Assembly (NCBI GenBank): GCA_963767735.1
Contig: CAVYES010000004.1
Span: 384,001 to 448,000 of the forward strand
Length of the DNA stretch: 64,000 nt
Direction: 5' to 3'
Origin: Candidatus Bathyarchaeota archaeon
Lineage (GTDB): Archaea; Thermoproteota; Bathyarchaeia; Bathyarchaeales; Bathycorpusculaceae
The notes beneath the pieces were generated by a model, which worked only from the letters and a program-made list of their open reading frames with translations, did not search any database and was not told the DNA's origin. Both the position numbers and the translations under genes were made by a program. Shown piece by piece: positions 1 through 64,000 of this stretch. Numbering within the stretch: position 1 is the first letter of the stretch; each line of letters begins with the position of its first letter.

Positions 1-1
1 A

Positions 2-526
2 ACTGGTTTTCCACGTAGCCGCTTGTTCGGCATGGGCAACATTCTTGATACAATACGCTTTAGAGCATACATTGCTAGTGAATTGGACGTTTCAAGAGAA
101 GACACTAATGCTTTAGTTATCGGTGAACATGGCGATTCAATGGTTCCACTGGCGGAATACGCTTCGGTTTCGGGGATTCCCATAACAAATTTTCTGACAA
201 AAGAGCAGATCGAAAAAATAATTCATTTAACGATAACCTCAGGTTCTGACGTTATCAAACTCAAAGGCTCAACAATCTATGCCCCCGGTACCGTAATTGC
301 CATTACGGCTGATGCAATTCTAACGGGAAGAAATCGAGTTATGAGTGTATCCACATGCCTTGATGGCGAATATGGCCATTCAGACGTTTCAATTGGTGTA
401 CCTGTTGTTCTTGGGAAAAGCGGGGTTGAAAAGGTAATTGAGCTTGAATTGTCAAATCAGACAAAAGAGCGCTTTGATAAGTCGGTTGTGGTGGTTAAAG
501 AAGCGATAGCTGCGTTGAAGAGCTAA
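2..526 (+). CDS. mdh: malate dehydrogenase (LDH/MDH family), 5'-truncated by window edge
   Basis: Open frame from base 2 (TGFPRSRLFGMG). LDTIRFR, VIGEHGDSMVP and SIGVPVVLG motifs of the LDH/MDH C-terminal domain. Confidence 0.9.
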   Translation, partial: TGFPRSRLFGMGNILDTIRFRAYIASELDVSREDTNALVIGEHGDSMVPLAEYASVSGIPITNFLTKEQIEKIIHLTITSGSDVIKLKGSTIYAPGTVIAITADAILTGRNRVMSVSTCLDGEYGHSDVSIGVPVVLGKSGVEKVIELELSNQTKERFDKSVVVVKEAIAALKS

Positions 527-567
527 CACTAACCCGAGGACTTAATGTTTAAAATGATAGAGTGTGT

Positions 568-765
568 TTAGCTGTGGATTTGCTTGGCACGTGCGCAGTA
601 AAAGTTTCCATTAACTTTTGTGAATGCTGGGCATTTGCCATCATAACAGTGCTCGAGCCATTGGCATGGTGCTCTAACATCATATACGCGAGGCATGTAT
701 CCTTGCGTGTTAAAACTTTCTTGGATTTTTTGTCGTTTAGAAACTTTTTCCAAAATTGTTTCCAT
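568..765 (-). CDS. small Cys-containing hypothetical protein (65 aa)
   Basis: ATG-started ORF with four Cys (C-x5-C-x4-C-x11-C), convergent with mdh. Confidence 0.5.
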   Translation of the reverse strand: METILEKVSKRQKIQESFNTQGYMPRVYDVRAPCQWLEHCYDGKCPAFTKVNGNFYCARAKQIHS

Positions 766-1003
766 TAAAATTCCCTCAAAATTTTTAATTGAAATTAGTA
801 AAGCTTCAATGGTGTTATTAAAAATGTGTGGCAGTCGCTAGGCAACAACAAAAGCATATAAGCACTAACTTGCGAAGAAAAAACAAGCGGAAAGCAGGTA
901 AACTGTTATTTTGCGAGCGTGTGCCTTTAGCAATTTTGGTCGTTTTTGCCCATTTTTAGGTCAAGGTCATTGCTGGCAAAGGATAATTATATTTAGCAGT
1001 TAA

Positions 1004-1951
<948 letters not shown>

Positions 1952-1955
1952 GCTT

Positions 1956-4172
1956 TCATGTGGAAGTGAAGCGGTCGAATGTTGCCAGGTTGCTCATGGA
2001 GCCGCACGATGGACATTTATGTAATGTTCCAAGCCAGCTTTTTTTGCAGTTATCGCAGAAACTAATTATTCGATTGTAAGTGAAGAATTCCAAAGATTGG
2101 TTTTCAATTAAGCGACGGGTTAAATCCATTACTGCTTCAGGCTTAAACTCAGCGGTCCACAACTCTATAACGCCTAAGGCGCCGCCAGCGTTTAGTCCCT
2201 TCATTTTTTGCGTTGTCTCCAACATTTCAGATGGTAGGCTGAGGGGTTCGCCAGCTTTAACTTGGAATCTTTTTGTTGTTGAGTAATAGGGTTTTTCTCT
2301 TGTTCCTGAGAACTTTACTTTGGCTACACCGTATTTTTCGATATCTAATTGGGCTAGCCGCTCTGATGCTTCAGAATCGCTCAGTATAACGGGGTATAAG
2401 CGTTTTCCATGTTTCCTGCCGATTTTCTGCTTGAAAGCCAAAATATTCTGAATTGTTTCCTCGGCAAACTTTCGGCCCTCTTCCGAATTTATGCTTTTTT
2501 CTGTAAAAGCTTCTACGGCTTCTTTGAATCCAGCTAAATTTATTATCCGTGAACAATTTTCTATCCTGAAGTATGTGTCTCCATTGGTGTTTTTTAGCAG
2601 GAAAGGCAACGAGTTTTTTCCAAATTGCTTAAGGGCAGTGTTTTTTACTCCTAAAGTTCGGGCGGCAAGTTCAAAACGTTCCCTTACCAAATCGAAAAAT
2701 TTGTTCTTGTCTTTCTCACTTTCTTGAGCGATTCTTGGCAAATTAATTGTTACACAGCCAAGGCAGCCTGTGCGGAGAGTGTCGGTTTCCCAGTCTCCAG
2801 TAAAATCAGATGCAAGTTTAACTCCTGAGGCGGAAAAAACCGTGTTTTCTGCTTCTTTTCTTACGGTGTTTGCAAAGTACGGTATTCCTTTTTCAGCTGC
2901 CAACTGGTGAACTTTGAGGAGAACCGCTTTCGCGTATTCACCTGCCAAGTCGTCTTTGCCAATTTTTATGACCAGTTTGGGGTTGAACAGTGGCTTCTGA
3001 GAACTCTCTTCGGTGAAGATTTCAATTATAAGTGACGCTAACAGTTGGCTTTCTTGGATGAAGTCCCCGTATTTGCCGCATATTTTTCCCTGAGGGCCAT
3101 ATGCTTCTTTTTCTGAGATTAATTTTGGAATTGAAAGCTCAAGCCCCAACGTTGCATTGGCATTCTGATTTAGGTTTAAGATGAATAAACGTAGGTTTTC
3201 CTTGATTCGTGATGTTTCAGCGTTTTTTGCAAAAGGTGCGAGAAAAACGTTGAAGTGGTCGCAGGTTTGAGTTCGGTTTGTTTCTTTGTTAGCATGCAGA
3301 AGAACGTTGAAGGCAACTGCCAACGCTGATTCAAAGTTGCTCGGAGACTCCATTGAAACTTGCTGTGGATTATTGAGTTTGAGGCCGTTTTGGAAGAAAA
3401 ACCTTAGGTCATGGCTGATTTCGTCTGGTTTTAGTATCCATGTGCCTAAGTTGTCGATGTGGATGGTGCCTGATAGGTGAGCGTCAGCTATGTCTCTTGG
3501 GAAAACGTTTAGCAGGGTGTACTCGCCAAGGACGGTTTGGCCTGCTTTTGTAAGCAATGTTGCGGAGTCAGCGGGGTCGTCTTTTGACTCCAATGAAGTG
3601 GTTACCTCATGTACGGGCATGCCAACTCTTGTGAGTTTATGGCGGTACTCCTCATAGCCTTTCTCAACCAAAATCCCGTTCACAATTTCCCTGATTAGGG
3701 CTGCTGTTAGGTACTTTGTTTTTGATTTAACCAGGCGTTTTTCCGCTTCTTTAGCCGCTTTCTGCGCTAATTCAGCTGGAACTTTTGCTTCTTTTATGAG
3801 TGAATTTGCTATTTTGTTTGCATCAAACTCTTCCATTGTTAAATGTGAAGTGCGTACAAGCATACCTCTGGGTTTAACCGCTTTCTTCTCAACACGGTCA
3901 GCTACGTCAAGAACCATTTTGCCAAGGTCAGTTAAATAGTATTTTTTTGATTCAACATCCGCTTCCACCAAATCTGCTTTTAACAGGAATTTTAAATGAT
4001 AAGCGAACCTGCCGGCGTCTCGGCTGGGATTCATTTTTAGCTGGTTCATCAGTTCAGTGTATGAGAGAGCGCTTTTGTCGAATAACAGGTTGAGGATTTG
4101 CAGTCTAAGAGGTGAAGAAACGGCTTTAAGCACTTTAACGCCGCGTGCACGTTGCGGAGGCTGATTTACCAT
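1956..4172 (-). CDS. ArsR-type winged-HTH + ATP-cone + class III ribonucleotide reductase (NrdD)-like fusion, apparently catalytically inactive
   Basis: N-terminal LKAVSSPLRLQILNLL...FAYHLKFL wHTH; VRTS...EEFDANKIANSL ATP-cone; NrdD motifs ADAHLSGTIHI, HDLRFF, GIPYF, VTINLPRIA; C-terminal CDNC/CPSC Zn ribbon. Likely ATG at 4172 (ORF track starts at 4220). Confidence 0.85.
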   Translation of the reverse strand: MVNQPPQRARGVKVLKAVSSPLRLQILNLLFDKSALSYTELMNQLKMNPSRDAGRFAYHLKFLLKADLVEADVESKKYYLTDLGKMVLDVADRVEKKAVKPRGMLVRTSHLTMEEFDANKIANSLIKEAKVPAELAQKAAKEAEKRLVKSKTKYLTAALIREIVNGILVEKGYEEYRHKLTRVGMPVHEVTTSLESKDDPADSATLLTKAGQTVLGEYTLLNVFPRDIADAHLSGTIHIDNLGTWILKPDEISHDLRFFFQNGLKLNNPQQVSMESPSNFESALAVAFNVLLHANKETNRTQTCDHFNVFLAPFAKNAETSRIKENLRLFILNLNQNANATLGLELSIPKLISEKEAYGPQGKICGKYGDFIQESQLLASLIIEIFTEESSQKPLFNPKLVIKIGKDDLAGEYAKAVLLKVHQLAAEKGIPYFANTVRKEAENTVFSASGVKLASDFTGDWETDTLRTGCLGCVTINLPRIAQESEKDKNKFFDLVRERFELAARTLGVKNTALKQFGKNSLPFLLKNTNGDTYFRIENCSRIINLAGFKEAVEAFTEKSINSEEGRKFAEETIQNILAFKQKIGRKHGKRLYPVILSDSEASERLAQLDIEKYGVAKVKFSGTREKPYYSTTKRFQVKAGEPLSLPSEMLETTQKMKGLNAGGALGVIELWTAEFKPEAVMDLTRRLIENQSLEFFTYNRIISFCDNCKKSWLGTLHKCPSCGSMSNLATFDRFTST

Positions 4173-4465
4173 AACCCTTTTCCCTAGACTCCCCGATTGG
4201 TGCTCTACGCATAATTGCAATGCAGAGTTTAAACTTAACTACCTCCTTATTTTCTCATTTAGCGTATTCTTTGGTGAAAAATGGCTCATTCTGCCGCTAT
4301 TTTCAGGCGACTTCCCCTGTTACCTTAGCCTAGACAGAGGCGTAATGAGTCGCGGTATTAAGGAAAGAGTTAAAATGCAGTAAAATGATAAGCGTGCTGA
4401 TTTGACACCAAGGGAGATGCAAATAGTCTATTAACTTAAGGGATAAAGGGAATAATTTTCATCTT

Positions 4466-5127
4466 GGTGAGTTTCTTGGGTCAATGCTCTTGTTATTGCT
4501 TCAATTTCACCAGCTATTCTTTTTTACCAAATCCTAAAAACTGATCTTGCTTTGGCTGTCTTGGCAGGTGCGATTGCTACTGGTTTTACTTTATTTGCTT
4601 TAATTGAGATTTTTTCGCTAGTTTGTACTGCGCTTTTTAATCCAGCTGTAACCCTAGTATTTGCTATTGATGGCAAATTGACATGGAAGCAAGCGGGGAT
4701 TTATAGTGTAACTCAAATATTAGGAGGACTTGCAGGTCTTTTAATTTCTCAATTAATGTTTTATGATAAGATTCCCAAGCTATTTGTAATATCTAATATT
4801 TCTCGTTCAGGCGGAAGTTTTGTTGCTGAAATTCTTGTTACTTTTTTTCTTGTGATTGCCGTTTGTTCTTTGAAGGAACAAAAGTCAAACAAAATGTCGC
4901 TTGTTATCGGTTTTCTTGTTGTAGGCATGAGCCTTGCAACTTCCAGCACCATGTTTGCGAATCCTCAAGTCACCATTGCTAGAATGTTTACTTATTCTGC
5001 AGCAGGAATAACTCCTCTTGACGGCTTAGTTTTTATCGCAATGCAAATTATTGGGGCTGTTTTGGCTGTTTTCGCGTGGAGAAGCATGCGCCTCACATGC
5101 TTTGACTACAAGTGCCAAAATTCCTAA
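4466..5127 (+). pseudogene. aquaporin/MIP channel (AqpS-like), frameshifted near the 5' end
   Basis: FNPAVT and FANPQVTIAR loops. Helix-1 motif GEFLGSML is in frame 2 while LVIASISPAIL onward is in frame 1. Confidence 0.65.
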
Positions 5128-5252
5128 GCCCCAGAAGCGGCTATCCCGCCAGCGTATTTTTTGCATCTCGACAGAAAAAAAGCACAAACCGCAAAAGCCT
5201 TTTATTCGTATTCTGTTTAAGGTAGCTTTAAACGTACTTGAAAGGGTTTACA

Positions 5253-8200
5253 ATGGCTTCTTTTGGTAAAGGCAAAGAAAATCTTAGAAAGAAAGTTGAA
5301 AGTAATCAAACGGTTGTCAATCGCAAGAAAGCAGAGGTAGCTTTGGCAAGGCAGGCTGAGCTTATTGATCTTAGTCCCAATGCCATAATGGTCAGGACAT
5401 TTGAGGGTGTTATTACTTTTTGGAGTAAGGGTGCGGAGAAGCTGTATGGTTGGACAAAAGATGAAGCCATTGGCCAAGTAACTCACACACTATTTAAGAC
5501 GAAATTTTCAGTGCCGCTTGAAGAGATTGAAAAAATGCAGAAGCTGGAAGGCAAGTGGTCGGGTGAACTTACCCAAACACGCAAAGACGGCGGCAAAGTG
5601 GTTGTTCAGAGTTATCAGTTGTGCCAGTTTGTTGCAGACGGCAAAATAGTGGAAATATTAGAGTCGAATGTTGATATTACTGAGCGAAAGAAAGCGGAGG
5701 AAGCTACAGCAAGGCAAGCTGAGCTTATCGACCTTAGTCCCGATGCAATAGTTGTTAGGACATTTGAGGGTGTTATTACTTTTTGGAGTAAGGGTGCGGA
5801 GAAGCTCTATGGTTGGACAAAAGACGAGGCATTGGGCAAAGTTACTCATAGATTGCTTAAGACGGAATTTCCATTACCGCTTGAAGAGATTGAAAACAAG
5901 CAAAAGCTGGAAGGCAAGTGGTCGGGTGAACTTACCCACACACGCAAAGACGGCGGTAAAGTGGTTGTGCAGAGTTTCCAGTTGGGTCAGTTTAGTGTCG
6001 ACGGCAAAATTGAAAGCATTCTCGAATCAAACATAGACATTACTGAACACAAGCAACAAGAGCGCGAAGTTAAAAATCTCGCAAAGTTTCCCTCCGAAAA
6101 TCCTAATCCAGTATTCCGTTTAGACGGAAAAGGCACAATTCTGTATGGCAACCAAGCCGGAACTTCTTTTTTGACTGCGTGGAAGAGCAAGGTGGGCGGA
6201 CGTGTACCTAAACACATAAGTCGGCTTGTTGCCGATGCCTTAGCATCCGATAAGAATGTTGAGGTTGAAGAAACATTTGGCGCTAAGACATTTTCAATCT
6301 TGTTTGCGCCTGTCACCTTGGAAGGATACGTAAATATTTACGCGACCGACATCACTGCGCGCAAGAAGGCGGAGGAATCACTTAAAGAAAGTGAACGTCT
6401 TTATCGCAAAGTGTTTGATAATAGTCAAGACGGTTTTCAGCTAATTGAGTTAATATATGATGAGAATGGAGAACCGTACGACCACAAGTTTTTGAGAGTT
6501 AACCGTGCTTATGAAAAAATAATAGGTGCTAAAGCAAAAGATGTTATAGGCAAGACGGCAAGGCATATCTCTCCAAACTGTGAGTCTTACTGGTTTGAAA
6601 TTCCTGCACGAGTTGCTAAGACTGGAAGATCAGAACATGTTGAACTTTATAATAAAAACATAAACAAATACTTAGACTGTTACTATTTCTCGTATTCCGA
6701 AAACGCAGTTGGTACACTTTTTAGAGACGTGACTGGAAGCAAGCAAGCTCAACAAGCAATTGAAAGGCAGGCTTCACTTATCGATCTTAGTCCTGACGGC
6801 ATTATGGTTAAGAGGCCTGATGACACTGTCACTTTTTGGAGTCAGGGCGCCGAGAAACTTTACGGTTGGACCAAAGAAGAAGCCATAGGTCGAAAGACCC
6901 GAGAACTTTTCATGACTTCGTTTCCGGTTTCCTTGGCTGAGATTGTTGGTCAACTTAAGCTCATTGGGAAGTGGTCAGGAGAGCTTATCCATCATGCGAA
7001 GAATGGGAATGAAGTCATAGTTCAAAGCTCTTGGCTCGCCACATTTGATAAGCAGGGCGAATTAACCGAAATTCTCGAATCTAACGTAGATATAGGTGAA
7101 CGTAAGCAGGCTGAGGAGAGGGTGCGTGCGGCTTCGCTTTATTCAAGAACCCTGATTGAAGCGAGTCTTGATCCGCTCGTAACAATCAGTGCCGAAGGCA
7201 AAATAACCGACGTAAACAAAGCAACTGAAGACGCAACTGGCTGTTCTCGTGAACAACTTATAGGCAGCGATTTCTCGAACTATTTTACTGATTCTGAAAA
7301 AGCCAGAAAAGGTTACCGTCAAGTGTTCTCAGAGGGTTTTGTAATTGACTACCCGCTTTCGTTGTGTCATAAATCAGGGAAAGTAATTGATGTTGTTTAT
7401 AATGCAACAGTTTACAGAAATGAAAGAGGCGAAATTCAAGGTGTCTTTGCTGCGGCACGCGATATCACACAACAGAAAAAAGCTGAAGAGCAACTGCGGG
7501 CGGCGTCTCTGTATTCACGGAGCCTGATTGAGGCAAGCCTTGACCCCCTGGTAACTATTAATGTTGTGGGCAAAATCACGGACGTAAACGAATCCACCGA
7601 AGAAGTCACTGGATGCGCCCGCGAGGAACTAATCGGTAGCGACTTTTCTGATTATTTTACCGAACCAAAGAAAGCTAAAGCGGGATATAGGAGAGTATTC
7701 ACTGAGGGCTATGTTAAAGACTACCCCCTTGCGATTCGTCATAAATCAGGCAGAATAACAGATGTGCTGTATAACGCTAGCCTTTATCGGAACGAGGCAG
7801 GTGAGATTCAGGGTGTTTTTGCAGCAGCAAGAGACATCACCGAACGCAAAGCGATGGAGAACGAAATCAAAGAAACAATGGAAAAACTTCAACTATCTAA
7901 TGCCGAACTGGAACAATTCGCGTATGTAGCATCGCATGATTTGCAAGAGCCTTTGCGTATGGTAGCAAGTTATGTTCAGCTGTTAGAGCGTAGATATAAA
8001 GGGAAACTAGACCCAGAGGCTGACGAGTTCATCGCCTACGCCGTGGACGGTGCCAACCGAATGCGAGGCTTAATTGATGACCTCCTAACTTACTCGCGGG
8101 TTAGCAGACTTGGCAAGCCCTTTGAACCAACAAACCTTGAATCAACGCTTGACGCCGCTCTTAAGAACCTGAAAGTATCCATTGCTGAAAACGGTGCAGT

Positions 8201-8597
8201 GGTGACGCATGATAAGCTCCCCGTAGTTATGGCTGATGGGGGGCAGCTTGTTCAGCTGCTTCAAAATTTGATTGGCAACGCCATAAAGTTCCATGGTAAG
8301 GAGCTGCCGCGTGTTCACGTATCAGCTAAGTCTCAAGAAAAAGACTATTTGTTCTCCGTGAAGGATAACGGCATTGGCATAGCACCTGAATACTATAATA
8401 GACTTTTCAAGATTTTCCAGCGCCTTCACACCCGAGAGGAATATCCTGGCTTAGGAATTGGCCTTGCAGTCTGCAAAAGAATCGTTGAGCGCCATGGCGG
8501 ACGTATCTGGATTGAGTCGCAGGTAGGGAAAGGTTCAACTATCTATTTTACATTAAACAAACAAAAAGGAGTGATTAAGCAAAATGAAAAGGATTGA
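5253..8597 (+). CDS. multi-PAS sensor histidine kinase (phytochrome-type HisKA/HATPase)
   Basis: Seven PAS-like repeats; H-box ASHDLQEPLR, N-box QNLIGNAIKF, G-boxes DNGIGI and GIGLAVC. Confidence 0.95.
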   Translation: MASFGKGKENLRKKVESNQTVVNRKKAEVALARQAELIDLSPNAIMVRTFEGVITFWSKGAEKLYGWTKDEAIGQVTHTLFKTKFSVPLEEIEKMQKLEGKWSGELTQTRKDGGKVVVQSYQLCQFVADGKIVEILESNVDITERKKAEEATARQAELIDLSPDAIVVRTFEGVITFWSKGAEKLYGWTKDEALGKVTHRLLKTEFPLPLEEIENKQKLEGKWSGELTHTRKDGGKVVVQSFQLGQFSVDGKIESILESNIDITEHKQQEREVKNLAKFPSENPNPVFRLDGKGTILYGNQAGTSFLTAWKSKVGGRVPKHISRLVADALASDKNVEVEETFGAKTFSILFAPVTLEGYVNIYATDITARKKAEESLKESERLYRKVFDNSQDGFQLIELIYDENGEPYDHKFLRVNRAYEKIIGAKAKDVIGKTARHISPNCESYWFEIPARVAKTGRSEHVELYNKNINKYLDCYYFSYSENAVGTLFRDVTGSKQAQQAIERQASLIDLSPDGIMVKRPDDTVTFWSQGAEKLYGWTKEEAIGRKTRELFMTSFPVSLAEIVGQLKLIGKWSGELIHHAKNGNEVIVQSSWLATFDKQGELTEILESNVDIGERKQAEERVRAASLYSRTLIEASLDPLVTISAEGKITDVNKATEDATGCSREQLIGSDFSNYFTDSEKARKGYRQVFSEGFVIDYPLSLCHKSGKVIDVVYNATVYRNERGEIQGVFAAARDITQQKKAEEQLRAASLYSRSLIEASLDPLVTINVVGKITDVNESTEEVTGCAREELIGSDFSDYFTEPKKAKAGYRRVFTEGYVKDYPLAIRHKSGRITDVLYNASLYRNEAGEIQGVFAAARDITERKAMENEIKETMEKLQLSNAELEQFAYVASHDLQEPLRMVASYVQLLERRYKGKLDPEADEFIAYAVDGANRMRGLIDDLLTYSRVSRLGKPFEPTNLESTLDAALKNLKVSIAENGAVVTHDKLPVVMADGGQLVQLLQNLIGNAIKFHGKELPRVHVSAKSQEKDYLFSVKDNGIGIAPEYYNRLFKIFQRLHTREEYPGLGIGLAVCKRIVERHGGRIWIESQVGKGSTIYFTLNKQKGVIKQNEKD
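5320..6050 (+). repeat. near-identical tandem PAS-coding repeat (2 x ~370 bp)
   Basis: aggacatttgagggtgttattactttttggagtaagggtgcggagaagct and aagctggaaggcaagtggtcgggtgaacttaccca each occur twice. Confidence 0.85.
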
Positions 8598-9030
8598 CGC
8601 AACAGCAGTGGACATTTTATTAGTGGAAGACAACCCTGGAGACGTTCGCTTAACCAAAGAAGCCTTGAAAGACGCAAAAGTGCTAAACGAAATTTACGTG
8701 GCTAGAGACGGCGTTGAAGCAATGGAATTCTTGAACAAAAAAGGATCATTTAAAGAAGCTCCTACTCCCGACATGATTCTATTAGACTTAAACTTGCCAA
8801 GAAAAGATGGGCGCGAAGTCCTAGCTGAAATTAAAAAAGACCCAAAACTCAAGCATATTCCTGTGATTATCCTGACAACATCCAAGGCTGACGAAGACAT
8901 TGTCAAGACATACAATTTACACGCAAACGCCTACATTACCAAACCAGTTGACTTAAACCGATTCGTTGAGATTATGCATGCTCTGGAAGAGTTCTGGTTT
9001 ACAATAGTAAAACTGCCACCAAAGGAGTAA
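8584..9030 (+). CDS. single-domain response regulator (Rcp1-like)
   Basis: ILLVEDNPGD, ILLDLNLP (phospho-Asp), LTTS and YITKP motifs; overlaps the kinase stop codon. Confidence 0.95.
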   Translation: MKRIDATAVDILLVEDNPGDVRLTKEALKDAKVLNEIYVARDGVEAMEFLNKKGSFKEAPTPDMILLDLNLPRKDGREVLAEIKKDPKLKHIPVIILTTSKADEDIVKTYNLHANAYITKPVDLNRFVEIMHALEEFWFTIVKLPPKE

Positions 9031-9037
9031 CTAAAAA

Positions 9038-10501
9038 ATTAGAATCCTTTTAATTGAAGACAATGCCGGCGACGCCAGGCTCATCCACGAGATGTTGGCT
9101 GAAGAAAAATTTGATGTACACGATATTGAGCGCGTTGACAGGCTTTCAAGAGGATTAGACCGTTTGGCAGCAGGTGGCATAGATGCAATTCTGCTTGACC
9201 TTGGATTGCCTGACAGTCAGGGTCTAAGTACCTTTGAAAAGATGTATGCAGCGAGTAAACAAGTACCTATTTTGATATTAACTGCATTCAAGGATGATGC
9301 ATTAGCTTTAGAAGCAGTCCGAAGAGGCGCACAAGATTATCTCATCAAAGGAAAAATTGACGCCGCTTTGCTAATTAGAGCTATAACCTACGCTATTGAA
9401 CGCGAAAAACTAGATGAAGCCTTAAAAAGGCAGGCAGAACTCATTGATCTCAGTCCCGACGCTATCATTATAAAAAAACCAGATGACACTATTACCTTCT
9501 GGAGCTCGGGCGCAGAAAAATTATACGGGTGGAGCAAGGCTCAAGCTATCGGACAAAAGGCCAATACGCTTTTTAATCCAAAGTTTTCAATGCCGTTTGA
9601 CGACATAAATCGTCAGCTAAAGCAAGAAGGCAAATGGTCAGGGGAATTTACTCATCAAACTAAACTTGGGCGCGCAGTAGCAGTTCAAAGTTACTGGTTA
9701 GCCAAATTTAATGAACAGGGAGAAATAGCGGAAATATTCGAGTCAAACGTGGATATCACCGAACGCAAAGATGCTGAACGTTTGGCCGCTATTGGTGCTA
9801 CAGCTGGCATGGTTGGGCATGATATACGCAATCCATTGCAAGCTATAGTTGGCGAAATATTTCTGTCAAAAAAAGAAATAGACGATTTGCCTGAAAGTGA
9901 AGCCAAGAAGTACCTTAAAGATAGCATCCAATCTATTGAAGATAACATATTTTATATTGACAAGATCGTTCGTGATCTACAAGATTACGCTAAACCCTTA
10001 ATGTCTTCTATTGAAGAAACCGATTTCACAAAGCTTGTTGAAGACGTTTTCTCCGGCTTAAAAGTTCCTGAAAACATAAATGTTGTTTATTCCATTGAGC
10101 CTTGTTTTACAAAACTTATGACTGACTCTTCAGCTATGAAGAGGATTCTAACAAACCTAAGCTCAAACGCAATTCAAGCCATGCCTAAAGGCGGAAAATT
10201 AACCTTGGATGCTGCCTACAAAGATGACAAGATATTCATAAGCATCCAGGATACAGGCTTGGGTATACCCGATGAAACTAAAGATAAACTTTTCAAGCCC
10301 TTATTTACAACTAAATCTAAAGGGCAAGGTTTCGGTTTAGCAGTAGTCAAAAAGCTAACTGAAGCATTAAATGGTAAGGTAAGCGTTGAAAGTGAGGTTG
10401 GAAAAGGCTCCCGCTTCACCGTTGAATTTCCTCTCCAAAAAATAACCACTCCTATTAGCCGTGTCCGCCTCAAGAATGCTGAGGTTCACCACCCCGCATA
10501 A
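9038..10501 (+). CDS. hybrid receiver-PAS-histidine kinase
   Basis: Receiver (IRILLIEDNAGD in frame upstream of ATG 9092; LLDLGLPDS; AQDYLIK), one PAS domain, H-box GHDIRNPL and HATPase. Start codon uncertain. Confidence 0.88.
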   Translation: MRILLIEDNAGDARLIHEMLAEEKFDVHDIERVDRLSRGLDRLAAGGIDAILLDLGLPDSQGLSTFEKMYAASKQVPILILTAFKDDALALEAVRRGAQDYLIKGKIDAALLIRAITYAIEREKLDEALKRQAELIDLSPDAIIIKKPDDTITFWSSGAEKLYGWSKAQAIGQKANTLFNPKFSMPFDDINRQLKQEGKWSGEFTHQTKLGRAVAVQSYWLAKFNEQGEIAEIFESNVDITERKDAERLAAIGATAGMVGHDIRNPLQAIVGEIFLSKKEIDDLPESEAKKYLKDSIQSIEDNIFYIDKIVRDLQDYAKPLMSSIEETDFTKLVEDVFSGLKVPENINVVYSIEPCFTKLMTDSSAMKRILTNLSSNAIQAMPKGGKLTLDAAYKDDKIFISIQDTGLGIPDETKDKLFKPLFTTKSKGQGFGLAVVKKLTEALNGKVSVESEVGKGSRFTVEFPLQKITTPISRVRLKNAEVHHPA

Positions 10502-10540
10502 GGCACTCTGACAGTAATCCGTCTTGCGATGGAAAATATT

Positions 10541-10578
10541 TGTTGTTACCTGTTTGAGACAACACATTTTCATATAGT
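10541..10578 (+). promoter_or_regulatory. TGTTGT-N12-ACAACA inverted repeat plus TATA-like box upstream of zinc-ribbon microgene
   Basis: The inverted repeat and TTTCATATAGT are also present upstream of the paralogue at 52744-52780. Confidence 0.55.
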
Positions 10579-10609
10579 TTAATCGCACTAGAAACAAGTA
10601 GTTGATTTA

Positions 10610-10756
10610 ATGATTTCGAGCTGCAATGTTAACTGTCCAAGATGCGGAAAAGAGCTTGCTAAACCTGATAAGAAACTCGAGAATTCTGTTTTTTGCGTTG
10701 CGCTTTACACATGTGATATGTGTGGCGCGAAATTCAAGTATGCTAAGTCATTTTAG
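10610..10756 (+). CDS. 48-aa CPxCG zinc-ribbon microprotein
   Basis: MISSCNVNCPRCGKELAKPDKKLENSVFCVALYTCDMCGAKFKYAKSF; paralogue at 52808-52954 shows synonymous substitutions. Confidence 0.85.
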   Translation: MISSCNVNCPRCGKELAKPDKKLENSVFCVALYTCDMCGAKFKYAKSF

Positions 10757-11008
10757 CTATTTGCGTAGCAGATGACGGATTCATTTTTCTTTTTTGTTGT
10801 CAAACTCGTTCTCGACTCCACTTCTTAATAATTTTTTTGTCTTAAATTATAGGTTAGTGTGTTTTTTAGTGAGTATTTGATTAATTAGTTTAATCTTTGC
10901 TCCATACTAACCCTTCCCCCCCGCACTTCTTAAAGTAAGAAACTTACCACTTTTAGACCTTGAAAGTTGGTCTTAGACCTTATTGCTTAACTCTTTTCTC
11001 TATTTTGT

Positions 11009-11170
11009 CTAAGATTTTTTTGTACTTTGACTTAGGGATTCTAATGCGAATTTAAGCCCGTATTCAAAAACTGATTTCTCTGAATAGCCTTCTTCTTTTA
11101 ATTTTTTAAGTTTGTCTATTGTTTCTGAATCTACGTCTGCACGAAAAGTCTTTTCTTCCAATCCACTCAC
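11009..11170 (-). CDS. 53-aa putative ribbon-helix-helix DNA-binding microprotein
   Basis: MSGLEEKTFRADVDSETIDKLKKLKEEGYSEKSVFEYGLKFALESLSQSTKKS; strand-helix-G-helix pattern. Confidence 0.6.
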   Translation of the reverse strand: MSGLEEKTFRADVDSETIDKLKKLKEEGYSEKSVFEYGLKFALESLSQSTKKS

Positions 11171-11260
11171 CTTTATGATAACAAACATATCAAAGCTTTT
11201 CAGATTTAAGACTTCTCCACTCTAAATAGCGAAGTTACTAACCCTTGAAAAATATTGTTG

Positions 11261-11389
11261 TTACCTTACCATCTTGAATTTACCCTTACATTTATCACAA
11301 GTGTAGGCTTCGATTACGATATTACTATTCTGTAATAAAACTTGGGGTTTTGAGGAAACTTTCTTATGGCAATGAAGGCATTCAGTCAC
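11261..11389 (-). CDS. 42-aa CxxC zinc-ribbon microprotein, divergent paralogue
   Basis: MTECLHCHKKVSSKPQVLLQNSNIVIEAYTCDKCKGKFKMVR; shares the CxxC...KP...NS...YTCDxC..KFK pattern with 10610-10756. Confidence 0.75.
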   Translation of the reverse strand: MTECLHCHKKVSSKPQVLLQNSNIVIEAYTCDKCKGKFKMVR

Positions 11390-11533
11390 TTTGATTACTT
11401 CTTACTGTAAGGTACGGTACTGAACAGAATATTACCTTATGGTGTCTCTTTCTGCTACAACATTTTAATAATCAAAAAGGTACCGAACAAACGTTTTTAT
11501 CATTCTTTTTCTTCTAATTTATTTGGTGTTTTT

Positions 11534-11783
11534 CTGAATCGAAATGAAGCGGTCCAAGTTCTTAAGGACATTTTTGAAATGTCCACGCTGTTTCATTTTC
11601 AATACGTTTCTTTGATAAGTCCTAACTCTGAAAATTTGCTATCACATGGTTATCAAGTTCTCTTTAAAGTAGACTTTGACAAAGAAAATGAAATGAGTAT
11701 TCTGTACGATGTTGCTGATAAGTAAGTTAGCTATGGAAATAGCTAAAGAAGGTTTAATTACCATTTATCGACCTATGCAGTAA
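11534..11783 (+). pseudogene. small hypothetical gene, apparently frameshifted
   Basis: CTG-started frame (LNRNEAVQVLKDIFE...VADK*) stops at 11725; a protein-like tail LAMEIAKEGLITIYRPMQ* follows in the +1 frame. Confidence 0.4.
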
Positions 11784-12059
11784 AAGAAGAAAGAATTAAC
11801 GAAGCCCTCTCGTTAGGCGGGTTTGGCTGCAGCATAAGCAAGGCGTTTAATGCTGTTTTTGTGTCTTGCCAATGTTCAGCACTTGGCTAAATTCGCTTAA
11901 TCATCTTTTTTGCCCTATCGAAACTGCCAATTTGATTAAAATCTATTAATTTTCCTTCTTTAGCTCAAAACCTTGTTATTGTTGATGCACAGTCACATCA
12001 TTATTTATTATTCTAGGCGCATTATCTTTATAAGCACGCAGAAAGGAGTAACCTAAAAG

Positions 12060-12145
12060 CGTGAATCAATGGTTAACTTAGACGCAGGCGAATGATTCCC
12101 TCTCTCTTCCTGAAATTTTTTGTTTGCGTCTAAGTTAACCTACTT
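12060..12145 (+). ncRNA. candidate hairpin small RNA
   Basis: Perfect 16-bp inverted repeat (12071-12086 / 12125-12140) extended by G-U pairs; TTTATAA box at ~12027-12033. Confidence 0.4.
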
Positions 12146-12433
12146 CGTTTAAGCCCATAACTATTTCATGTTTCCATCACATAAAAACCTAGTGTATTTG
12201 CCTCGCTTCCTTTTTATCTATTGCACTCGAGCATTCAAGCTGTGGCTTGTTAGCCTGTTTGGGTTATACAGTAGCTCTATTCAAATATTGGGCACAAAAG
12301 TTGGTTCGGCATTTACGACTGGCGCTTAAAGATGATGACAGAATGGGAAAATACGGTTTTTTCAATTTAAGTCAAAGAAACTGTTTATTAAGTTAAAGTC
12401 GTGACAATAGTTAGTTTATTGGGGCTCAGAAAC

Positions 12434-13753
12434 ATGAAATCAATCATCATCCAGTTTCCGTACGGCGTAGCAGCTTTCGACGACAAAAACAGTTTAGTAG
12501 AGAAGGTTCTGTTTCCAAAAAAACCTCAGGCAGCAGCAAGAAGCCTGCTTAAAACTGAAGCCGGAAAAATGTCAGACGAAATATTCTCATTAATTTCCCT
12601 TCTAAAAAATGCAGGTTACGACATTTTTATTTTTGAAAACGCCAACTTGGCAGAGGAAATTCAACGCAAAATGAACGTCACCGTGGAAGTGGCGAAACCT
12701 GCCGAAGCTGAAGTTCTCCGCTCACGTATGAATGAAGTTGCAGTTGAATCAGGCTTTGTAAAAAATGAGCAAGATCTAAGCCTTTGGAACCGCAACGTTA
12801 GCTTGGAACTTGCCAAGTTAAGAATTAAAGGTGCCTCAGAAAAAAGAGACTTAATTGTTGCTCAGGGCATTCAGACGCTGGATGATTTGGATCGGACAGT
12901 TAACCTATTCGTGGGCAGGCTCAGAGAATGGTACGGCGTCTATTTCCCAGAACTTGACCGTTTAATCGAAAAACATGAAACTTACTCTCGTTTAGTCATG
13001 AACTTAGGCGACAGAGAAAGCTACACAACCGAAGCTTTAGAGAAGGAAAATATTCCTAAAGAACGAGCGGCATTAGTTGCAAAAGCTGCGGAATCATCTA
13101 TGGGTGCAGACATCGCTGAACGCGATTTACAGCAGATACAAGAATTGGCAAAGAATGTGCTTAGTTTCTATGAACTTCGCAAGAACATGGATAACTATGT
13201 TGACAGAACCATGGAGGAAATGGCGCCCAACGTACGCGCAGTTGCAGGTGCACTCCTAGGCGCACGCTTAATAGCCCTCGCTGGCAGCCTACAAACCTTA
13301 GCTATGAGACCAGCAAGCACCATTCAAGTTTTAGGCGCAGAAAAAGCCTTGTTCCGCTCATTGAAAACCGGCGCGAGACCGCCAAAACACGGCTTAATCT
13401 TCCAGCACACACTGTTGCACGATGCTAAGAGGTGGCAGAGAGGAAAAATTGCAAGGGTCATTGCTGGAAAACTAGCCATCGCCGCACGAGCAGACGCTTT
13501 CGGAGGCCATTTCATCGGAGATAAACTCAAAGCGGACATAAACAAGCGTCTAGAAGAAATACATGAAAAGTACAAAGAGCCGCCGCCACCAAAAGAACCA
13601 AAACCGAGACCTGAAGGACGCGAAGGACAGTTTAGAGAACGCAGAGAAGGTGGAGAAGGCCAATTTAGACCTCGCGAAGGCGGAGGGCGACCGTTTAGGC
13701 AAAACCGTAGCGGACCCCGTAGAGATAGGCAGCGGAGAAGAGAACGTCGTTGA
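12434..13753 (+). CDS. nop5: C/D box RNP protein Nop5 (Nop56/58)
   Basis: RLREWYGVYFPEL, PASTIQVLGAEKALF, PPKHGLIFQH and AIAARAD motifs. Confidence 0.96.
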   Translation: MKSIIIQFPYGVAAFDDKNSLVEKVLFPKKPQAAARSLLKTEAGKMSDEIFSLISLLKNAGYDIFIFENANLAEEIQRKMNVTVEVAKPAEAEVLRSRMNEVAVESGFVKNEQDLSLWNRNVSLELAKLRIKGASEKRDLIVAQGIQTLDDLDRTVNLFVGRLREWYGVYFPELDRLIEKHETYSRLVMNLGDRESYTTEALEKENIPKERAALVAKAAESSMGADIAERDLQQIQELAKNVLSFYELRKNMDNYVDRTMEEMAPNVRAVAGALLGARLIALAGSLQTLAMRPASTIQVLGAEKALFRSLKTGARPPKHGLIFQHTLLHDAKRWQRGKIARVIAGKLAIAARADAFGGHFIGDKLKADINKRLEEIHEKYKEPPPPKEPKPRPEGREGQFRERREGGEGQFRPREGGGRPFRQNRSGPRRDRQRRRERR

Positions 13754-14448
13754 CCGTCAGGGTTAAACCACACCCAAAATTCAAGGAAATCTATGAAGTA
13801 ACACTTGAAGACGGGGCAAAACGGTTAGCCACCAAAAACTTAACTCCTGGCTTAAACGTTTACGGCGAACGTCTTATCAAACTCAAAGGTGTTGAATATC
13901 GGGTTTGGGACGCTTTCAGAAGCAAGTTGGCAGCAGCCATTCTTAAAGGCGTGCAAAATGTGCCAATAGAACCGGGCTCCAAAGTGCTTTATTTGGGCGC
14001 TGCTTCCGGAACCACACCCAGCCATGTTTCAGACATCATCGGGGAAAGCGGCTATGTTTACTGCGTAGAATTTGCTCAGCGGTCAATCCGCGATTTAGTT
14101 AACAATGTAGCTGCTTATCGACCTAATATTTCGCCGCTGCTGGAGGACGCTCGGATGCCTGAAAGATATGCGATGTTCATCTCTGGCAAAGTAGACACGA
14201 TATACTGTGATGTGGCTCAGCCAGAGCAAGCGAAACTGCTTGCTGACAACGCCGATGTCTTTCTGAAACCCTCCGGCTGGGTCATGATTGCCGTGAAGGC
14301 GCAAAGCATCGATGTGACAATGGATCCAGAAGCAGTGTATCGGCAAGAAGCCAATATTTTGCGGAAAAGAGGCTTTGACGTAAAAGAAGTTTTGAATTTA
14401 GAACCCTTCGACAAAGCACACGCCATGATAGTTGCCCAACGAACCTGA
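13750..14448 (+). CDS. flpA: fibrillarin-like 2'-O-methyltransferase
   Basis: VYGE, RSKLAAAI, VLYLGAASGTTPSHVSD and DVAQPEQA motifs; overlaps nop5. Confidence 0.97.
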   Translation: MTVRVKPHPKFKEIYEVTLEDGAKRLATKNLTPGLNVYGERLIKLKGVEYRVWDAFRSKLAAAILKGVQNVPIEPGSKVLYLGAASGTTPSHVSDIIGESGYVYCVEFAQRSIRDLVNNVAAYRPNISPLLEDARMPERYAMFISGKVDTIYCDVAQPEQAKLLADNADVFLKPSGWVMIAVKAQSIDVTMDPEAVYRQEANILRKRGFDVKEVLNLEPFDKAHAMIVAQRT

Positions 14449-14645
14449 TTTACAAGCGCCACGCCTTCTTTTAGCTAACAAAGCAAATAGTATACCCAGT
14501 CCCCATCAATTTTGCTGGAGAAATTCAGTTGCTAAATTGATACCCCGTCCCGCCTTTCTTTCTGCAATTCTGCTCCGTTTTCTTTGTAAAGTAGCTTTTG
14601 GAAAACTATTATAGCTTAGTTTACTAACGCAATGATAGTTTAAGG

Positions 14646-15320
14646 TTGAAAAAACGAATGTTGGTTGCTGGTGTTGACGAAGCTGGGCGTGGATGCGTTA
14701 TCGGTCCTTTAGTTGTTGCTGGAGTCATGTTGAGAACTGAGAGTTTGCCCCTTTTAACCGAATTAGGAGTGAAAGATTCAAAGCTCCTAACAGCCAAGAA
14801 GCGTGAGGCACTGTACCCTGAAATCATACGCTTAACCGAAAAATACCAAACGATAAAGGTGCTTCCATACCAAATTGACAAAGCAGTTGAAAGCGCCAGA
14901 AAACTGCATAAACTAAACAGGCTTGAAGCTCAGACGATGGCACAGGTAATTGAAGCCTTAAAACCCGATGAAGTCTACGTTGACGCGGCAGACACCGTTG
15001 AGCATCGTTTTGGAAACCACATAAAAGAATGCTTAAAAATCAAAACCAGACTTATCTCAAAACATAAAGCAGACAAGATTTTCCCGGTTGTTTCAGCCGC
15101 ATCAATCATAGCTAAAGTTGAGCGTGACAGAGAAATCGCCAATTTAAGACTTGAATACGGCGACTTCGGCAGCGGATACTTAACTGACGGGAAAACCATG
15201 GATTTCCTGAGGCAGCTGCTAGAAAAAAACCGTGATTATCCAAGCTTTGTTAGAAAATCATGGAAACCTGCGAAAAGAGCAAAAAGCGAGAAAGGCTCGC
15301 AGCAACAGATGCTTGCTTAA
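14646..15320 (+). CDS. rnhB: ribonuclease HII
   Basis: GVDEAGRG, VKDSKLL, VSAASIIAKVERD and GSGY motifs. Confidence 0.96.
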   Translation: MKKRMLVAGVDEAGRGCVIGPLVVAGVMLRTESLPLLTELGVKDSKLLTAKKREALYPEIIRLTEKYQTIKVLPYQIDKAVESARKLHKLNRLEAQTMAQVIEALKPDEVYVDAADTVEHRFGNHIKECLKIKTRLISKHKADKIFPVVSAASIIAKVERDREIANLRLEYGDFGSGYLTDGKTMDFLRQLLEKNRDYPSFVRKSWKPAKRAKSEKGSQQQMLA

Positions 15321-15453
15321 CCGTGTTTTACGGCAAAATGTTTTGTTTGTAGTCAAATGTTTCAGCAAAAAGTCTACAATTAAGCACTAATTATATTAAT
15401 AGGTGACTACACCTTTTATTTAAGAATCGGGTTTTAAAACGGCGGTTGCTTGA

Positions 15454-17145
15454 ATGAGCGAAAAGGATGTAACCAAGTTTCTCCAGATGCTTGGGCTTTC
15501 AAAAAGAGAAATTCAAGTCTATATGTTTCTTGCCAAAAGCGGTGTCCAATCAACAAGCTTTGTGGCTAAAAGACTTAAAATGGAGCGTGTTCAAGCCTAT
15601 CGTACATTCAAGAAGCTGCAGGAGAAAGGCTTCATTGAAGCCACACTGGAAAGGCCCACCCGTTTCACCATTGTTGCTTTTGAAGCTCTAGTTGACCAAT
15701 TCATTAGTGCCAAAAAGAACGAGATTACCAACTTAACTGACCAGAAACAGCCTCTTCTAACCGCGTGGCAATCAATAAGCGCTCCCGAATCAGAATATCC
15801 CGTGGCTAAATTCTCAATTATAACGGGCAAGAAAAAGATTCATGCTAAAATGCTATCCATGATTGAAGAGTCAAATACTGAAGTCATAGTTTTAACAACT
15901 GCTTTAGGTTTCATTCAGGAAGATATCGCAGGCGTTTTTGATACAGCTTTTGTTTCTTCCCAAGAGAGAAATATCCCGCTTCAAGTAATAACCGAGATTT
16001 CCCCAGAAAACCTCAAGGTTGTAGAGAGGGTAGATAGGAATATTTCGGAAGAAAATTTAAACATTAAACTTCGCCATGTTAACATGAGCTCAAAATTTTT
16101 CCCGCGCTTCTTGATTAAAGATGAAGAAGAAGCCATGTTGTATGCGCCTTTTGGAAATGAAGCCTCCGTGCTTAATTTGGAAGATGAAGGCTTATGGATC
16201 AATGACAAAATGTTCATTTCGGTTCTGAAAGCTTTTTTCGTCCAAATGTGGCAAAGTGGGGTTGAAGCTTCAAGACGAATAGATGAACTCAAGACCGGAA
16301 TACCGCTGGGCGAAACACTTGTCATAAAAGACCCTGAAGAAGCCTGGGCCAAAGTAACTAAGGTTCTTGAGTCAGCGAAAAAAGACATTGTAATAATCAC
16401 AACATCACAAAGCATTAACCGCCTATCTGAAAATGACCCCTTAATAAATTGCTTCAAAAAAGGCCTGAAAGTTCAATTAATGGCGTCCATAGACTTAGAC
16501 AATCTTGAGCCAGCGCAGCGACTTTCAACTCACTATGAAATCAAGCATGTGCCCATAAGCTACATGACGATGATGCTGGTTGATGACAAGCACCTGTTCA
16601 TGTTTAAGATTCCTCCGCTGAACGATGTAGGAACTGAATCTGCCTTTTACTTAGTAGACACCTTCTACTCCAGCGACCCCAGCCAAATAGAGCGAGTAAG
16701 CGAGATGCTTAGTGATATTTGGAAGCGGGGAATAGATATCTCGGAGGTCAGTAGTCAAGCAGGAACTAAACTTCCCGCCGTTGAGGTCTCAACAACTGAC
16801 TCAGTTGCTAAACTTGTCGATAAAATGTTACAGAATAACGTCACTTCACTATTAATCAATGAGGATCAAACGCCCGTTGGGGTGATAAACGACAGAGAAC
16901 TTTTGAAGGAAATAGTTGAAGAACACAAGGACCCTAAGAAAACTTTGGCAAAAGACCTCAACTATACACCTCTCATAATTCTCCAAGGAGACGAATCCAT
17001 GATTACCGCCATGAAGCTTATGGAGGAAAAGAACCTGAAGCGAGCTGCTATGGTTAAAAACGGGCAACTTATGGGCATGTTAATGGAAAATGCTGCTAAT
17101 GCTGCTAAAAGGGCTGCCTTGCAAGTTAAAGCCCCTGTTTCATAG
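15454..17145 (+). CDS. TrmB-family regulator with two PLD-like sensor domains and a C-terminal CBS pair
   Basis: N-terminal LGLSKREIQVY...AYRTFKKLQEKGFI TrmB HTH; two effector-like domains; CBS-like PVGVINDRELL and GQLMGML. Confidence 0.8.
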   Translation: MSEKDVTKFLQMLGLSKREIQVYMFLAKSGVQSTSFVAKRLKMERVQAYRTFKKLQEKGFIEATLERPTRFTIVAFEALVDQFISAKKNEITNLTDQKQPLLTAWQSISAPESEYPVAKFSIITGKKKIHAKMLSMIEESNTEVIVLTTALGFIQEDIAGVFDTAFVSSQERNIPLQVITEISPENLKVVERVDRNISEENLNIKLRHVNMSSKFFPRFLIKDEEEAMLYAPFGNEASVLNLEDEGLWINDKMFISVLKAFFVQMWQSGVEASRRIDELKTGIPLGETLVIKDPEEAWAKVTKVLESAKKDIVIITTSQSINRLSENDPLINCFKKGLKVQLMASIDLDNLEPAQRLSTHYEIKHVPISYMTMMLVDDKHLFMFKIPPLNDVGTESAFYLVDTFYSSDPSQIERVSEMLSDIWKRGIDISEVSSQAGTKLPAVEVSTTDSVAKLVDKMLQNNVTSLLINEDQTPVGVINDRELLKEIVEEHKDPKKTLAKDLNYTPLIILQGDESMITAMKLMEEKNLKRAAMVKNGQLMGMLMENAANAAKRAALQVKAPVS

Positions 17146-17223
17146 CATATTTAACTTAAAATTTCTTTATTTAATTTTTAGAAAGGCAAACGATATTAAT
17201 AAAATACTCTACCTTTTAAGTGA

Positions 17224-17913
<690 letters not shown>

Positions 17914-17926
17914 CTGTGTGAGTACA

Positions 17927-18808
17927 TTGAAAGTTGAAGCTGAATGTGAATCTTGCTTGCTAGCTAGAGGCGCAACGCAGACCTACCAAGCCACCACAAA
18001 CCCTGCCCTGCGGTTCAGATGCCTCGCTGAAATTGTTAAACTTTTAAATCGCGAATTCAAGCCTACGTCGGTTGCAGCTGATTTAGGCACTAAAAGAGAC
18101 CGTGTAATTAAACAGTTAACAGGCAACAGTGACCCGTACCTTCGAACTAAGAAGGCGGCTAACGAGAAAGCGTTGAAAATGTTGCCGCGTGCAAAAAAGC
18201 TGGTGGAAGAGGGCAATAATCAGCAGGAACGCTTCAAAAAAGCGTGCTTATGCGCTATTGTCGGGAATATTATGGAGTTTGATATTCCAGGCCACAAGTT
18301 CAGCTTGAACAATTTGTCGGGTTGTTTTAGGGAAGCAGCTAAAGACTTAGCAATAGATGATATTGACAGGGCATATGAGTTGGCAAAGAAGGCAGAGCGT
18401 GTTCTCTTCTTAGCGGATAACGCTGGAGAAATCGTTTTTGATATGCTGCTTGTTGAACAGTTAAAAAACATGGGGTTAAAGGTAACTTATGTCGTTAAAG
18501 GAGGACCCGTCATTAACGACGCCACTTTAGATGATGTTGCTGTTTCAGGCATGGATAAACTTGCCGACGAAATATTAACGTCGGGAACCGACGCGGTTGG
18601 CTTGCAGAAAAAAGAGGTTTCGCCTGAATTTTTGAAAGTTTACGATGCTGCAGAACTGGTTTTCGCCAAAGGCATGGGGTACGCTGAAACCCTCACTGAA
18701 TACAAGTTAACGAAGCCTCATCTGCTTTTGTTCAGAACAAAATGTGTTCCAGTGGCGAACTATTTCTGTGTTCCACGCGACAAAAACATTGCTAAGCTGA
18801 TGCCGTAA
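17927..18808 (+). CDS. DUF89/ARMT1-like damage-control phosphatase
   Basis: N-terminal CxxC, DPY, IVGN, LADNAGE, PVINDAT and KGMG motifs. Confidence 0.88.
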   Translation: MKVEAECESCLLARGATQTYQATTNPALRFRCLAEIVKLLNREFKPTSVAADLGTKRDRVIKQLTGNSDPYLRTKKAANEKALKMLPRAKKLVEEGNNQQERFKKACLCAIVGNIMEFDIPGHKFSLNNLSGCFREAAKDLAIDDIDRAYELAKKAERVLFLADNAGEIVFDMLLVEQLKNMGLKVTYVVKGGPVINDATLDDVAVSGMDKLADEILTSGTDAVGLQKKEVSPEFLKVYDAAELVFAKGMGYAETLTEYKLTKPHLLLFRTKCVPVANYFCVPRDKNIAKLMP

Positions 18809-18810
18809 AA

Positions 18811-20874
18811 ATGAACTTGCCCGCCATAGCCTTCACGCAAGAAATGCTTTCTCGTTTTGGCGAGGTTATGCGGAAGGAGTGGCTTATAACCAATGGGCTG
18901 GGCGGTTACTCGTCAAGTACTGTTTTAGGCATAAACACAAGGAAATATCATGGTTTGTTGGTTGCCGCGTTGCATCCGCCAGGCGACCGCACAGTTTGCG
19001 TCTCAAAGCTTGACGAGGATGTTTTGGTGGGTGAAGATGTTTACCAGTTGGGTGCTAACGAGTTTCAGGATGCGATTTACCCACAAGGGTACAAGCTCCT
19101 TAAAACGTTTTCCGTAGCACCTTTCCCCACGTATCTATATGGCTTCAGCAACGTCGAGGTCAATAAAACGGTTTTTGTGCCTAAAAACAAGAACGTTGTC
19201 TCAATAATCTATAAGGTTTCTAACGAGAACGCTGTCGCGGCTAAACTTAGGATTTACCCAATTTTAACGTGCAGATATTTTCACACCGTTACAGATAGAT
19301 TCAAAAATCCTTTTGGTTTCACTCAAAAAAGCGTAGGCAAAGAGTTAGAAGTAGCTTTCCAGCGTCCAGAAGCCACAATGTTGTGTCGCTCAACTGACGG
19401 GGAGTTCAAGGAGAAAATCAACTGGATAGAACACTTATATTATCGCATGGAAGCGTCACGAGGTGAAGCCAGCAGCGATGATTGTTTCCAGCCTGGATAT
19501 TTTGAAGTTGCTGCTCCCACTCAAGAACAAAAAGAGTTTGCGGTCAGCTTCGCCGTAAACCATGAAAACCAAACGGCAAGAGAAGCTCTGGCTTCTGTCG
19601 GAAACACAATCGATGAAATTAATGCTTCTTTGGGCAGAGAATTAACGCAGCAAAGCAATATGCTGGAAAAATTTTACGGTTTACACCCTGAGGTCCCAAT
19701 AAGTGATTGGCTGAACTGGGTTCTTTTAGCTGTAGACTCCTTCATAGTCGATAATGCCTCCGGAGGAAAAGCTGTCATTGCGGGGTATCACTGGTTTGAA
19801 CCATGGGGCAGAGACACCCTCATCTCGTTGCCTGGTCTTATGTTGGTTCCGGGCAGATTTAGCGATGCCAAGGAAATTTTTCAAAATTATATTCAATTCA
19901 GCCGAAATGGGCTTATTCCAAATTTTGTTGGCGATAAGTCGGGTGAGCCAGCCTACAACACTGTTGATGCGACACTTTGGTATGTTAACGCTGTGCTTCA
20001 ATACTTAAAATACACTGGGGACTTCGCGTTTGTTCAAGAAAAGCTTTGGGCGCATCTTCAGGCTATAGTTGATTTTCATGAGCGGGGCACTTTGTTTGGT
20101 ATTCGTTTAGATTATGACGGTTTGCTTATGCATGGTTCAAGGTTAACGTGGATGGATGCAGCGGTAGGCGACAAAGACATTACGCCACGAGCTGGAAAAG
20201 CAGTGGAGATCCAAGCTCTCTGGTACAATACGCTGCGAATAATGCAGTTGCTGGCAAACAAATTCGGCGAGAAAGCTTTAGCTGAAAAATACGCTGCAAT
20301 AGCAGATAAAACCAGCGTCAGCTTTAACGAGAAATTCTGGAACACAAACGCAGGCTACCTCTCTGACGTTCTCGACGGTAACGGCGCCGATGCGTCGCTT
20401 CGCCCCAACCAGATTTTGGCTGTCTCATTGGATTTTAGCATGCTGGATAAAGACAAAGGCGCGCAAGTTGTGGACCTTGTGAATCGTGAGTTGGCAACAC
20501 CCTTCGGATTGCGCACCTTAGCGTTAAGCGACCCAAAGTTCGTCGGCAAATGCTTCGGCGATCGGCTAAGCAGGGACACCGCTTACCACAACGGGACAAT
20601 TTGGCCATGGCTGCTGGGACCATTCATAACGGCATACCTGAAAATCAACGGCTACAGCCCCGAATCGCGGGAGTATGCAATGAAAAATCTTGTTTTTCCC
20701 CTATTCAGCAGCGGAATCAACCAGGCTGGACTGGGCACCTTGAGCGAAATATACGACTGCGACTCACCGAACACCCCAAGAGGCTGCATCTCGCAAGCAT
20801 GGAGTATCGCGGAGCCCCTGAGAGCTTACATAGAAGACGTTCTGCTGATTAAACCAAGATTTCAGTTAACTTAG
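18811..20874 (+). CDS. glycogen debranching enzyme (amylo-alpha-1,6-glucosidase)
   Basis: EWLITNGLGGY, AGYHWF..WGRDT, LTWMDA, RPNQ, YHNGTIWPWL and QAWS motifs. Confidence 0.93.
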   Translation: MNLPAIAFTQEMLSRFGEVMRKEWLITNGLGGYSSSTVLGINTRKYHGLLVAALHPPGDRTVCVSKLDEDVLVGEDVYQLGANEFQDAIYPQGYKLLKTFSVAPFPTYLYGFSNVEVNKTVFVPKNKNVVSIIYKVSNENAVAAKLRIYPILTCRYFHTVTDRFKNPFGFTQKSVGKELEVAFQRPEATMLCRSTDGEFKEKINWIEHLYYRMEASRGEASSDDCFQPGYFEVAAPTQEQKEFAVSFAVNHENQTAREALASVGNTIDEINASLGRELTQQSNMLEKFYGLHPEVPISDWLNWVLLAVDSFIVDNASGGKAVIAGYHWFEPWGRDTLISLPGLMLVPGRFSDAKEIFQNYIQFSRNGLIPNFVGDKSGEPAYNTVDATLWYVNAVLQYLKYTGDFAFVQEKLWAHLQAIVDFHERGTLFGIRLDYDGLLMHGSRLTWMDAAVGDKDITPRAGKAVEIQALWYNTLRIMQLLANKFGEKALAEKYAAIADKTSVSFNEKFWNTNAGYLSDVLDGNGADASLRPNQILAVSLDFSMLDKDKGAQVVDLVNRELATPFGLRTLALSDPKFVGKCFGDRLSRDTAYHNGTIWPWLLGPFITAYLKINGYSPESREYAMKNLVFPLFSSGINQAGLGTLSEIYDCDSPNTPRGCISQAWSIAEPLRAYIEDVLLIKPRFQLT

Positions 20875-21245
20875 CTGGTTTTTGTTTTGGCACGATTGCG
20901 TGTGGTTCCTGACAGTACGCGGAACGGGTTGTGTTGCTATTTACTTAGCCGTGCTGGTTGTTAATAGTGGGGAGGGAGCTCCGTTGCTTAGCCTCCATTT
21001 TTGTGGCTGGATTTTGTCACAAAAATTAGGGACCCCTATCGGTAGCAGTGTTTTGTTCTCTTACACGCTTACCCCCGGTCTGCTAGATGATCCTATTAGA
21101 CGCAAAACATGATTTAACACAGATCAACATAGGCGTAATGCCCGCACTTTGCATGTAGAATTGGTGAAATCGCATGTGCTTTGGCACAATTAACGGGGGC
21201 TTCATTGTTACTAATATGTTTCATAAAGGCTCCGGAGGAAGAGTT

Positions 21246-22526
21246 TTAATGATGGTGTTTTTTGAAGTAGACCAGCAAACCAGCACCAACCACAACCACT
21301 ACTGATGCCACAGAAACAGCAGCGATTGTTGCAGTTGGGAAAGGCTCTGGTTTCGCTACAGTGAAGTTGACTGTTGAAGCGCCGAGGTTTCCAAGTGTGT
21401 CGTTAGCATAGACTGTAATGCTGTGCAAACCGTTAGGAATGTTAATTAGGGTATCGTTGCCGTTTATGGTTATGTTTTGTTTTCCATCCAGACTGTAGCC
21501 TGACCAGTTAACAGGGTTATCTACTGAGAAAATTAAAGGAATAGATGATTCATTGTACTTCTGGTTTAGTGGCGATAAAAGCGATATTTCTGGCGGATTT
21601 GTGTTGAAGGGTTCCATAAGCGGATAGTAGTCAGTATTATTCTCGTATGCTGCGTCTATCGTGCTCCAGTAACTCTTTGCTTCGCTCGTCGTCACGCTTG
21701 AAGGAGCAACGTAGTTAAACGGCTTCACAAAATATTGCATGTTGCCTATTCCCGAATTATCTATCTCGGCAGCATTAGGGTATAACATCTTGTAGTTGCT
21801 CCAGTAGTTTCCACCATTGGGAAAGCCATCATCCCAAATGTTTACAGAGATTGATACGTCTCCATACTCGCTATCTTCCAATAGATATGTATTGTTGATG
21901 AAGTTGTTATGGTAAAAGATAATGTGTGAAGCCCCCGAAAAGCTGAGTGCGGACGTAATTATTTCTGTATAATTAGGATTGGATGTGTCTGTTATGTTGT
22001 TTCCAACAATTAAGTTATTTTTGGTTTCGCTAAGTGACAGGCCAAAGTAGTTGTTTACCACATTATTTCCAATTATGAAGTTTGAACTCCCGCCTGAGAC
22101 TTCGATTGCACCCGTGTTTGCGCCATTAAGTAGTAAATACCACTCGACAGATGTATCTGTTACTGTATTATCGGCTATTACGGAATTTGATGTATCGTCT
22201 AATTCAATGCCAACTGCGGTATCTGTGATGGTTAAGTTTTTCAAGGTCACATTTGACACGTTATTCATAGAAAATTCGCCTTTAAGCGTGTCTCCGTTTC
22301 CATCAACTACAGTGTTATTTCTCTCCACGGTTATGCTTCCACTCATGTTGCTTGTCAAAGTATAGATATTGCCAACCTGCTGAATGGGTGCTGTTGAGGG
22401 AGTTATGCTGCCGTCTGCATTGATGGTTATGCTCCCTTGATATTGAGCTTTAACGGGTCGAACGCAAACCACACTTAGAGCCATCAGCAAAACGAGAATT
22501 GAGGCGACGATGGCGGCTTTTTTCAT
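21246..22526 (-). CDS. secreted NosD-like parallel beta-helix protein with Ig-like domain and C-terminal membrane anchor
   Basis: Signal peptide, N-rich repeats, GGNYWS and DYYPL motifs, YSLDG Ig-like segment, TM helix followed by KKHHH. Confidence 0.85.
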   Translation of the reverse strand: MKKAAIVASILVLLMALSVVCVRPVKAQYQGSITINADGSITPSTAPIQQVGNIYTLTSNMSGSITVERNNTVVDGNGDTLKGEFSMNNVSNVTLKNLTITDTAVGIELDDTSNSVIADNTVTDTSVEWYLLLNGANTGAIEVSGGSSNFIIGNNVVNNYFGLSLSETKNNLIVGNNITDTSNPNYTEIITSALSFSGASHIIFYHNNFINNTYLLEDSEYGDVSISVNIWDDGFPNGGNYWSNYKMLYPNAAEIDNSGIGNMQYFVKPFNYVAPSSVTTSEAKSYWSTIDAAYENNTDYYPLMEPFNTNPPEISLLSPLNQKYNESSIPLIFSVDNPVNWSGYSLDGKQNITINGNDTLINIPNGLHSITVYANDTLGNLGASTVNFTVAKPEPFPTATIAAVSVASVVVVVGAGLLVYFKKHHH

Positions 22527-22531
22527 GTTCT

Positions 22532-23410
22532 TTACCTCTTAGTTATTATTTTATGAGTTGTAGGCTTGCGTATTTTGAAGTAGACCAACAAACCCGCACC
22601 CACAGCCACTGCTACTGCACTTGAAACAGTAGCAATAGGTAAAGTTGGAAAAGGTAATGCCTTCAGTACATTTGATACAGTAATTGTGAAATTCATTGGT
22701 TGCGAAGCGCCCATATTTCCAATTGTATCATTAGCAAATATAGTTAAACTGTGCTGACTCTCACTTAATCCTGTTAACGTCGTGTTTCCAACGATTGTAA
22801 CATTGCTTTTATTGTCTAAGCTGTAGCCTATCCAAGAGGTTGTTTTATCAATGGTGAAGTCTAAGGGTATTGAACTCAAAGATATGTTCGCTACTTCATA
22901 GCTTTCATTTTGAGGAGACAAAATAAGGACGTTTGGAGGAGAAAAATTATAAACTGAAAAGTAGACGGGAGCAAGCGATACGTTCCAGGGAAAAATTCCA
23001 TCATCATCAACATTGCAAATTCCACTTGCAGATATTGTGAGTTCATGTTTTCCATTCGTTAAATTAGAAATATTCACAATGGTGCTTGCACATATTGGAA
23101 CTATCTCCCAACTATATTGAAAATTAATTGTGCCGTCCGACGTGAAGATTGTTGATGACCTTTCATCATCTATACTGTAACTAATTGCCGCCGTCATCCA
23201 AGGTATAGGGGCATTCTGACTTAAGTTTACTGTAAAGTTCAAAGCCATAGTGCCTGCGTAAGTTGTGTTACTGTTTGGACTTGTAATAATTAACTGACCT
23301 TTAACATTCGTGTAATTTGTGTCTGCTCTTACTCTAATAGGCAGCAATACAACCGATGCCATTAGGAAGGCGAAAACAAGCATTAATTCGAAACCTTTAC
23401 GCATACTCAT
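22532..23410 (-). CDS. surface protein with two Ig-like domains and membrane anchor
   Basis: Signal peptide, two SP.N..Y/YS.D repeats, C-terminal TM similar to the neighbouring gene. Confidence 0.8.
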   Translation of the reverse strand: MSMRKGFELMLVFAFLMASVVLLPIRVRADTNYTNVKGQLIITSPNSNTTYAGTMALNFTVNLSQNAPIPWMTAAISYSIDDERSSTIFTSDGTINFQYSWEIVPICASTIVNISNLTNGKHELTISASGICNVDDDGIFPWNVSLAPVYFSVYNFSPPNVLILSPQNESYEVANISLSSIPLDFTIDKTTSWIGYSLDNKSNVTIVGNTTLTGLSESQHSLTIFANDTIGNMGASQPMNFTITVSNVLKALPFPTLPIATVSSAVAVAVGAGLLVYFKIRKPTTHKIITKR

Positions 23411-23504
23411 CCAACTTTAGCTGAGAAATGGATTGCGATAAAAGAGTTTTTGTCATGGTTTCTGGACTAAGCGCCTATTTTTTAGTCCAGATTTCTTGAC
23501 TAAG
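23405..23504. repeat. ~100-bp promoter module with GACTAA boxes, copy A
   Basis: Aligns with 25466-25564; contains TCTGGACTAA-N11-TTAGTCCAGA followed by TTTCTTGACTAA. Confidence 0.8.
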
Positions 23505-23621
23505 TTTAGGGCGCTGGTTGTCCCTAAAATTTTAATGCCCCTGCAAAGGTGATTTTATTAAAGATGATCTTGGGAAGATGGCAGATGTGAAGAAACTGTT
23601 AAGTGCGTTTCAATCGGTTCC

Positions 23622-25310
23622 CTAAGAGCCTTTGTCTTTCTTTCCTTTTACTACGAACATAAGGGCAGCTACAACAATTGCTGCGATTGCTAAGCCAGCT
23701 ACTACTCCATAGATTGCTTCTTGAAGTAAACTTGGCTGCGGTGTAGGGCTGTGAGAAGGCACTGGCGTGATGTTTGGGGTTGTGGTGAATACGATTGATA
23801 TTTGGTGTGTGCTGAATTGGGTTGTGTACCATACGTAGTAGTTGTTGCTGTCTTGTGTGTAGCCTTGGTTTGGCGCAATTTGGCCGTCAATGTAGATTGT
23901 CGGCGTGGTTCCATAAGTTACTGCGCTTATCGGGATGGTTATGTTGCCGAAGCCTATGGTGCCGCTTTCCCCTGTCACGGTAAAAGACAACGTTGTTGAT
24001 GCGGTAGACTGGTCTGTTGCGATTGTGACGTTGGACATTTGAGAGCTGGTTATGTTTCCGCTGATTGAAAGGTCCACTGTTGCGCCGCTTTCTGTTGTCG
24101 CGGGCACAACGGTTGCTAACGGCGTTGGAGATGGTGTTTGAGTTGTCGTGGGAGTAGCTGTAGGAACGGGCAAGGAAGGAACGCCCAAAGCATAAACGTT
24201 GCCGTCAAATGAGCCTACGTAAAGTACGCCGTTGACAATAGCGGGAGACGAATAGACATTGCCGCGGGTGGTGTAATTCCAAAGTGGGATGCCGTTAGCA
24301 GCGTTCAAGGCATAAACGTTGTCGTCCTCGGAGCCGACGTAAACTACTCCGCCGACAACAGCAGGAGATGAATCGATCCCGCTACCGGTGGTGTAGTTCC
24401 AGAGTTTGGCGCCAGTAGCAGCATTCAAAGCGTAAACATTGCCGTCACCGGAGCCGACGTAGACTACGCCATCTACAACTGCAGGAGACGAATCAACCTC
24501 GCCACCCGTGGTGTACCTCCAAATTGGGAGACCGTTGGCAGCATTCAAGGCATAAACGTCACCGTTGGTGGCGCTTGCATAGACTAAGCCGCCGACAACC
24601 GCTGGAGACGAAATAATATAGCTGCCAGTATTGTAGTTCCAGATTTGGGCTCCGGTGGCAGCGTTTAAAGCGTAAATGTTGTCGTCACCTGAGCCTACGT
24701 AGACTGCGCCATCTACAACCGCAGGAGACGAAACAACTTGGTTGCCAGTGGTGTAGTTCCAGATTTGGGCGCCGTTTGCGGCGTTTAAAGCATAAACCTT
24801 GCCGTTCTCAGAGCCTATGTAGATTACGCCGTTGACAACCGCAGGAGACGAAATCCCCCAGCTGCCAGAGGCTCCGCCATCGTTGCTACTCCAAAGTTTG
24901 TCGCCGTTTGCAGCGTTTAAAGCATAAACGTTGCCGTCATCGCAGCCGACGTAGACTACTCCATCTACAACCGCAGGAGACGACATAACCCAGTTCACGG
25001 GAATCGAGAAAGCGTTGGAGCCAGTAATGTAACTCCAGATTTGGGTGCCGCTATAGGCGTTTAAAGCGTAAACGTTACAGTCCTTTGAGCCAATGTAGAC
25101 TACGCCGTTGACAACGGCAGGAGACGAAGCAACCTCATTACCCGTGGAGAAATTCCAAAGCAGCGTTGAGGTCAGCACTGGATTGCCTGATCCTGCGCCG
25201 CTGTGAGATGGATCCGCATGGAACATTGTCCAGTCAGCGTTGGCAAACGGAATCAAAACTACGCTGGAAATAAAAATTATGCAAACTAATGCCCCGACGG
25301 TTTTTTTCAC
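23622..25310 (-). CDS. PQQ-type 8-repeat beta-propeller surface protein with extra C-terminal domain and anchor
   Basis: Eight SSPAVV.GVVYVGS.D.NVYALNA..G...W repeats, PT-rich linker, C-terminal TM. Confidence 0.9.
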   Translation of the reverse strand: MKKTVGALVCIIFISSVVLIPFANADWTMFHADPSHSGAGSGNPVLTSTLLWNFSTGNEVASSPAVVNGVVYIGSKDCNVYALNAYSGTQIWSYITGSNAFSIPVNWVMSSPAVVDGVVYVGCDDGNVYALNAANGDKLWSSNDGGASGSWGISSPAVVNGVIYIGSENGKVYALNAANGAQIWNYTTGNQVVSSPAVVDGAVYVGSGDDNIYALNAATGAQIWNYNTGSYIISSPAVVGGLVYASATNGDVYALNAANGLPIWRYTTGGEVDSSPAVVDGVVYVGSGDGNVYALNAATGAKLWNYTTGSGIDSSPAVVGGVVYVGSEDDNVYALNAANGIPLWNYTTRGNVYSSPAIVNGVLYVGSFDGNVYALGVPSLPVPTATPTTTQTPSPTPLATVVPATTESGATVDLSISGNITSSQMSNVTIATDQSTASTTLSFTVTGESGTIGFGNITIPISAVTYGTTPTIYIDGQIAPNQGYTQDSNNYYVWYTTQFSTHQISIVFTTTPNITPVPSHSPTPQPSLLQEAIYGVVAGLAIAAIVVAALMFVVKGKKDKGS

Positions 25311-25462
25311 GGGATTTCTCCCTCAATTTTGCGGTGATTCGTAGGTGGTTTAGCTTTCAGAGAATTTTCGGTTACATCGTCGGAAGACAACGCAGGCTTA
25401 GCAACAATTACGCACGGTACAGTTTGGAAGACGACAGCAAGCACTAAGTCGAGACTTTTCAC
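25307..25462 (-). pseudogene. 51-codon relic of a secreted-protein N-terminus
   Basis: MKSLDLVLAVVFQTVPCVIVAKPALSSDDVTENSLKAKPP...; decayed signal peptide lying between promoter copy B and the PQQ gene. Confidence 0.4.
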
Positions 25463-25465
25463 TCA

Positions 25466-25564
25466 ACTCATCCAACTTTAACTAAGCAATAGTTAGCGAT
25501 AAAAGGTTTTTTGTACGTGTTTCTTGACTAACTCCTATTTTTTACTGCAGATTTCTTGACTAAG
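25466..25564. repeat. ~100-bp promoter module with GACTAA boxes, copy B
   Basis: actcatccaacttta...gcgataaaag...tttcttgactaa...cctattttttta...cagatttcttgactaag shared with copy A. Confidence 0.8.
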
Positions 25565-25655
25565 CGCGGTCAACCTTTGGTTAAGGTTTCGCTTAATCAT
25601 GAGGTTAAATTTTCTAGCAAAGTTTTAAGCATTTCAATGTCATACTGTAAGGCGG

Positions 25656-26937
25656 TTGAGAGAAGTGCCTGATGCTAAGGAAGAGATTTACTCAACTATG
25701 TTCCGTTCACTTAAGCATCCTGTACGCCGCAAGATACTTCATATACTTTCAGAAAAGACGCAGACTTTTTCTGAAATGCTTGATTTGCTGGGCGTTTCCA
25801 GTTCCAATTTAACTTATCATCTTGAAAGCTTAGGCGAACTTGTAACTCAGGAGAATGGCGTTTATAAGCTATCGACTTTCGGTTCGGCTGCCGCCAATAC
25901 AATGAGGATTGTGGAAGAGGCACCTGAAATTCAGCCGAGGAAACGCGCTTTATCGTTGAAGTGGAAGACCGCTGTCGCTGTCTCGCTTATTGCACTGGTT
26001 CTTGTGGCAAGCGTGCGTGACGATTTGGCAGTTTAATGCTTTGAATGAGGCATCTAACCAGAGTAATGCTTTGCAATCAAAGTATAATCAATTGTTATCT
26101 TGGACTCAGATCACAAATATGGCGATAAATTTTCTGCAGCAGGTTACGCAAATTGACACTTCCCACTACCAAGCGACTTTGGTAAGCGACGCTGTGGATG
26201 AGCCTTCAGATTTAGGCGGCATATTAGAGCAGACCATGATGTATTCGCTTACAAGCAACGACAGCAAAATGGACGTTTACTTCAGGTTCAGAAGCAACGA
26301 GTTATCATGGTACCAGATTGTACCGCTGGAGGGTTCACCCGCTTATTCTCAACCTCAGCCAAACAGCGCTCTGGATGCTGCAAAGGGCTTGCTTTTGAGG
26401 TTCACGAGTTATGAGAATGCGTCTTACCTTGGAAACATGAGCAGCATGCTATCGTCAGTTAGCAACTCAATGCAAAACATGCAAATCACGGAGGGCAACA
26501 ACAAGTTGAATGTAACTGTATCCGGAGCCACCACGCAAATAGTGATAATGTACACTGAGAACGGAGTGGATTTTTCGCCTAAATGCGTGAGCTTAACTTT
26601 TATGAACAACAATTTAATGGACTTCATCGATGACTATTACTTATTCACGATAGGAAGCACCACAGTCAACATTTCCATAGACCAAGCCATTCAACTCGCA
26701 ACAAACGCAGTAAAAGGCTACAGCTGGACCGCAAACGGCACAACGGTCTCAAATTTCACCGTTCTTTCAGAGCCCGTCTCCGTTGTTTTTCACCCGAACA
26801 CCAAAAACGGGTTAGCGTTGTACCCCCAGTGGACCGTCACGCTTGACCTTAACAAAGTTTACCCAGGCGGCGTAGACAGCATAACCGTTGAAATATGGGC
26901 AGACACGGGAGACATAGCCCAAATACAAAACGGCTGA
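25656..26937 (+). pseudogene. membrane-anchored wHTH regulator (wHTH-TM-extracellular domain) split by a 4-bp duplication
   Basis: ORFs 25656-26036 (SLKHPVRRKIL wHTH + TM) and 25990-26937 join in frame if one CGTG at 26012-26019 is removed. Confidence 0.75.
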
Positions 26938-27056
26938 CCACCGCACGATGATTGGGAAATGTTAAACAGTGGGGGTCAACAAGCAGCCGTTCTCGTAAGC
27001 GCAGTTTAAACCCACTAAATACCGAAAAAACTGCAGTTCTGGAAGAAACTTGAAAT

Positions 27057-28097
27057 TTAGGGTTTTATTGCTTTTTTGAAGCTGTCAGCGGCTGTTTCAG
27101 GCGTTACAGTGTTTATGTATGTTCCTGTGCTTATTTCGAATCCTGCCCAAATAGACAGTTTAGGGTAAACTTCCAGGTGCCAATGGTAGTAGTCTTGGGC
27201 TTCTTGGTTTATGGCTAAGTGGAGACCGTAATTGTACGGTGGATCATTCACTAAATCCTTTAAGCCTTTGAGGCTTGTTTTGAGGGTTTTAGCGAACGCT
27301 GCCACTTCAGCATCATCCAAGTCCAAGATGTTGGCGGCGTGTTTTCTGGGCATAATCCAGAACTCCATCGGGTTAATGCTTGCGTAAGGAGCGAAGACAA
27401 CAAAATCTGAATCTTCACAAATAAGCCTTGGACCTTTTGATTCTTGCTCGATCATGTCGCAAAAAACGCACTTACCCTCTTCGGCGTAGAAGTTTTTACT
27501 TGCATCCATCTCTTCTTGAACTATTACAGGAATAACGGGTGTTGCGATTACTTGACTGTGTGCATGAGAAAGCGAGGCGCCAGCTTCTTTACCGTAATTT
27601 CTGAAAATCGAAACGTATTTGACGTATGGTTTTGCGCTTAACTCTCTGAGCCTATCAACGTAAGCATGGATGACCAGTTCCAACTGGGGCAGTTCTGCGT
27701 CAGCTGGGTCCTCATCATGATTTGGAGACTCAACTATAACCTCATGATTACCAATCGCGTAGCCAAAGCATTCATCCTTTAGGATTTGAATTTCATCTTG
27801 GGGTTGTTTGGGTGGACCGAAGGCTGGGAAAAGATTCGGGATGCAGCGGACAAGCCAGTTTTTGGGGCGTTCGCCAACCAGCGGATCTTTAGCCGTTTTT
27901 ATTTCGCCGTTCTCTTTCAAGTACAGCATTATGGCTGGCGGAGTCATGTTCTCGTTGCCAACGCACAGCGGACAAACTGCGCTTTCGGCAATTTCAGTTT
28001 TTTGTTTAGCAAAATCGGTGGGTCTTCGACTTCGCTCTGTCGCAATGACGACCCAGCGGTTTAGTAAGTAATCCTTTCTCAATTCATTGTATGGCAT
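27057..28097 (-). CDS. galT: galactose-1-phosphate uridylyltransferase (GalT family)
   Basis: RSRRP, CPLC.GNE, PNLFPA, GASLSHAHSQ and HWHLE motifs. Confidence 0.93.
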   Translation of the reverse strand: MPYNELRKDYLLNRWVVIATERSRRPTDFAKQKTEIAESAVCPLCVGNENMTPPAIMLYLKENGEIKTAKDPLVGERPKNWLVRCIPNLFPAFGPPKQPQDEIQILKDECFGYAIGNHEVIVESPNHDEDPADAELPQLELVIHAYVDRLRELSAKPYVKYVSIFRNYGKEAGASLSHAHSQVIATPVIPVIVQEEMDASKNFYAEEGKCVFCDMIEQESKGPRLICEDSDFVVFAPYASINPMEFWIMPRKHAANILDLDDAEVAAFAKTLKTSLKGLKDLVNDPPYNYGLHLAINQEAQDYYHWHLEVYPKLSIWAGFEISTGTYINTVTPETAADSFKKAIKP

Positions 28098-28218
28098 CTG
28101 TTAAGCACTCAGACAAACAAAGGCGTATAGCATAAAAAAGCTTTGTTTCCAAAAGCAGAAAAACAAAGAATGTGCTGACTCGAAAAGTCTATGAGCTTCA
28201 ACGACGAATTAAGCTTAG

Positions 28219-28710
28219 ATGACCATGATAACAAAAATTCTTGTCGGTGTAGACGGCTCTGAAAATTCAGCGAAAGCTTTAGATTATGCTCTTGAAATCG
28301 CGGACAAGTTTTCCGCCTCTGTTTTGATAATTAACGTTTTTCAGCCGCCTCCAGAGTTTGGATATCAAATCAACACATTTCAACAGTATCCATCGTCGGC
28401 GTACCCTCAAAGACAAATAGGTTACCTGCCAAACATGGAATCCGTCCTCAATGAACTAAGAAAGCTGCATGAAACAATACTATCCAAAGCCCAAGAGAAA
28501 GCAACCAAACAAAAACCCGCCGTTAAAATCACCGCCGAACTCAAAGAAGGGTACTCGCCGTCAAAGATAATTGAGGCTGCTGCAGAAGAGGAAGTTGACT
28601 TAATAGTCTTAGGCCATAGGGGAGACAGCCAAATCAAAGAACTCTTCCTTGGCAGCACAAGCGAAAGAGTCGCCCATCAAGCAAAATGCACCGTGCTAAT
28701 TGCCAAATGA
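28219..28710 (+). CDS. universal stress protein
   Basis: KILVGVDGS, DLIVLGHRG and FLGSTSERV motifs. Confidence 0.93.
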   Translation: MTMITKILVGVDGSENSAKALDYALEIADKFSASVLIINVFQPPPEFGYQINTFQQYPSSAYPQRQIGYLPNMESVLNELRKLHETILSKAQEKATKQKPAVKITAELKEGYSPSKIIEAAAEEEVDLIVLGHRGDSQIKELFLGSTSERVAHQAKCTVLIAK

Positions 28711-28781
28711 AACCGCGATTACTGAAAATAACTTGGGGTTCTCCAGTTTGGCTGAAAACTTTCTTGAGAAGTTTTACCTAT

Positions 28782-31208
28782 TTAAGCTGCTCTTTGAGTT
28801 GAATGCAGCGCAGGGGAAGTTCCGTGTTTCTTTGTTGGTTGCTGCATTTTTTTTGAGAGCTGGTATAGTAAACTGCTTATTGCTATGGCGAAAGCTGGGA
28901 AAGCTGGAAGGATGTACCAGTAAAGTTTTGTTTGCGCAAAAGTGAACACTGCCAGCACGATTACCATCCATAAAAGAATTAAAGTGTCTTCTTTTAAACG
29001 CTTAAAAACCGCGTTGAATGCGCAAAGTGCAGCCGCAAAAGGCAGCAGTATTACCCAAAGCAGGTTTTCGTTATTGGCTAAGTAGCTAAAATAATACAGA
29101 TAGCCTCCGGCGTGGCCCTCAATGGGACTAACTGTTCGCGTAACGTCAGCGTAGAGGAAAAACCATTGCCAAAACTTCAATCCAAAATTGACGTCCATAT
29201 AGATTAGCCATGGAGAAAAAACCAGAATACCTACTCCCCAAAAAAGGGTAAAGTGTTTTGTGAGGAGAAACCTGATGCTTCTGTGTGTTGCGATGAGATA
29301 CGTGAAGATGATTAGTGGAATGAGTAAGGCTTCAATCTGTTTTGTCATTAGCGCCAACCCGAAAAATAAGCCGCTTAACGCTGCGTATCGGTAGGGTTTT
29401 TCTGTTTTTTCGCTTAAAACAAAAAAGTACAAGCTGCCCAAAATAAAGAAAACTAGTGGAATATCGGTCATTGCGAGTCGTGCAAACACGTAGAAGGTTG
29501 TAGATGTGCCTAAAACAAGCGCCGACATGAACCCAACATAACGATTGTAAAGTGTTTTTCCCAAATAGAAGACAAGCACCAAGGACAAGGTGCCAAATAC
29601 GGCGCTAAAAAACCTTGATGAGAAATTGTTAACGCCGAAGACCTGGTAAGCGAGAGATATCAGCCACATGTTAAGCGGCGGTTTAGCTATCCAAAGTGTT
29701 GAAACGCCAAAAGCCCAAGGAGTCAGGTAGTCCCCTGTTTTAACCATGTGGTATGCCCATTGAGAGTACGTTTGTTCATCGGCGGCTCGAAGAACTCCGC
29801 TCTCTAAATTAATGAAGAATATTGTTGAAAAAGCCAAAATTAGCAAAATGCAAACGGCATCGGCGTGAGCTGAGAACCAGGAGGCGTTTTGAGCCGAAAT
29901 ACTTGTGGCTTTAGCGCTTCGCTTAGCCCGCCAATTTGGAAGAGCAAAAAACACGATTGCAAAAATAATCACAGCCCCAGCAAAACACGCAATCACATCA
30001 AAAGCAATTACCGTCCACGCTAAAGGGCTGCTAGATTTCAAAGCTGAAGTTTCAAGATTGGAATCGTATAAGGCAAAAGCGTAGATGTGATTGTCATCGG
30101 AGCCAACGTAAAGTGTACCATTCGCAATGGCTGGTGAGGAGTCCACGAAATTTCCAGTCGGGTAACTCCATTCCTTTGCGCCTGTTGAAGCGTTAAAGCA
30201 GTAAATGTTGTTGTCTTCTGAGCCGACGTAGACGTTGCCACTTGCAACTGCAGGTGAAGACCAGACCCAATACCCTGTTGGAGTTTGCCATATTTTCTGG
30301 CCGTTTGTAGCGTTTAGGCAATAAAGGTTATTGTCTTCGGAGCCAACATAAACGCAGCCGTAGGCGACAGCTGGGGAAGAGGTCACTGAATCTTGAGTTT
30401 GAAATTTCCAAATCTGGGCGCCTGTGGAGCCATCTAAACAGAAAACATAGCCGTCGATTGAGCCTGTGTAGACGTAACCATCGTATACGCTGGGCGAGGA
30501 GATGCTGCTTCTAGTGTAGCGGTTCCATATCTCGTTACCTGAAGATGCATTAAGAGCGTAAACAAAATAGTCGTCGGAGTCAACATACACTATACCGTCT
30601 GAAACCGCGGGAGACGACTCAACCTCGCCATAGGTGGTGTATTTCCAGAGTTTTGCGCCGCTTGTGGCGTTCAAAGCGTATACATTGTCGTCGTCTGAGC
30701 CTATGTAGACTACGCCGTTGGCAACTGCAGGAGACGAAGTAACCTTGCCTCCGGTGGGGAAGTTCCAGAGTTTTGCGCCATCAGTTGCGTTCAAAGCATA
30801 AACGTTGGCGTCTTCTGAGCCTACATAGACAATCCCGTTGTAAATAGCAGGCGACGACTCCACCGCATCTCCGGTTGGGTAGTACCATACTAGTTGGCCG
30901 TTGGAGGCGTTAATGCAGTAAACTGCGCAATCAACAGAACCTACATAAACGTAGCCGTCCGCGACTGCGGGCGAAGATACAACACCTTGCATCGTTGTGA
31001 AATTCCACAAGAGCTCAGCCGAATCGGTTGAGATAATACCCGTTGCGGTGCCGCTGTGGCTGGGGTCATTACGGAACATTGTCCAATCGGAGGTGGAGCT
31101 GGCGTTTCCTGAGGCTACCGACATGCAATATGGTGAAATCAGGATAAGAAAAATAAGAATGGTTAGCATCCACTTGTGCTTTCTCATTGTCACCATACAA
31201 GAAACCAC
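28782..31208 (-). CDS. PQQ-type beta-propeller fused to ArnT/PMT-family (GT-C) glycosyltransferase
   Basis: Eight propeller repeats, a TM helix, then DEQTY, KPPL, SRFFSA, ARLAMTD, MTKQ and TKLYWYILP ArnT-like motifs. Confidence 0.88.
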   Translation of the reverse strand: MVSCMVTMRKHKWMLTILIFLILISPYCMSVASGNASSTSDWTMFRNDPSHSGTATGIISTDSAELLWNFTTMQGVVSSPAVADGYVYVGSVDCAVYCINASNGQLVWYYPTGDAVESSPAIYNGIVYVGSEDANVYALNATDGAKLWNFPTGGKVTSSPAVANGVVYIGSDDDNVYALNATSGAKLWKYTTYGEVESSPAVSDGIVYVDSDDYFVYALNASSGNEIWNRYTRSSISSPSVYDGYVYTGSIDGYVFCLDGSTGAQIWKFQTQDSVTSSPAVAYGCVYVGSEDNNLYCLNATNGQKIWQTPTGYWVWSSPAVASGNVYVGSEDNNIYCFNASTGAKEWSYPTGNFVDSSPAIANGTLYVGSDDNHIYAFALYDSNLETSALKSSSPLAWTVIAFDVIACFAGAVIIFAIVFFALPNWRAKRSAKATSISAQNASWFSAHADAVCILLILAFSTIFFINLESGVLRAADEQTYSQWAYHMVKTGDYLTPWAFGVSTLWIAKPPLNMWLISLAYQVFGVNNFSSRFFSAVFGTLSLVLVFYLGKTLYNRYVGFMSALVLGTSTTFYVFARLAMTDIPLVFFILGSLYFFVLSEKTEKPYRYAALSGLFFGLALMTKQIEALLIPLIIFTYLIATHRSIRFLLTKHFTLFWGVGILVFSPWLIYMDVNFGLKFWQWFFLYADVTRTVSPIEGHAGGYLYYFSYLANNENLLWVILLPFAAALCAFNAVFKRLKEDTLILLWMVIVLAVFTFAQTKLYWYILPAFPAFAIAISSLLYQLSKKMQQPTKKHGTSPALHSTQRAA

Positions 31209-31645
31209 TTGTTGGCGACTACAATATATTAAACTAATTGAAGTTCAAGAGTCATCAACGGCCTGGGTCAGCGTAACCGCATTTTGGGCAAACTGCATTC
31301 TCGGGAACCGTGGCGCGGCAATGAGGACATGTAGACATACCGAATTTTTCTCCTTAATACGGTTAGAACGAACAGAAATTATTTGTGATTAAAGTTTTCT
31401 GCCAGCAAAACTAACGTTACACACCTGCTTTTTTATGGCTCAGCCGAAAAAGCTTACGTGAAACGACAATGTTATTGCTGTCGCTTTCATTATTATATGC
31501 TTGGCACTTGGGGTGGCGGGGACTCTGGCGATTGGCTTTGGAAAAATTTATTTGGTGTTTGTGGGTGTTTTCCGCAAAGAATAAATCGTTAGTCAAGCCT
31601 GTTCCTTCACCTCATAGCTTCGCTGCAACCCTGTGGAGAAAGCTA

Positions 31646-32620
31646 ATGAAGCTACGGCTATCCAAAAAAACTGCAATCACCTTAATCATCCTTTTAGCAG
31701 TACTGCTGAACTTTAGCATTTTTTGTTTCGCGTATCCTCAAACGTTTACGCCAGAATCGCCTAATCTTGCCAGAGATTTTTCAGCCTACTACAATGGGGA
31801 ATGGCGATTGTTCCACAATCCAAGCCAAATCTACAATGGAAGCGGTCAGCCGGGCGATTATCAGATTCTTGGGCAGCCGCAAGCTTTCAAGTATACTCCT
31901 TCCTTTCTGATACTTTTTGCGCCATTTTTAACCTTAAGCTACCAGAACGCGCTGAACGCTTTTGACATAATGCAGTTCCTTTCAATTCTAGCTTTGGCTT
32001 TCTTTGTCTACAAGCTTGTTGAAAATAAAAACCTCTTTCTCGGCGCTATAGTTGCAGTAATTGTTTTGGTTGATCCCCTGCTTTTTGCGCCTTCAGCAAG
32101 TTACTCTGCCGCTAACTTTCTGCATTACCGACTCTTAAGCCTGCATGTTCAGACTTTCTCGCCAAGTTACTACTGTGGATATCTCTTAGCAAACGCTCAC
32201 ATCCTCCAAACAGTCTTGTTAGTGGGTGCTTTGTATTTTGGATTCGCCAAAAAACCTTGGCTTTCAGCGTTGTTGTTTGCGTTCGGCTTATTTGACCCGC
32301 GGAGCGCGCTTTTTGCATTACCGCTGCTTTTGTGGTATAACAGGCACTCGATATGGGCATTCATTGCGGGGTCTGCTGTTTTTCTTGCGGCTACAAATCT
32401 CCCATTCTTCTTCTATTACGGTGTCGGCTTTGCATTCTTGAAGACAGAAACCACGGGGTCAGTAGTTTCACAAATGTACCTGTATGATTGGATTCCGCTT
32501 TTTTCAATCGCCTCACTAACTATAATAGAAATAGTAACAGTCCTGTACAATCGAAAGATTTACTTTAGCCCTCCGCTAAACTTTAAAACTGAGAAATTGG
32601 CAAACCAGAAAAAACAATAA
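31646..32620 (+). CDS. GT87-like membrane glycosyltransferase
   Basis: RDFSAYY and FKYTPSF motifs, multiple TM helices; likely ATG at 31646. Confidence 0.65.
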   Translation: MKLRLSKKTAITLIILLAVLLNFSIFCFAYPQTFTPESPNLARDFSAYYNGEWRLFHNPSQIYNGSGQPGDYQILGQPQAFKYTPSFLILFAPFLTLSYQNALNAFDIMQFLSILALAFFVYKLVENKNLFLGAIVAVIVLVDPLLFAPSASYSAANFLHYRLLSLHVQTFSPSYYCGYLLANAHILQTVLLVGALYFGFAKKPWLSALLFAFGLFDPRSALFALPLLLWYNRHSIWAFIAGSAVFLAATNLPFFFYYGVGFAFLKTETTGSVVSQMYLYDWIPLFSIASLTIIEIVTVLYNRKIYFSPPLNFKTEKLANQKKQ

Positions 32621-32760
32621 GTCGAGTTATGTGCTTGTAACGCCATCTCACACGTTTTTTTAAATGTTTTAGGACTAAACTGTTTGCGTTGAGGGTAAAA
32701 GAATATATCTGTTGACTTGTCTTTGTTACTTTTCAACTTCAAGGCGAAATAGGCGGAAAT

Positions 32761-33666
32761 ATGGCGTTAGCGGATAAAATTCTGAAGCTCAAGAAAGAAA
32801 AGAAAGCTGTGATATTGGCTCATAATTATCAAAGGTCAGAAATTCAAGACATAGCTGACTACGTGGGCGACAGCATTGAGTTGAGCCGTAAAGCAGTTGA
32901 GGAAAAAGATGCTGAAATGATTGTTTTCTCAGCTGTAGATTTCATGGCTGAATCAGCAGCAATTCTTAATCCAGAAAAGAAAGTGCTTTTGCCATGTTTA
33001 GGCGCACGTTGCCCAATGGCGCAGATGCTTACGGTCGATGAGATAAAACGTGCTAAAGCCCAATACCCAAAAGCTCCAGTAGTGCTGTACGTGAACACGT
33101 TAGCCGTGTGCAAAGCCAACTGCGACGTTTGCTGCACCAGCGCCAACGCTGTAGAAGTCATAAAATCTCTCGACGCAGAAACGATACTGTTTGGCCCAGA
33201 CCATAACCTAGCCGAATACGTTTCCGAAAAAACGGGTAAAACGCTTATTTCAATTCCTGAAAATGGCTTTTGCCCAACGCACCTGCTTTTCCAGCCTGAA
33301 GACGTCACAGTTCTAAAGATGCAGCATCCAGACGCGACCGTTATGGTTCACCCTGAATGCAGTTCAGAGATGCGCAAATTAGCTGATTACGTCGGCAGCA
33401 CCTCAAAAATGTGTCGCTACGCCAAAGAATCCACCGCCAAAAACTTCATAGTCGGCACCGAAGAAGGCATCCTGCACAGATTGCGAAAAGAGAACCCAGA
33501 AAAAAACTTTTACTTGGCTTATCAAGATGCGATTTGCCCGAACATGAAGTTGACAACGCTTGATCGCTTGTATGTTGCGTTGAAAGAGGAGAAGAATGTG
33601 GTTAAGGTCCCGGATGCAGTTGCAAAGAAGGCTCGGGCTTCACTGGAACGCATGTTTGAAGTTTAA
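32761..33666 (+). CDS. nadA: quinolinate synthase
   Basis: ILAHNYQ, VGDS, FMAE, CPMA, YVNT, CTSANA, VHPEC and CPNMK motifs. Confidence 0.97.
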   Translation: MALADKILKLKKEKKAVILAHNYQRSEIQDIADYVGDSIELSRKAVEEKDAEMIVFSAVDFMAESAAILNPEKKVLLPCLGARCPMAQMLTVDEIKRAKAQYPKAPVVLYVNTLAVCKANCDVCCTSANAVEVIKSLDAETILFGPDHNLAEYVSEKTGKTLISIPENGFCPTHLLFQPEDVTVLKMQHPDATVMVHPECSSEMRKLADYVGSTSKMCRYAKESTAKNFIVGTEEGILHRLRKENPEKNFYLAYQDAICPNMKLTTLDRLYVALKEEKNVVKVPDAVAKKARASLERMFEV

Positions 33667-33739
33667 GCCGCTTATTATTCTACATCGCAAGTATTATTAG
33701 CCAACTAACCGATAGTTATTTGCATCACGTGATGAGATA

Positions 33740-36700
33740 ATGAGAAAGTCACCGTTAGGGCTACTCTTGTGTGCTCTAATTGTTGTTTCTCTGGTTTCAG
33801 CCACAACGATGCACTTTAGCGGGGCGCAAAGTTCAGGGACAAACGTCAGTGGCACACTTACTTCAGACACCACTTGGACATCAGCAAACAGCCCGTACAA
33901 CTTGACGGGAAATGTCAACGTCAATAGCGGAGTAACTCTATATATTCAGCCCGGAGTCACCGTAAACTTCAACAATTATGTTTTAAATAACTATGGAACG
34001 CTAAATGCCCAAGGAACCCTGAACGATCTGATAAATCTAAATCTCTCCGACAATGGTAATGAACCTGGCGTTGACCCCGCGATAGATTTCGAAATGAGTA
34101 GTACAAGTTGGAATCAGCAAACGAGTACGGGCTCAATCATCGAATATGCAGTCATCAATTCAGCTTGGCAACCTGCAACAATACTTATCGACTCTGTTTC
34201 GCCCAAAATTTATTTGGACACCATCAACTATTGTGGTCCTCACAGCGGCGGAGGCCCCCTGATTGATGTCGAAGGGACAAACGCAAATCCAATAATAGCT
34301 AACAACACAGTTGCAGGCGATATTTATGCTCAGGGGGGATTAATCTGCAACAACACAATTAACACCGCTGCGTTGTCAAATGGGGATTCTGCGCTTGGTA
34401 TATGGGGAAACGTAACTGTCTTAGGCAATTTATTGTGCGGTGGCTATTATGGAATTTATGCATCAGGCAACGATGGCGATAACGTCCTTGTTCAAAACAA
34501 CCTGATTGTTAATAATACCTACGGCGTAGGGGTGGGATTAGCTAATGGATTTAGTCTTTTGATGCAGAACAACACAGTTTCTGATAATACCTACGGCGTC
34601 TACCTATCATCCCAGTCAAGTCCTGAGTCCGCTAACCTAACCATCCAAAGCAACAATATTTTTAATAACCGCATCTTCAATTTTCAGATAACCCTTACAT
34701 CTGATTTTAATGCCACTTCCAATTGGTGGGGAACAACTAATACCACGGCCATAAGCCAGGCAATTTATGACTTCAAATACGACTTCAACTTAGGCACAGT
34801 TAACTTTTTACCATTTCTAAACGCCCCTAACCCAATGGCTCCAGCGTATACTTCAAATTGTAAAGCCCCTTCGCCCCCAGAAGCAAATGTACCACCTGGC
34901 TACACACCCGTGAGCGGAATTATAGGTTCGGATATCACTTGGACATCACCCAACAGTCCATACTTCCTTACAGGAAACATATTGGTTAACAACAGCATCA
35001 CATTGACTATTCAGCCAGGAGTCACTGTTTATTTCAACGGATTTTACATAAAAGTGAATGGCACACTAGATGCGCAGGGGACTTCCGACGACAAAATAAT
35101 ATTAAACAATCCAAGTACATCTTCGTCTTCAAACAGCCCTTCAATAATTGAGTTTGGCGGTAACAGTACAAACTGGAATCCGCAGACAAGCACTGGTTCC
35201 ATTATCGAATATGCTACCATCACCACCCAATTGCCCATTATTATTGATTCGTCTTCTCCCAAAATCGACTTAAGCACAATCAATAGTACGGCCTTTCAAA
35301 CAGGCGGCTATCACGGCATGGCCAGTTATCCCTCATCGATTCTAGTTCAAGGAACAAACCCGACGCCCATAATAGCAAACAACACCATCTTCGGAGCCAT
35401 TTTCGCTAATGGAGGGTTAATCTGTAATAACACAATTACGCGTTCATCATTGTCAGGTCTAGGGTACATCTATAACTATGGCCTTAACCTGCAGGGAAAC
35501 GTTACCGCAACAGGCAACAAACTATACAGTTTAGACCAAGGAATCACAGTGGAAGATGGATCCAACACGGTAACTTTGATACAATCGAACTTGGCATTCA
35601 ACAACACTATCGGACTCAGTATGGCAAGTTACTCCGATAACAGCAAAATAATTGTGCAGAACAACACGTTTTCTGATAACAACTATGGAATCGTATGTAC
35701 CCCTGTCTCCAGCGGGAGCCCAAATCTATCTTTAGGACGGCTAAATGGTCCTATACCAGGCAACGTAACTATCATATACAATAACCTATTCAACAACATC
35801 ATCCACAACTTAGACACAACATATTCCTCTGATTTTAACGCTTTTTTGAACTGGTGGGGAACAACCAACGCAACCACTATAGGCCAATTCATCTATGATT
35901 ACAAATACGATTTTAACTTAGGAATAATATCTTTTACCCCGTTTCTAACAGCTGCCAACCCAAACGCCCCAGCTTATACATCTACCAAACCCGCACCTTC
36001 ACCGCCCACAGCCCCACAGGCCCCTGCAGGATACACTTCAGTCGGCGGCGTCATAAACTCTGACACGATCTGGACAGCTGCAAACAGTCCCTATTGCTTC
36101 ACAGGCAATGTTTTGGTAAACAACGGCGTGACCTTAACTATTCAGCCAGGAGTAACCGTGAATTTTAATAGTTTCTATCTGCGGGTAAACGGAACATTAA
36201 CTGCTCAGGGAACAAACGGCAAAAAAATAACATTCAACATTCCCTCTCAACCTTCAAGCGCCGTAAATCAAGCAATAGGTATGTTCCCTGCGATACAGTT
36301 TGAAAGTTGTAGCTCGAGTTGGAATCCGCAAACAGGGTCGGGCTCAATAATCGAAAATGCTGTAGTGAACTCTAATTGGTTCTACACTGGGGATTCTGGA
36401 GTCTATCGCACAATAGAGGCTGATGGTGTTTCGCCAAAAATTGCCTTCAACAGCATCTCTCTTGGCTTCGGCAACAGCTATTACAATACTTTCGCAATAG
36501 CAATCTACATTCAAGGCTCTAACTCCTCACCAGTAATAGCTAACAACACTATAACTGGTGAAGTTCATGCAGACGGCGGACAAATCTGCAACAACACCGT
36601 CACAACCTTAAATCAGAATTACCCAGCAATATCTGTGCAGGGAAACACCACCGTAACAGGCAACACAGTGTATAACTCTGGCACTGCAATCTACGCCGTT

Positions 36701-37444
36701 GACTACCAACTGGATTTAGCAAACGACACCACCGCCATAAAGTCAAACTTGATTTACAACAACACCTACGGCTTAGAGCTCACGTTGGACCCTAGCTACA
36801 ACGTGTGGACCTTATACCAAAATGGCATCTTCACAGTTACATACCCAACAAATCCCAGTTTAAGCAACTATACTATGGTTGTTGAGAATAACACAATCAT
36901 TCTCAATTCCTATGGCATTTGCCTGTCAAAACAATACAATTCAACCTCGTTTACAAACCTCATCCTAACATACAACAACATCTACGACAACCGCTTCTGC
37001 AATCTACAAACTACTTACGCTACAAGCTTTAACTTCGCCTATAACTGGTGGGGCACAAATAACTCAGCAGCAATCGCCCAAACAATCATTGACGCAAACA
37101 ACGCGACCAACCCTAACACCATAACCTATCTTCCATTCCTGAATTACTCCAATGCCGCAGCTCCGATTTTCTTTTCAACTAGCCAAACAACCCAGCCCAC
37201 CCCAACACCAACCGTCACAGCAACAACAAATCCCGCACCTACAGCTACTCCAACGTCTAATTCTCATACAACCACAACTCCTACAACGACTCCCACCCTA
37301 ACCAACCCGGCTCAAACACAGTATATTTTAATAGTGATTGTAGCTGTGTTTTTGGTTGTTGTTGTTGCTTCTGTGTTTGCTTTTACTTATACAAGACGCA
37401 ATAAACTAAGGCGGTTTGCAAGTGATTTGCCGTCGAATGTTTAG
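33740..37444 (+). CDS. large surface protein with three tandem beta-helix modules
   Basis: Three modules each running from SD..WT..NSPY..TGN to NWWGT; T/P-rich linker; C-terminal TM. Confidence 0.85.
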   Translation: MRKSPLGLLLCALIVVSLVSATTMHFSGAQSSGTNVSGTLTSDTTWTSANSPYNLTGNVNVNSGVTLYIQPGVTVNFNNYVLNNYGTLNAQGTLNDLINLNLSDNGNEPGVDPAIDFEMSSTSWNQQTSTGSIIEYAVINSAWQPATILIDSVSPKIYLDTINYCGPHSGGGPLIDVEGTNANPIIANNTVAGDIYAQGGLICNNTINTAALSNGDSALGIWGNVTVLGNLLCGGYYGIYASGNDGDNVLVQNNLIVNNTYGVGVGLANGFSLLMQNNTVSDNTYGVYLSSQSSPESANLTIQSNNIFNNRIFNFQITLTSDFNATSNWWGTTNTTAISQAIYDFKYDFNLGTVNFLPFLNAPNPMAPAYTSNCKAPSPPEANVPPGYTPVSGIIGSDITWTSPNSPYFLTGNILVNNSITLTIQPGVTVYFNGFYIKVNGTLDAQGTSDDKIILNNPSTSSSSNSPSIIEFGGNSTNWNPQTSTGSIIEYATITTQLPIIIDSSSPKIDLSTINSTAFQTGGYHGMASYPSSILVQGTNPTPIIANNTIFGAIFANGGLICNNTITRSSLSGLGYIYNYGLNLQGNVTATGNKLYSLDQGITVEDGSNTVTLIQSNLAFNNTIGLSMASYSDNSKIIVQNNTFSDNNYGIVCTPVSSGSPNLSLGRLNGPIPGNVTIIYNNLFNNIIHNLDTTYSSDFNAFLNWWGTTNATTIGQFIYDYKYDFNLGIISFTPFLTAANPNAPAYTSTKPAPSPPTAPQAPAGYTSVGGVINSDTIWTAANSPYCFTGNVLVNNGVTLTIQPGVTVNFNSFYLRVNGTLTAQGTNGKKITFNIPSQPSSAVNQAIGMFPAIQFESCSSSWNPQTGSGSIIENAVVNSNWFYTGDSGVYRTIEADGVSPKIAFNSISLGFGNSYYNTFAIAIYIQGSNSSPVIANNTITGEVHADGGQICNNTVTTLNQNYPAISVQGNTTVTGNTVYNSGTAIYAVDYQLDLANDTTAIKSNLIYNNTYGLELTLDPSYNVWTLYQNGIFTVTYPTNPSLSNYTMVVENNTIILNSYGICLSKQYNSTSFTNLILTYNNIYDNRFCNLQTTYATSFNFAYNWWGTNNSAAIAQTIIDANNATNPNTITYLPFLNYSNAAAPIFFSTSQTTQPTPTPTVTATTNPAPTATPTSNSHTTTTPTTTPTLTNPAQTQYILIVIVAVFLVVVVASVFAFTYTRRNKLRRFASDLPSNV

Positions 37445-37848
37445 ACTGTTACTATTGTTGTTTTGAGGATTTTTACTCCTTTTCTCGTGGTTAATTCGTC
37501 GCTCAGTTCCCGTATTTCTGAGGCTTTACCTTTGACTGCAATGGCTTCTAGGCAGTCGCGTTCGCTTATGTGAATATGCAGTGTCGATGTAATTATTGAG
37601 GAGTGTTCATGCTGGGTTTCGGTTAGTTCACTTTCAAGTCCCTTTGCTTCATGGTCATAAACCATGAGTATGACTCCTGTTTGGATTGTGTTTTCTTCTT
37701 TAATCCATTTTTGGTCAGAAACGTATAGTCTTACTGCGTCTTGTATTGCTTTGCTGCGGCTCTCGTACCCCATTTTGCTTATGATTTCGTCGAAGTCTTT
37801 GAGGAGTTCAGGCGGGAACGTTACGCCTATACGAGTGACTTTTGACAT
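37441..37848 (-). CDS. nikR: nickel-responsive regulator NikR
   Basis: RHH N-terminus RIGVT...GYESRSKAI; YDH, QHEH and LHIHI...CLE nickel ligands. Confidence 0.95.
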   Translation of the reverse strand: MSKVTRIGVTFPPELLKDFDEIISKMGYESRSKAIQDAVRLYVSDQKWIKEENTIQTGVILMVYDHEAKGLESELTETQHEHSSIITSTLHIHISERDCLEAIAVKGKASEIRELSDELTTRKGVKILKTTIVTV

Positions 37849-37902
37849 AGAGGTCACACATTGATTGTTGGTGATTTGCACCTAAAAGGTTTTATATGTT
37901 TG

Positions 37903-37930
37903 GTAACACGTTTTTTTAATAAAGTGTTAC
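37903..37930. promoter_or_regulatory. candidate NikR operator GTAACA-N16-TGTTAC
   Basis: Perfect inverted repeat between divergent nikR and the nickel permease, with the 6-16-6 geometry of the E. coli NikR operator. Confidence 0.75.
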
Positions 37931-37944
37931 TGCGTGATCTCTGA

Positions 37945-39087
37945 GTGACCCAAGAAAACAGTAAATGCGACAGATTGGGATTAACTTTTAAGGAGAAAGC
38001 AAAAATTGGCGCCATTTACGGCGTTTTAGCAGCCGTAACAGTTGCGCTAGTATTAGTTGCAACAATGATTGGATACAAATATTCAATTTTGGCGGGGGTG
38101 GGTCTTGTGTCATACGTGCTTGGGTTGCGCCATGCTGTTGACGCTGACCATATTGCTACAATCGATAACACAACCAGAAAGCTCCTGCAGCAGGGAAAGC
38201 GGCCGGTAACAGTGGGAATGTGGTTTTCTCTGGGGCATTCAACCGTCGTAATTGCATTAACGGCTGCATTAGTGCTTTTAACCAGAGCTGTGGTAAATGC
38301 AGTTCCAGCTTTTGAAAGCGGAGGAGCCATAGTCGGCACCTCGATTAGCGGGGCATTTCTATTCATAATTGGATTAGTCAACGTTCTCATAGTATTAGAT
38401 GTGTATAAAACATTCAAGGGCTTAAAAGAAGGCAGACTTACGGGGGCTCAACTGGATGATGCTCTCAACAAAAACAGTTTTATGAATAAAACCTTTGGAA
38501 AATTATTCAAAATCGTGAACGAACCCTGGCAAATATACCCAGTAGGTATTCTCTTCGGTTTAGGTTTTGATACGGCAACTCAGATTGCCCTTATCGCCAT
38601 AACCATCGGTGTCGCTGGCAGTGTACCGTTCGGGTACGTTCTTCTGATGCCGCTTCTCTTCACCGCAGGGATGGTTACAATAGATACATCCGACGGCATA
38701 TCAATGCGGTGCGCCTACGGCTGGGCTTTTCTAAAGCCTATACGAAAAATCTACTACAACCTCACAATCACAATAATCTCCGTTCTAGTAGCTTTCGCCA
38801 TCGGAGGAATAGAGTTAATCCAGGTAGTGGCAAGTGAACTTGGCTGGACAACTGGCTTTTGGGGTTTTCTAGCTAACCTTGATTTCGAAACCATGGGTTA
38901 TGCAATCATCGCAATTTTCCTAATTTCATGGGTCGCCGCCATGGCTTACTACAGATACAAAGGATATGAAAAAACCGCTTTTCCAGCAAAACCCCCCACT
39001 TTTCCTTGCAACGCCTCAACCAAAGAAACTTCTCATATGTTTGATGCCGACGCAAGTACAATAGAAAAAATAGATAACCTATATTGA
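37945..39087 (+). CDS. high-affinity Ni/Co permease (NiCoT, HoxN/NixA family)
   Basis: GLRHAVDADH, FSLGHSTVV, LFGLGFDTA and RKIYYN motifs. Confidence 0.95.
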   Translation: MTQENSKCDRLGLTFKEKAKIGAIYGVLAAVTVALVLVATMIGYKYSILAGVGLVSYVLGLRHAVDADHIATIDNTTRKLLQQGKRPVTVGMWFSLGHSTVVIALTAALVLLTRAVVNAVPAFESGGAIVGTSISGAFLFIIGLVNVLIVLDVYKTFKGLKEGRLTGAQLDDALNKNSFMNKTFGKLFKIVNEPWQIYPVGILFGLGFDTATQIALIAITIGVAGSVPFGYVLLMPLLFTAGMVTIDTSDGISMRCAYGWAFLKPIRKIYYNLTITIISVLVAFAIGGIELIQVVASELGWTTGFWGFLANLDFETMGYAIIAIFLISWVAAMAYYRYKGYEKTAFPAKPPTFPCNASTKETSHMFDADASTIEKIDNLY

Positions 39088-39150
39088 GTGGCTGTAAGTA
39101 TTGTTTGATGTTGCAATAATTGCTATCTTTGCTGTATTCTGAATTTTGGT

Positions 39151-39570
39151 CTATGGGAGCTTTGTGATTCCTTCTATGTGATCAAAATGTTCGTCGAATG
39201 AGTATATCTCGTTTAAGCGGTTTTGTCTCATGATGTCTACAGCTAATGCATCGTTTGCTTCTAGTTTTAGGTCTTCGCCTAGTTCTACTGCCGCGAAGTA
39301 TGCGTCTCGGGTCACGTCGATTACTTTTACGTTTTCTAACATGAACAGTCCTCGGATGATATTTGTTAACTGGTCTTGTGGCATGCCCTGTTTGAGAATG
39401 TTGACAACTTCTGACACGTGAACAACGGTCAACATGACGTTTTCTTTACCCTGTGATATTTTGCTAATTATTTTTTTGGCGTGCTCCTTCATCTGATTCT
39501 CTTTTTCAGTTAACTGTTTCTTCGGCTTGTAGTATGCATAGATGAAGATGTTGGCATCCAAAAATCTCAT
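39151..39570 (-). CDS. vapC: VapC PIN-domain toxin
   Basis: FLDANIF, conserved Glu, NDAL and YSFDEHFD motifs. Confidence 0.9.
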   Translation of the reverse strand: MRFLDANIFIYAYYKPKKQLTEKENQMKEHAKKIISKISQGKENVMLTVVHVSEVVNILKQGMPQDQLTNIIRGLFMLENVKVIDVTRDAYFAAVELGEDLKLEANDALAVDIMRQNRLNEIYSFDEHFDHIEGITKLP

Positions 39571-39815
39571 TTGCTTTCCTCGTAGAGTTTCTTCTCAAAC
39601 TCTTTCCAGCTTCCTATTGATTCTACGCCTAAATCGACCTTGTCAAAGCGCGCGGTCAAATCCACCCGACGCTTAGGAACCAATTTTAGATACCCCTTTC
39701 TTTTGATGACGTAAAGCTCTCTGCTTTCTCCAACTTCAGCTTCCCGCCAATCTGCTGGCAAAATAATGCGCCCCTGAGAATCCACTTTTTTGACTTCAAC
39801 ACCAGATTCCGTCAT
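39567..39815 (-). CDS. vapB: AbrB-family antitoxin (VapB)
   Basis: KVDSQGRIILPADWR swapped-hairpin motif; overlaps vapC by 4 nt. Confidence 0.85.
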   Translation of the reverse strand: MTESGVEVKKVDSQGRIILPADWREAEVGESRELYVIKRKGYLKLVPKRRVDLTARFDKVDLGVESIGSWKEFEKKLYEESK

Positions 39816-40049
39816 AATTCACCATAAAACAATATAGTTCTACTATAATAAAGATTTATCCCCAATTTCCCATGTTTCACCCAGCAACCCAAATCTCTGA
39901 AAACTTCCTCTTGTCGAATGAAGTTTTTGGGTGGTGCATCGTTGAGATTTAATCGGTCCAAGTGGTAATATCTAAGTATTTTTAAAGCCACCTATAATCT
40001 ATCAGTTTAACTAAGCGTGTTTTAGCCTTCCGGCTTTGAAATTAATGAT

Positions 40050-41180
40050 TTAGAAAGCCCACAAGCCTTGTGCAAAGAAGATTAGGAAATAGCACATTAC
40101 TGCTCCCGACGCCAGCACGATTGCTATGTTAACGGCTTTTCTGTTTGTAAGTAAGCCAAAGAGCATGAACATGGGAAACATCGCCATTATATACCGAGGA
40201 ACGCTGATCCACCATGAGGTTGAAACGGCAAGTCCCCAAGAAAGAACCATATAAACTATGTAAACTGGACGCAGACGCCGCCAAAAACTAACTCCAACCA
40301 TCAGCAACCCAAATAAGGCGAAGACTAACGGTGCAAGACCAATGGTGACGTTGTCTGGGTAAGACGCATTCCTTGCCCAGCTGTAAGCAGCAGTTAAACC
40401 CGCCTTTGGGTCAAGCCTGTTAAACCAATGTACAGCCTCCACCGTCAGGAATGTAAACGGGCTTCCAGTAACCTGATAGTTTATGCCAAGATAGATGAGG
40501 AAACCTGCCAACGCCAATAACGGCCATAGAATGTTGAGGTCTGTTTTTTTTGGTTTCCAACCTTTTTGGTGAAAATACTCAACTAAAAGCACAGGCAACA
40601 GCAGAAGCCCCTCAATTCGCGTTAGTGCTGCCAAAAAGCTGATTAAGCCTGCGAACTGCCATTTGCCCAGTCGCGCATAGTAAATGCTGGCGATCAATAG
40701 GGCAAAGAATAGTCCTTCAGTGTAAGGCGCTGAGAGAAAGTATGCCGTGGGAAAAACGCTGAGGAAAAGGACAGCTTTTATGGCTACTTTATCGTTGAAT
40801 TCAAGTTTTGCCAGCTTGTAGAGGTATAAGAAGGCTGCTAGGCTGGAAACGTTTGAGATTATCAGCGCGGAGACGCTGGCGTAGTTAAAATCAACTGTGA
40901 ACAAGCGAATAAGTGCAGGGTATAAGGGGAAAAAAACGATAAAGTTCGCGGCATCCCCAGTGTTAACATACCCGTTTTCTGCGATGGAAACGTAATGCGG
41001 AGCGTCCCAGTGATAGAACATGTTCATAATGATTGTCAAGGGTGAGGCAGGTCCATTGGTCAAGTAAGCTACGGCATAACCGATTGTTAAAACTAGAATT
41101 TTCGCTAATACCACGATGAGGATTGCTAATTTTACTGAACGCGGAATTTTCTGAATCAGGGCTTTAATGTTGAGGCTCAC
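40050..41180 (-). CDS. PIG-V-like GT-C mannosyltransferase
   Basis: WDAPHY..IAENGY, FFPLYP, YTEGLF, ALTR and PRY motifs. Confidence 0.85.
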   Translation of the reverse strand: MSLNIKALIQKIPRSVKLAILIVVLAKILVLTIGYAVAYLTNGPASPLTIIMNMFYHWDAPHYVSIAENGYVNTGDAANFIVFFPLYPALIRLFTVDFNYASVSALIISNVSSLAAFLYLYKLAKLEFNDKVAIKAVLFLSVFPTAYFLSAPYTEGLFFALLIASIYYARLGKWQFAGLISFLAALTRIEGLLLLPVLLVEYFHQKGWKPKKTDLNILWPLLALAGFLIYLGINYQVTGSPFTFLTVEAVHWFNRLDPKAGLTAAYSWARNASYPDNVTIGLAPLVFALFGLLMVGVSFWRRLRPVYIVYMVLSWGLAVSTSWWISVPRYIMAMFPMFMLFGLLTNRKAVNIAIVLASGAVMCYFLIFFAQGLWAF

Positions 41181-41320
41181 TGCTTTTTTCCTTCAGCACT
41201 TAAGATTAATTTTTCTATTTGAATAGTAATGCCCATTTGTTAATTTTTCTTTTTTGGTGTCACGAACAGTTTATATCAAACATAATTCAGACTAATAATG
41301 GTTAAAAGAGGAGTAAAAAA

Positions 41321-41653
41321 ATGAGTACTGAACCATTTCATGTAACAGATGCCAATTTTGAAGAAACAATCAAGAAAAACAAAATGGTTTTTGTTGATTT
41401 CTGGGCTAACTGGTGTGGACCATGCCGAGCTTTGGCTCCAACAGTTGTGGAATTAGCAAAAGAGTACAGCGGAAAAGTCGTAGTCGGCAAACTTGATGTT
41501 GACGAGAACCCCGCGACGGCCGAGCGCTTTCAAGTTTTCAGCATACCCACCATGATAATTTTCAAAAACGGCTCCGAAGCTGAAAGACTTGTGGGTTTAT
41601 GCCCAAAAAACAAGATAGCTGACACGCTGAAGAAACATTCAGAGCAGCCTTAA
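41321..41653 (+). CDS. trxA: thioredoxin
   Basis: VDFWANWCGPC and SIPT motifs. Confidence 0.96.
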   Translation: MSTEPFHVTDANFEETIKKNKMVFVDFWANWCGPCRALAPTVVELAKEYSGKVVVGKLDVDENPATAERFQVFSIPTMIIFKNGSEAERLVGLCPKNKIADTLKKHSEQP

Positions 41654-42288
41654 GCACTTTTCATTTTTTCATACATTTTCTCAAAAGTCCAGCGGATGCT
41701 TGACTTCAGCTCTTTGAGCCGTTCCTCATCCACGTTTCTGATCATTATTTCTTTTATCAAGTCTCCCTCTCGGAAAATGTTGTATGAGAACATTTTGTCT
41801 GCTGGCAACTGTTTTGTCCTAACCAGTTCGCTGTCTTTCTCCTCCATTTTAGCAAAGACTTTTTCAACGAGGAAATTGGTGAAAGGTGGCGTGTTTACGC
41901 TGAAGTTTTTGCTTTCATCAGGCATCACATGCATGCCCTGCTTATCAAAAATAATCAGCGCCAACGGTTCATCAGCCATAGTTTTCAGGGGTATAACGGT
42001 TTCTTGTTCAAGCATATGCTGGGCGACAGGTTTTGAGGCTTCAGAGGAGTGAACAACAACTTTTGGGGGTTCAGGCTCTTGTTTTGGCAAAACAACCTCT
42101 TTAGGCACAGGCGCCTCAGAAATTTCTTTAATGTCTCCGCGCCTAAAGCCCTTCTCAAGCAAAATGGCATTAACCGTATCCAAGGCAGCTTGAACCTCCT
42201 TAGATTCAGCAGTTAATTTTTCCAGTTGCTCTTCCATCCGCTTTTTGAATGCGATAAGTGATTTTATTTTTTCCTGATCTTGAGCCAA
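41650..42288 (-). CDS. hypothetical protein with N-terminal coiled coil
   Basis: 212-aa ORF co-oriented downstream of lig. Confidence 0.7.
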   Translation of the reverse strand: MAQDQEKIKSLIAFKKRMEEQLEKLTAESKEVQAALDTVNAILLEKGFRRGDIKEISEAPVPKEVVLPKQEPEPPKVVVHSSEASKPVAQHMLEQETVIPLKTMADEPLALIIFDKQGMHVMPDESKNFSVNTPPFTNFLVEKVFAKMEEKDSELVRTKQLPADKMFSYNIFREGDLIKEIMIRNVDEERLKELKSSIRWTFEKMYEKMKSA

Positions 42289-42347
42289 CGTAGTTCACGC
42301 ACACTGAGTATTTTAGCGGTTGCTGCTTATCAGTTTTAGCTTTTTTT

Positions 42348-44120
42348 TTATGCCTGCGGAGACTCGCTGATCTTTTTGAGTTGGGCACGATACATTTCCA
42401 CTATTTCTTTTGATGTTGTAGCGTCTTCTGGGCTTTTGTCGGTTCTGTATTTGCCCGTGAAGCGTGGAAAGCGAATCGCCAAGCCTGCTCCTTTGCGTAT
42501 TGAATTCATGGCGCACATGTGAATGGGGCTCAGGGTGATTTCAGCACCTAAAATATCGAGCACCAGGCTTGGTTCAAACCAAACGTCCGCCTCCAACATT
42601 GACTGGACACGGGAGTTTTTGCGGGGGATCACGTGTTTCTGTAGCGTTTCATGAAGCGTGGCTAAGTCTTTGTCTGTGAAGCCAGTGCCGCATTTGGTAA
42701 CTGTTTCAAAGGTGTCTCCTTCAGCGTTGTAGGTGGCTAAAAGCAAAGCGCCGTATGCTCCTGCCCGTTTTCCTCTGCCGTGAAAAGCGCCTACCACGAC
42801 AAGGTCCACGGTGTCTGTCATTTCGCTTTTGTAGTCGCGTTTGTATTTTATCCAAAGCCAACCTCGGCTGCCTGCCTGGTAAACTGAGTCTTTGGCGACG
42901 GATTTACACATTAAACCTTCGCAGCCCTCCGCTATGGCTTCCTCAAAGAAGTCCTCAAGTTCTTTTGGGTTTTTGACTAGTTTTTGAATGGCGGGCGTTA
43001 CGCGGTCGGTTTTCTTGATTATTTTTTCAAGCTCTTTACGTCTGAGTGGCAGGGGTTCAAGGGTTAAGTCTCTGCCGTTAACATAGAGTAAGTCGAAGGG
43101 GAAAAGCGAAATCGGGTACTGCTCTATAGCTGCTTCCACGCCGTATTTGCGTCTGCGATGCATCAGCTCCTGAAATGGGCGCATATCACCCGTTTCCAAA
43201 TCCATCGCCACACATTCAGCTTCCAAAATCGCTTCTTTTGCATCTATTTTTTCTTTAATTAATTCAACCACGTCAGGATACTGACTAGAAATGTTCTCTA
43301 AACGCCGGGAAAACAGCATCACTTTGCTATCTTTCTTATGAGCCTGCACACGTTCCCCATCATACTTGTATTCAGCTGCGCATTTGCCGCCGAATTTATC
43401 TAAAATCTCTTCAGGCGAAGCTAACCGCTCTGCCAGCATGGGTCTAATAGGCTCAAAAACCACAACTTGAAACCCTTTAATTCCATCCAAACCCTTCTCC
43501 ACAACCACGTCCGCGACTCTGCCCAAATCAGAAGAAATGCTGTAGGCACGTTCAACGAGTTCTCGGGCTTCTTTTCCGCCGCCGTACGCTATTGCTAACG
43601 CGTCAAGAACCGTCATGTCCGCGATGCCTAGCCGCAGGTTGCTTGTTACGGTGCGGATTATCCATTTTGCCTCCTTTGGCGACGCGTCAGTTAAAAGACT
43701 GCAGAGAAGCGTCATTTTGGTGTCAACCGCGCCGGAACCGGAGGTTTTCGCCATTTTATCAAGCGTTTCATAAACATGCTCAACCGTAAGCTTCTTGGTG
43801 AAGAAAGTGGATTGTTTCCGCTTAGCCAAAAGCTTCTCTGACGTTTCGCCGATGTCTCCGCTCGTTTGCAGCTCAGACAGAATTACGCTTTCACTTTGTC
43901 CAGACGCTCGGGCTAACGCCTTTATCGCCAGTTTTTCGGCTATGCCCATCTCAACGCCCAAGAAGTCCGGATACAATTTGCCCTGGGTCAAATAAACAAC
44001 TTTTGCCATGACGTCTTTAGGCGTTTTCTTGAGCAAGTCAACCAGTAAATCTGTCATTTCTAACCGTTTGGTGGTTGCCTCAATTTTCTCGTATGAGTCA
44101 GCGATTATGTCGTAATTCAT
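42348..44120 (-). CDS. lig: ATP-dependent DNA ligase
   Basis: EYKYDGER, EGLMCK, WIKYKRDY and IRFPRF motifs. Confidence 0.97.
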   Translation of the reverse strand: MNYDIIADSYEKIEATTKRLEMTDLLVDLLKKTPKDVMAKVVYLTQGKLYPDFLGVEMGIAEKLAIKALARASGQSESVILSELQTSGDIGETSEKLLAKRKQSTFFTKKLTVEHVYETLDKMAKTSGSGAVDTKMTLLCSLLTDASPKEAKWIIRTVTSNLRLGIADMTVLDALAIAYGGGKEARELVERAYSISSDLGRVADVVVEKGLDGIKGFQVVVFEPIRPMLAERLASPEEILDKFGGKCAAEYKYDGERVQAHKKDSKVMLFSRRLENISSQYPDVVELIKEKIDAKEAILEAECVAMDLETGDMRPFQELMHRRRKYGVEAAIEQYPISLFPFDLLYVNGRDLTLEPLPLRRKELEKIIKKTDRVTPAIQKLVKNPKELEDFFEEAIAEGCEGLMCKSVAKDSVYQAGSRGWLWIKYKRDYKSEMTDTVDLVVVGAFHGRGKRAGAYGALLLATYNAEGDTFETVTKCGTGFTDKDLATLHETLQKHVIPRKNSRVQSMLEADVWFEPSLVLDILGAEITLSPIHMCAMNSIRKGAGLAIRFPRFTGKYRTDKSPEDATTSKEIVEMYRAQLKKISESPQA

Positions 44121-44179
44121 ATTTTCCGCTCAAAAGAAATACTGATTACAGAACTTATTAAATTAACATTTGTGAGCGT

Positions 44180-44590
44180 TTAGCTTTTGTTCAAATAGTC
44201 TTTTATCATTTTGTCATGTTCAAACGCCAATGGGTAAGGCAGTTCTTTTAGGCTGAACAGCTGGATTTCTTGGATTTCACTTTCCTGCCGTTTTATTTCT
44301 CCGCCCACTGTTTTAACAAGGAAACATGTGGGGTAATATTCGTACTCGACGTCATCCTTCACTCCCTTCTCAACGTACTCGCCTATTTTCCGAGCTATGG
44401 CTACGTCAAGGCCTGTTTCCTCTTTAATCTCGCGGACAACGGTTTGTTCAACGGTTTCGCCAGGATCCATTCTGCCGCCCGGCAAAGCCCAGTAACCTTT
44501 GAAGGGGACCGTATCCCTTTTAACAAGCAAAATACGGTTCGAAGGAAACGGTATTATTGCAGTCGCGGTTTTGCCCGTGTATTTTTTCAT
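44180..44590 (-). CDS. NUDIX hydrolase
   Basis: LPGGRMDPGETVEQTVVREIKEETG Nudix box. Confidence 0.93.
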   Translation of the reverse strand: MKKYTGKTATAIIPFPSNRILLVKRDTVPFKGYWALPGGRMDPGETVEQTVVREIKEETGLDVAIARKIGEYVEKGVKDDVEYEYYPTCFLVKTVGGEIKRQESEIQEIQLFSLKELPYPLAFEHDKMIKDYLNKS

Positions 44591-44684
44591 ATTTCACGCC
44601 AACTAAACTGTTAATTAATCTTTTATGCAATCGTGAGGAACGCAATAAGTTTTTTTAAAAGAAAGGGTCATTTTTTACTAAGCG

Positions 44685-46310
44685 TTAAGCCAAGCTGCTG
44701 GTTAATGCTTGGTATTCTTTGTCTGAAAGCAGCCCTTCTTGTTTTAGGTAAATTAAGCCTTTAGCTATATTATAACGGACAGATTCTGCGTTAAGGAGAT
44801 TGTTTTTTTCACCTAAATCTTGAATTTCGTTATCTAACAAGCTGTCTTGTTTAGCAAGCAGCTGGACTTTGTCAATTAAGTCTGTTATTTCTTTGAACCG
44901 CGGAATAAACAGCTCTTTGATTTTTGACTTTCCGAACGCTCCCCTGAGTTTGACAGCGAAACCGATGGAGCTTGTTATGGAGGGCGGCAGAAAAATGTAC
45001 CGTTTATTTAATCCTGCTTGATAGCAAGCCACATAAAAAGGTACATAAAATAACGCTGGGCTCTTCAACTGGGGTTCCCTAATTCCTAGCATTTCAAACT
45101 TGGCGTTAACTGCTTCGCCCACTTTGATAACGCTATTAAGACCTTCTATTACAGGTTTTTCTTGTTTAAGCAATTTTTCGGTTTTCTGTTTAACAACAAG
45201 CACTTTAGCGCCGCGGGCTGCTTCAAGGTCAAGCAATGGCTGGCGCGCTAATTTAATTTCAGTTTCAAGTTCAAGTTTTAATTCGGATGTTTTTTTGGTT
45301 TTTTGTATGTTTAGGTTTTTGATGCTGTTTTCTAGCCGTTTTAGTTCTTTCTTTAGTCCATCCAGTTCTTTTTTGGTTTGACGGCTTTTTTCTTTCCATG
45401 ATTTTTCATAAATTAAATGGTTCTTTTGAGCTTGAGTTTTTGCTTCTCGATTGTAAAGCCTGATTTTTTCTTCGTTGTCGCCTATGAATTTTATTGTTTT
45501 TGCTTTCAGTTTTTCAAGGCTTTCAAGTTCTTCATCAAAGCTTCTGGTCACCTTTGCTATTTGATGTTTGTATTCGCTGTTTAGTTTGGTGATTTGGGGT
45601 TTTACAAATTCTTCTTGAGCTTTGATTTTAGCGTTCGCCTCGTCCCTTACTGCTTCTGCTTCATAATCCAGTTCCGTCATATATTGGCTGGTTGTTTTGT
45701 TGACAAGTCGTAGGCACTCTGAAAGCCTCTGAGAGTCTTCCCTGAGGGCCGATTGTAACTTTCCAATTTCAGTTACCATAGACGAAATCGTTGCTTCTTC
45801 CAACATGGGCGTAAGAGGCGCTAACTTTGCAGGTTGAGCGGTTACGTCCACGGCTTCTTTGCGGTAAACGCCGAATTCTTTTTTAAAATCCGCACCTGCG
45901 ATTAAGCCTCGCATTATGAATTCTTTCTCTTTCTTGGTCTGAAGAAAATAATTGCCATGGTCAGACAGAAAAGCCATGTAGTCTTCATTTGTTTTCGAGT
46001 TTTTCTCAAGGCTCTCCATGAAAGGTTTAGCGGGAGGCAATTCAAAATAAACCACGCTGAGCGTAGAATCGTTTAATCCATCAAAGATGAATGCGGTTTC
46101 GTTGCTGGGATACAGCCACAGTGGATAACCTATTTTGGCTATGAAAAGAAGTTTTTCTTCAGGCTGCTTTACGATTAAGCCGCCGCCTTTAGATCTCTCA
46201 AGCTCTGAAACCGCATAAACGGTTGCTGCCTCAACATCAAACCTAAAGGCATCCCTACTTTTCCATGGTGAAAAGGGCAAAATGAACCGTTTAACTGCAG
46301 CGTTTAACAT
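44685..46310 (-). CDS. long coiled-coil hypothetical protein
   Basis: 541-aa ORF with a K/E-rich heptad centre and globular ends. Confidence 0.75.
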   Translation of the reverse strand: MLNAAVKRFILPFSPWKSRDAFRFDVEAATVYAVSELERSKGGGLIVKQPEEKLLFIAKIGYPLWLYPSNETAFIFDGLNDSTLSVVYFELPPAKPFMESLEKNSKTNEDYMAFLSDHGNYFLQTKKEKEFIMRGLIAGADFKKEFGVYRKEAVDVTAQPAKLAPLTPMLEEATISSMVTEIGKLQSALREDSQRLSECLRLVNKTTSQYMTELDYEAEAVRDEANAKIKAQEEFVKPQITKLNSEYKHQIAKVTRSFDEELESLEKLKAKTIKFIGDNEEKIRLYNREAKTQAQKNHLIYEKSWKEKSRQTKKELDGLKKELKRLENSIKNLNIQKTKKTSELKLELETEIKLARQPLLDLEAARGAKVLVVKQKTEKLLKQEKPVIEGLNSVIKVGEAVNAKFEMLGIREPQLKSPALFYVPFYVACYQAGLNKRYIFLPPSITSSIGFAVKLRGAFGKSKIKELFIPRFKEITDLIDKVQLLAKQDSLLDNEIQDLGEKNNLLNAESVRYNIAKGLIYLKQEGLLSDKEYQALTSSLA

Positions 46311-46359
46311 GAGCGTCAGTTCAGAGTATAAGAAGTTGCTTTTTAAAATTATTGCCTAC

Positions 46360-47700
46360 TTAACCTCGAAAGAAGTCTGATATTTTCTTTTGGAACAGCG
46401 CCCGCTTTAACAGTTCACTTTGCAGTATCCATCTTTGAATCGGAATCTCGAATCGTCCACCGATGAACTGCAGGGATTCAGCGAGACTTTTGAAAAGATA
46501 AGGTTTTTGCCGCATCGCGTTTCTCACATTTTCTCTTACTTGCCAGACGCCGATGGGCATTATGTATCCTGGTCTTGCTTCCCTTAGTACAACGGCGGTA
46601 GCTTGACGCTGCTCCTTGACTAATTGCTCGCAAACAGCCAGACGAGCTGAGTAGTAGCAGCCGCCTATCTGAGCATAAGTGGTTCTTCCACCGTTGCCTT
46701 CCCAATCAGAAAAAATCGCGATGCTTTTTCCATTAGGATTCCAAACGGTGCCTGGATACCAAGCTTCCATCGACTCGTAACTCCACTGTTGTGGAATCAT
46801 TAAAATCTCAAAAACGTTATCGAGGTAGATTGACTCGTAAACCCTGTACTCGTTGATTTCGGGAAAAGTTTTTACTTTTTCTCTGAGGCTTTTGGAGATG
46901 GTGTCGTCAACTGCTGTTATGCTCCAGCGTGTGGGAACTAAGCGTCTGTTTTTTTCCACTCCGAAAGCGCCGACGCTGAAGGCTTTTTGAATTTTTGTTA
47001 CCATGACGCCTCGATTGTAGAGTTCCAACACTGCGTTTTTAGCCTTCAAATCCGTGTCGTAATACGCCTTCTCTATCTTATCATCGTACCGCGCGTTGCC
47101 GACATGGAGGTCTCGAATGGGCGCTGAAGGACCAAACGGCTGGATATTGTCATCCATGAAAATTGAGCCACGCGGTTTTTTTGTAAGGTTCAATTCGATG
47201 TCTACACAGCTGTCTGCAAGGGCTAACTCGCGTGTTTGATCCAGTATTTTTCCTGCATCCATAAACTTATGCACGTTCACTCGATGTTTCCCACGTACAA
47301 GCATGCTTCGGAAACCAACAATTTCATCCATCGATTTCCCAAACCAATGTTCAGGCAAATCGTAAATGCTTGTATCCTCATGTATGGGGGGAACGAGTGG
47401 ACCCGCATAAACGTTGGGGTAGCCGATTCGTCCGATGAAAACGCTTGGCGGAGACATACCGTTGATGTCTTCACTTGCCATCAGCGGCACACTTTTGAGG
47501 AAATAGTTAACTTTAACCATTATGGGGCAACGGGTTTTGCCGCATAGAAACCTGGCGCCCTTGCACAAGACACATAAGCTGTCTTCTGTGGCTCGGGCAA
47601 CAATTTGGGTATTATCAGATAGGTTGCTGCCTTTTAGAATGTCTTTTAACCAGTTATCAGAAGCACGAATACTTTGAGGAGGTTTCGAAGTAAGAGTCAT
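46360..47700 (-). CDS. nreA: Nre-family DNA repair protein
   Basis: CxxC...LCG...CP N-terminus, SPPSVFIGR.GYP, LVPTRWSITAVD, GVWQVRE, C-terminal PIP box QKKISDFF. Confidence 0.92.
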   Translation of the reverse strand: MTLTSKPPQSIRASDNWLKDILKGSNLSDNTQIVARATEDSLCVLCKGARFLCGKTRCPIMVKVNYFLKSVPLMASEDINGMSPPSVFIGRIGYPNVYAGPLVPPIHEDTSIYDLPEHWFGKSMDEIVGFRSMLVRGKHRVNVHKFMDAGKILDQTRELALADSCVDIELNLTKKPRGSIFMDDNIQPFGPSAPIRDLHVGNARYDDKIEKAYYDTDLKAKNAVLELYNRGVMVTKIQKAFSVGAFGVEKNRRLVPTRWSITAVDDTISKSLREKVKTFPEINEYRVYESIYLDNVFEILMIPQQWSYESMEAWYPGTVWNPNGKSIAIFSDWEGNGGRTTYAQIGGCYYSARLAVCEQLVKEQRQATAVVLREARPGYIMPIGVWQVRENVRNAMRQKPYLFKSLAESLQFIGGRFEIPIQRWILQSELLKRALFQKKISDFFRG

Positions 47701-47784
47701 TTATACTTTCAAGATGATTGCATCAGCTTGATATGTTTTCCGCAAAACTAAGACAAAAAAACTCGCGTTTTCCTGAAGCTATTT

Positions 47785-48363
47785 TCACTTAACACTATTT
47801 AGCAATCGCCACTTTCTTACTGCCCTCCAAATAGGCGGCGGCAACATGAACTTAATAAAATCCGCTGTTCTCCAAAGCCCAAAAAAACCCGGAGGTGCGA
47901 TGCCAGCATCAATAATTTTTAAGTTACCATTCACGCTTCTAATGTTATCGCAGGTTATATCTAGCAACCCGTACTCGTAGGCTAGTGCTCTAAGTTGCAT
48001 CAGGTCTTGTGCTGAAACATCTGTTTCCACACCGTACTCCTGCAAAAGACAATATTTAGTGTGCCAGAAAATCCGTGCAAAATAAACATGCCTTAAGCTT
48101 GAGGGCATCTGCTTGTACGCTTTATGGTCCAGTTCTATTGCTTCGGATTTCCCAACCTTTAACACCAAATCATGGCTCTTATGCCTTAAACAGAAAACTA
48201 GCTTATGCAAACCAAAATTGCTCACCCGAGCGTCAGGAAAAATCGTTAACCCAATTTGCTCCAGATTTCTCATCGGGACAAAACTGCTATTTTCTTTTTT
48301 TATGTAGTCATCTATTGAATCGTCTAGAAGCTTCGCATTTTCATCCAATGATTTGAATTTCAC
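47785..48363 (-). CDS. minimal protein-kinase-like fold protein
   Basis: LVLKV, LQEY, DITCDNI (DxxxxN) and IIDAG in canonical order. Confidence 0.55.
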   Translation of the reverse strand: MKFKSLDENAKLLDDSIDDYIKKENSSFVPMRNLEQIGLTIFPDARVSNFGLHKLVFCLRHKSHDLVLKVGKSEAIELDHKAYKQMPSSLRHVYFARIFWHTKYCLLQEYGVETDVSAQDLMQLRALAYEYGLLDITCDNIRSVNGNLKIIDAGIAPPGFFGLWRTADFIKFMLPPPIWRAVRKWRLLNSVK

Positions 48364-48601
48364 ATGTAAAGAACAGTCTTTTCAGGTAGTTTTAGATTTG
48401 TGACTGCCCAAACACAGCAACAATAGTCAAATCTGCAACCTTTTAGGAACTTTTACTTGGCTGCAGCGCACGAAATGCGCAAAACATTTAATTGCAAATT
48501 GGAAAGCTTCATTGACTCTTCGCTATTGAATGACTAGAGAACCAATAACAAAAATCTTATAATGCTTTAGCTCTAAAGAACTAGACGGTGCTAATATTCA
48601 C

Positions 48602-49315
48602 ATGAATAGATTTCGTGTGGTAGCCGCATTGGTTTGCATAATTTTTCTTTTCAGTTTATTTTTGATTCCGTTTGCGAACGCTGACTGGAACATGTTCCTC
48701 TCAGATCCTTCCCACAGCGGCGCAGGAACAGGCAAACCGATACTTACTCCTACACTGCTCTGGAATTACACTACTGGCAACATGGTTGCGTCATCTCCTG
48801 CTATCGTAAAAGGAGTAGTCTACATCGGCTCCGATGACAACAACCTTTATGCTTTCAACGCGGCAACAGGCGCAAAAATCTGGAACTACACTACCAGCCT
48901 CTACGTTGGGGCCTCTCCTGCTGTTGTCGACGGAATCGTCTACATAGGTTCCTATGACCACAACATTTATGCTTTGAACGCCACTAACGGCGCAAAAATC
49001 TGGAACTACACCACCAACGGCCAAGTTGCTTCGTCTCCAGCCGTCGTCAACGGCGTACTCTACATAGGGTCCTTTGACGGCAACATTTATGCTTTGGGTT
49101 CACCTACGCTGCCTCCTTCGTCCACGTCATCTGAAACTTTGTTCATTGCAATCGGGGTTGTAGTAGCCGTCGTTATTGTTGCTGCAGTGGTTTTCTTAAT
49201 GTTCAAAAAGAGATTGAAGACTAAGCTGACAAATTCGCCGTCTCAAACCCATAACTCTACTTCTGATTCCTGTCCAAATATCCTAAAAGTAGCTCTTGAA
49301 TTGGCAGCCAGATAG
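48602..49315 (+). CDS. short PQQ-type repeat membrane-anchored protein (3 repeats)
   Basis: DWNMFLSDPSHSG leader, three repeats, C-terminal TM. Confidence 0.85.
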   Translation: MNRFRVVAALVCIIFLFSLFLIPFANADWNMFLSDPSHSGAGTGKPILTPTLLWNYTTGNMVASSPAIVKGVVYIGSDDNNLYAFNAATGAKIWNYTTSLYVGASPAVVDGIVYIGSYDHNIYALNATNGAKIWNYTTNGQVASSPAVVNGVLYIGSFDGNIYALGSPTLPPSSTSSETLFIAIGVVVAVVIVAAVVFLMFKKRLKTKLTNSPSQTHNSTSDSCPNILKVALELAAR

Positions 49316-49416
49316 TAGTTGCAGTAATGTGCTGCTTTTTTTGTGGGCAGCGTCGTCTATGTCGGCTTTATGAATTCAGCGTTTTTGCTTTGGTGCTTCA
49401 CTGTTTCTTGTCAAAA

Positions 49417-50592
49417 TCACTCTAATCCGTAGTAGTCAGCTACTGCTTTGAATGATGCTTTGGGTTCCCAAGGCATATCAGGATAGGTGTCTCCATGCCT
49501 ACCGACTTCTCCTCCTATAAGTTTAGCTGAAACCTCGGGAGCTAAATCTAGCCCCAAAAGCTGTTTTGCTCCTGTTGCAGCCTGGGATATTATTTCGTTA
49601 ACGGTATCTTTCTCTGGGTAGCTTTTCAGTAGGCTGTAGCTGCCCATGTCGCTGTCGAATCTTGGATCTTGGTTGTAGGTTGACGTAGGGGAGACAAACG
49701 TGAAAACAAATGCGCCCTCAATGCCAACGGCGTCAAGTGCAGCGAGCTGTTCAGTAACTTCGCGTGCCTGCAAATCTTCATCGCGAATGAAATGACCATC
49801 AACCTTCGGGATAATGCTGATCGCGTCAACGATTCCTTTGGGCAGAACGTCCTTCAGGTTGAGGTAGTCAGCCATCATGCCGACTGTGACGATGAAGCCG
49901 TTCCCTCCAAGCATTTCCGCTCCACGGTATGTGCAGCAGCCGAATTCGCCTATCATAACAGGTTTACCGAACGTTGTGTATCCCTTGACCATTTTACCGT
50001 ACACATCCTTAATTCGGGCGTCCCGATAGAAATCGACTCCCACAAAATCAAATGGGCTCCAATCCACCGTTTCAATCGGCACCGAGAAATACGTTACTTC
50101 GCCCCTAAACGTTTTCCGCACAACGGCGTTCGCATTCGAAAGGAACTCGTTAAGCGGCTTGTTATGCTTGCCCGCTTTAATGTTTCCCCAAAAAGATGGA
50201 TTATTCATCCGCTGAAAGACGTTGTCGCCTTCAACGATGCCTTGCATAAAAAGAGTTGCCTCTGAACCAACGCTGAACTTTACTTTTCCAGGAAACTGTT
50301 GGCGCAAAGTCTCTGCCGCAGAAGCCGCGTCTGCAAGGTACTGAAGTGTTTCTTCGGGGGTTCTGTCCCACATTTCAGGCGAAAACCACACTTCCAACCC
50401 CTGCTTCAACGCATCTTCGCTGGCGACTTTGAGTCGTTCAATGTCTAAGCCGCAAATTCTGACGGCATTACAATTCAGGTCATTTTTTATTATTTCGAGT
50501 TCTCGGTGCACGATGTGAGGATCAAATTTGGGGCGCCAATTACTGCCCATCATTACTCGTCCAACATCATAACAGATACCTTTTCGCTTCAC
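49417..50592 (-). CDS. putative glycoside-hydrolase-like TIM-barrel protein
   Basis: KGICYDVG, CNAVRI, SVGSE, FVGVDFY and VMIGEFGC clan GH-A-like pattern. Confidence 0.6.
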   Translation of the reverse strand: MKRKGICYDVGRVMMGSNWRPKFDPHIVHRELEIIKNDLNCNAVRICGLDIERLKVASEDALKQGLEVWFSPEMWDRTPEETLQYLADAASAAETLRQQFPGKVKFSVGSEATLFMQGIVEGDNVFQRMNNPSFWGNIKAGKHNKPLNEFLSNANAVVRKTFRGEVTYFSVPIETVDWSPFDFVGVDFYRDARIKDVYGKMVKGYTTFGKPVMIGEFGCCTYRGAEMLGGNGFIVTVGMMADYLNLKDVLPKGIVDAISIIPKVDGHFIRDEDLQAREVTEQLAALDAVGIEGAFVFTFVSPTSTYNQDPRFDSDMGSYSLLKSYPEKDTVNEIISQAATGAKQLLGLDLAPEVSAKLIGGEVGRHGDTYPDMPWEPKASFKAVADYYGLE

Positions 50593-50594
50593 CT

Positions 50595-51215
50595 TTAATT
50601 CGCGCCCCCTTCTTGGTCGGGTTTGAGCATTCGTAGGATAATTTTTGTTTCAGGAAAATGTTTTTGGGCATCATTTGGGTCAAGCATAGTTGCTCTCTTC
50701 ATCAATCCATTAATGCATGCCATTAAAGCAACCATCAGTTGGTCAGGGTCATCCTTTGCGATTTCGCCTGTTGCCTGACCTTCGACTAGTAGTTCACGCA
50801 TGATGTTTTGAATAATCTTGCCATTTCTTTGAACAAGCTGCCGAAGCTCGTTAGGCGTCGTGTCATCCTCTAAAGCCTGACTAAAGATCTGAGAAAAGCC
50901 AGGGTTTCGTCTGTTATTGTCCAGTATGTATGAAACTAAAAGCATAAAGCGGGTTCCTGGTGAGCCTTGAATTTGCTTGATGCGTTCGGTTGGTCCGCCG
51001 CTGGATTCTGTTGCTTGCTTTATCAATGTGGTGAAGATTTCTTCTTTGCTTTCGAAGTACCGGTAGGCTAATCCTTGGCTGACTCCTGCTTCGGAGGCTA
51101 CATCTGCCATTGTGGCGTTATTGCCTTTCCTTGCAAAGACGTTTGCAGCCGCAGAAAGGATTTTAGCGCGTTGTTCTTCGCGTATCTGTTGGTTTGCTTC
51201 TTCTGTTTTTGGCAT
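50595..51215 (-). CDS. TetR/AcrR-family regulator
   Basis: ILSAAANVFARKG..ATMADVASEAGVSQGLAYRYFESKEEI HTH. Confidence 0.94.
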   Translation of the reverse strand: MPKTEEANQQIREEQRAKILSAAANVFARKGNNATMADVASEAGVSQGLAYRYFESKEEIFTTLIKQATESSGGPTERIKQIQGSPGTRFMLLVSYILDNNRRNPGFSQIFSQALEDDTTPNELRQLVQRNGKIIQNIMRELLVEGQATGEIAKDDPDQLMVALMACINGLMKRATMLDPNDAQKHFPETKIILRMLKPDQEGGAN

Positions 51216-51233
51216 ACGCTTTGACCTTAGAAA

Positions 51234-51252
51234 TGAATGAATGATTCATTCA
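51234..51252. promoter_or_regulatory. candidate TetR operator TGAATGAAT-G-ATTCATTCA
   Basis: Perfect 9-bp inverted repeat 19 nt upstream of the tetR start. Confidence 0.75.
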
Positions 51253-51314
51253 CCTATTAAGGTATCTGTTTTTCCTATAACAAACCACACAAAATATTGG
51301 TCACAGATTTTAAA

Positions 51315-51593
51315 CTATGTTGGGTAAACCCAATGTACACTTCTATAATGAGTTGTTCCCCAAATCACCCACATCAAACCGATAAGTAACCCTGCAATGG
51401 CCAACGAGACTATCGTCACGATCACATTCTGAAAAAAACTGAAGCCTCTCGACCAGAAGAGTGCGTAGACCAGGATGAAGACAAGCCATGCCAACACTCC
51501 GATAAACGTAAAAACGACAGGTGCGAATGGATTTCTGTGATTCCATTCAGGTGGAGAAGTTTCGGTGCTGTAGACATGATTTGTCAATTTCAT
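51315..51593 (-). CDS. small two-TM membrane protein
   Basis: Two hydrophobic helices separated by FSFFQN. Confidence 0.7.
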   Translation of the reverse strand: MKLTNHVYSTETSPPEWNHRNPFAPVVFTFIGVLAWLVFILVYALFWSRGFSFFQNVIVTIVSLAIAGLLIGLMWVIWGTTHYRSVHWVYPT

Positions 51594-51659
51594 TCACCTT
51601 TAAGGGTACATTTCAATTTTTCGCCATATAAAATCTTCGTTTGTGGGTCTTCGATTCAG

Positions 51660-52643
51660 TTATGATGATTCTGCTGGCTTTAATGTCTCAAGGGCTTTTT
51701 CTGCCCATTGATAGTCTCTCCAGAACGCTCTGCCTACTGCTATCAAGTCAACTTTCCCCTCTCTTACCAGCTTATCCGCGTATTCCGCCTCTTTGATTCC
51801 TCCCACACCAATAATGGGGACGCTAACTGCCTTTTTGATTTCGCTTGCCTGTGGAACAAAATAGCCTCTCACTTGACGGAGTTGCCTTGGTTCGCTTCCA
51901 CACATGCCTCCGGACACATCAATAATGTCTACACCTGACTGTTCAAGTTTCTTGGCGAAAGCAATGGAATCTTCGATGTGCGTTCCATTTGGAGCCAAAT
52001 CATCCGAGCCTAACCTATAGAGCAGCAGCTTGCCCTTGAGGCATTCACGTACCTTTGCCACCGCCAACAGGGGAAACCGCATCCGATTCTCCAAAGAGCC
52101 GCCGTACTCATCCATACGCTTGTTAAACAGAGGCGAGTAGAACTGGTTAAGCAAGTAGCCATGTGCTCCATGAAGCTCAACGCCGTCGAAACCCGCTTTA
52201 ACAGCTCGTTGGGCCGCCAAAGCAAAATCGTTGGCCAATGCTTCAATTTCACTGACTTCAAGCATACGCGTCTTTTCTCTCGTAGAGGGTCCAACTGGTT
52301 CTGTGCCGATGACTTTTCTATTTGTAACTCCGCCTGCATGAGATAGCTGTACAACCGCGGGTGCGCCAACCTCGTGTAACCGCTTTGCCAGCTTCTCGAA
52401 ACCACTAATTAACGAGTCATCATAGATTCCAAGTTGCTTAGGGCCTATCTTTCCAGTCAGCGAAACATAGGCGTGCTCAACAATGGGTAAACCTAACGCT
52501 GAGGAACGTCGCACATAAAAGTTAATCAGCTTGTTGGTTACCGCGCCTTCAAACGTTGCCCTTCCAGTCTGCATAGGCGGCATAACAATGCGGTTTCTAA
52601 GAGTTACTCCCCTCACTCCCAAAGGATCAGTTAAACTTGGCAA
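51660..52643 (-). CDS. NADH:flavin oxidoreductase (old yellow enzyme family)
   Basis: LRNRIVMPPM, QLSHAG, AGFDGVELHGAHGYLLNQF and YGGSLENR motifs; likely TTG start. Confidence 0.94.
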   Translation of the reverse strand: MPSLTDPLGVRGVTLRNRIVMPPMQTGRATFEGAVTNKLINFYVRRSSALGLPIVEHAYVSLTGKIGPKQLGIYDDSLISGFEKLAKRLHEVGAPAVVQLSHAGGVTNRKVIGTEPVGPSTREKTRMLEVSEIEALANDFALAAQRAVKAGFDGVELHGAHGYLLNQFYSPLFNKRMDEYGGSLENRMRFPLLAVAKVRECLKGKLLLYRLGSDDLAPNGTHIEDSIAFAKKLEQSGVDIIDVSGGMCGSEPRQLRQVRGYFVPQASEIKKAVSVPIIGVGGIKEAEYADKLVREGKVDLIAVGRAFWRDYQWAEKALETLKPAESS

Positions 52644-52743
52644 ACACTGACACCGTTGCAATGAATGGGTGATAAGGCGTTATAATAACTTATCAATCGG
52701 TTGACTGCAACTACTGGCTGAGGTGAAAATGATAGGAAACATT

Positions 52744-52780
52744 TGTTGTTCTCAGTTGAGACAACAAGATTTCATATAGT
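52744..52780 (+). promoter_or_regulatory. TGTTGT-N11-ACAACA inverted repeat plus TATA-like box
   Basis: Homologous to 10541-10578. Confidence 0.55.
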
Positions 52781-52807
52781 ATAACAGCATTAATAAAAGT
52801 TGATTTC

Positions 52808-52954
52808 GTGATTTTAAGCTACAAGGTCAACTGTCCCAAATGCGGGAAAGAACTTGCTAAACCCGATAAAAAACTAGAGAATTCTGTGTTCTACGTAGCG
52901 ATTTACACATGTGATGCATGTGGCACGACAGTAAAGTATTCTAAATCATTTTAG
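52808..52954 (+). CDS. 48-aa CPxCG zinc-ribbon microprotein, second copy
   Basis: MILSYKVNCPKCGKELAKPDKKLENSVFYVAIYTCDACGTTVKYSKSF; 37/48 identical to 10610-10756. Confidence 0.85.
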   Translation: MILSYKVNCPKCGKELAKPDKKLENSVFYVAIYTCDACGTTVKYSKSF

Positions 52955-53524
52955 TCATTTGACTTGTACGTGGGCCAATTCATTTTTTCTTTATCTTTTA
53001 AACTGCACTTGGCAGCCTTTCTTAGATAAAATTAGTTGCCATGTTATTCACTAATGCATGTATTTTATGAATTGTGAAAGTTACATGTGCCTAATCTGAA
53101 ACGCTGAATTTCCAGACATGGAACCGCTAAGGCTGCACCGAATGAGTGAGTACAGAGGGCAATCGGTGTAAGAACCCATAACAATTTTGCGCTTTGTTGC
53201 TTCAAATTGTGACAACATCAATTTTTATCCACCTAACAACAACATTGTGCTGAGCACAGAAAGGCGCACCCATGTTGGGCGGGTCTGGCTGCTAATACGC
53301 GGTAAGGTTTCCACTTTAGGTTTTTGCCCTATCGATGTTAGCACTCGGCTAAATCCGCTTAACCCCTCTTTTTGCCCTATCCAAACTATTCTGTAAGCTC
53401 TTTTTCCATAGAGGATTCTTAATTCAAGTAAAGTATCATATCTGATCATCAGTGAAATGGGCGTCTCATTGAGTGATGTGTCAATATGAGGGTTGATTAT
53501 TAATCGGGCTGGATTAAAAGGAAA

Positions 53525-53602
53525 TGGCGCTCAGGCCGGGATTTGGACCCGGGTCCTGCGGGCGACAGCCGCATATACTGGACCAGACTATACTACCTGA
53601 GC
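53525..53602 (-). tRNA. tRNA-Asp(GTC), intronless, CCA encoded
   Basis: GCTCAGG/CCTGAGC acceptor stem; anticodon arm TGCGG-CTGTCGC-CCGCA; T arm CCGGG-TCCAAAT-CCCGG; GCCA end. Confidence 0.95.
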
Positions 53603-53784
53603 ATAAGCGCCTCAACAATACACGATAATTCAACTAATTAATCTTTCTCGGAATCGTAGTTGAGGCTTGTTAAAAAAACTGCTTTTCGCATTAGAGTTTT
53701 TTAGCGGTAATTTTAATACGTCACAAACTACTTACTCATAAAATTGACTGTGGGTGACGGAAGGTAATAAGGAATAGTGATTAC

Positions 53785-55668
53785 TTGGGGGTTTTGCAAA
53801 AATACTGGATTGCAATTCTGCTGTTGCTGTTGGCTTTGGCGTCGTTTCCTTCAGTTTACGTCGCTCTCTTAACCGCGTTAATTTTTACTTTTTTGGTTCC
53901 AGGTTTGATTTGCTACCGGTTTTTCTCGTTGAAAACTCATGAAATATGGGCGTTTGTGCCGATTTTCAGTGTTTTGGTTTCTGTCCAATTTATTTATTTT
54001 TTATCGTTGGCGTTTGGCTACTCGCGGGATATAATTCTTTTGAGTTTTCTCGCTTTAACAGGAATCTACGCGTTGGTGGTTTACTTGAAAGGCGAACCTT
54101 TGAAGCCGCCCCAGTTTCTTAAGTTTAAACAGATTAAAAAAACAAGCCTTCTGCTTTTTTCCATAATTTTCATCATCGCCCTTGTTGTTTTGGCTAAGAG
54201 CGTATGGGTTGGGAATCAGTACGGCGTAGTTTTGACTGGTTCTAACTGGCAGGATACGCCTTTGCACTACGAGATAATTGAAAGTATAAACCAAGGTAAT
54301 TTTCCGCCGCAGATGCCAAATTTCGCTGGGTATCCTGAGACTTATCATTACTTTGTTGATTTTCACACAGCCATCATAGAGAAGGTTTACGGTTACTTGC
54401 CAACGCTTCTGCCTTTTTTAAACGCTGTTTTCATACTTGTCTTTGCGCTTGCAATTTGGGCTTTGGCAAGGCCGAATGGAAGACGCGCCGCAATAATTGC
54501 AACTATTATCGCCACTTTCGGTTGGGGGTTGAGCTATTTCGGTCTTTTTTCCGCTTTGCTAAACGGGACATTTAATGTGAACACAAATTACATTTACCAG
54601 TATGGCGGCACGTTTGGGTTACCCTCGATATTTGACAATTTGCTGCAGCAAAGACCGCTTCTGATGGGGTTACCGGCGTTTGCGTTTGTTTTAGCTTTGC
54701 TTTGGAATATGGATGACAAAAAAAGAATATTGCTGGCTGGGATCATCACGGGTTTAGTGTTTGAATTTCATAATGTGGCGTTCTTTTGCTGCTACGTCGC
54801 TTTCTTCGTCGCCATTCTATTTAACGTTAAACGTTCTAACATCAAAAACCTCGTTTACTTTTTGGTTCCAACCGCCTTGGCGTTGCCTTTCATTTTAAAC
54901 AATGGGCCTCCCTTGTCGATTTCGCTTAGCTTTGTTTGGATAGAGAATTTTGCGAAGGACCCCCTAACCTACTACATTTTGAGTTTAGGTATCCCCTTCA
55001 TTATAGCCATTGTTTCTTTTGCTAAACGTGGAAACGAGCTTTTGAAAGGAACATTTCTTTTCTTATTTCTTATTCCAAACATTATTTTGTTGACGCCTAA
55101 CCCATGGGACATGTACAAATTCTTCATTTTTGCTTGGATTCCAATTGCGGTCTTGGCTGGCGTAATGTTGGCTAAAACAAGAAAAATCGTCCTTGTGACG
55201 TTGGTTTTGCTTTGTATTCTGACTTCAGCAAGCGTCATCATCTACAATGTTGGAACAAATTATACTGCAGCAAGCTGGAGTGAATATCAGCTTGGGCTTT
55301 GGGTGCGGAGTAACACGCCGGAGCGTTCGGTCTTTTTAACGTATTATTCTATTCAGACGCCTGTAGCGTTTATTGGCGGAAGATTAACCGTGTCATCTTA
55401 CATAAATTGGCCCTATGGACAAGGAGTGCCGCTCAATGAAATTTATCAAAGGGACGCCGCCATCGACAGCGCATACAACGGCAGCGTAACAGAGTTAAAG
55501 CAGATTATACTCGAGTACCATGTTACATACGTGTACGTAGGAGTTGATGAACTGAGGAATTATCCCGGATGCGTGGCAAGATTTGATAATATAACTTGGT
55601 TAACGACGGTTTACACCAACCAAAACCTAAAGATATACCAGGTAAATTTAGCCCAGATGGGCACCTAA
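53785..55668 (+). CDS. multi-pass membrane protein, probable GT-C glycosyltransferase
   Basis: Many TM helices, lumenal WQDTPLH and YHYFVDF motifs, STT3-like C-terminal domain (WVRSNTP, VTYVYVG). Confidence 0.7.
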   Translation: MGVLQKYWIAILLLLLALASFPSVYVALLTALIFTFLVPGLICYRFFSLKTHEIWAFVPIFSVLVSVQFIYFLSLAFGYSRDIILLSFLALTGIYALVVYLKGEPLKPPQFLKFKQIKKTSLLLFSIIFIIALVVLAKSVWVGNQYGVVLTGSNWQDTPLHYEIIESINQGNFPPQMPNFAGYPETYHYFVDFHTAIIEKVYGYLPTLLPFLNAVFILVFALAIWALARPNGRRAAIIATIIATFGWGLSYFGLFSALLNGTFNVNTNYIYQYGGTFGLPSIFDNLLQQRPLLMGLPAFAFVLALLWNMDDKKRILLAGIITGLVFEFHNVAFFCCYVAFFVAILFNVKRSNIKNLVYFLVPTALALPFILNNGPPLSISLSFVWIENFAKDPLTYYILSLGIPFIIAIVSFAKRGNELLKGTFLFLFLIPNIILLTPNPWDMYKFFIFAWIPIAVLAGVMLAKTRKIVLVTLVLLCILTSASVIIYNVGTNYTAASWSEYQLGLWVRSNTPERSVFLTYYSIQTPVAFIGGRLTVSSYINWPYGQGVPLNEIYQRDAAIDSAYNGSVTELKQIILEYHVTYVYVGVDELRNYPGCVARFDNITWLTTVYTNQNLKIYQVNLAQMGT

Positions 55669-55799
55669 ACGCTTAAAGGCGAATGCATAAGTCGAGGGGC
55701 TTAAGAAAATTGGCAACGGGCGCTCCCGCGTTGACGTTGATGGTTTTAGCAATATTCTTGATCGTCAATGAAAAGCAATATGTTTCAATAATTGTGTAA

Positions 55800-57074
55800 T
55801 TGTCTACTTCATATGGAGACTCAAAGTTGAAGGCTGCCTTAGCAGTTGTGTTTATTGCTATTTTGTGTTTATCAATGTTCTCAGCCTATGTGACAAAGGC
55901 GATAGCTCAACAGCCTTCCGTTGACTGGCCAATGTTCCTTTCAGATCCATCTCACAGTGGCGAAGGAACAGGCAATCCGGTGCTGACCTCAACGTTGCTT
56001 TGGAAATACACCACTGATGGCATGGTTGCGTCGTCTCCCGCTGTTGTCGGCGGCGTAGTCTACATGGGCTCCGGTGACGGCAACCTTTATGCTTTGAACG
56101 CTACTAACGGCGACAAACTCTGGAATTTCACCACTGGCGCTCCGGTTTATTCGTCTCCTGCTGTAGTCGGCGGCGTAGTTTATGTAGGATCATTTGACGA
56201 TAATGTTTATGCCTTGAACACGGCAACCGGCTCCAAACTCTGGAACTACACCACAGGCGGCCAAGTTGTTTCCTCTCCCACTGTTGCCAATGGCGTCGTT
56301 TACGTAGGCTCAGGCGATGGAAACGTTTATGCTTTGAACGCAGCTGACGGCGCCAAAATATGGAGTTACACTACGGGCAGTGAGGCTGATTCGTCTGCTG
56401 CTATGGTCGGAGGTGTGGTCTACATTGGCTCTGATGATGGGAATATTTATGCTTTTAATGCTGCTTCTGGCGCAAAAATCTGGAGTTACGCCACTGGTGG
56501 TGACGTTGATTCCTCTGCTACTGTTGTAGGTGGTGTGGTCTACGTTGGCTCTGACGACGGCCACGTGTACGCTTTGAACGCTACTAGCGGCATCCAGCTG
56601 TGGAAATACGCAACAAGCGCCTGGGTTTGGTCGGTTCCGATCGTCGCCAACGGCGTAGTCTACGTAGGCTCGGATAACCATGACGTTTACGCCTTAAACG
56701 CTACTAACGGCAAACAGCTGTGGTATTACGCCACCGGCGGCGATGTCGGGGCGTCTCCTGCTTTTGTCGGGGGAATAATCTACATAAGCTCTTATGACGG
56801 AGGCGTTTATGCTTTGAATGCCGCTACTGGTGCCGAACTCTGGAAATATAACACTGACGGACAGGTAGCCTCATCTCCAGCCGTCGTAAACGGCGTGGTT
56901 TACATAGGCTCATTTGACGACAGCATTTACGCTTTGGGTGGATCGCCTACGCCTTCTCCTTCAACCAGTTGGTCTAACACTGTGTTTACAGAAATTGGGG
57001 TCGTAGTGGCGGTCGTTATTGTTGCCTCGGTGATGACGTTCTTGATTTTTCGAAAAAGATTGAAAACTAAGTGA
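55800..57074 (+). CDS. PQQ-type 8-repeat beta-propeller surface protein
   Basis: DWPMFLSDPSHSG leader, eight repeats, C-terminal TM followed by KRLKTK. Confidence 0.9.
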   Translation: MSTSYGDSKLKAALAVVFIAILCLSMFSAYVTKAIAQQPSVDWPMFLSDPSHSGEGTGNPVLTSTLLWKYTTDGMVASSPAVVGGVVYMGSGDGNLYALNATNGDKLWNFTTGAPVYSSPAVVGGVVYVGSFDDNVYALNTATGSKLWNYTTGGQVVSSPTVANGVVYVGSGDGNVYALNAADGAKIWSYTTGSEADSSAAMVGGVVYIGSDDGNIYAFNAASGAKIWSYATGGDVDSSATVVGGVVYVGSDDGHVYALNATSGIQLWKYATSAWVWSVPIVANGVVYVGSDNHDVYALNATNGKQLWYYATGGDVGASPAFVGGIIYISSYDGGVYALNAATGAELWKYNTDGQVASSPAVVNGVVYIGSFDDSIYALGGSPTPSPSTSWSNTVFTEIGVVVAVVIVASVMTFLIFRKRLKTK

Positions 57075-57250
57075 TAGGTCCTCAGCTTCGACCCGGCTCT
57101 CTATCTGAGTTTTTTGTTTTTCAAATATCTCAAGGCTTGAGGAAATGAAGAGTAAAGGAAGCTTCAGTCATTTGATTTTGAGTCTCACACTCGTAAAGAC
57201 GTTTAAATGACTTCTGAAGCTATTTGGCTGCACAGCATTTTTTTGTTTCT

Positions 57251-57739
57251 TTAACTGCTGGTTTTGGGGCTTTGATGCTTCTTACCTGACATGTAATCAA
57301 TATCTATTCTGCCCATTGTTGTTTTTTCAAGCTTCTCAGGATTAATCTTCGCCAACTTCGCCTCTGGGTTAGTTGAAACCTGCCTCACCAAGACTTCTAT
57401 GGCTTGCTGTTTTTCTTTTAAATCGCTAATCAGTGACATTTTGCCTGAGAAGTGAACGGAAGTGTAAGCGTAGTCGCATTCCTCGGTAATGCAGAAATCC
57501 AGCACTGCTTGTCCCCAAACCTTATTGTTGGCTTTTAGGTAAACGAGTTTTTTGCCTTCTGGTGCGCAGTGGAAGTACAGGCAATTCTTGGTTTCGTTAT
57601 AGCCATGGTTTAATGAGACGAGGTAGGGCTCATCGTTCATGCAGAGGGCGACGGTAATGTACTTGGAGGTTTTTAGTATTTGCCTTAGCTCGTTTGGATC
57701 AGTGATTTCTCGGTCTTTGCGCCTAACATGAAAAGACAT
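57251..57739 (-). CDS. pyridoxamine 5'-phosphate oxidase-like (NimA-type) flavin-binding protein
   Basis: RRKDREI, EPYLV, LYFHCA.EGKK and YTSV motifs. Confidence 0.88.
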   Translation of the reverse strand: MSFHVRRKDREITDPNELRQILKTSKYITVALCMNDEPYLVSLNHGYNETKNCLYFHCAPEGKKLVYLKANNKVWGQAVLDFCITEECDYAYTSVHFSGKMSLISDLKEKQQAIEVLVRQVSTNPEAKLAKINPEKLEKTTMGRIDIDYMSGKKHQSPKTSS

Positions 57740-57868
57740 GCTTTCACAGTAAGCAACCAAAACAATATAAGCTTTAACCTTTAGAGCGACACCCAAAAAG
57801 CTGAAGGAAAAATGTGCCTGAGTGGTTCATCTAGCGATGCTGTATGGATATGAGCTCAAGAGAGGGTG

Positions 57869-58927
57869 CTAAGATCTAAGGTTCAAATATCTTTTCTTTA
57901 GGCTTAAGAGGGCTAAAGGGTATATCGTTTTAAGCAATAGATTATAATTTTGTATTGAATACAGTTTCTCAATAAGCTGCGGAAAGTTGACCAAGGCTGA
58001 ATAATCTTCTTTTGATAGAATATTTTCAATTAACCATCTATTAATAATTCCAGCTCTTAAACGGTTCTTAAAATGTTTGTCTGCAATTTTTTCGTAATCC
58101 GTTTTGCAAGTAACACTTTGAGCTGCAAGGTAGCCTGAAGCAAAGGCAAATCTCATTCCAAAGCCCCAAAGAAAGTCCTGCAGCCCAGCGGCTTCCCCTA
58201 CGTACAGCGGCACCCCGCTCTTAACTTTCTTCAACGAAAAACTACCAATACCACTCACCTCTCTAATGATCTGCAGTTGGAAGGGAATTTTCTTTAAAAA
58301 AAACTCTTTTGTTCTTTCAAAATACCAATTAATCCTGCTTATCTCATCTTTCATCACTACGGAGCATAAACAGCCATATCCTTTCGTGACCAGGAGATAG
58401 GAATAGCCTTTGAAAGCCAACTTATCATTAAACGCTAGAATCGCGATATCTTTGATATCTGTTTTAAAAACTATGCCCTTAACCATTCCAGGAGCTTCAA
58501 TGATGGTTGGACCAGTTGCTATGATGTTTGCTTCATTTTTGGCAAGTGTTTCTTGAAAGTGAATGTTCACGCCAGATTTCAGCGCTTGCGCCTTCAAACT
58601 ATAGTCGATTGTTCCGGAAAAGGGACCTCGTCTTAATAGGTAAAATAGTGGTCTTTTATAATGGATTTCTTTAGCTTTCAAACCATTCGTAATAATTATG
58701 CTACGAAAAGGCGTGAAGTTAAAATTAACGTCCACATTTATTTCTCTCAATTCATCAATAATGTCTTTCTTGTCGGACCAGTTCTCCAAGCCTTGAATGT
58801 CGCCGTTAAACCTCATGCCTACATCTTTATTCTTTTCATAAACTTCAACGCTATAACCTGATTTTGCAAGATTTATCGCAGCGGTCAGGCCTGAAAGCCC
58901 CGCGCCTAAAATTTTTATCTCTTTCAT
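57869..58927 (-). CDS. FAD-dependent oxidoreductase (geranylgeranyl-reductase-like)
   Basis: GAGLSGLTAA, VYEK, GYSY and VGEAAGLQD..WGFG motifs. Confidence 0.82.
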   Translation of the reverse strand: MKEIKILGAGLSGLTAAINLAKSGYSVEVYEKNKDVGMRFNGDIQGLENWSDKKDIIDELREINVDVNFNFTPFRSIIITNGLKAKEIHYKRPLFYLLRRGPFSGTIDYSLKAQALKSGVNIHFQETLAKNEANIIATGPTIIEAPGMVKGIVFKTDIKDIAILAFNDKLAFKGYSYLLVTKGYGCLCSVVMKDEISRINWYFERTKEFFLKKIPFQLQIIREVSGIGSFSLKKVKSGVPLYVGEAAGLQDFLWGFGMRFAFASGYLAAQSVTCKTDYEKIADKHFKNRLRAGIINRWLIENILSKEDYSALVNFPQLIEKLYSIQNYNLLLKTIYPLALLSLKKRYLNLRS

Positions 58928-59245
58928 TCCATTATTGTTAATTGAGTAAATCGGGCTTGTATAGTTTTGCATCGGAATTTTAGCGGGTAAGTTGTTCAAA
59001 ATTGGTTAAAGCTGGTCATAACCCATTTTTGGCTCTCTTTCCTATGCAATACGCCCTTTCACAGTTATGTTTTAAAACTGCCCAAAGTAGAAAGCGAACT
59101 TCATTTTTGCCATTTTGTAACACAATGCCTGCCTAAAAAAGAAACAAGAGAAGGGATGGTTCTGAAAAAATAATTTAATTCAAGTTTGGAACAGAAAAAA
59201 GAAAGAAAGCTGGAGCTTTGGATCAAGCGCCTGTTTACTTATTGG

Positions 59246-59875
59246 TCAAGTGGGTCCTTGAAACAGAGAGTCCGGAAGTGAAGGGTTAATTTGGATATTT
59301 GTGAACGTAGCTTTGTCTCCTGCGTTTGGTTGTCCGCTCGGTATGGTATAAGTGAAGCTTCCGGAGCCGCCGTAGTATTCTAGCATGTTTACGTATAAGC
59401 CTGCTGTTGATTGCACGCTGGATGAGATACTTGAGAAGTCAGTAGAAATATCCGTCCATTGTCCGTCTTGGTATACCCATGCCTTCTGCTCGCCTCCGTT
59501 TATAATGTAAATAAGTGTGCCGCTTGAAGGCGACGTTACTGCCTCGTATAGATCTACGTTAGATGTCCCAAGATTCTTTGTAGCATAAAACAAAGTGTCA
59601 AGTACTGTACCATTTGATGCGGTGCCTGTCTCGTTGAATTCATAGCTGGTTGCAGTTGCTATTTTGCTAGTTGAGGTTGAGGTAGGTGAAGCTGTTGGTG
59701 CTGTAGACGAAGCAGGTGTGGGTGTTGCAGAAGTACTCGGGCTGCTTTTACTACCACGTGTAGCCACATATACGCCGACTCCAACTACGACAATTGCGAT
59801 GACGACTATGACCACGATAATTAATGCGCTTATTCCGCGCACGCTTTTTTTACTTATTATTTTTCTTTCTCTCAT
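59246..59875 (-). CDS. membrane-anchored surface protein with class III (prepilin-like) signal peptide
   Basis: KKSVRG|ISAL followed by a hydrophobic helix, S/T-rich linker, C-terminal NPSLPDSLF. Confidence 0.7.
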   Translation of the reverse strand: MRERKIISKKSVRGISALIIVVIVVIAIVVVGVGVYVATRGSKSSPSTSATPTPASSTAPTASPTSTSTSKIATATSYEFNETGTASNGTVLDTLFYATKNLGTSNVDLYEAVTSPSSGTLIYIINGGEQKAWVYQDGQWTDISTDFSSISSSVQSTAGLYVNMLEYYGGSGSFTYTIPSGQPNAGDKATFTNIQINPSLPDSLFQGPT

Positions 59876-60117
59876 TTTTAATCCCTTATATTTCGCGCGA
59901 GCTATTATCGAAGTTTTTGCTGTTCCTCGAAAAATCACGCGCGATGCTTACTACCTTGAATAGGCAGCAATTGTGGTTAATAACAATGTGTTACTATCAT
60001 TCAACAGTCACAAGACATCATACGTGTACTTAATTTGGACCAACCAGAGCGATGCTTAATATTCAAATAAGAGAATTGGGTCTGGTAGGTTAGGCATTGA
60101 TTCAAGGATGTGAAATT

Positions 60118-61401
60118 ATGGCAGGGACGTTTGAGGTTGAGGAAACCGTTCGGGAAATTATTTTAGAGGACGATGTGGCGAAAAAAAGGCAGTTAGCCAA
60201 AAAGATCTTTACCGCTGCTTTCAATGAGGGGATTTATCCAGCAAGCATCTATGAATTTTATATGGCTCGCGGCAGAGGCGAATTCGCTGGTTTCACAGTT
60301 CCTGCGATAAATTTACGAAGCATGACTTATGATCTGGCACGCGCAATATTCAGAGTGGCAAACAAAAATGATTCCGGCGCTTTCGTCTTCGAGATTGCGC
60401 GCTCGGAGATCGGTTATACTAATCAGCCGCCGATTGAATTCGCAAGCATGGTTATGGCTGCAGCAATAAAAGAAGGCTATTCTGGTCCAGTCTTTATTCA
60501 GGGAGACCATTTCCAAGCCAACGCAGCCAAGTACAAAGAGAACCCTCAAAAGGAAATTGACGGCTTGCAAACTTTAATAGAAGACGCGGTTTCCTCGGGC
60601 TTCTTCAACATTGATATTGACTCATCAACACTGGTGGATTTGGCTAAGCCGAGTTTTAAAGAGCAGCAGCTTTTAAATTATGAAGTCTGCGCTAAGCTTA
60701 CTCAGTTTATCCGTCATCATGAGCCAGAAGGCATCAAGATTTCGGTAGGCGGCGAGATTGGCGAGATCGGGCATCAGAATTCGACGCCTGAAGATCTGCA
60801 GGTCTTTATGAGTGGCCTCAAAGAGAAGCTGGATAAGGATTTAACTGGAATAAGCAAGATTTCTGTGCAGACGGGAACAACTCATGGCGGCGTTGTTCTG
60901 CCTGACGGGTCAATCGCGCAAATCATGCTTGACTTTAACACGTTGAAAACTCTTTCTGAGATTGCCCGCAGAGAATATGGGTTGGCGGGAGCTGTTCAGC
61001 ATGGAGCATCAACGCTGCCTCCTGAAGCATTCCACAAGTTTGTCGAATGCGAAGCGGCTGAAGTACACTTAGCCACAGAATTCCAAAACATGATTTACGA
61101 ATCAAAGCATTTCCCAGCTGATCTAAAAGCCAAAATCTATGCATGGCTAAAAGTCAACGCCGCAAACGAAGCTAAACAAGGAGAAACTGAAGGCCAATTC
61201 CTCTACAAAACCCGCAAAAAAGGGTTAGGCCCATTCAAAAAAGAAATAATGAAACTGCCACAAGAAACCCGCGATGCAATTGCAGCTGAAATCGAAACAA
61301 AGTTCGATTTTCTATTCAAACAACTCAACATCGTAAACAAGAGAGAATTGCTGGACAAATACGTACATGCACCTTCAAACAAAGAAAAATATGTACCATA
61401 G
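60118..61401 (+). CDS. class II fructose-bisphosphate aldolase family protein
   Basis: VPAIN, QGDH, DIDSS, GEIGEIG, GTTHG and VQHGAST motifs. Confidence 0.85.
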   Translation: MAGTFEVEETVREIILEDDVAKKRQLAKKIFTAAFNEGIYPASIYEFYMARGRGEFAGFTVPAINLRSMTYDLARAIFRVANKNDSGAFVFEIARSEIGYTNQPPIEFASMVMAAAIKEGYSGPVFIQGDHFQANAAKYKENPQKEIDGLQTLIEDAVSSGFFNIDIDSSTLVDLAKPSFKEQQLLNYEVCAKLTQFIRHHEPEGIKISVGGEIGEIGHQNSTPEDLQVFMSGLKEKLDKDLTGISKISVQTGTTHGGVVLPDGSIAQIMLDFNTLKTLSEIARREYGLAGAVQHGASTLPPEAFHKFVECEAAEVHLATEFQNMIYESKHFPADLKAKIYAWLKVNAANEAKQGETEGQFLYKTRKKGLGPFKKEIMKLPQETRDAIAAEIETKFDFLFKQLNIVNKRELLDKYVHAPSNKEKYVP

Positions 61402-61505
61402 CATTCAAACCGCAGAAAAGCTTCATTTTTTTCTGCTCTTTTTCTTTGGTTGCAGGTTTATAGACCCGCAAAAAGCTTTTTAAGATCAATTTCAAACTAG
61501 ATAGT

Positions 61506-61937
61506 ATGTCTGCCAACAAAAAGAAGATGGTTTTGAACTGGAAAGGGAACTTTCGTTTTAAAGCCAAAAACGACAAGGGTCTTTCGGTGAACTTTGACGC
61601 GCCCGAAAAATATGGCGGAGAAGACACGGCGCCGACACCTATGGAAACGGTCTTGGCGAGTTTGGCGGGATGCACCAGTTTTGATGTTGTTAGCATTCTG
61701 AAAAAGAAAAGACAAAATATCTCGGGTTATTCCGTTGAGACCGAAGCTGAACGATCTGATGAACCGCCAGAGGTTTTCACCAAAATCCACATCAAATACA
61801 TCGTTAAAGGAAAAGATATCAGTAAAGAAGCGGTTGAGAGAGCAATCCAACTTTCACACGACAAATACTGTTCAGTAGGAGCGATGCTCAAGAAAACGGC
61901 AGAAATCACAACCTCATACGAAATAATACCCGAATAA
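61506..61937 (+). CDS. OsmC/YhfA family protein
   Basis: PTPME..LASLAGCT and KYCSV motifs. Confidence 0.92.
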   Translation: MSANKKKMVLNWKGNFRFKAKNDKGLSVNFDAPEKYGGEDTAPTPMETVLASLAGCTSFDVVSILKKKRQNISGYSVETEAERSDEPPEVFTKIHIKYIVKGKDISKEAVERAIQLSHDKYCSVGAMLKKTAEITTSYEIIPE

Positions 61938-62016
61938 TCTTGACTCATTCAAACTGAAGATTGTGATTATGCTGTTTTCCTAAACTATTAAGTAGACGTC
62001 CAACCCACGATATTGT

Positions 62017-63597
62017 ATGGCAAAAGCTGAGTCTCCAAAGATAACCTACGTTACTCTCTCCGCAGACGAAAGTATACACCCGAAATATGAGGTTGCTCTT
62101 GAAAAATTCGAAGGTGAACTAGGACGGCGCTACCCCATGTATATCGGAGAAGAAGAAGGATGGTCAGAAGGCGGCGAGTTTGAGCACTACAGCCCCATTG
62201 ACACGTCAATAACGATCGGTCGCTTTCAGGTCGGCACACAAGTCCACGCTAAACTTGCAATTGCGGCTGCCAAGAAAGCGTTCCCGAACTGGCATGGAAA
62301 AAACTGGCGGGAACGGGTCAAGATAATGAACAAGGTAGCCGATTTGATTGATGAGCGAAAGTTTGACATTGCGGTTGCCATCACCTATGAGGTCGGGAAG
62401 AACCGGCTTGAAGCCTTGGCAGAATGCTGGGAAGCAATTGATGCGATCAAGTTCTACTCAAAAATCATGGGGAAAAACAACGGATATATCGAAAACATGG
62501 AGTCAGGTGGTCCCGGCGAGCACTCCGTGGTGTTGTCGAAACCTTTCGGGGTTTGGCCTGTTATTTCACCCTTCAACTTTCCCTTTATGCTTGCAAACGG
62601 GATGGCACTTGGCGCTCTCCTTACAGGGAACACAGTTATTCTCAAACCAACCAGCGAGGCTCCTCTTACCGGGCTGATGCTATACAAAGTGTTCAAAGAC
62701 GCTGGAATCCCTGCGGGAGCAATTAACTATGTGACGGGTCCGGGTCCAAATTTCGAGAAGGAGTTCGGTTCAAATAGAGATGTGGCGGGAATCGCCTTTA
62801 CAGGTTCAAAAGACGTTGGCATGAGCCTGTATCATGAGTTCCTAAGTCAGCAGCCGTACCCTAAGCCGATTGTGCTCGAGATGGGAAGCAAAAACCCAGT
62901 TGTTGTAACTTCGTCCGCCAATATCGACAAGGCGGTCGAAGGCACAGTCAGGGCGGCATTCGGCTACGATGGCCAGAAATGCAGTGCAGCATCAAGAATC
63001 TATGTCCAAAGCACCATTCGAAATAATTTCTTGAAAGCGCTCCGCGAACGCGTCAACAAAATAGCCGTGGGCGACCCTAGGGAAAAAGACGTATTCATGG
63101 GACCGGTAATCAACAAAGGCGTAGTAGAGAAATTCACCGCGGCTCTGGCTGAAGCAAAAAAAGCCGGCGGAGAAGTGCTCATCGGAGGAAAAGTGCTCAA
63201 GAAAGGCAAATTCAGAAAAGGATACTACCTTTCTCCAACCATCATCACCGGGTTGCCAGAGACTCACAGGCTTTTCAAAGATGAGCTTTTCATGCCGTTG
63301 GTTGTCGTCAATGAATTCAACACTATAGAGGAAGCCGTTGCCAGAGTTAACGATACCGAGTACGGACTGACAGCAGGCATATTCTCAGAAAACCCCAAAG
63401 AGGTACAAACCTTCATGAACCAAGCGCAATTCGGCGTATTATACACGAACCGAAGTGGCGGAGCAACCACAGGAGCGTGGCCAGGCTCCCAATCCTTTAC
63501 GGGTTGGAACGCAAGCGGGGCAACAGGACGGGGTATAGGAGGACCACACTATTTGCTCAATTTTGTTCGCGACCAATCTCAAACACGCGTTTACTAA
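62017..63597 (+). CDS. aldehyde dehydrogenase (P5C-dehydrogenase-like)
   Basis: SPFNFP, FTGS, LEMGSKN, GQKCSA, ELFMP and YGLTAG motifs. Confidence 0.92.
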   Translation: MAKAESPKITYVTLSADESIHPKYEVALEKFEGELGRRYPMYIGEEEGWSEGGEFEHYSPIDTSITIGRFQVGTQVHAKLAIAAAKKAFPNWHGKNWRERVKIMNKVADLIDERKFDIAVAITYEVGKNRLEALAECWEAIDAIKFYSKIMGKNNGYIENMESGGPGEHSVVLSKPFGVWPVISPFNFPFMLANGMALGALLTGNTVILKPTSEAPLTGLMLYKVFKDAGIPAGAINYVTGPGPNFEKEFGSNRDVAGIAFTGSKDVGMSLYHEFLSQQPYPKPIVLEMGSKNPVVVTSSANIDKAVEGTVRAAFGYDGQKCSAASRIYVQSTIRNNFLKALRERVNKIAVGDPREKDVFMGPVINKGVVEKFTAALAEAKKAGGEVLIGGKVLKKGKFRKGYYLSPTIITGLPETHRLFKDELFMPLVVVNEFNTIEEAVARVNDTEYGLTAGIFSENPKEVQTFMNQAQFGVLYTNRSGGATTGAWPGSQSFTGWNASGATGRGIGGPHYLLNFVRDQSQTRVY

Positions 63598-63716
63598 TTA
63601 AAAAAAAGATACCGTAGATTTTGGCCTATATAGCCACAAAACTTGTTGACTCTGGTTCATGAGGTCTACCATAGGTTTCAAACATGATGCTTGGAAAAAA
63701 AGAAATTGAAAGAGGT

Positions 63717-63803
63717 TTACTCTTCGTCTTCGCAGTCTTCACAATCGCAGTCGTCTTCGCAATTCTCTTCTTCTTCTTCGCGCCCAAATATGTTCATTAC
63801 CAT
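63717..63803 (-). CDS. 28-aa acidic Cys-rich peptide
   Basis: MVMNIFGREEEEENCEDDCDCEDCEDEE; BRE/TATA-like GCGAAGACTTATAGG about 35 nt upstream. Confidence 0.5.
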   Translation of the reverse strand: MVMNIFGREEEEENCEDDCDCEDCEDEE

Positions 63804-64000
63804 TTTTAAAAACCAACAAATCTTAACACTGGCAACCTATAAGTCTTCGCTAAAACTCTTTGGATTCAAATTCCTGTTGGACACACCATAATCTTGAACT
63901 GTAAAAAACTTAAATCGAATTCGATTAACATTAAAGTTTAACATTTTATGATTGGACGATTTATTAGGAGGACCTCTTTAAACTCTGAAGGCAGTTAAGA

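Follow-up and report, generated by a model that had tools for sequence, protein, structure and literature searches.

The window analysed here, a 64,000-nucleotide stretch of DNA from a Candidatus Bathyarchaeota archaeon, encodes on its reverse strand a 738-aa protein in which an ArsR-like winged helix-turn-helix (wHTH) domain is followed by an ATP-cone, a barrel resembling that of the class III ribonucleotide reductase (RNR) NrdD and a C-terminal Zn ribbon (Table 1). The convergent pyrB gene ends 4 nt from its stop codon. The reading frame is open from a TTG (1956..4220; 754 aa) and from an ATG at 4172 (738 aa). The ATG is the start position in orthologues, and a conserved TATA-like TTTAAA (4228-4233) lies upstream of it, such that a start at the TTG would fall within the promoter. 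This TTTAAA sits within a 10-bp palindrome (4226-4235), and the promoter also contains an imperfect inverted repeat, CTCTGC-N13-GTAGAG, formed by CTCTGC (4222-4227) and GTAGAG (4203-4208). The conserved 5' leader gave no Rfam match in a search of window positions 1-12000, and its fold is not unusual (z = 0.00). Metatranscriptome libraries from two studies contain short contigs that match the gene in part (e.g. one of 249 nt with 0 differences and one of 287 nt with 2), with a small share of sampled words (0.05-0.11); these are possible but weak evidence, and cannot show transcription, strand or transcript ends.

Table 1. Features of the wHTH/dead-NrdD locus, with positions numbered from the first letter of the window.
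Feature	Position	Strand	Basis and remarks
Gene for the 738-aa wHTH/ATP-cone/dead-NrdD protein	1956..4172	(-)	ORF and Pfam; stop codon 1956-1958
ArsR-like wHTH, aa 14-89	3906..4133	(-)	Pfam DUF7347/HTH_5; HlyU Foldseek match
ATP-cone, aa 105-176, 'V-R-T-S' type	3645..3860	(-)	Pfam, 29.3 bits (cut-off 25.8)
NrdD-like alpha/beta barrel core, aa 206-700, without catalytic residues	2073..3557	(-)	Pfam, T4 alignment, AlphaFold2, Foldseek
E251, aligned with the beta-A active-site Cys (T4 C79)	3420..3422	(-)	Alignments
Finger-loop remnant F446-S-A-S-G450, replacing the M-G/C-C-R thiyl-radical motif	2823..2837	(-)	Both alignments
C-terminal Zn ribbon, C706/C709/C720/C723	1959..2072	(-)	Alignments; protein ends 15 aa later, without glycyl-radical loop
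Conserved promoter	4201..4240	(-)	By eye, in most of 60 orthologous upstream regions; function inferred
pyrB (aspartate carbamoyltransferase)	1031..1951	(+)	Convergent; conserved synteny, no demonstrated role in the system

Two Pfam models recognize the wHTH above their gathering scores, namely DUF7347 (32.0 bits, aa 14-89; cut-off 27.6) and HTH_5/ArsR (29.1 bits, aa 20-70; cut-off 22), and the NCBIfam ArsR/SmtB model NF033788 stays under its cut-off (32.2 bits; cut-off 55). The wHTH scores are only modest. The presence of the NrdD fold is indicated by the NRDD model (PF13597; 229.3 bits, aa 206-734), with the NrdD equivalog TIGR02487 (NCBIfam) reaching 234.3 bits, under its cut-off of 326.35. 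The AlphaFold2 model is confident (mean pLDDT 90.1, pTM 0.80), and in Foldseek it comes closest to solved NrdDs, namely those of S. thermophilus, P. copri, T. maritima and T4 (E 2.7e-26 to 9D3X). The wHTH matches HlyU, a member of ArsR/SmtB, with a TM score of 0.69-0.74 normalised to the target. All four Zn-ribbon cysteines are invariant in a 71-sequence alignment of the family.

Catalytic residues and nucleotide sites

Residues were mapped through a HMMER alignment to T4 NrdD and a MAFFT alignment with eight catalytically intact NrdDs. The finger-loop Cys that carries the thiyl radical in NrdD lies in the motifs MGCR/MCCR (PMC9669993); in the window protein S447-A448-S449-G450 aligns with M-G/C-C-R, and S449 occupies the column that holds Cys in 8/8 intact rows. 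Likewise, the T4 C79 column on beta-A holds E251 as against Cys in 8/8 intact rows. The N-x-N substrate flap, which sits between cone and core in NrdD (PMC11226230, PMC12662201) and reads N-A-N or N-S-N in the intact archaeal rows, is missing from the window protein and its family. The protein ends 15 residues past the second CxxC, and the R-x-x-G-Y glycyl-radical loop is thus absent rather than mutated. No NrdG activase is encoded near the gene. The N-L-P-R strand retains N477, P479 and R480. A candidate replacement cysteine was also considered in the GCLGC stretch, where C470 aligns with T4 N311 on beta-F. The C470 column is variable across the family (N18, I11, V9, C8, S6, A6 and L6 among 77 members), which rules it out as a conserved substitute.

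The evidence for nucleotide binding is less complete. Cone residues R107, I121, R161 and R182 are invariant in the family, and the cone hairpin reads R-T versus the usual K-R, a type also found in intact archaeal NrdDs. Searching the cone alone against PDB sequences returned chance matches only, and its residues were compared with intact archaeal NrdDs instead. Nucleotide binding by the cone is therefore unproven, being inferred from sequence alone with the canonical K-R hairpin missing. For the dNTP specificity site, the column of the effector-binding Gln (T4 Q114/S. thermophilus Q225) holds N289 in the window protein and varies even across the alignment's intact rows, and no conclusion was drawn from it; mapping did not succeed for T4 E181, the second effector residue.

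Most of the original prediction survived this analysis. The proposed domain order (ArsR-like wHTH, ATP-cone, NrdD-like barrel and intact Zn ribbon) is upheld by Pfam and the alignments; the intact 738-aa frame and the lack of a nearby NrdG hold as well. The proposed loss of the thiyl Cys, beta-A Cys and glycyl motif is confirmed by alignment, on a confidently modelled NrdD-like fold, the glycyl loop being wholly absent. The possibility it raised that the GCLGC cysteines are displaced active-site residues was not borne out by the variable C470 column. Its ATP-cone holds by Pfam, but with the R-T hairpin, and its claim that the allosteric (d)NTP sites are kept is not shown for the specificity site.

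The protein thus shares with solved NrdDs (S. thermophilus 9D3X, P. copri 8P23, T4 1H79 and T. maritima 4COI) the fold, Zn ribbon and N-L-P-R strand, and with intact archaeal NrdDs its type of cone, but differs in lacking the thiyl Cys, beta-A Cys, NxN flap and glycyl-radical loop and in carrying an extra wHTH. The N-terminal 90 aa match HTH_5 and superpose on the ArsR/SmtB regulator HlyU (4OOI/3JTH); regulators of this type are proteins of about 100 aa that dimerise by themselves, whereas the wHTH of the window protein is appended to a putative sensor body of 650 aa.

A single-origin family under purifying selection

A phmmer search of 1.84 billion representatives yielded 1775 matches at E<=1e-3 and 336 at E<=1e-30. 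From the best 150, 95 were kept for a length of 560-810 aa; 76 of these carry the wHTH, giving 77 members together with the window protein. No member has Cys in the beta-A column (0/77), two have Cys in the thiyl column (2/77), and none combines the catalytic residues (0/77). Gly is found in the radical column, within a pseudo glycyl-radical tail, in 13/77 members, for which no explanation is offered. Conversely, the wHTH is absent from all 7 intact representatives. In a tree of the core from which the trait columns had been removed, every one of the 76 wHTH rows included falls within a single 78-row clade (SH-aLRT 97). The wHTH/dead-NrdD family is therefore large, monophyletic and of single origin, spanning Bathyarchaeia and Nitrososphaerota and including Nitrosopumilus, Nitrosotenuis and Nitrosarchaeum. 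A strong match is present in 104 of 151 surveyed Bathyarchaeia genomes, and in ammonia oxidisers a relative is encoded in at least 497 of 600 pattern-matched stretches. Dead NrdD-like proteins without a wHTH (e.g. P0197 and P0234; two ATP-cones plus barrel) resemble the family in having lost the finger-loop Cys and glycyl motif and kept the cone, but they have no DNA-binding domain and are placed inside intact-NrdD clades in the tree, indicating separate inactivations.

The gene is under strong purifying selection. Across 15 orthologue pairs, overall dN/dS is 0.06-0.10 where dS is unsaturated. Constraint is strongest on the wHTH (0.01-0.02; 10 pairs at 78-91% identity), with values of 0.01-0.07 for the ATP-cone and 0.09-0.14 for the barrel core where dS could be estimated. 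In 56/62 close loci the gene is one ORF of >= 680 aa; in the other 6/62 it is broken up or stop-riddled, which could reflect either assembly error or true loss. These data bear on whether the gene is simply a decaying nrdD pseudogene whose frame has stayed open by chance. The missing catalytic residues and the six broken copies are consistent with decay, but the low dN/dS, a length of 737-739 aa in most of 120 listed clusters and a single-origin family found across two archaeal classes all but exclude it.

Genomes encoding the family also encode a separate RNR. Canonical NrdD is present in 60 of the 104 strong-match genomes, and a class I/II large subunit (PF02867) in 40 of the other 44. The four genomes with neither are 72-85% complete and contain NrdD-like fragments, and in no surveyed genome of >= 90% completeness is the wHTH/dead-NrdD gene the sole RNR-like gene. 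In the genome from which the window derives, a separate nrdR-nrdD-nrdG operon is the only RNR found, with the single NrdG above cut-off located beside the canonical nrdD on another contig. This canonical nrdD, on contig 10, carries a frame break of a single base, which may be either genuine or an assembly error. The true NrdR of this genome matches PF22811 and TIGR00244, bona fide NrdR occurs in 16/16 surveyed members of the window's taxonomic family, and NrdR-box-like repeats lie upstream of the nrdR-nrdD-nrdG operon; control of RNR in this family may thus rest with NrdR.

It could be argued that the protein is still an enzyme, with the barrel supporting an unconventional reductase or another nucleotide-transforming activity. 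The barrel is conserved, the N-L-P-R residues N477, P479 and R480 are kept, and 13/77 relatives have the tail Gly. Against this, the window protein lacks the glycyl loop, the active-site cysteines at both positions and the substrate flap, and no surveyed genome at >= 90% completeness depends on the gene as its only RNR-like gene. Moreover, the glycyl radical is oxygen-sensitive (PMC2795772) and would not survive in the aerobic ammonia oxidisers in which the family is present. An enzymatic role is accordingly very unlikely. Public pipelines nevertheless name proteins of the family 'anaerobic ribonucleoside-triphosphate reductase', in aerobic ammonia oxidisers as elsewhere. When Bathyarchaeia and aerobic Nitrososphaerota are reconstructed metabolically, this label wrongly implies that dNTPs are made anaerobically.

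Genomic context of the family

The gene is repeatedly found upstream of RNR genes of two classes (III and II), and its pairing with them is conserved. In other Bathyarchaeia families, a canonical nrdD lies immediately downstream on the same strand in 8/8 inspected loci, and the NrdDs encoded there carry a Q-C-C-R finger loop and R-I/V-T-G-Y in all eight. By coordinates, the gene is paired with canonical NrdD in >= 24 of the 151 surveyed genomes. In family f11 of the Bathyarchaeia, a class II RNR is directly downstream in 3/10 loci and separated by one small ORF in 3 more. A class II RNR likewise adjoins the gene in 75/80 loci of soil Nitrososphaerota (74 on the same strand) and in 73/80 loci of ammonia oxidisers. 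In the taxonomic family of the window, the window locus included, the gene adjoins no RNR gene.

This arrangement is compatible with the protein being a partner of RNR, the dead barrel pairing or competing with an active RNR subunit, an activase or a reductant, and the wHTH serving for protein contacts. The gene is positioned beside RNR genes, and a dN/dS of about 0.1 indicates purifying selection on the barrel. Intact NrdDs are dimers, and a mixed dimer is hence conceivable. However, depending on the lineage the neighbouring RNR is of class III or class II, two enzymes that share little surface. In addition, the wHTH is the most constrained part and of the ArsR/HlyU DNA-binding type, and the gene is kept under selection in the window's taxonomic family without an adjoining RNR gene. 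We regard this partner model as unlikely.

The position of pyrB has a different explanation. It is convergent with the gene at <= 200 nt in 52/62 close loci, and in distant relatives (e.g. loci L075, L076, L079, L081 and L172) it often lies, likewise convergent, behind the RNR gene. The older gene order was the wHTH/dead-NrdD gene, an RNR gene and convergent pyrB, with the RNR gene subsequently lost in the lineage of the window. Loss of the intervening gene explains the present adjacency, which is a remnant of the older order rather than a direct functional hint. A related possibility is that the protein is a regulator, but in this lineage one that acts on pyrimidine biosynthesis (pyrB-pyrI) or on a broader set of nucleotide-metabolism genes. 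This is favoured by the synteny with pyrB in both close and distant relatives, and by RNR in the window's taxonomic family having its own NrdR. Against it, convergent genes have no promoter in common, the pyrB link is accounted for by loss of the intervening RNR gene, and a shared motif was not found. A role of this kind is therefore also unlikely.

The RNR gene context is a new result beyond what had been read from the window alone, and it lends strong support to the NrdR-like idea in the original prediction, whose view of the protein as a pseudoenzyme regulator is supported, with DNA binding and nucleotide dependence remaining inferred. Regarding its other comparative claims, orthologues do not retain the catalytic residues but share the losses, a separate intact-type RNR does co-occur, and automated pipelines do mislabel the protein as nrdD. 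The suggestion that pyrB hints at a link to nucleotide metabolism fails as a direct hint, the 4-nt spacing itself being correct.

A putative RNR-linked regulator

Taken together, the domain architecture, the loss of all radical-chemistry residues, the single origin of the family, the strong purifying selection, the conserved pairing with two RNR classes and the co-occurrence with a real RNR, all of which are shown, make it likely (probability about 0.7) that this RNR-derived pseudoenzyme is an RNR-linked, probably nucleotide-sensing transcription factor. That it binds DNA, dimerises and senses nucleotides is inferred, as are its target genes and the sign of regulation. In the proposed mechanism, a descendant of class III RNR, catalytically dead, would have gained an N-terminal ArsR-type wHTH. 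The NrdD-like barrel would hold the protein dimeric and place the two wHTH domains on repeated or palindromic sites, which are predicted both in RNR promoters and in the promoter of its own gene. The adenine/deoxynucleotide pool would be read by the ATP-cone, perhaps together with relic nucleotide pockets of the barrel, and DNA affinity would change accordingly.

Such regulatory logic would be that of bacterial NrdR, assembled from different parts. NrdR is described as sensing ATP/dATP through its cone (PMC9110341). In both proteins an ATP-cone is joined to a DNA-binding domain, and both are often positioned to regulate their own gene. Genomic linkage to RNR genes of several classes is seen for NrdR and for the wHTH/dead-NrdD family as a whole, but not at the window locus. 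In contrast to NrdR, which uses a Zn ribbon as its DNA-binding domain, the window protein has an N-terminal ArsR-type wHTH and, after the cone, a 500-aa dead reductase barrel. It matches neither the NrdR Zn ribbon PF22811 (Pfam) nor TIGR00244 (NCBIfam), and its own genome encodes a true NrdR besides it. The protein is thus likely to be an archaeal counterpart of NrdR in function, by analogy and without homology across the whole protein.

NrdR is described as rare in archaea (PMC9110341), leaving the regulation of RNR genes in most archaea an open question, for which the family provides a concrete and testable candidate. No description of it was found in the open-access literature searched (subscription journals and supplementary files lay outside the search), and term searches of PMC9669993, PMC3019208, PMC2795772 and PMC9110341 gave no mention of wHTH-fused or inactive NrdD. 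If the regulator reading is true, the family would clearly exemplify the conversion of an enzyme into a sensor and regulator of the pathway to which it once belonged. A bolder reading, which could as readily prove wrong as right, is that Thermoproteota, including the globally abundant ammonia-oxidising archaea, control RNR through a regulator derived from a dead reductase. Duplication of a class III RNR would have been followed by loss of the radical chemistry and replacement of the outer ATP-cone by a wHTH, and the remaining cone, possibly with relic effector or substrate pockets, would set transcription of whichever RNR class is present. This would supply an archaeal NrdR counterpart and a third home for the ATP-cone.

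Repeated promoter words occur in relatives of the window protein and, with the wHTH fold, are the sole basis for inferring specific DNA binding as a dimer. In the window's own clade, no shared operator was found, only the conserved promoter, and the words TTGAC and TGATC are not repeated there (one TTGAC and one GTCAA in 388 nt). The words enriched elsewhere differ from clade to clade and may belong to another factor. Independence is overstated by the enrichment figures, since the loci are related and the background consisted mainly of coding DNA. In ammonia oxidisers, TGATC arrays are found upstream of the gene and in the RNR spacer (453 observed versus 95.5 expected). In the soil clade, the upstream region of the gene and the spacer that precedes the RNR gene are enriched in TGTCAA (15-fold) and TTTGAC (17-fold); TTGAC-N5-GTCAA palindromes are also present, with a half-site directly 3' of the TATA box of the gene.

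Domain architecture and catalytic residues

The gene occupies a single open frame whose start codon is shared with its orthologues. A conserved TATA-like box is located 56-61 nt upstream of this ATG, so the upstream TTG falls inside the promoter. Four Pfam domains score above their cut-offs, and the NCBIfam NrdD equivalog yields 234.3 bits, under its cut-off of 326.35. The AlphaFold2 model predicted from a 71-sequence family alignment is confident (pLDDT 90.1, pTM 0.80), and its top Foldseek matches are exclusively solved class III ribonucleotide reductases (RNRs; S. thermophilus, P. copri, T. maritima and T4). In Foldseek, the first 90 residues match HlyU of the ArsR/SmtB family, and they belong to the ArsR/HTH_5 fold class. 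Pfam classes this winged helix-turn-helix (wHTH; DUF7347) as a domain of unknown function, and the protein appears in public records as 'anaerobic RNR' in some cases and as 'ArsR family transcriptional regulator' in others. Short RNA-library contigs from two studies map to parts of the gene (e.g. 249 nt with 0 differences, 287 nt with 2), though they are weak evidence of expression, as such contigs cannot prove transcription.

Locations of the gene, its domains and other features (L001 is the nrdR-nrdD-nrdG locus on contig 10, C10, of the source genome, G000)
Feature	Location	Detail
Open frame	window 1956-4220 (-)	
Gene	window 1956-4172 (-)	ATG at 4172; 738 aa
ArsR-type winged HTH	aa 14-89	DUF7347 32.0 bits, HTH_5 29.1 bits
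ATP-cone	aa 105-176	Pfam 29.3 bits
NrdD domain	aa 206-734	Pfam 229.3 bits
MIP/aquaporin-like ORF	window 4552-5127	191 aa
Sensor histidine kinase and response regulator	window 5238-9030	1119 aa and 148 aa
NrdR-box-like repeats	L001:620-690	two, ~32 bp apart
nrdR	L001:701-1147	
Canonical nrdD	L001:1144-3298 (~C10:36550-38710)	ORFs of 614 and 151 aa
Frame break in nrdD	near L001:2885-2900	one base

Catalytic residues were mapped through HMMER alignment to T4 NrdD, the canonical NrdD of the source genome and seven intact representatives. Where active NrdD carries the finger-loop motif M-G/C-C-R (PMC9669993), the window protein reads S447-A-S-G450, with S449 in the thiyl Cys column, and the beta-A Cys (T4 C79) is replaced by E251. 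The N-x-N flap, which closes over the substrate in the P. copri and S. thermophilus enzymes (PMC11226230, PMC12662201), is kept in intact archaeal rows and missing from the window protein. The chain stops 15 residues past the Zn ribbon's second CxxC, with the whole glycyl-radical loop absent; the four Zn cysteines are invariant across the 71-sequence alignment. The protein is a structural relative of NrdD that fails five of the eight defining NrdD features tested. The original prediction, of a wHTH and an ATP-cone fused to an NrdD-like barrel that keeps its Zn ribbon and lacks its catalytic residues, held in every detail that could be tested. It had left open that cysteines of a G-C-L-G-C stretch might serve the active site of a residual enzyme; C470 of this stretch aligns with T4 N311, in beta-F, and its column is variable across the family. 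A residual enzyme is considered highly improbable, and the window protein is very likely a pseudoenzyme.

Family, single origin and selection

A word-indexed search (8000 candidates scored) recovered 1806 relatives, the best 120 of which are 76-98% identical, mostly of 737-739 aa and sharing the window protein's Pfam domains and, where a source is named, from Bathyarchaeia and labelled 'anaerobic ribonucleoside-triphosphate reductase'. Exhaustive phmmer searching of 1.84 billion representatives gave 1775 matches at E<=1e-3 and 336 at E<=1e-30. From the best 150, 95 proteins of 560-810 aa were kept, the 55 dropped being fragments or long proteins that probably bear inteins. A custom HMM built from eight members detects the wHTH in 76 of the 95; seven others are intact NrdDs (Cys motif and R-I-T-G-Y), none with a wHTH, and 12 are dead without one. 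Among the 77 wHTH rows formed by these representatives and the window protein, the beta-A Cys occurs in none, a thiyl-column Cys in two (P0150, P0156) and a radical-column Gly in 13, within a degenerate C-terminal tail; no row combines these features. The tail beyond the ribbon reaches at least 28 aa in 33 rows and stops early, as in the window protein, in 32, and the ribbon pattern is missing from 12, mostly through truncation. In a maximum-likelihood tree of the barrel, with finger-loop and beta-A columns taken out, all 76 wHTH rows present fall in one clade of 78 (SH-aLRT 97), together with P0181 and P0240, indicating that fusion and inactivation occurred once.

Several further features of these relatives were observed. 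In the 13 with a radical-column Gly (e.g. P0170, P0159, P0158, P0143), the tail resembles a glycyl-radical domain and both active-site cysteines are lost. A second kind of dead NrdD (P0197, P0204, P0221, P0234, P0250, P0258, P0263, P0264) consists of ATP-cones and barrel without finger-loop Cys, glycyl motif or wHTH, with two cones in each of the two proteins scanned with Pfam; these fall in two clades among intact NrdDs and hence represent independent inactivations. Four loci carry the archaeal gene under bacterial names (L025, Limnocylindrales; L042, Acidoferrum; L132, 'bacterium'; L220, Phycisphaerales), and their contigs are likely mis-binned. The gene is broken in 6/62 close relatives (L056, L058, L063, L067, L068, L073), into two pieces or by many in-frame stops (L068); several of these loci come from long-read MAGs, and either real pseudogenes or indel errors could account for them.

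Selection was estimated between the window gene and 15 equal-length orthologues; L062, which would have been the sixteenth, was left out, as an indel disrupts its ungapped alignment. Across the whole gene, dN/dS is 0.06-0.10 where dS is unsaturated, with values of 0.01-0.02 in the wHTH (10 pairs, 78-91% identity), 0.01-0.07 in the ATP-cone and 0.09-0.14 in the barrel; wHTH and cone also hold most invariant columns of the 71-sequence alignment. Plain decay, by which the missing residues would reflect simple degeneration, is all but excluded. In the cone, V-R-T-S takes the place of the K-R hairpin found in most cones, a hairpin that touches phosphates in the enzymes of E. coli and S. thermophilus (PMC12662201). 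Given that intact archaeal NrdDs have the same core-adjacent cone (P0186, P0187, P0208, P0210), this variant is inherited, not degenerate.

Gene context and ribonucleotide reductases

In a sample of 151 Bathyarchaeia genomes, the wHTH-plus-cone part has a strong match (E<=1e-40) in 104, and contig-end fragments in two more. Canonical NrdD is also encoded in 60 of the 104, and the class I/II large subunit (PF02867) in 40 of the 44 without it. Neither RNR is present in the other four (G021, G039, G045, G097), genomes of 72-85% completeness that hold additional NrdD-like fragments; apart from these, wHTH-NrdD is never the sole RNR in this sample.

Both in the window and in 52/62 close loci, pyrB is convergent with the gene and no more than 200 nt away, an adjacency originally taken as a weak hint of a link to nucleotide metabolism. 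In all eight loci of other Bathyarchaeia families examined ORF by ORF, a canonical NrdD (Q-C-C-R finger loop, R-I/V-T-G-Y) lies directly downstream on the same strand, with pyrB converging behind it in four (L075, L076, L079, L081). Coordinates place the same pairing in at least 24/151 surveyed genomes, spanning at least 11 family codes. Family f11 of the Bathyarchaeia has no canonical NrdD; among its ten loci, a class II RNR is directly downstream in three, follows one small opposite-strand ORF in three and is non-adjacent in two, while two reach a contig edge. Outside Bathyarchaeia, RNR pairing is nearly universal. Class II RNR adjoins the gene in 75/80 soil Nitrososphaerota loci (74 on the same strand); the five exceptions are loci of 2.5-7 kb that have little or no sequence downstream of it. 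In this group, pyrB is convergent behind the RNR in one soil locus (L172). Among ammonia oxidisers (Nitrosotenuis, Nitrosopumilus, Nitrosarchaeum, Nitrosotalea), class II RNR is downstream in 73/80 loci, at 200-390 nt in the 20 from which spacing was taken, and partial at a contig end in three more. The most economical history is an old order of this gene, an RNR gene and convergent pyrB, from which the RNR was lost in the window's lineage. On this history, the pyrB adjacency is a relic and no clue of its own, contrary to the original hint; a regulator of pyrimidine synthesis, the rival to which this adjacency would point, is unlikely. At L081 (G077:C16), the dead and canonical NrdD genes are separated by a small ORF that is glutaredoxin/NrdH-like and carries a CPRC motif, a hint that class III RNR may depend on a redoxin in this lineage.

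The source genome, at 94.9% completeness, lacks any PF02867 match; NrdR (151.5 bits, cut-off 124.65), a cone-bearing canonical NrdD and NrdG (186.3 bits, cut-off 131.15) are encoded together in a single contig 10 operon. NrdR exceeds its cut-off in 16/16 genomes of the window's family and four of one other family, and in no other family of the 151-genome sample, which suggests a single acquisition. The NrdR heading this archaeal operon is of bacterial type (Zn ribbon and ATP-cone), with NrdR-box-like repeats upstream. The canonical nrdD, the only RNR found in the genome, is split into overlapping ORFs by a frame break outside any homopolymer (same-genus frames span 709-748 aa); a wrong assembly and a broken sole RNR are both possible.

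Proposed regulatory role and promoter sequences

The window protein is likely a DNA-binding regulator tied to ribonucleotide reduction (probability about 0.7), since its ArsR-type domain is the most constrained and gene pairing follows two unrelated RNR classes across two archaeal classes; there are no binding data. The pairing could also be read as that of an RNR-binding subunit, which is judged unlikely beside the same two observations. For the regulator, it is as likely as not that the cone or relic barrel pockets sense nucleotides, by analogy with NrdR and RNR enzymes; nucleotide binding is unproven. The protein is proposed to work like NrdR, yet it lies outside that family, without the NrdR Zn ribbon or a TIGR00244 match. 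Its targets in the source genome are unknown, as the gene there stands apart from RNR, whose operon encodes an NrdR of its own. No description of a wHTH-fused dead NrdD was found in the open-access literature searched, including RNR-phylogeny and NrdR papers (subscription journals and supplementary files were outside scope).

In soil Nitrososphaerota, the 200 nt preceding the gene, taken together with the RNR gene's upstream spacer, show 15-fold enrichment of TGTCAA and 17-fold enrichment of TTTGAC over the remainder of the loci. The RNR spacer contains TTGAC-N5-GTCAA palindromes, and a TTGAC sits immediately 3' of the TATA box of the gene itself. In ammonia oxidisers, the corresponding word is TGATC (453 observed vs 95.5 expected), which is often arrayed upstream of the gene and is likewise present immediately 3' of the TATA box and within the RNR spacer. 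These words fit a single factor that acts at both promoters and whose recognition has drifted from clade to clade, though nothing links them to this protein, the background is mostly coding DNA and the loci are mutually related. In the window's clade, only a strongly conserved promoter and leader were seen, the leader having no Rfam match and no unusual fold.

Two other features of the window were observed. The sensor histidine kinase contains several near-identical PAS-type repeats, visible as repeat blocks in its translation, and its gene overlaps that of the response regulator by 14 nt. Of the 222 positions in the Pfam model, the MIP/aquaporin-like ORF covers only 43-177.
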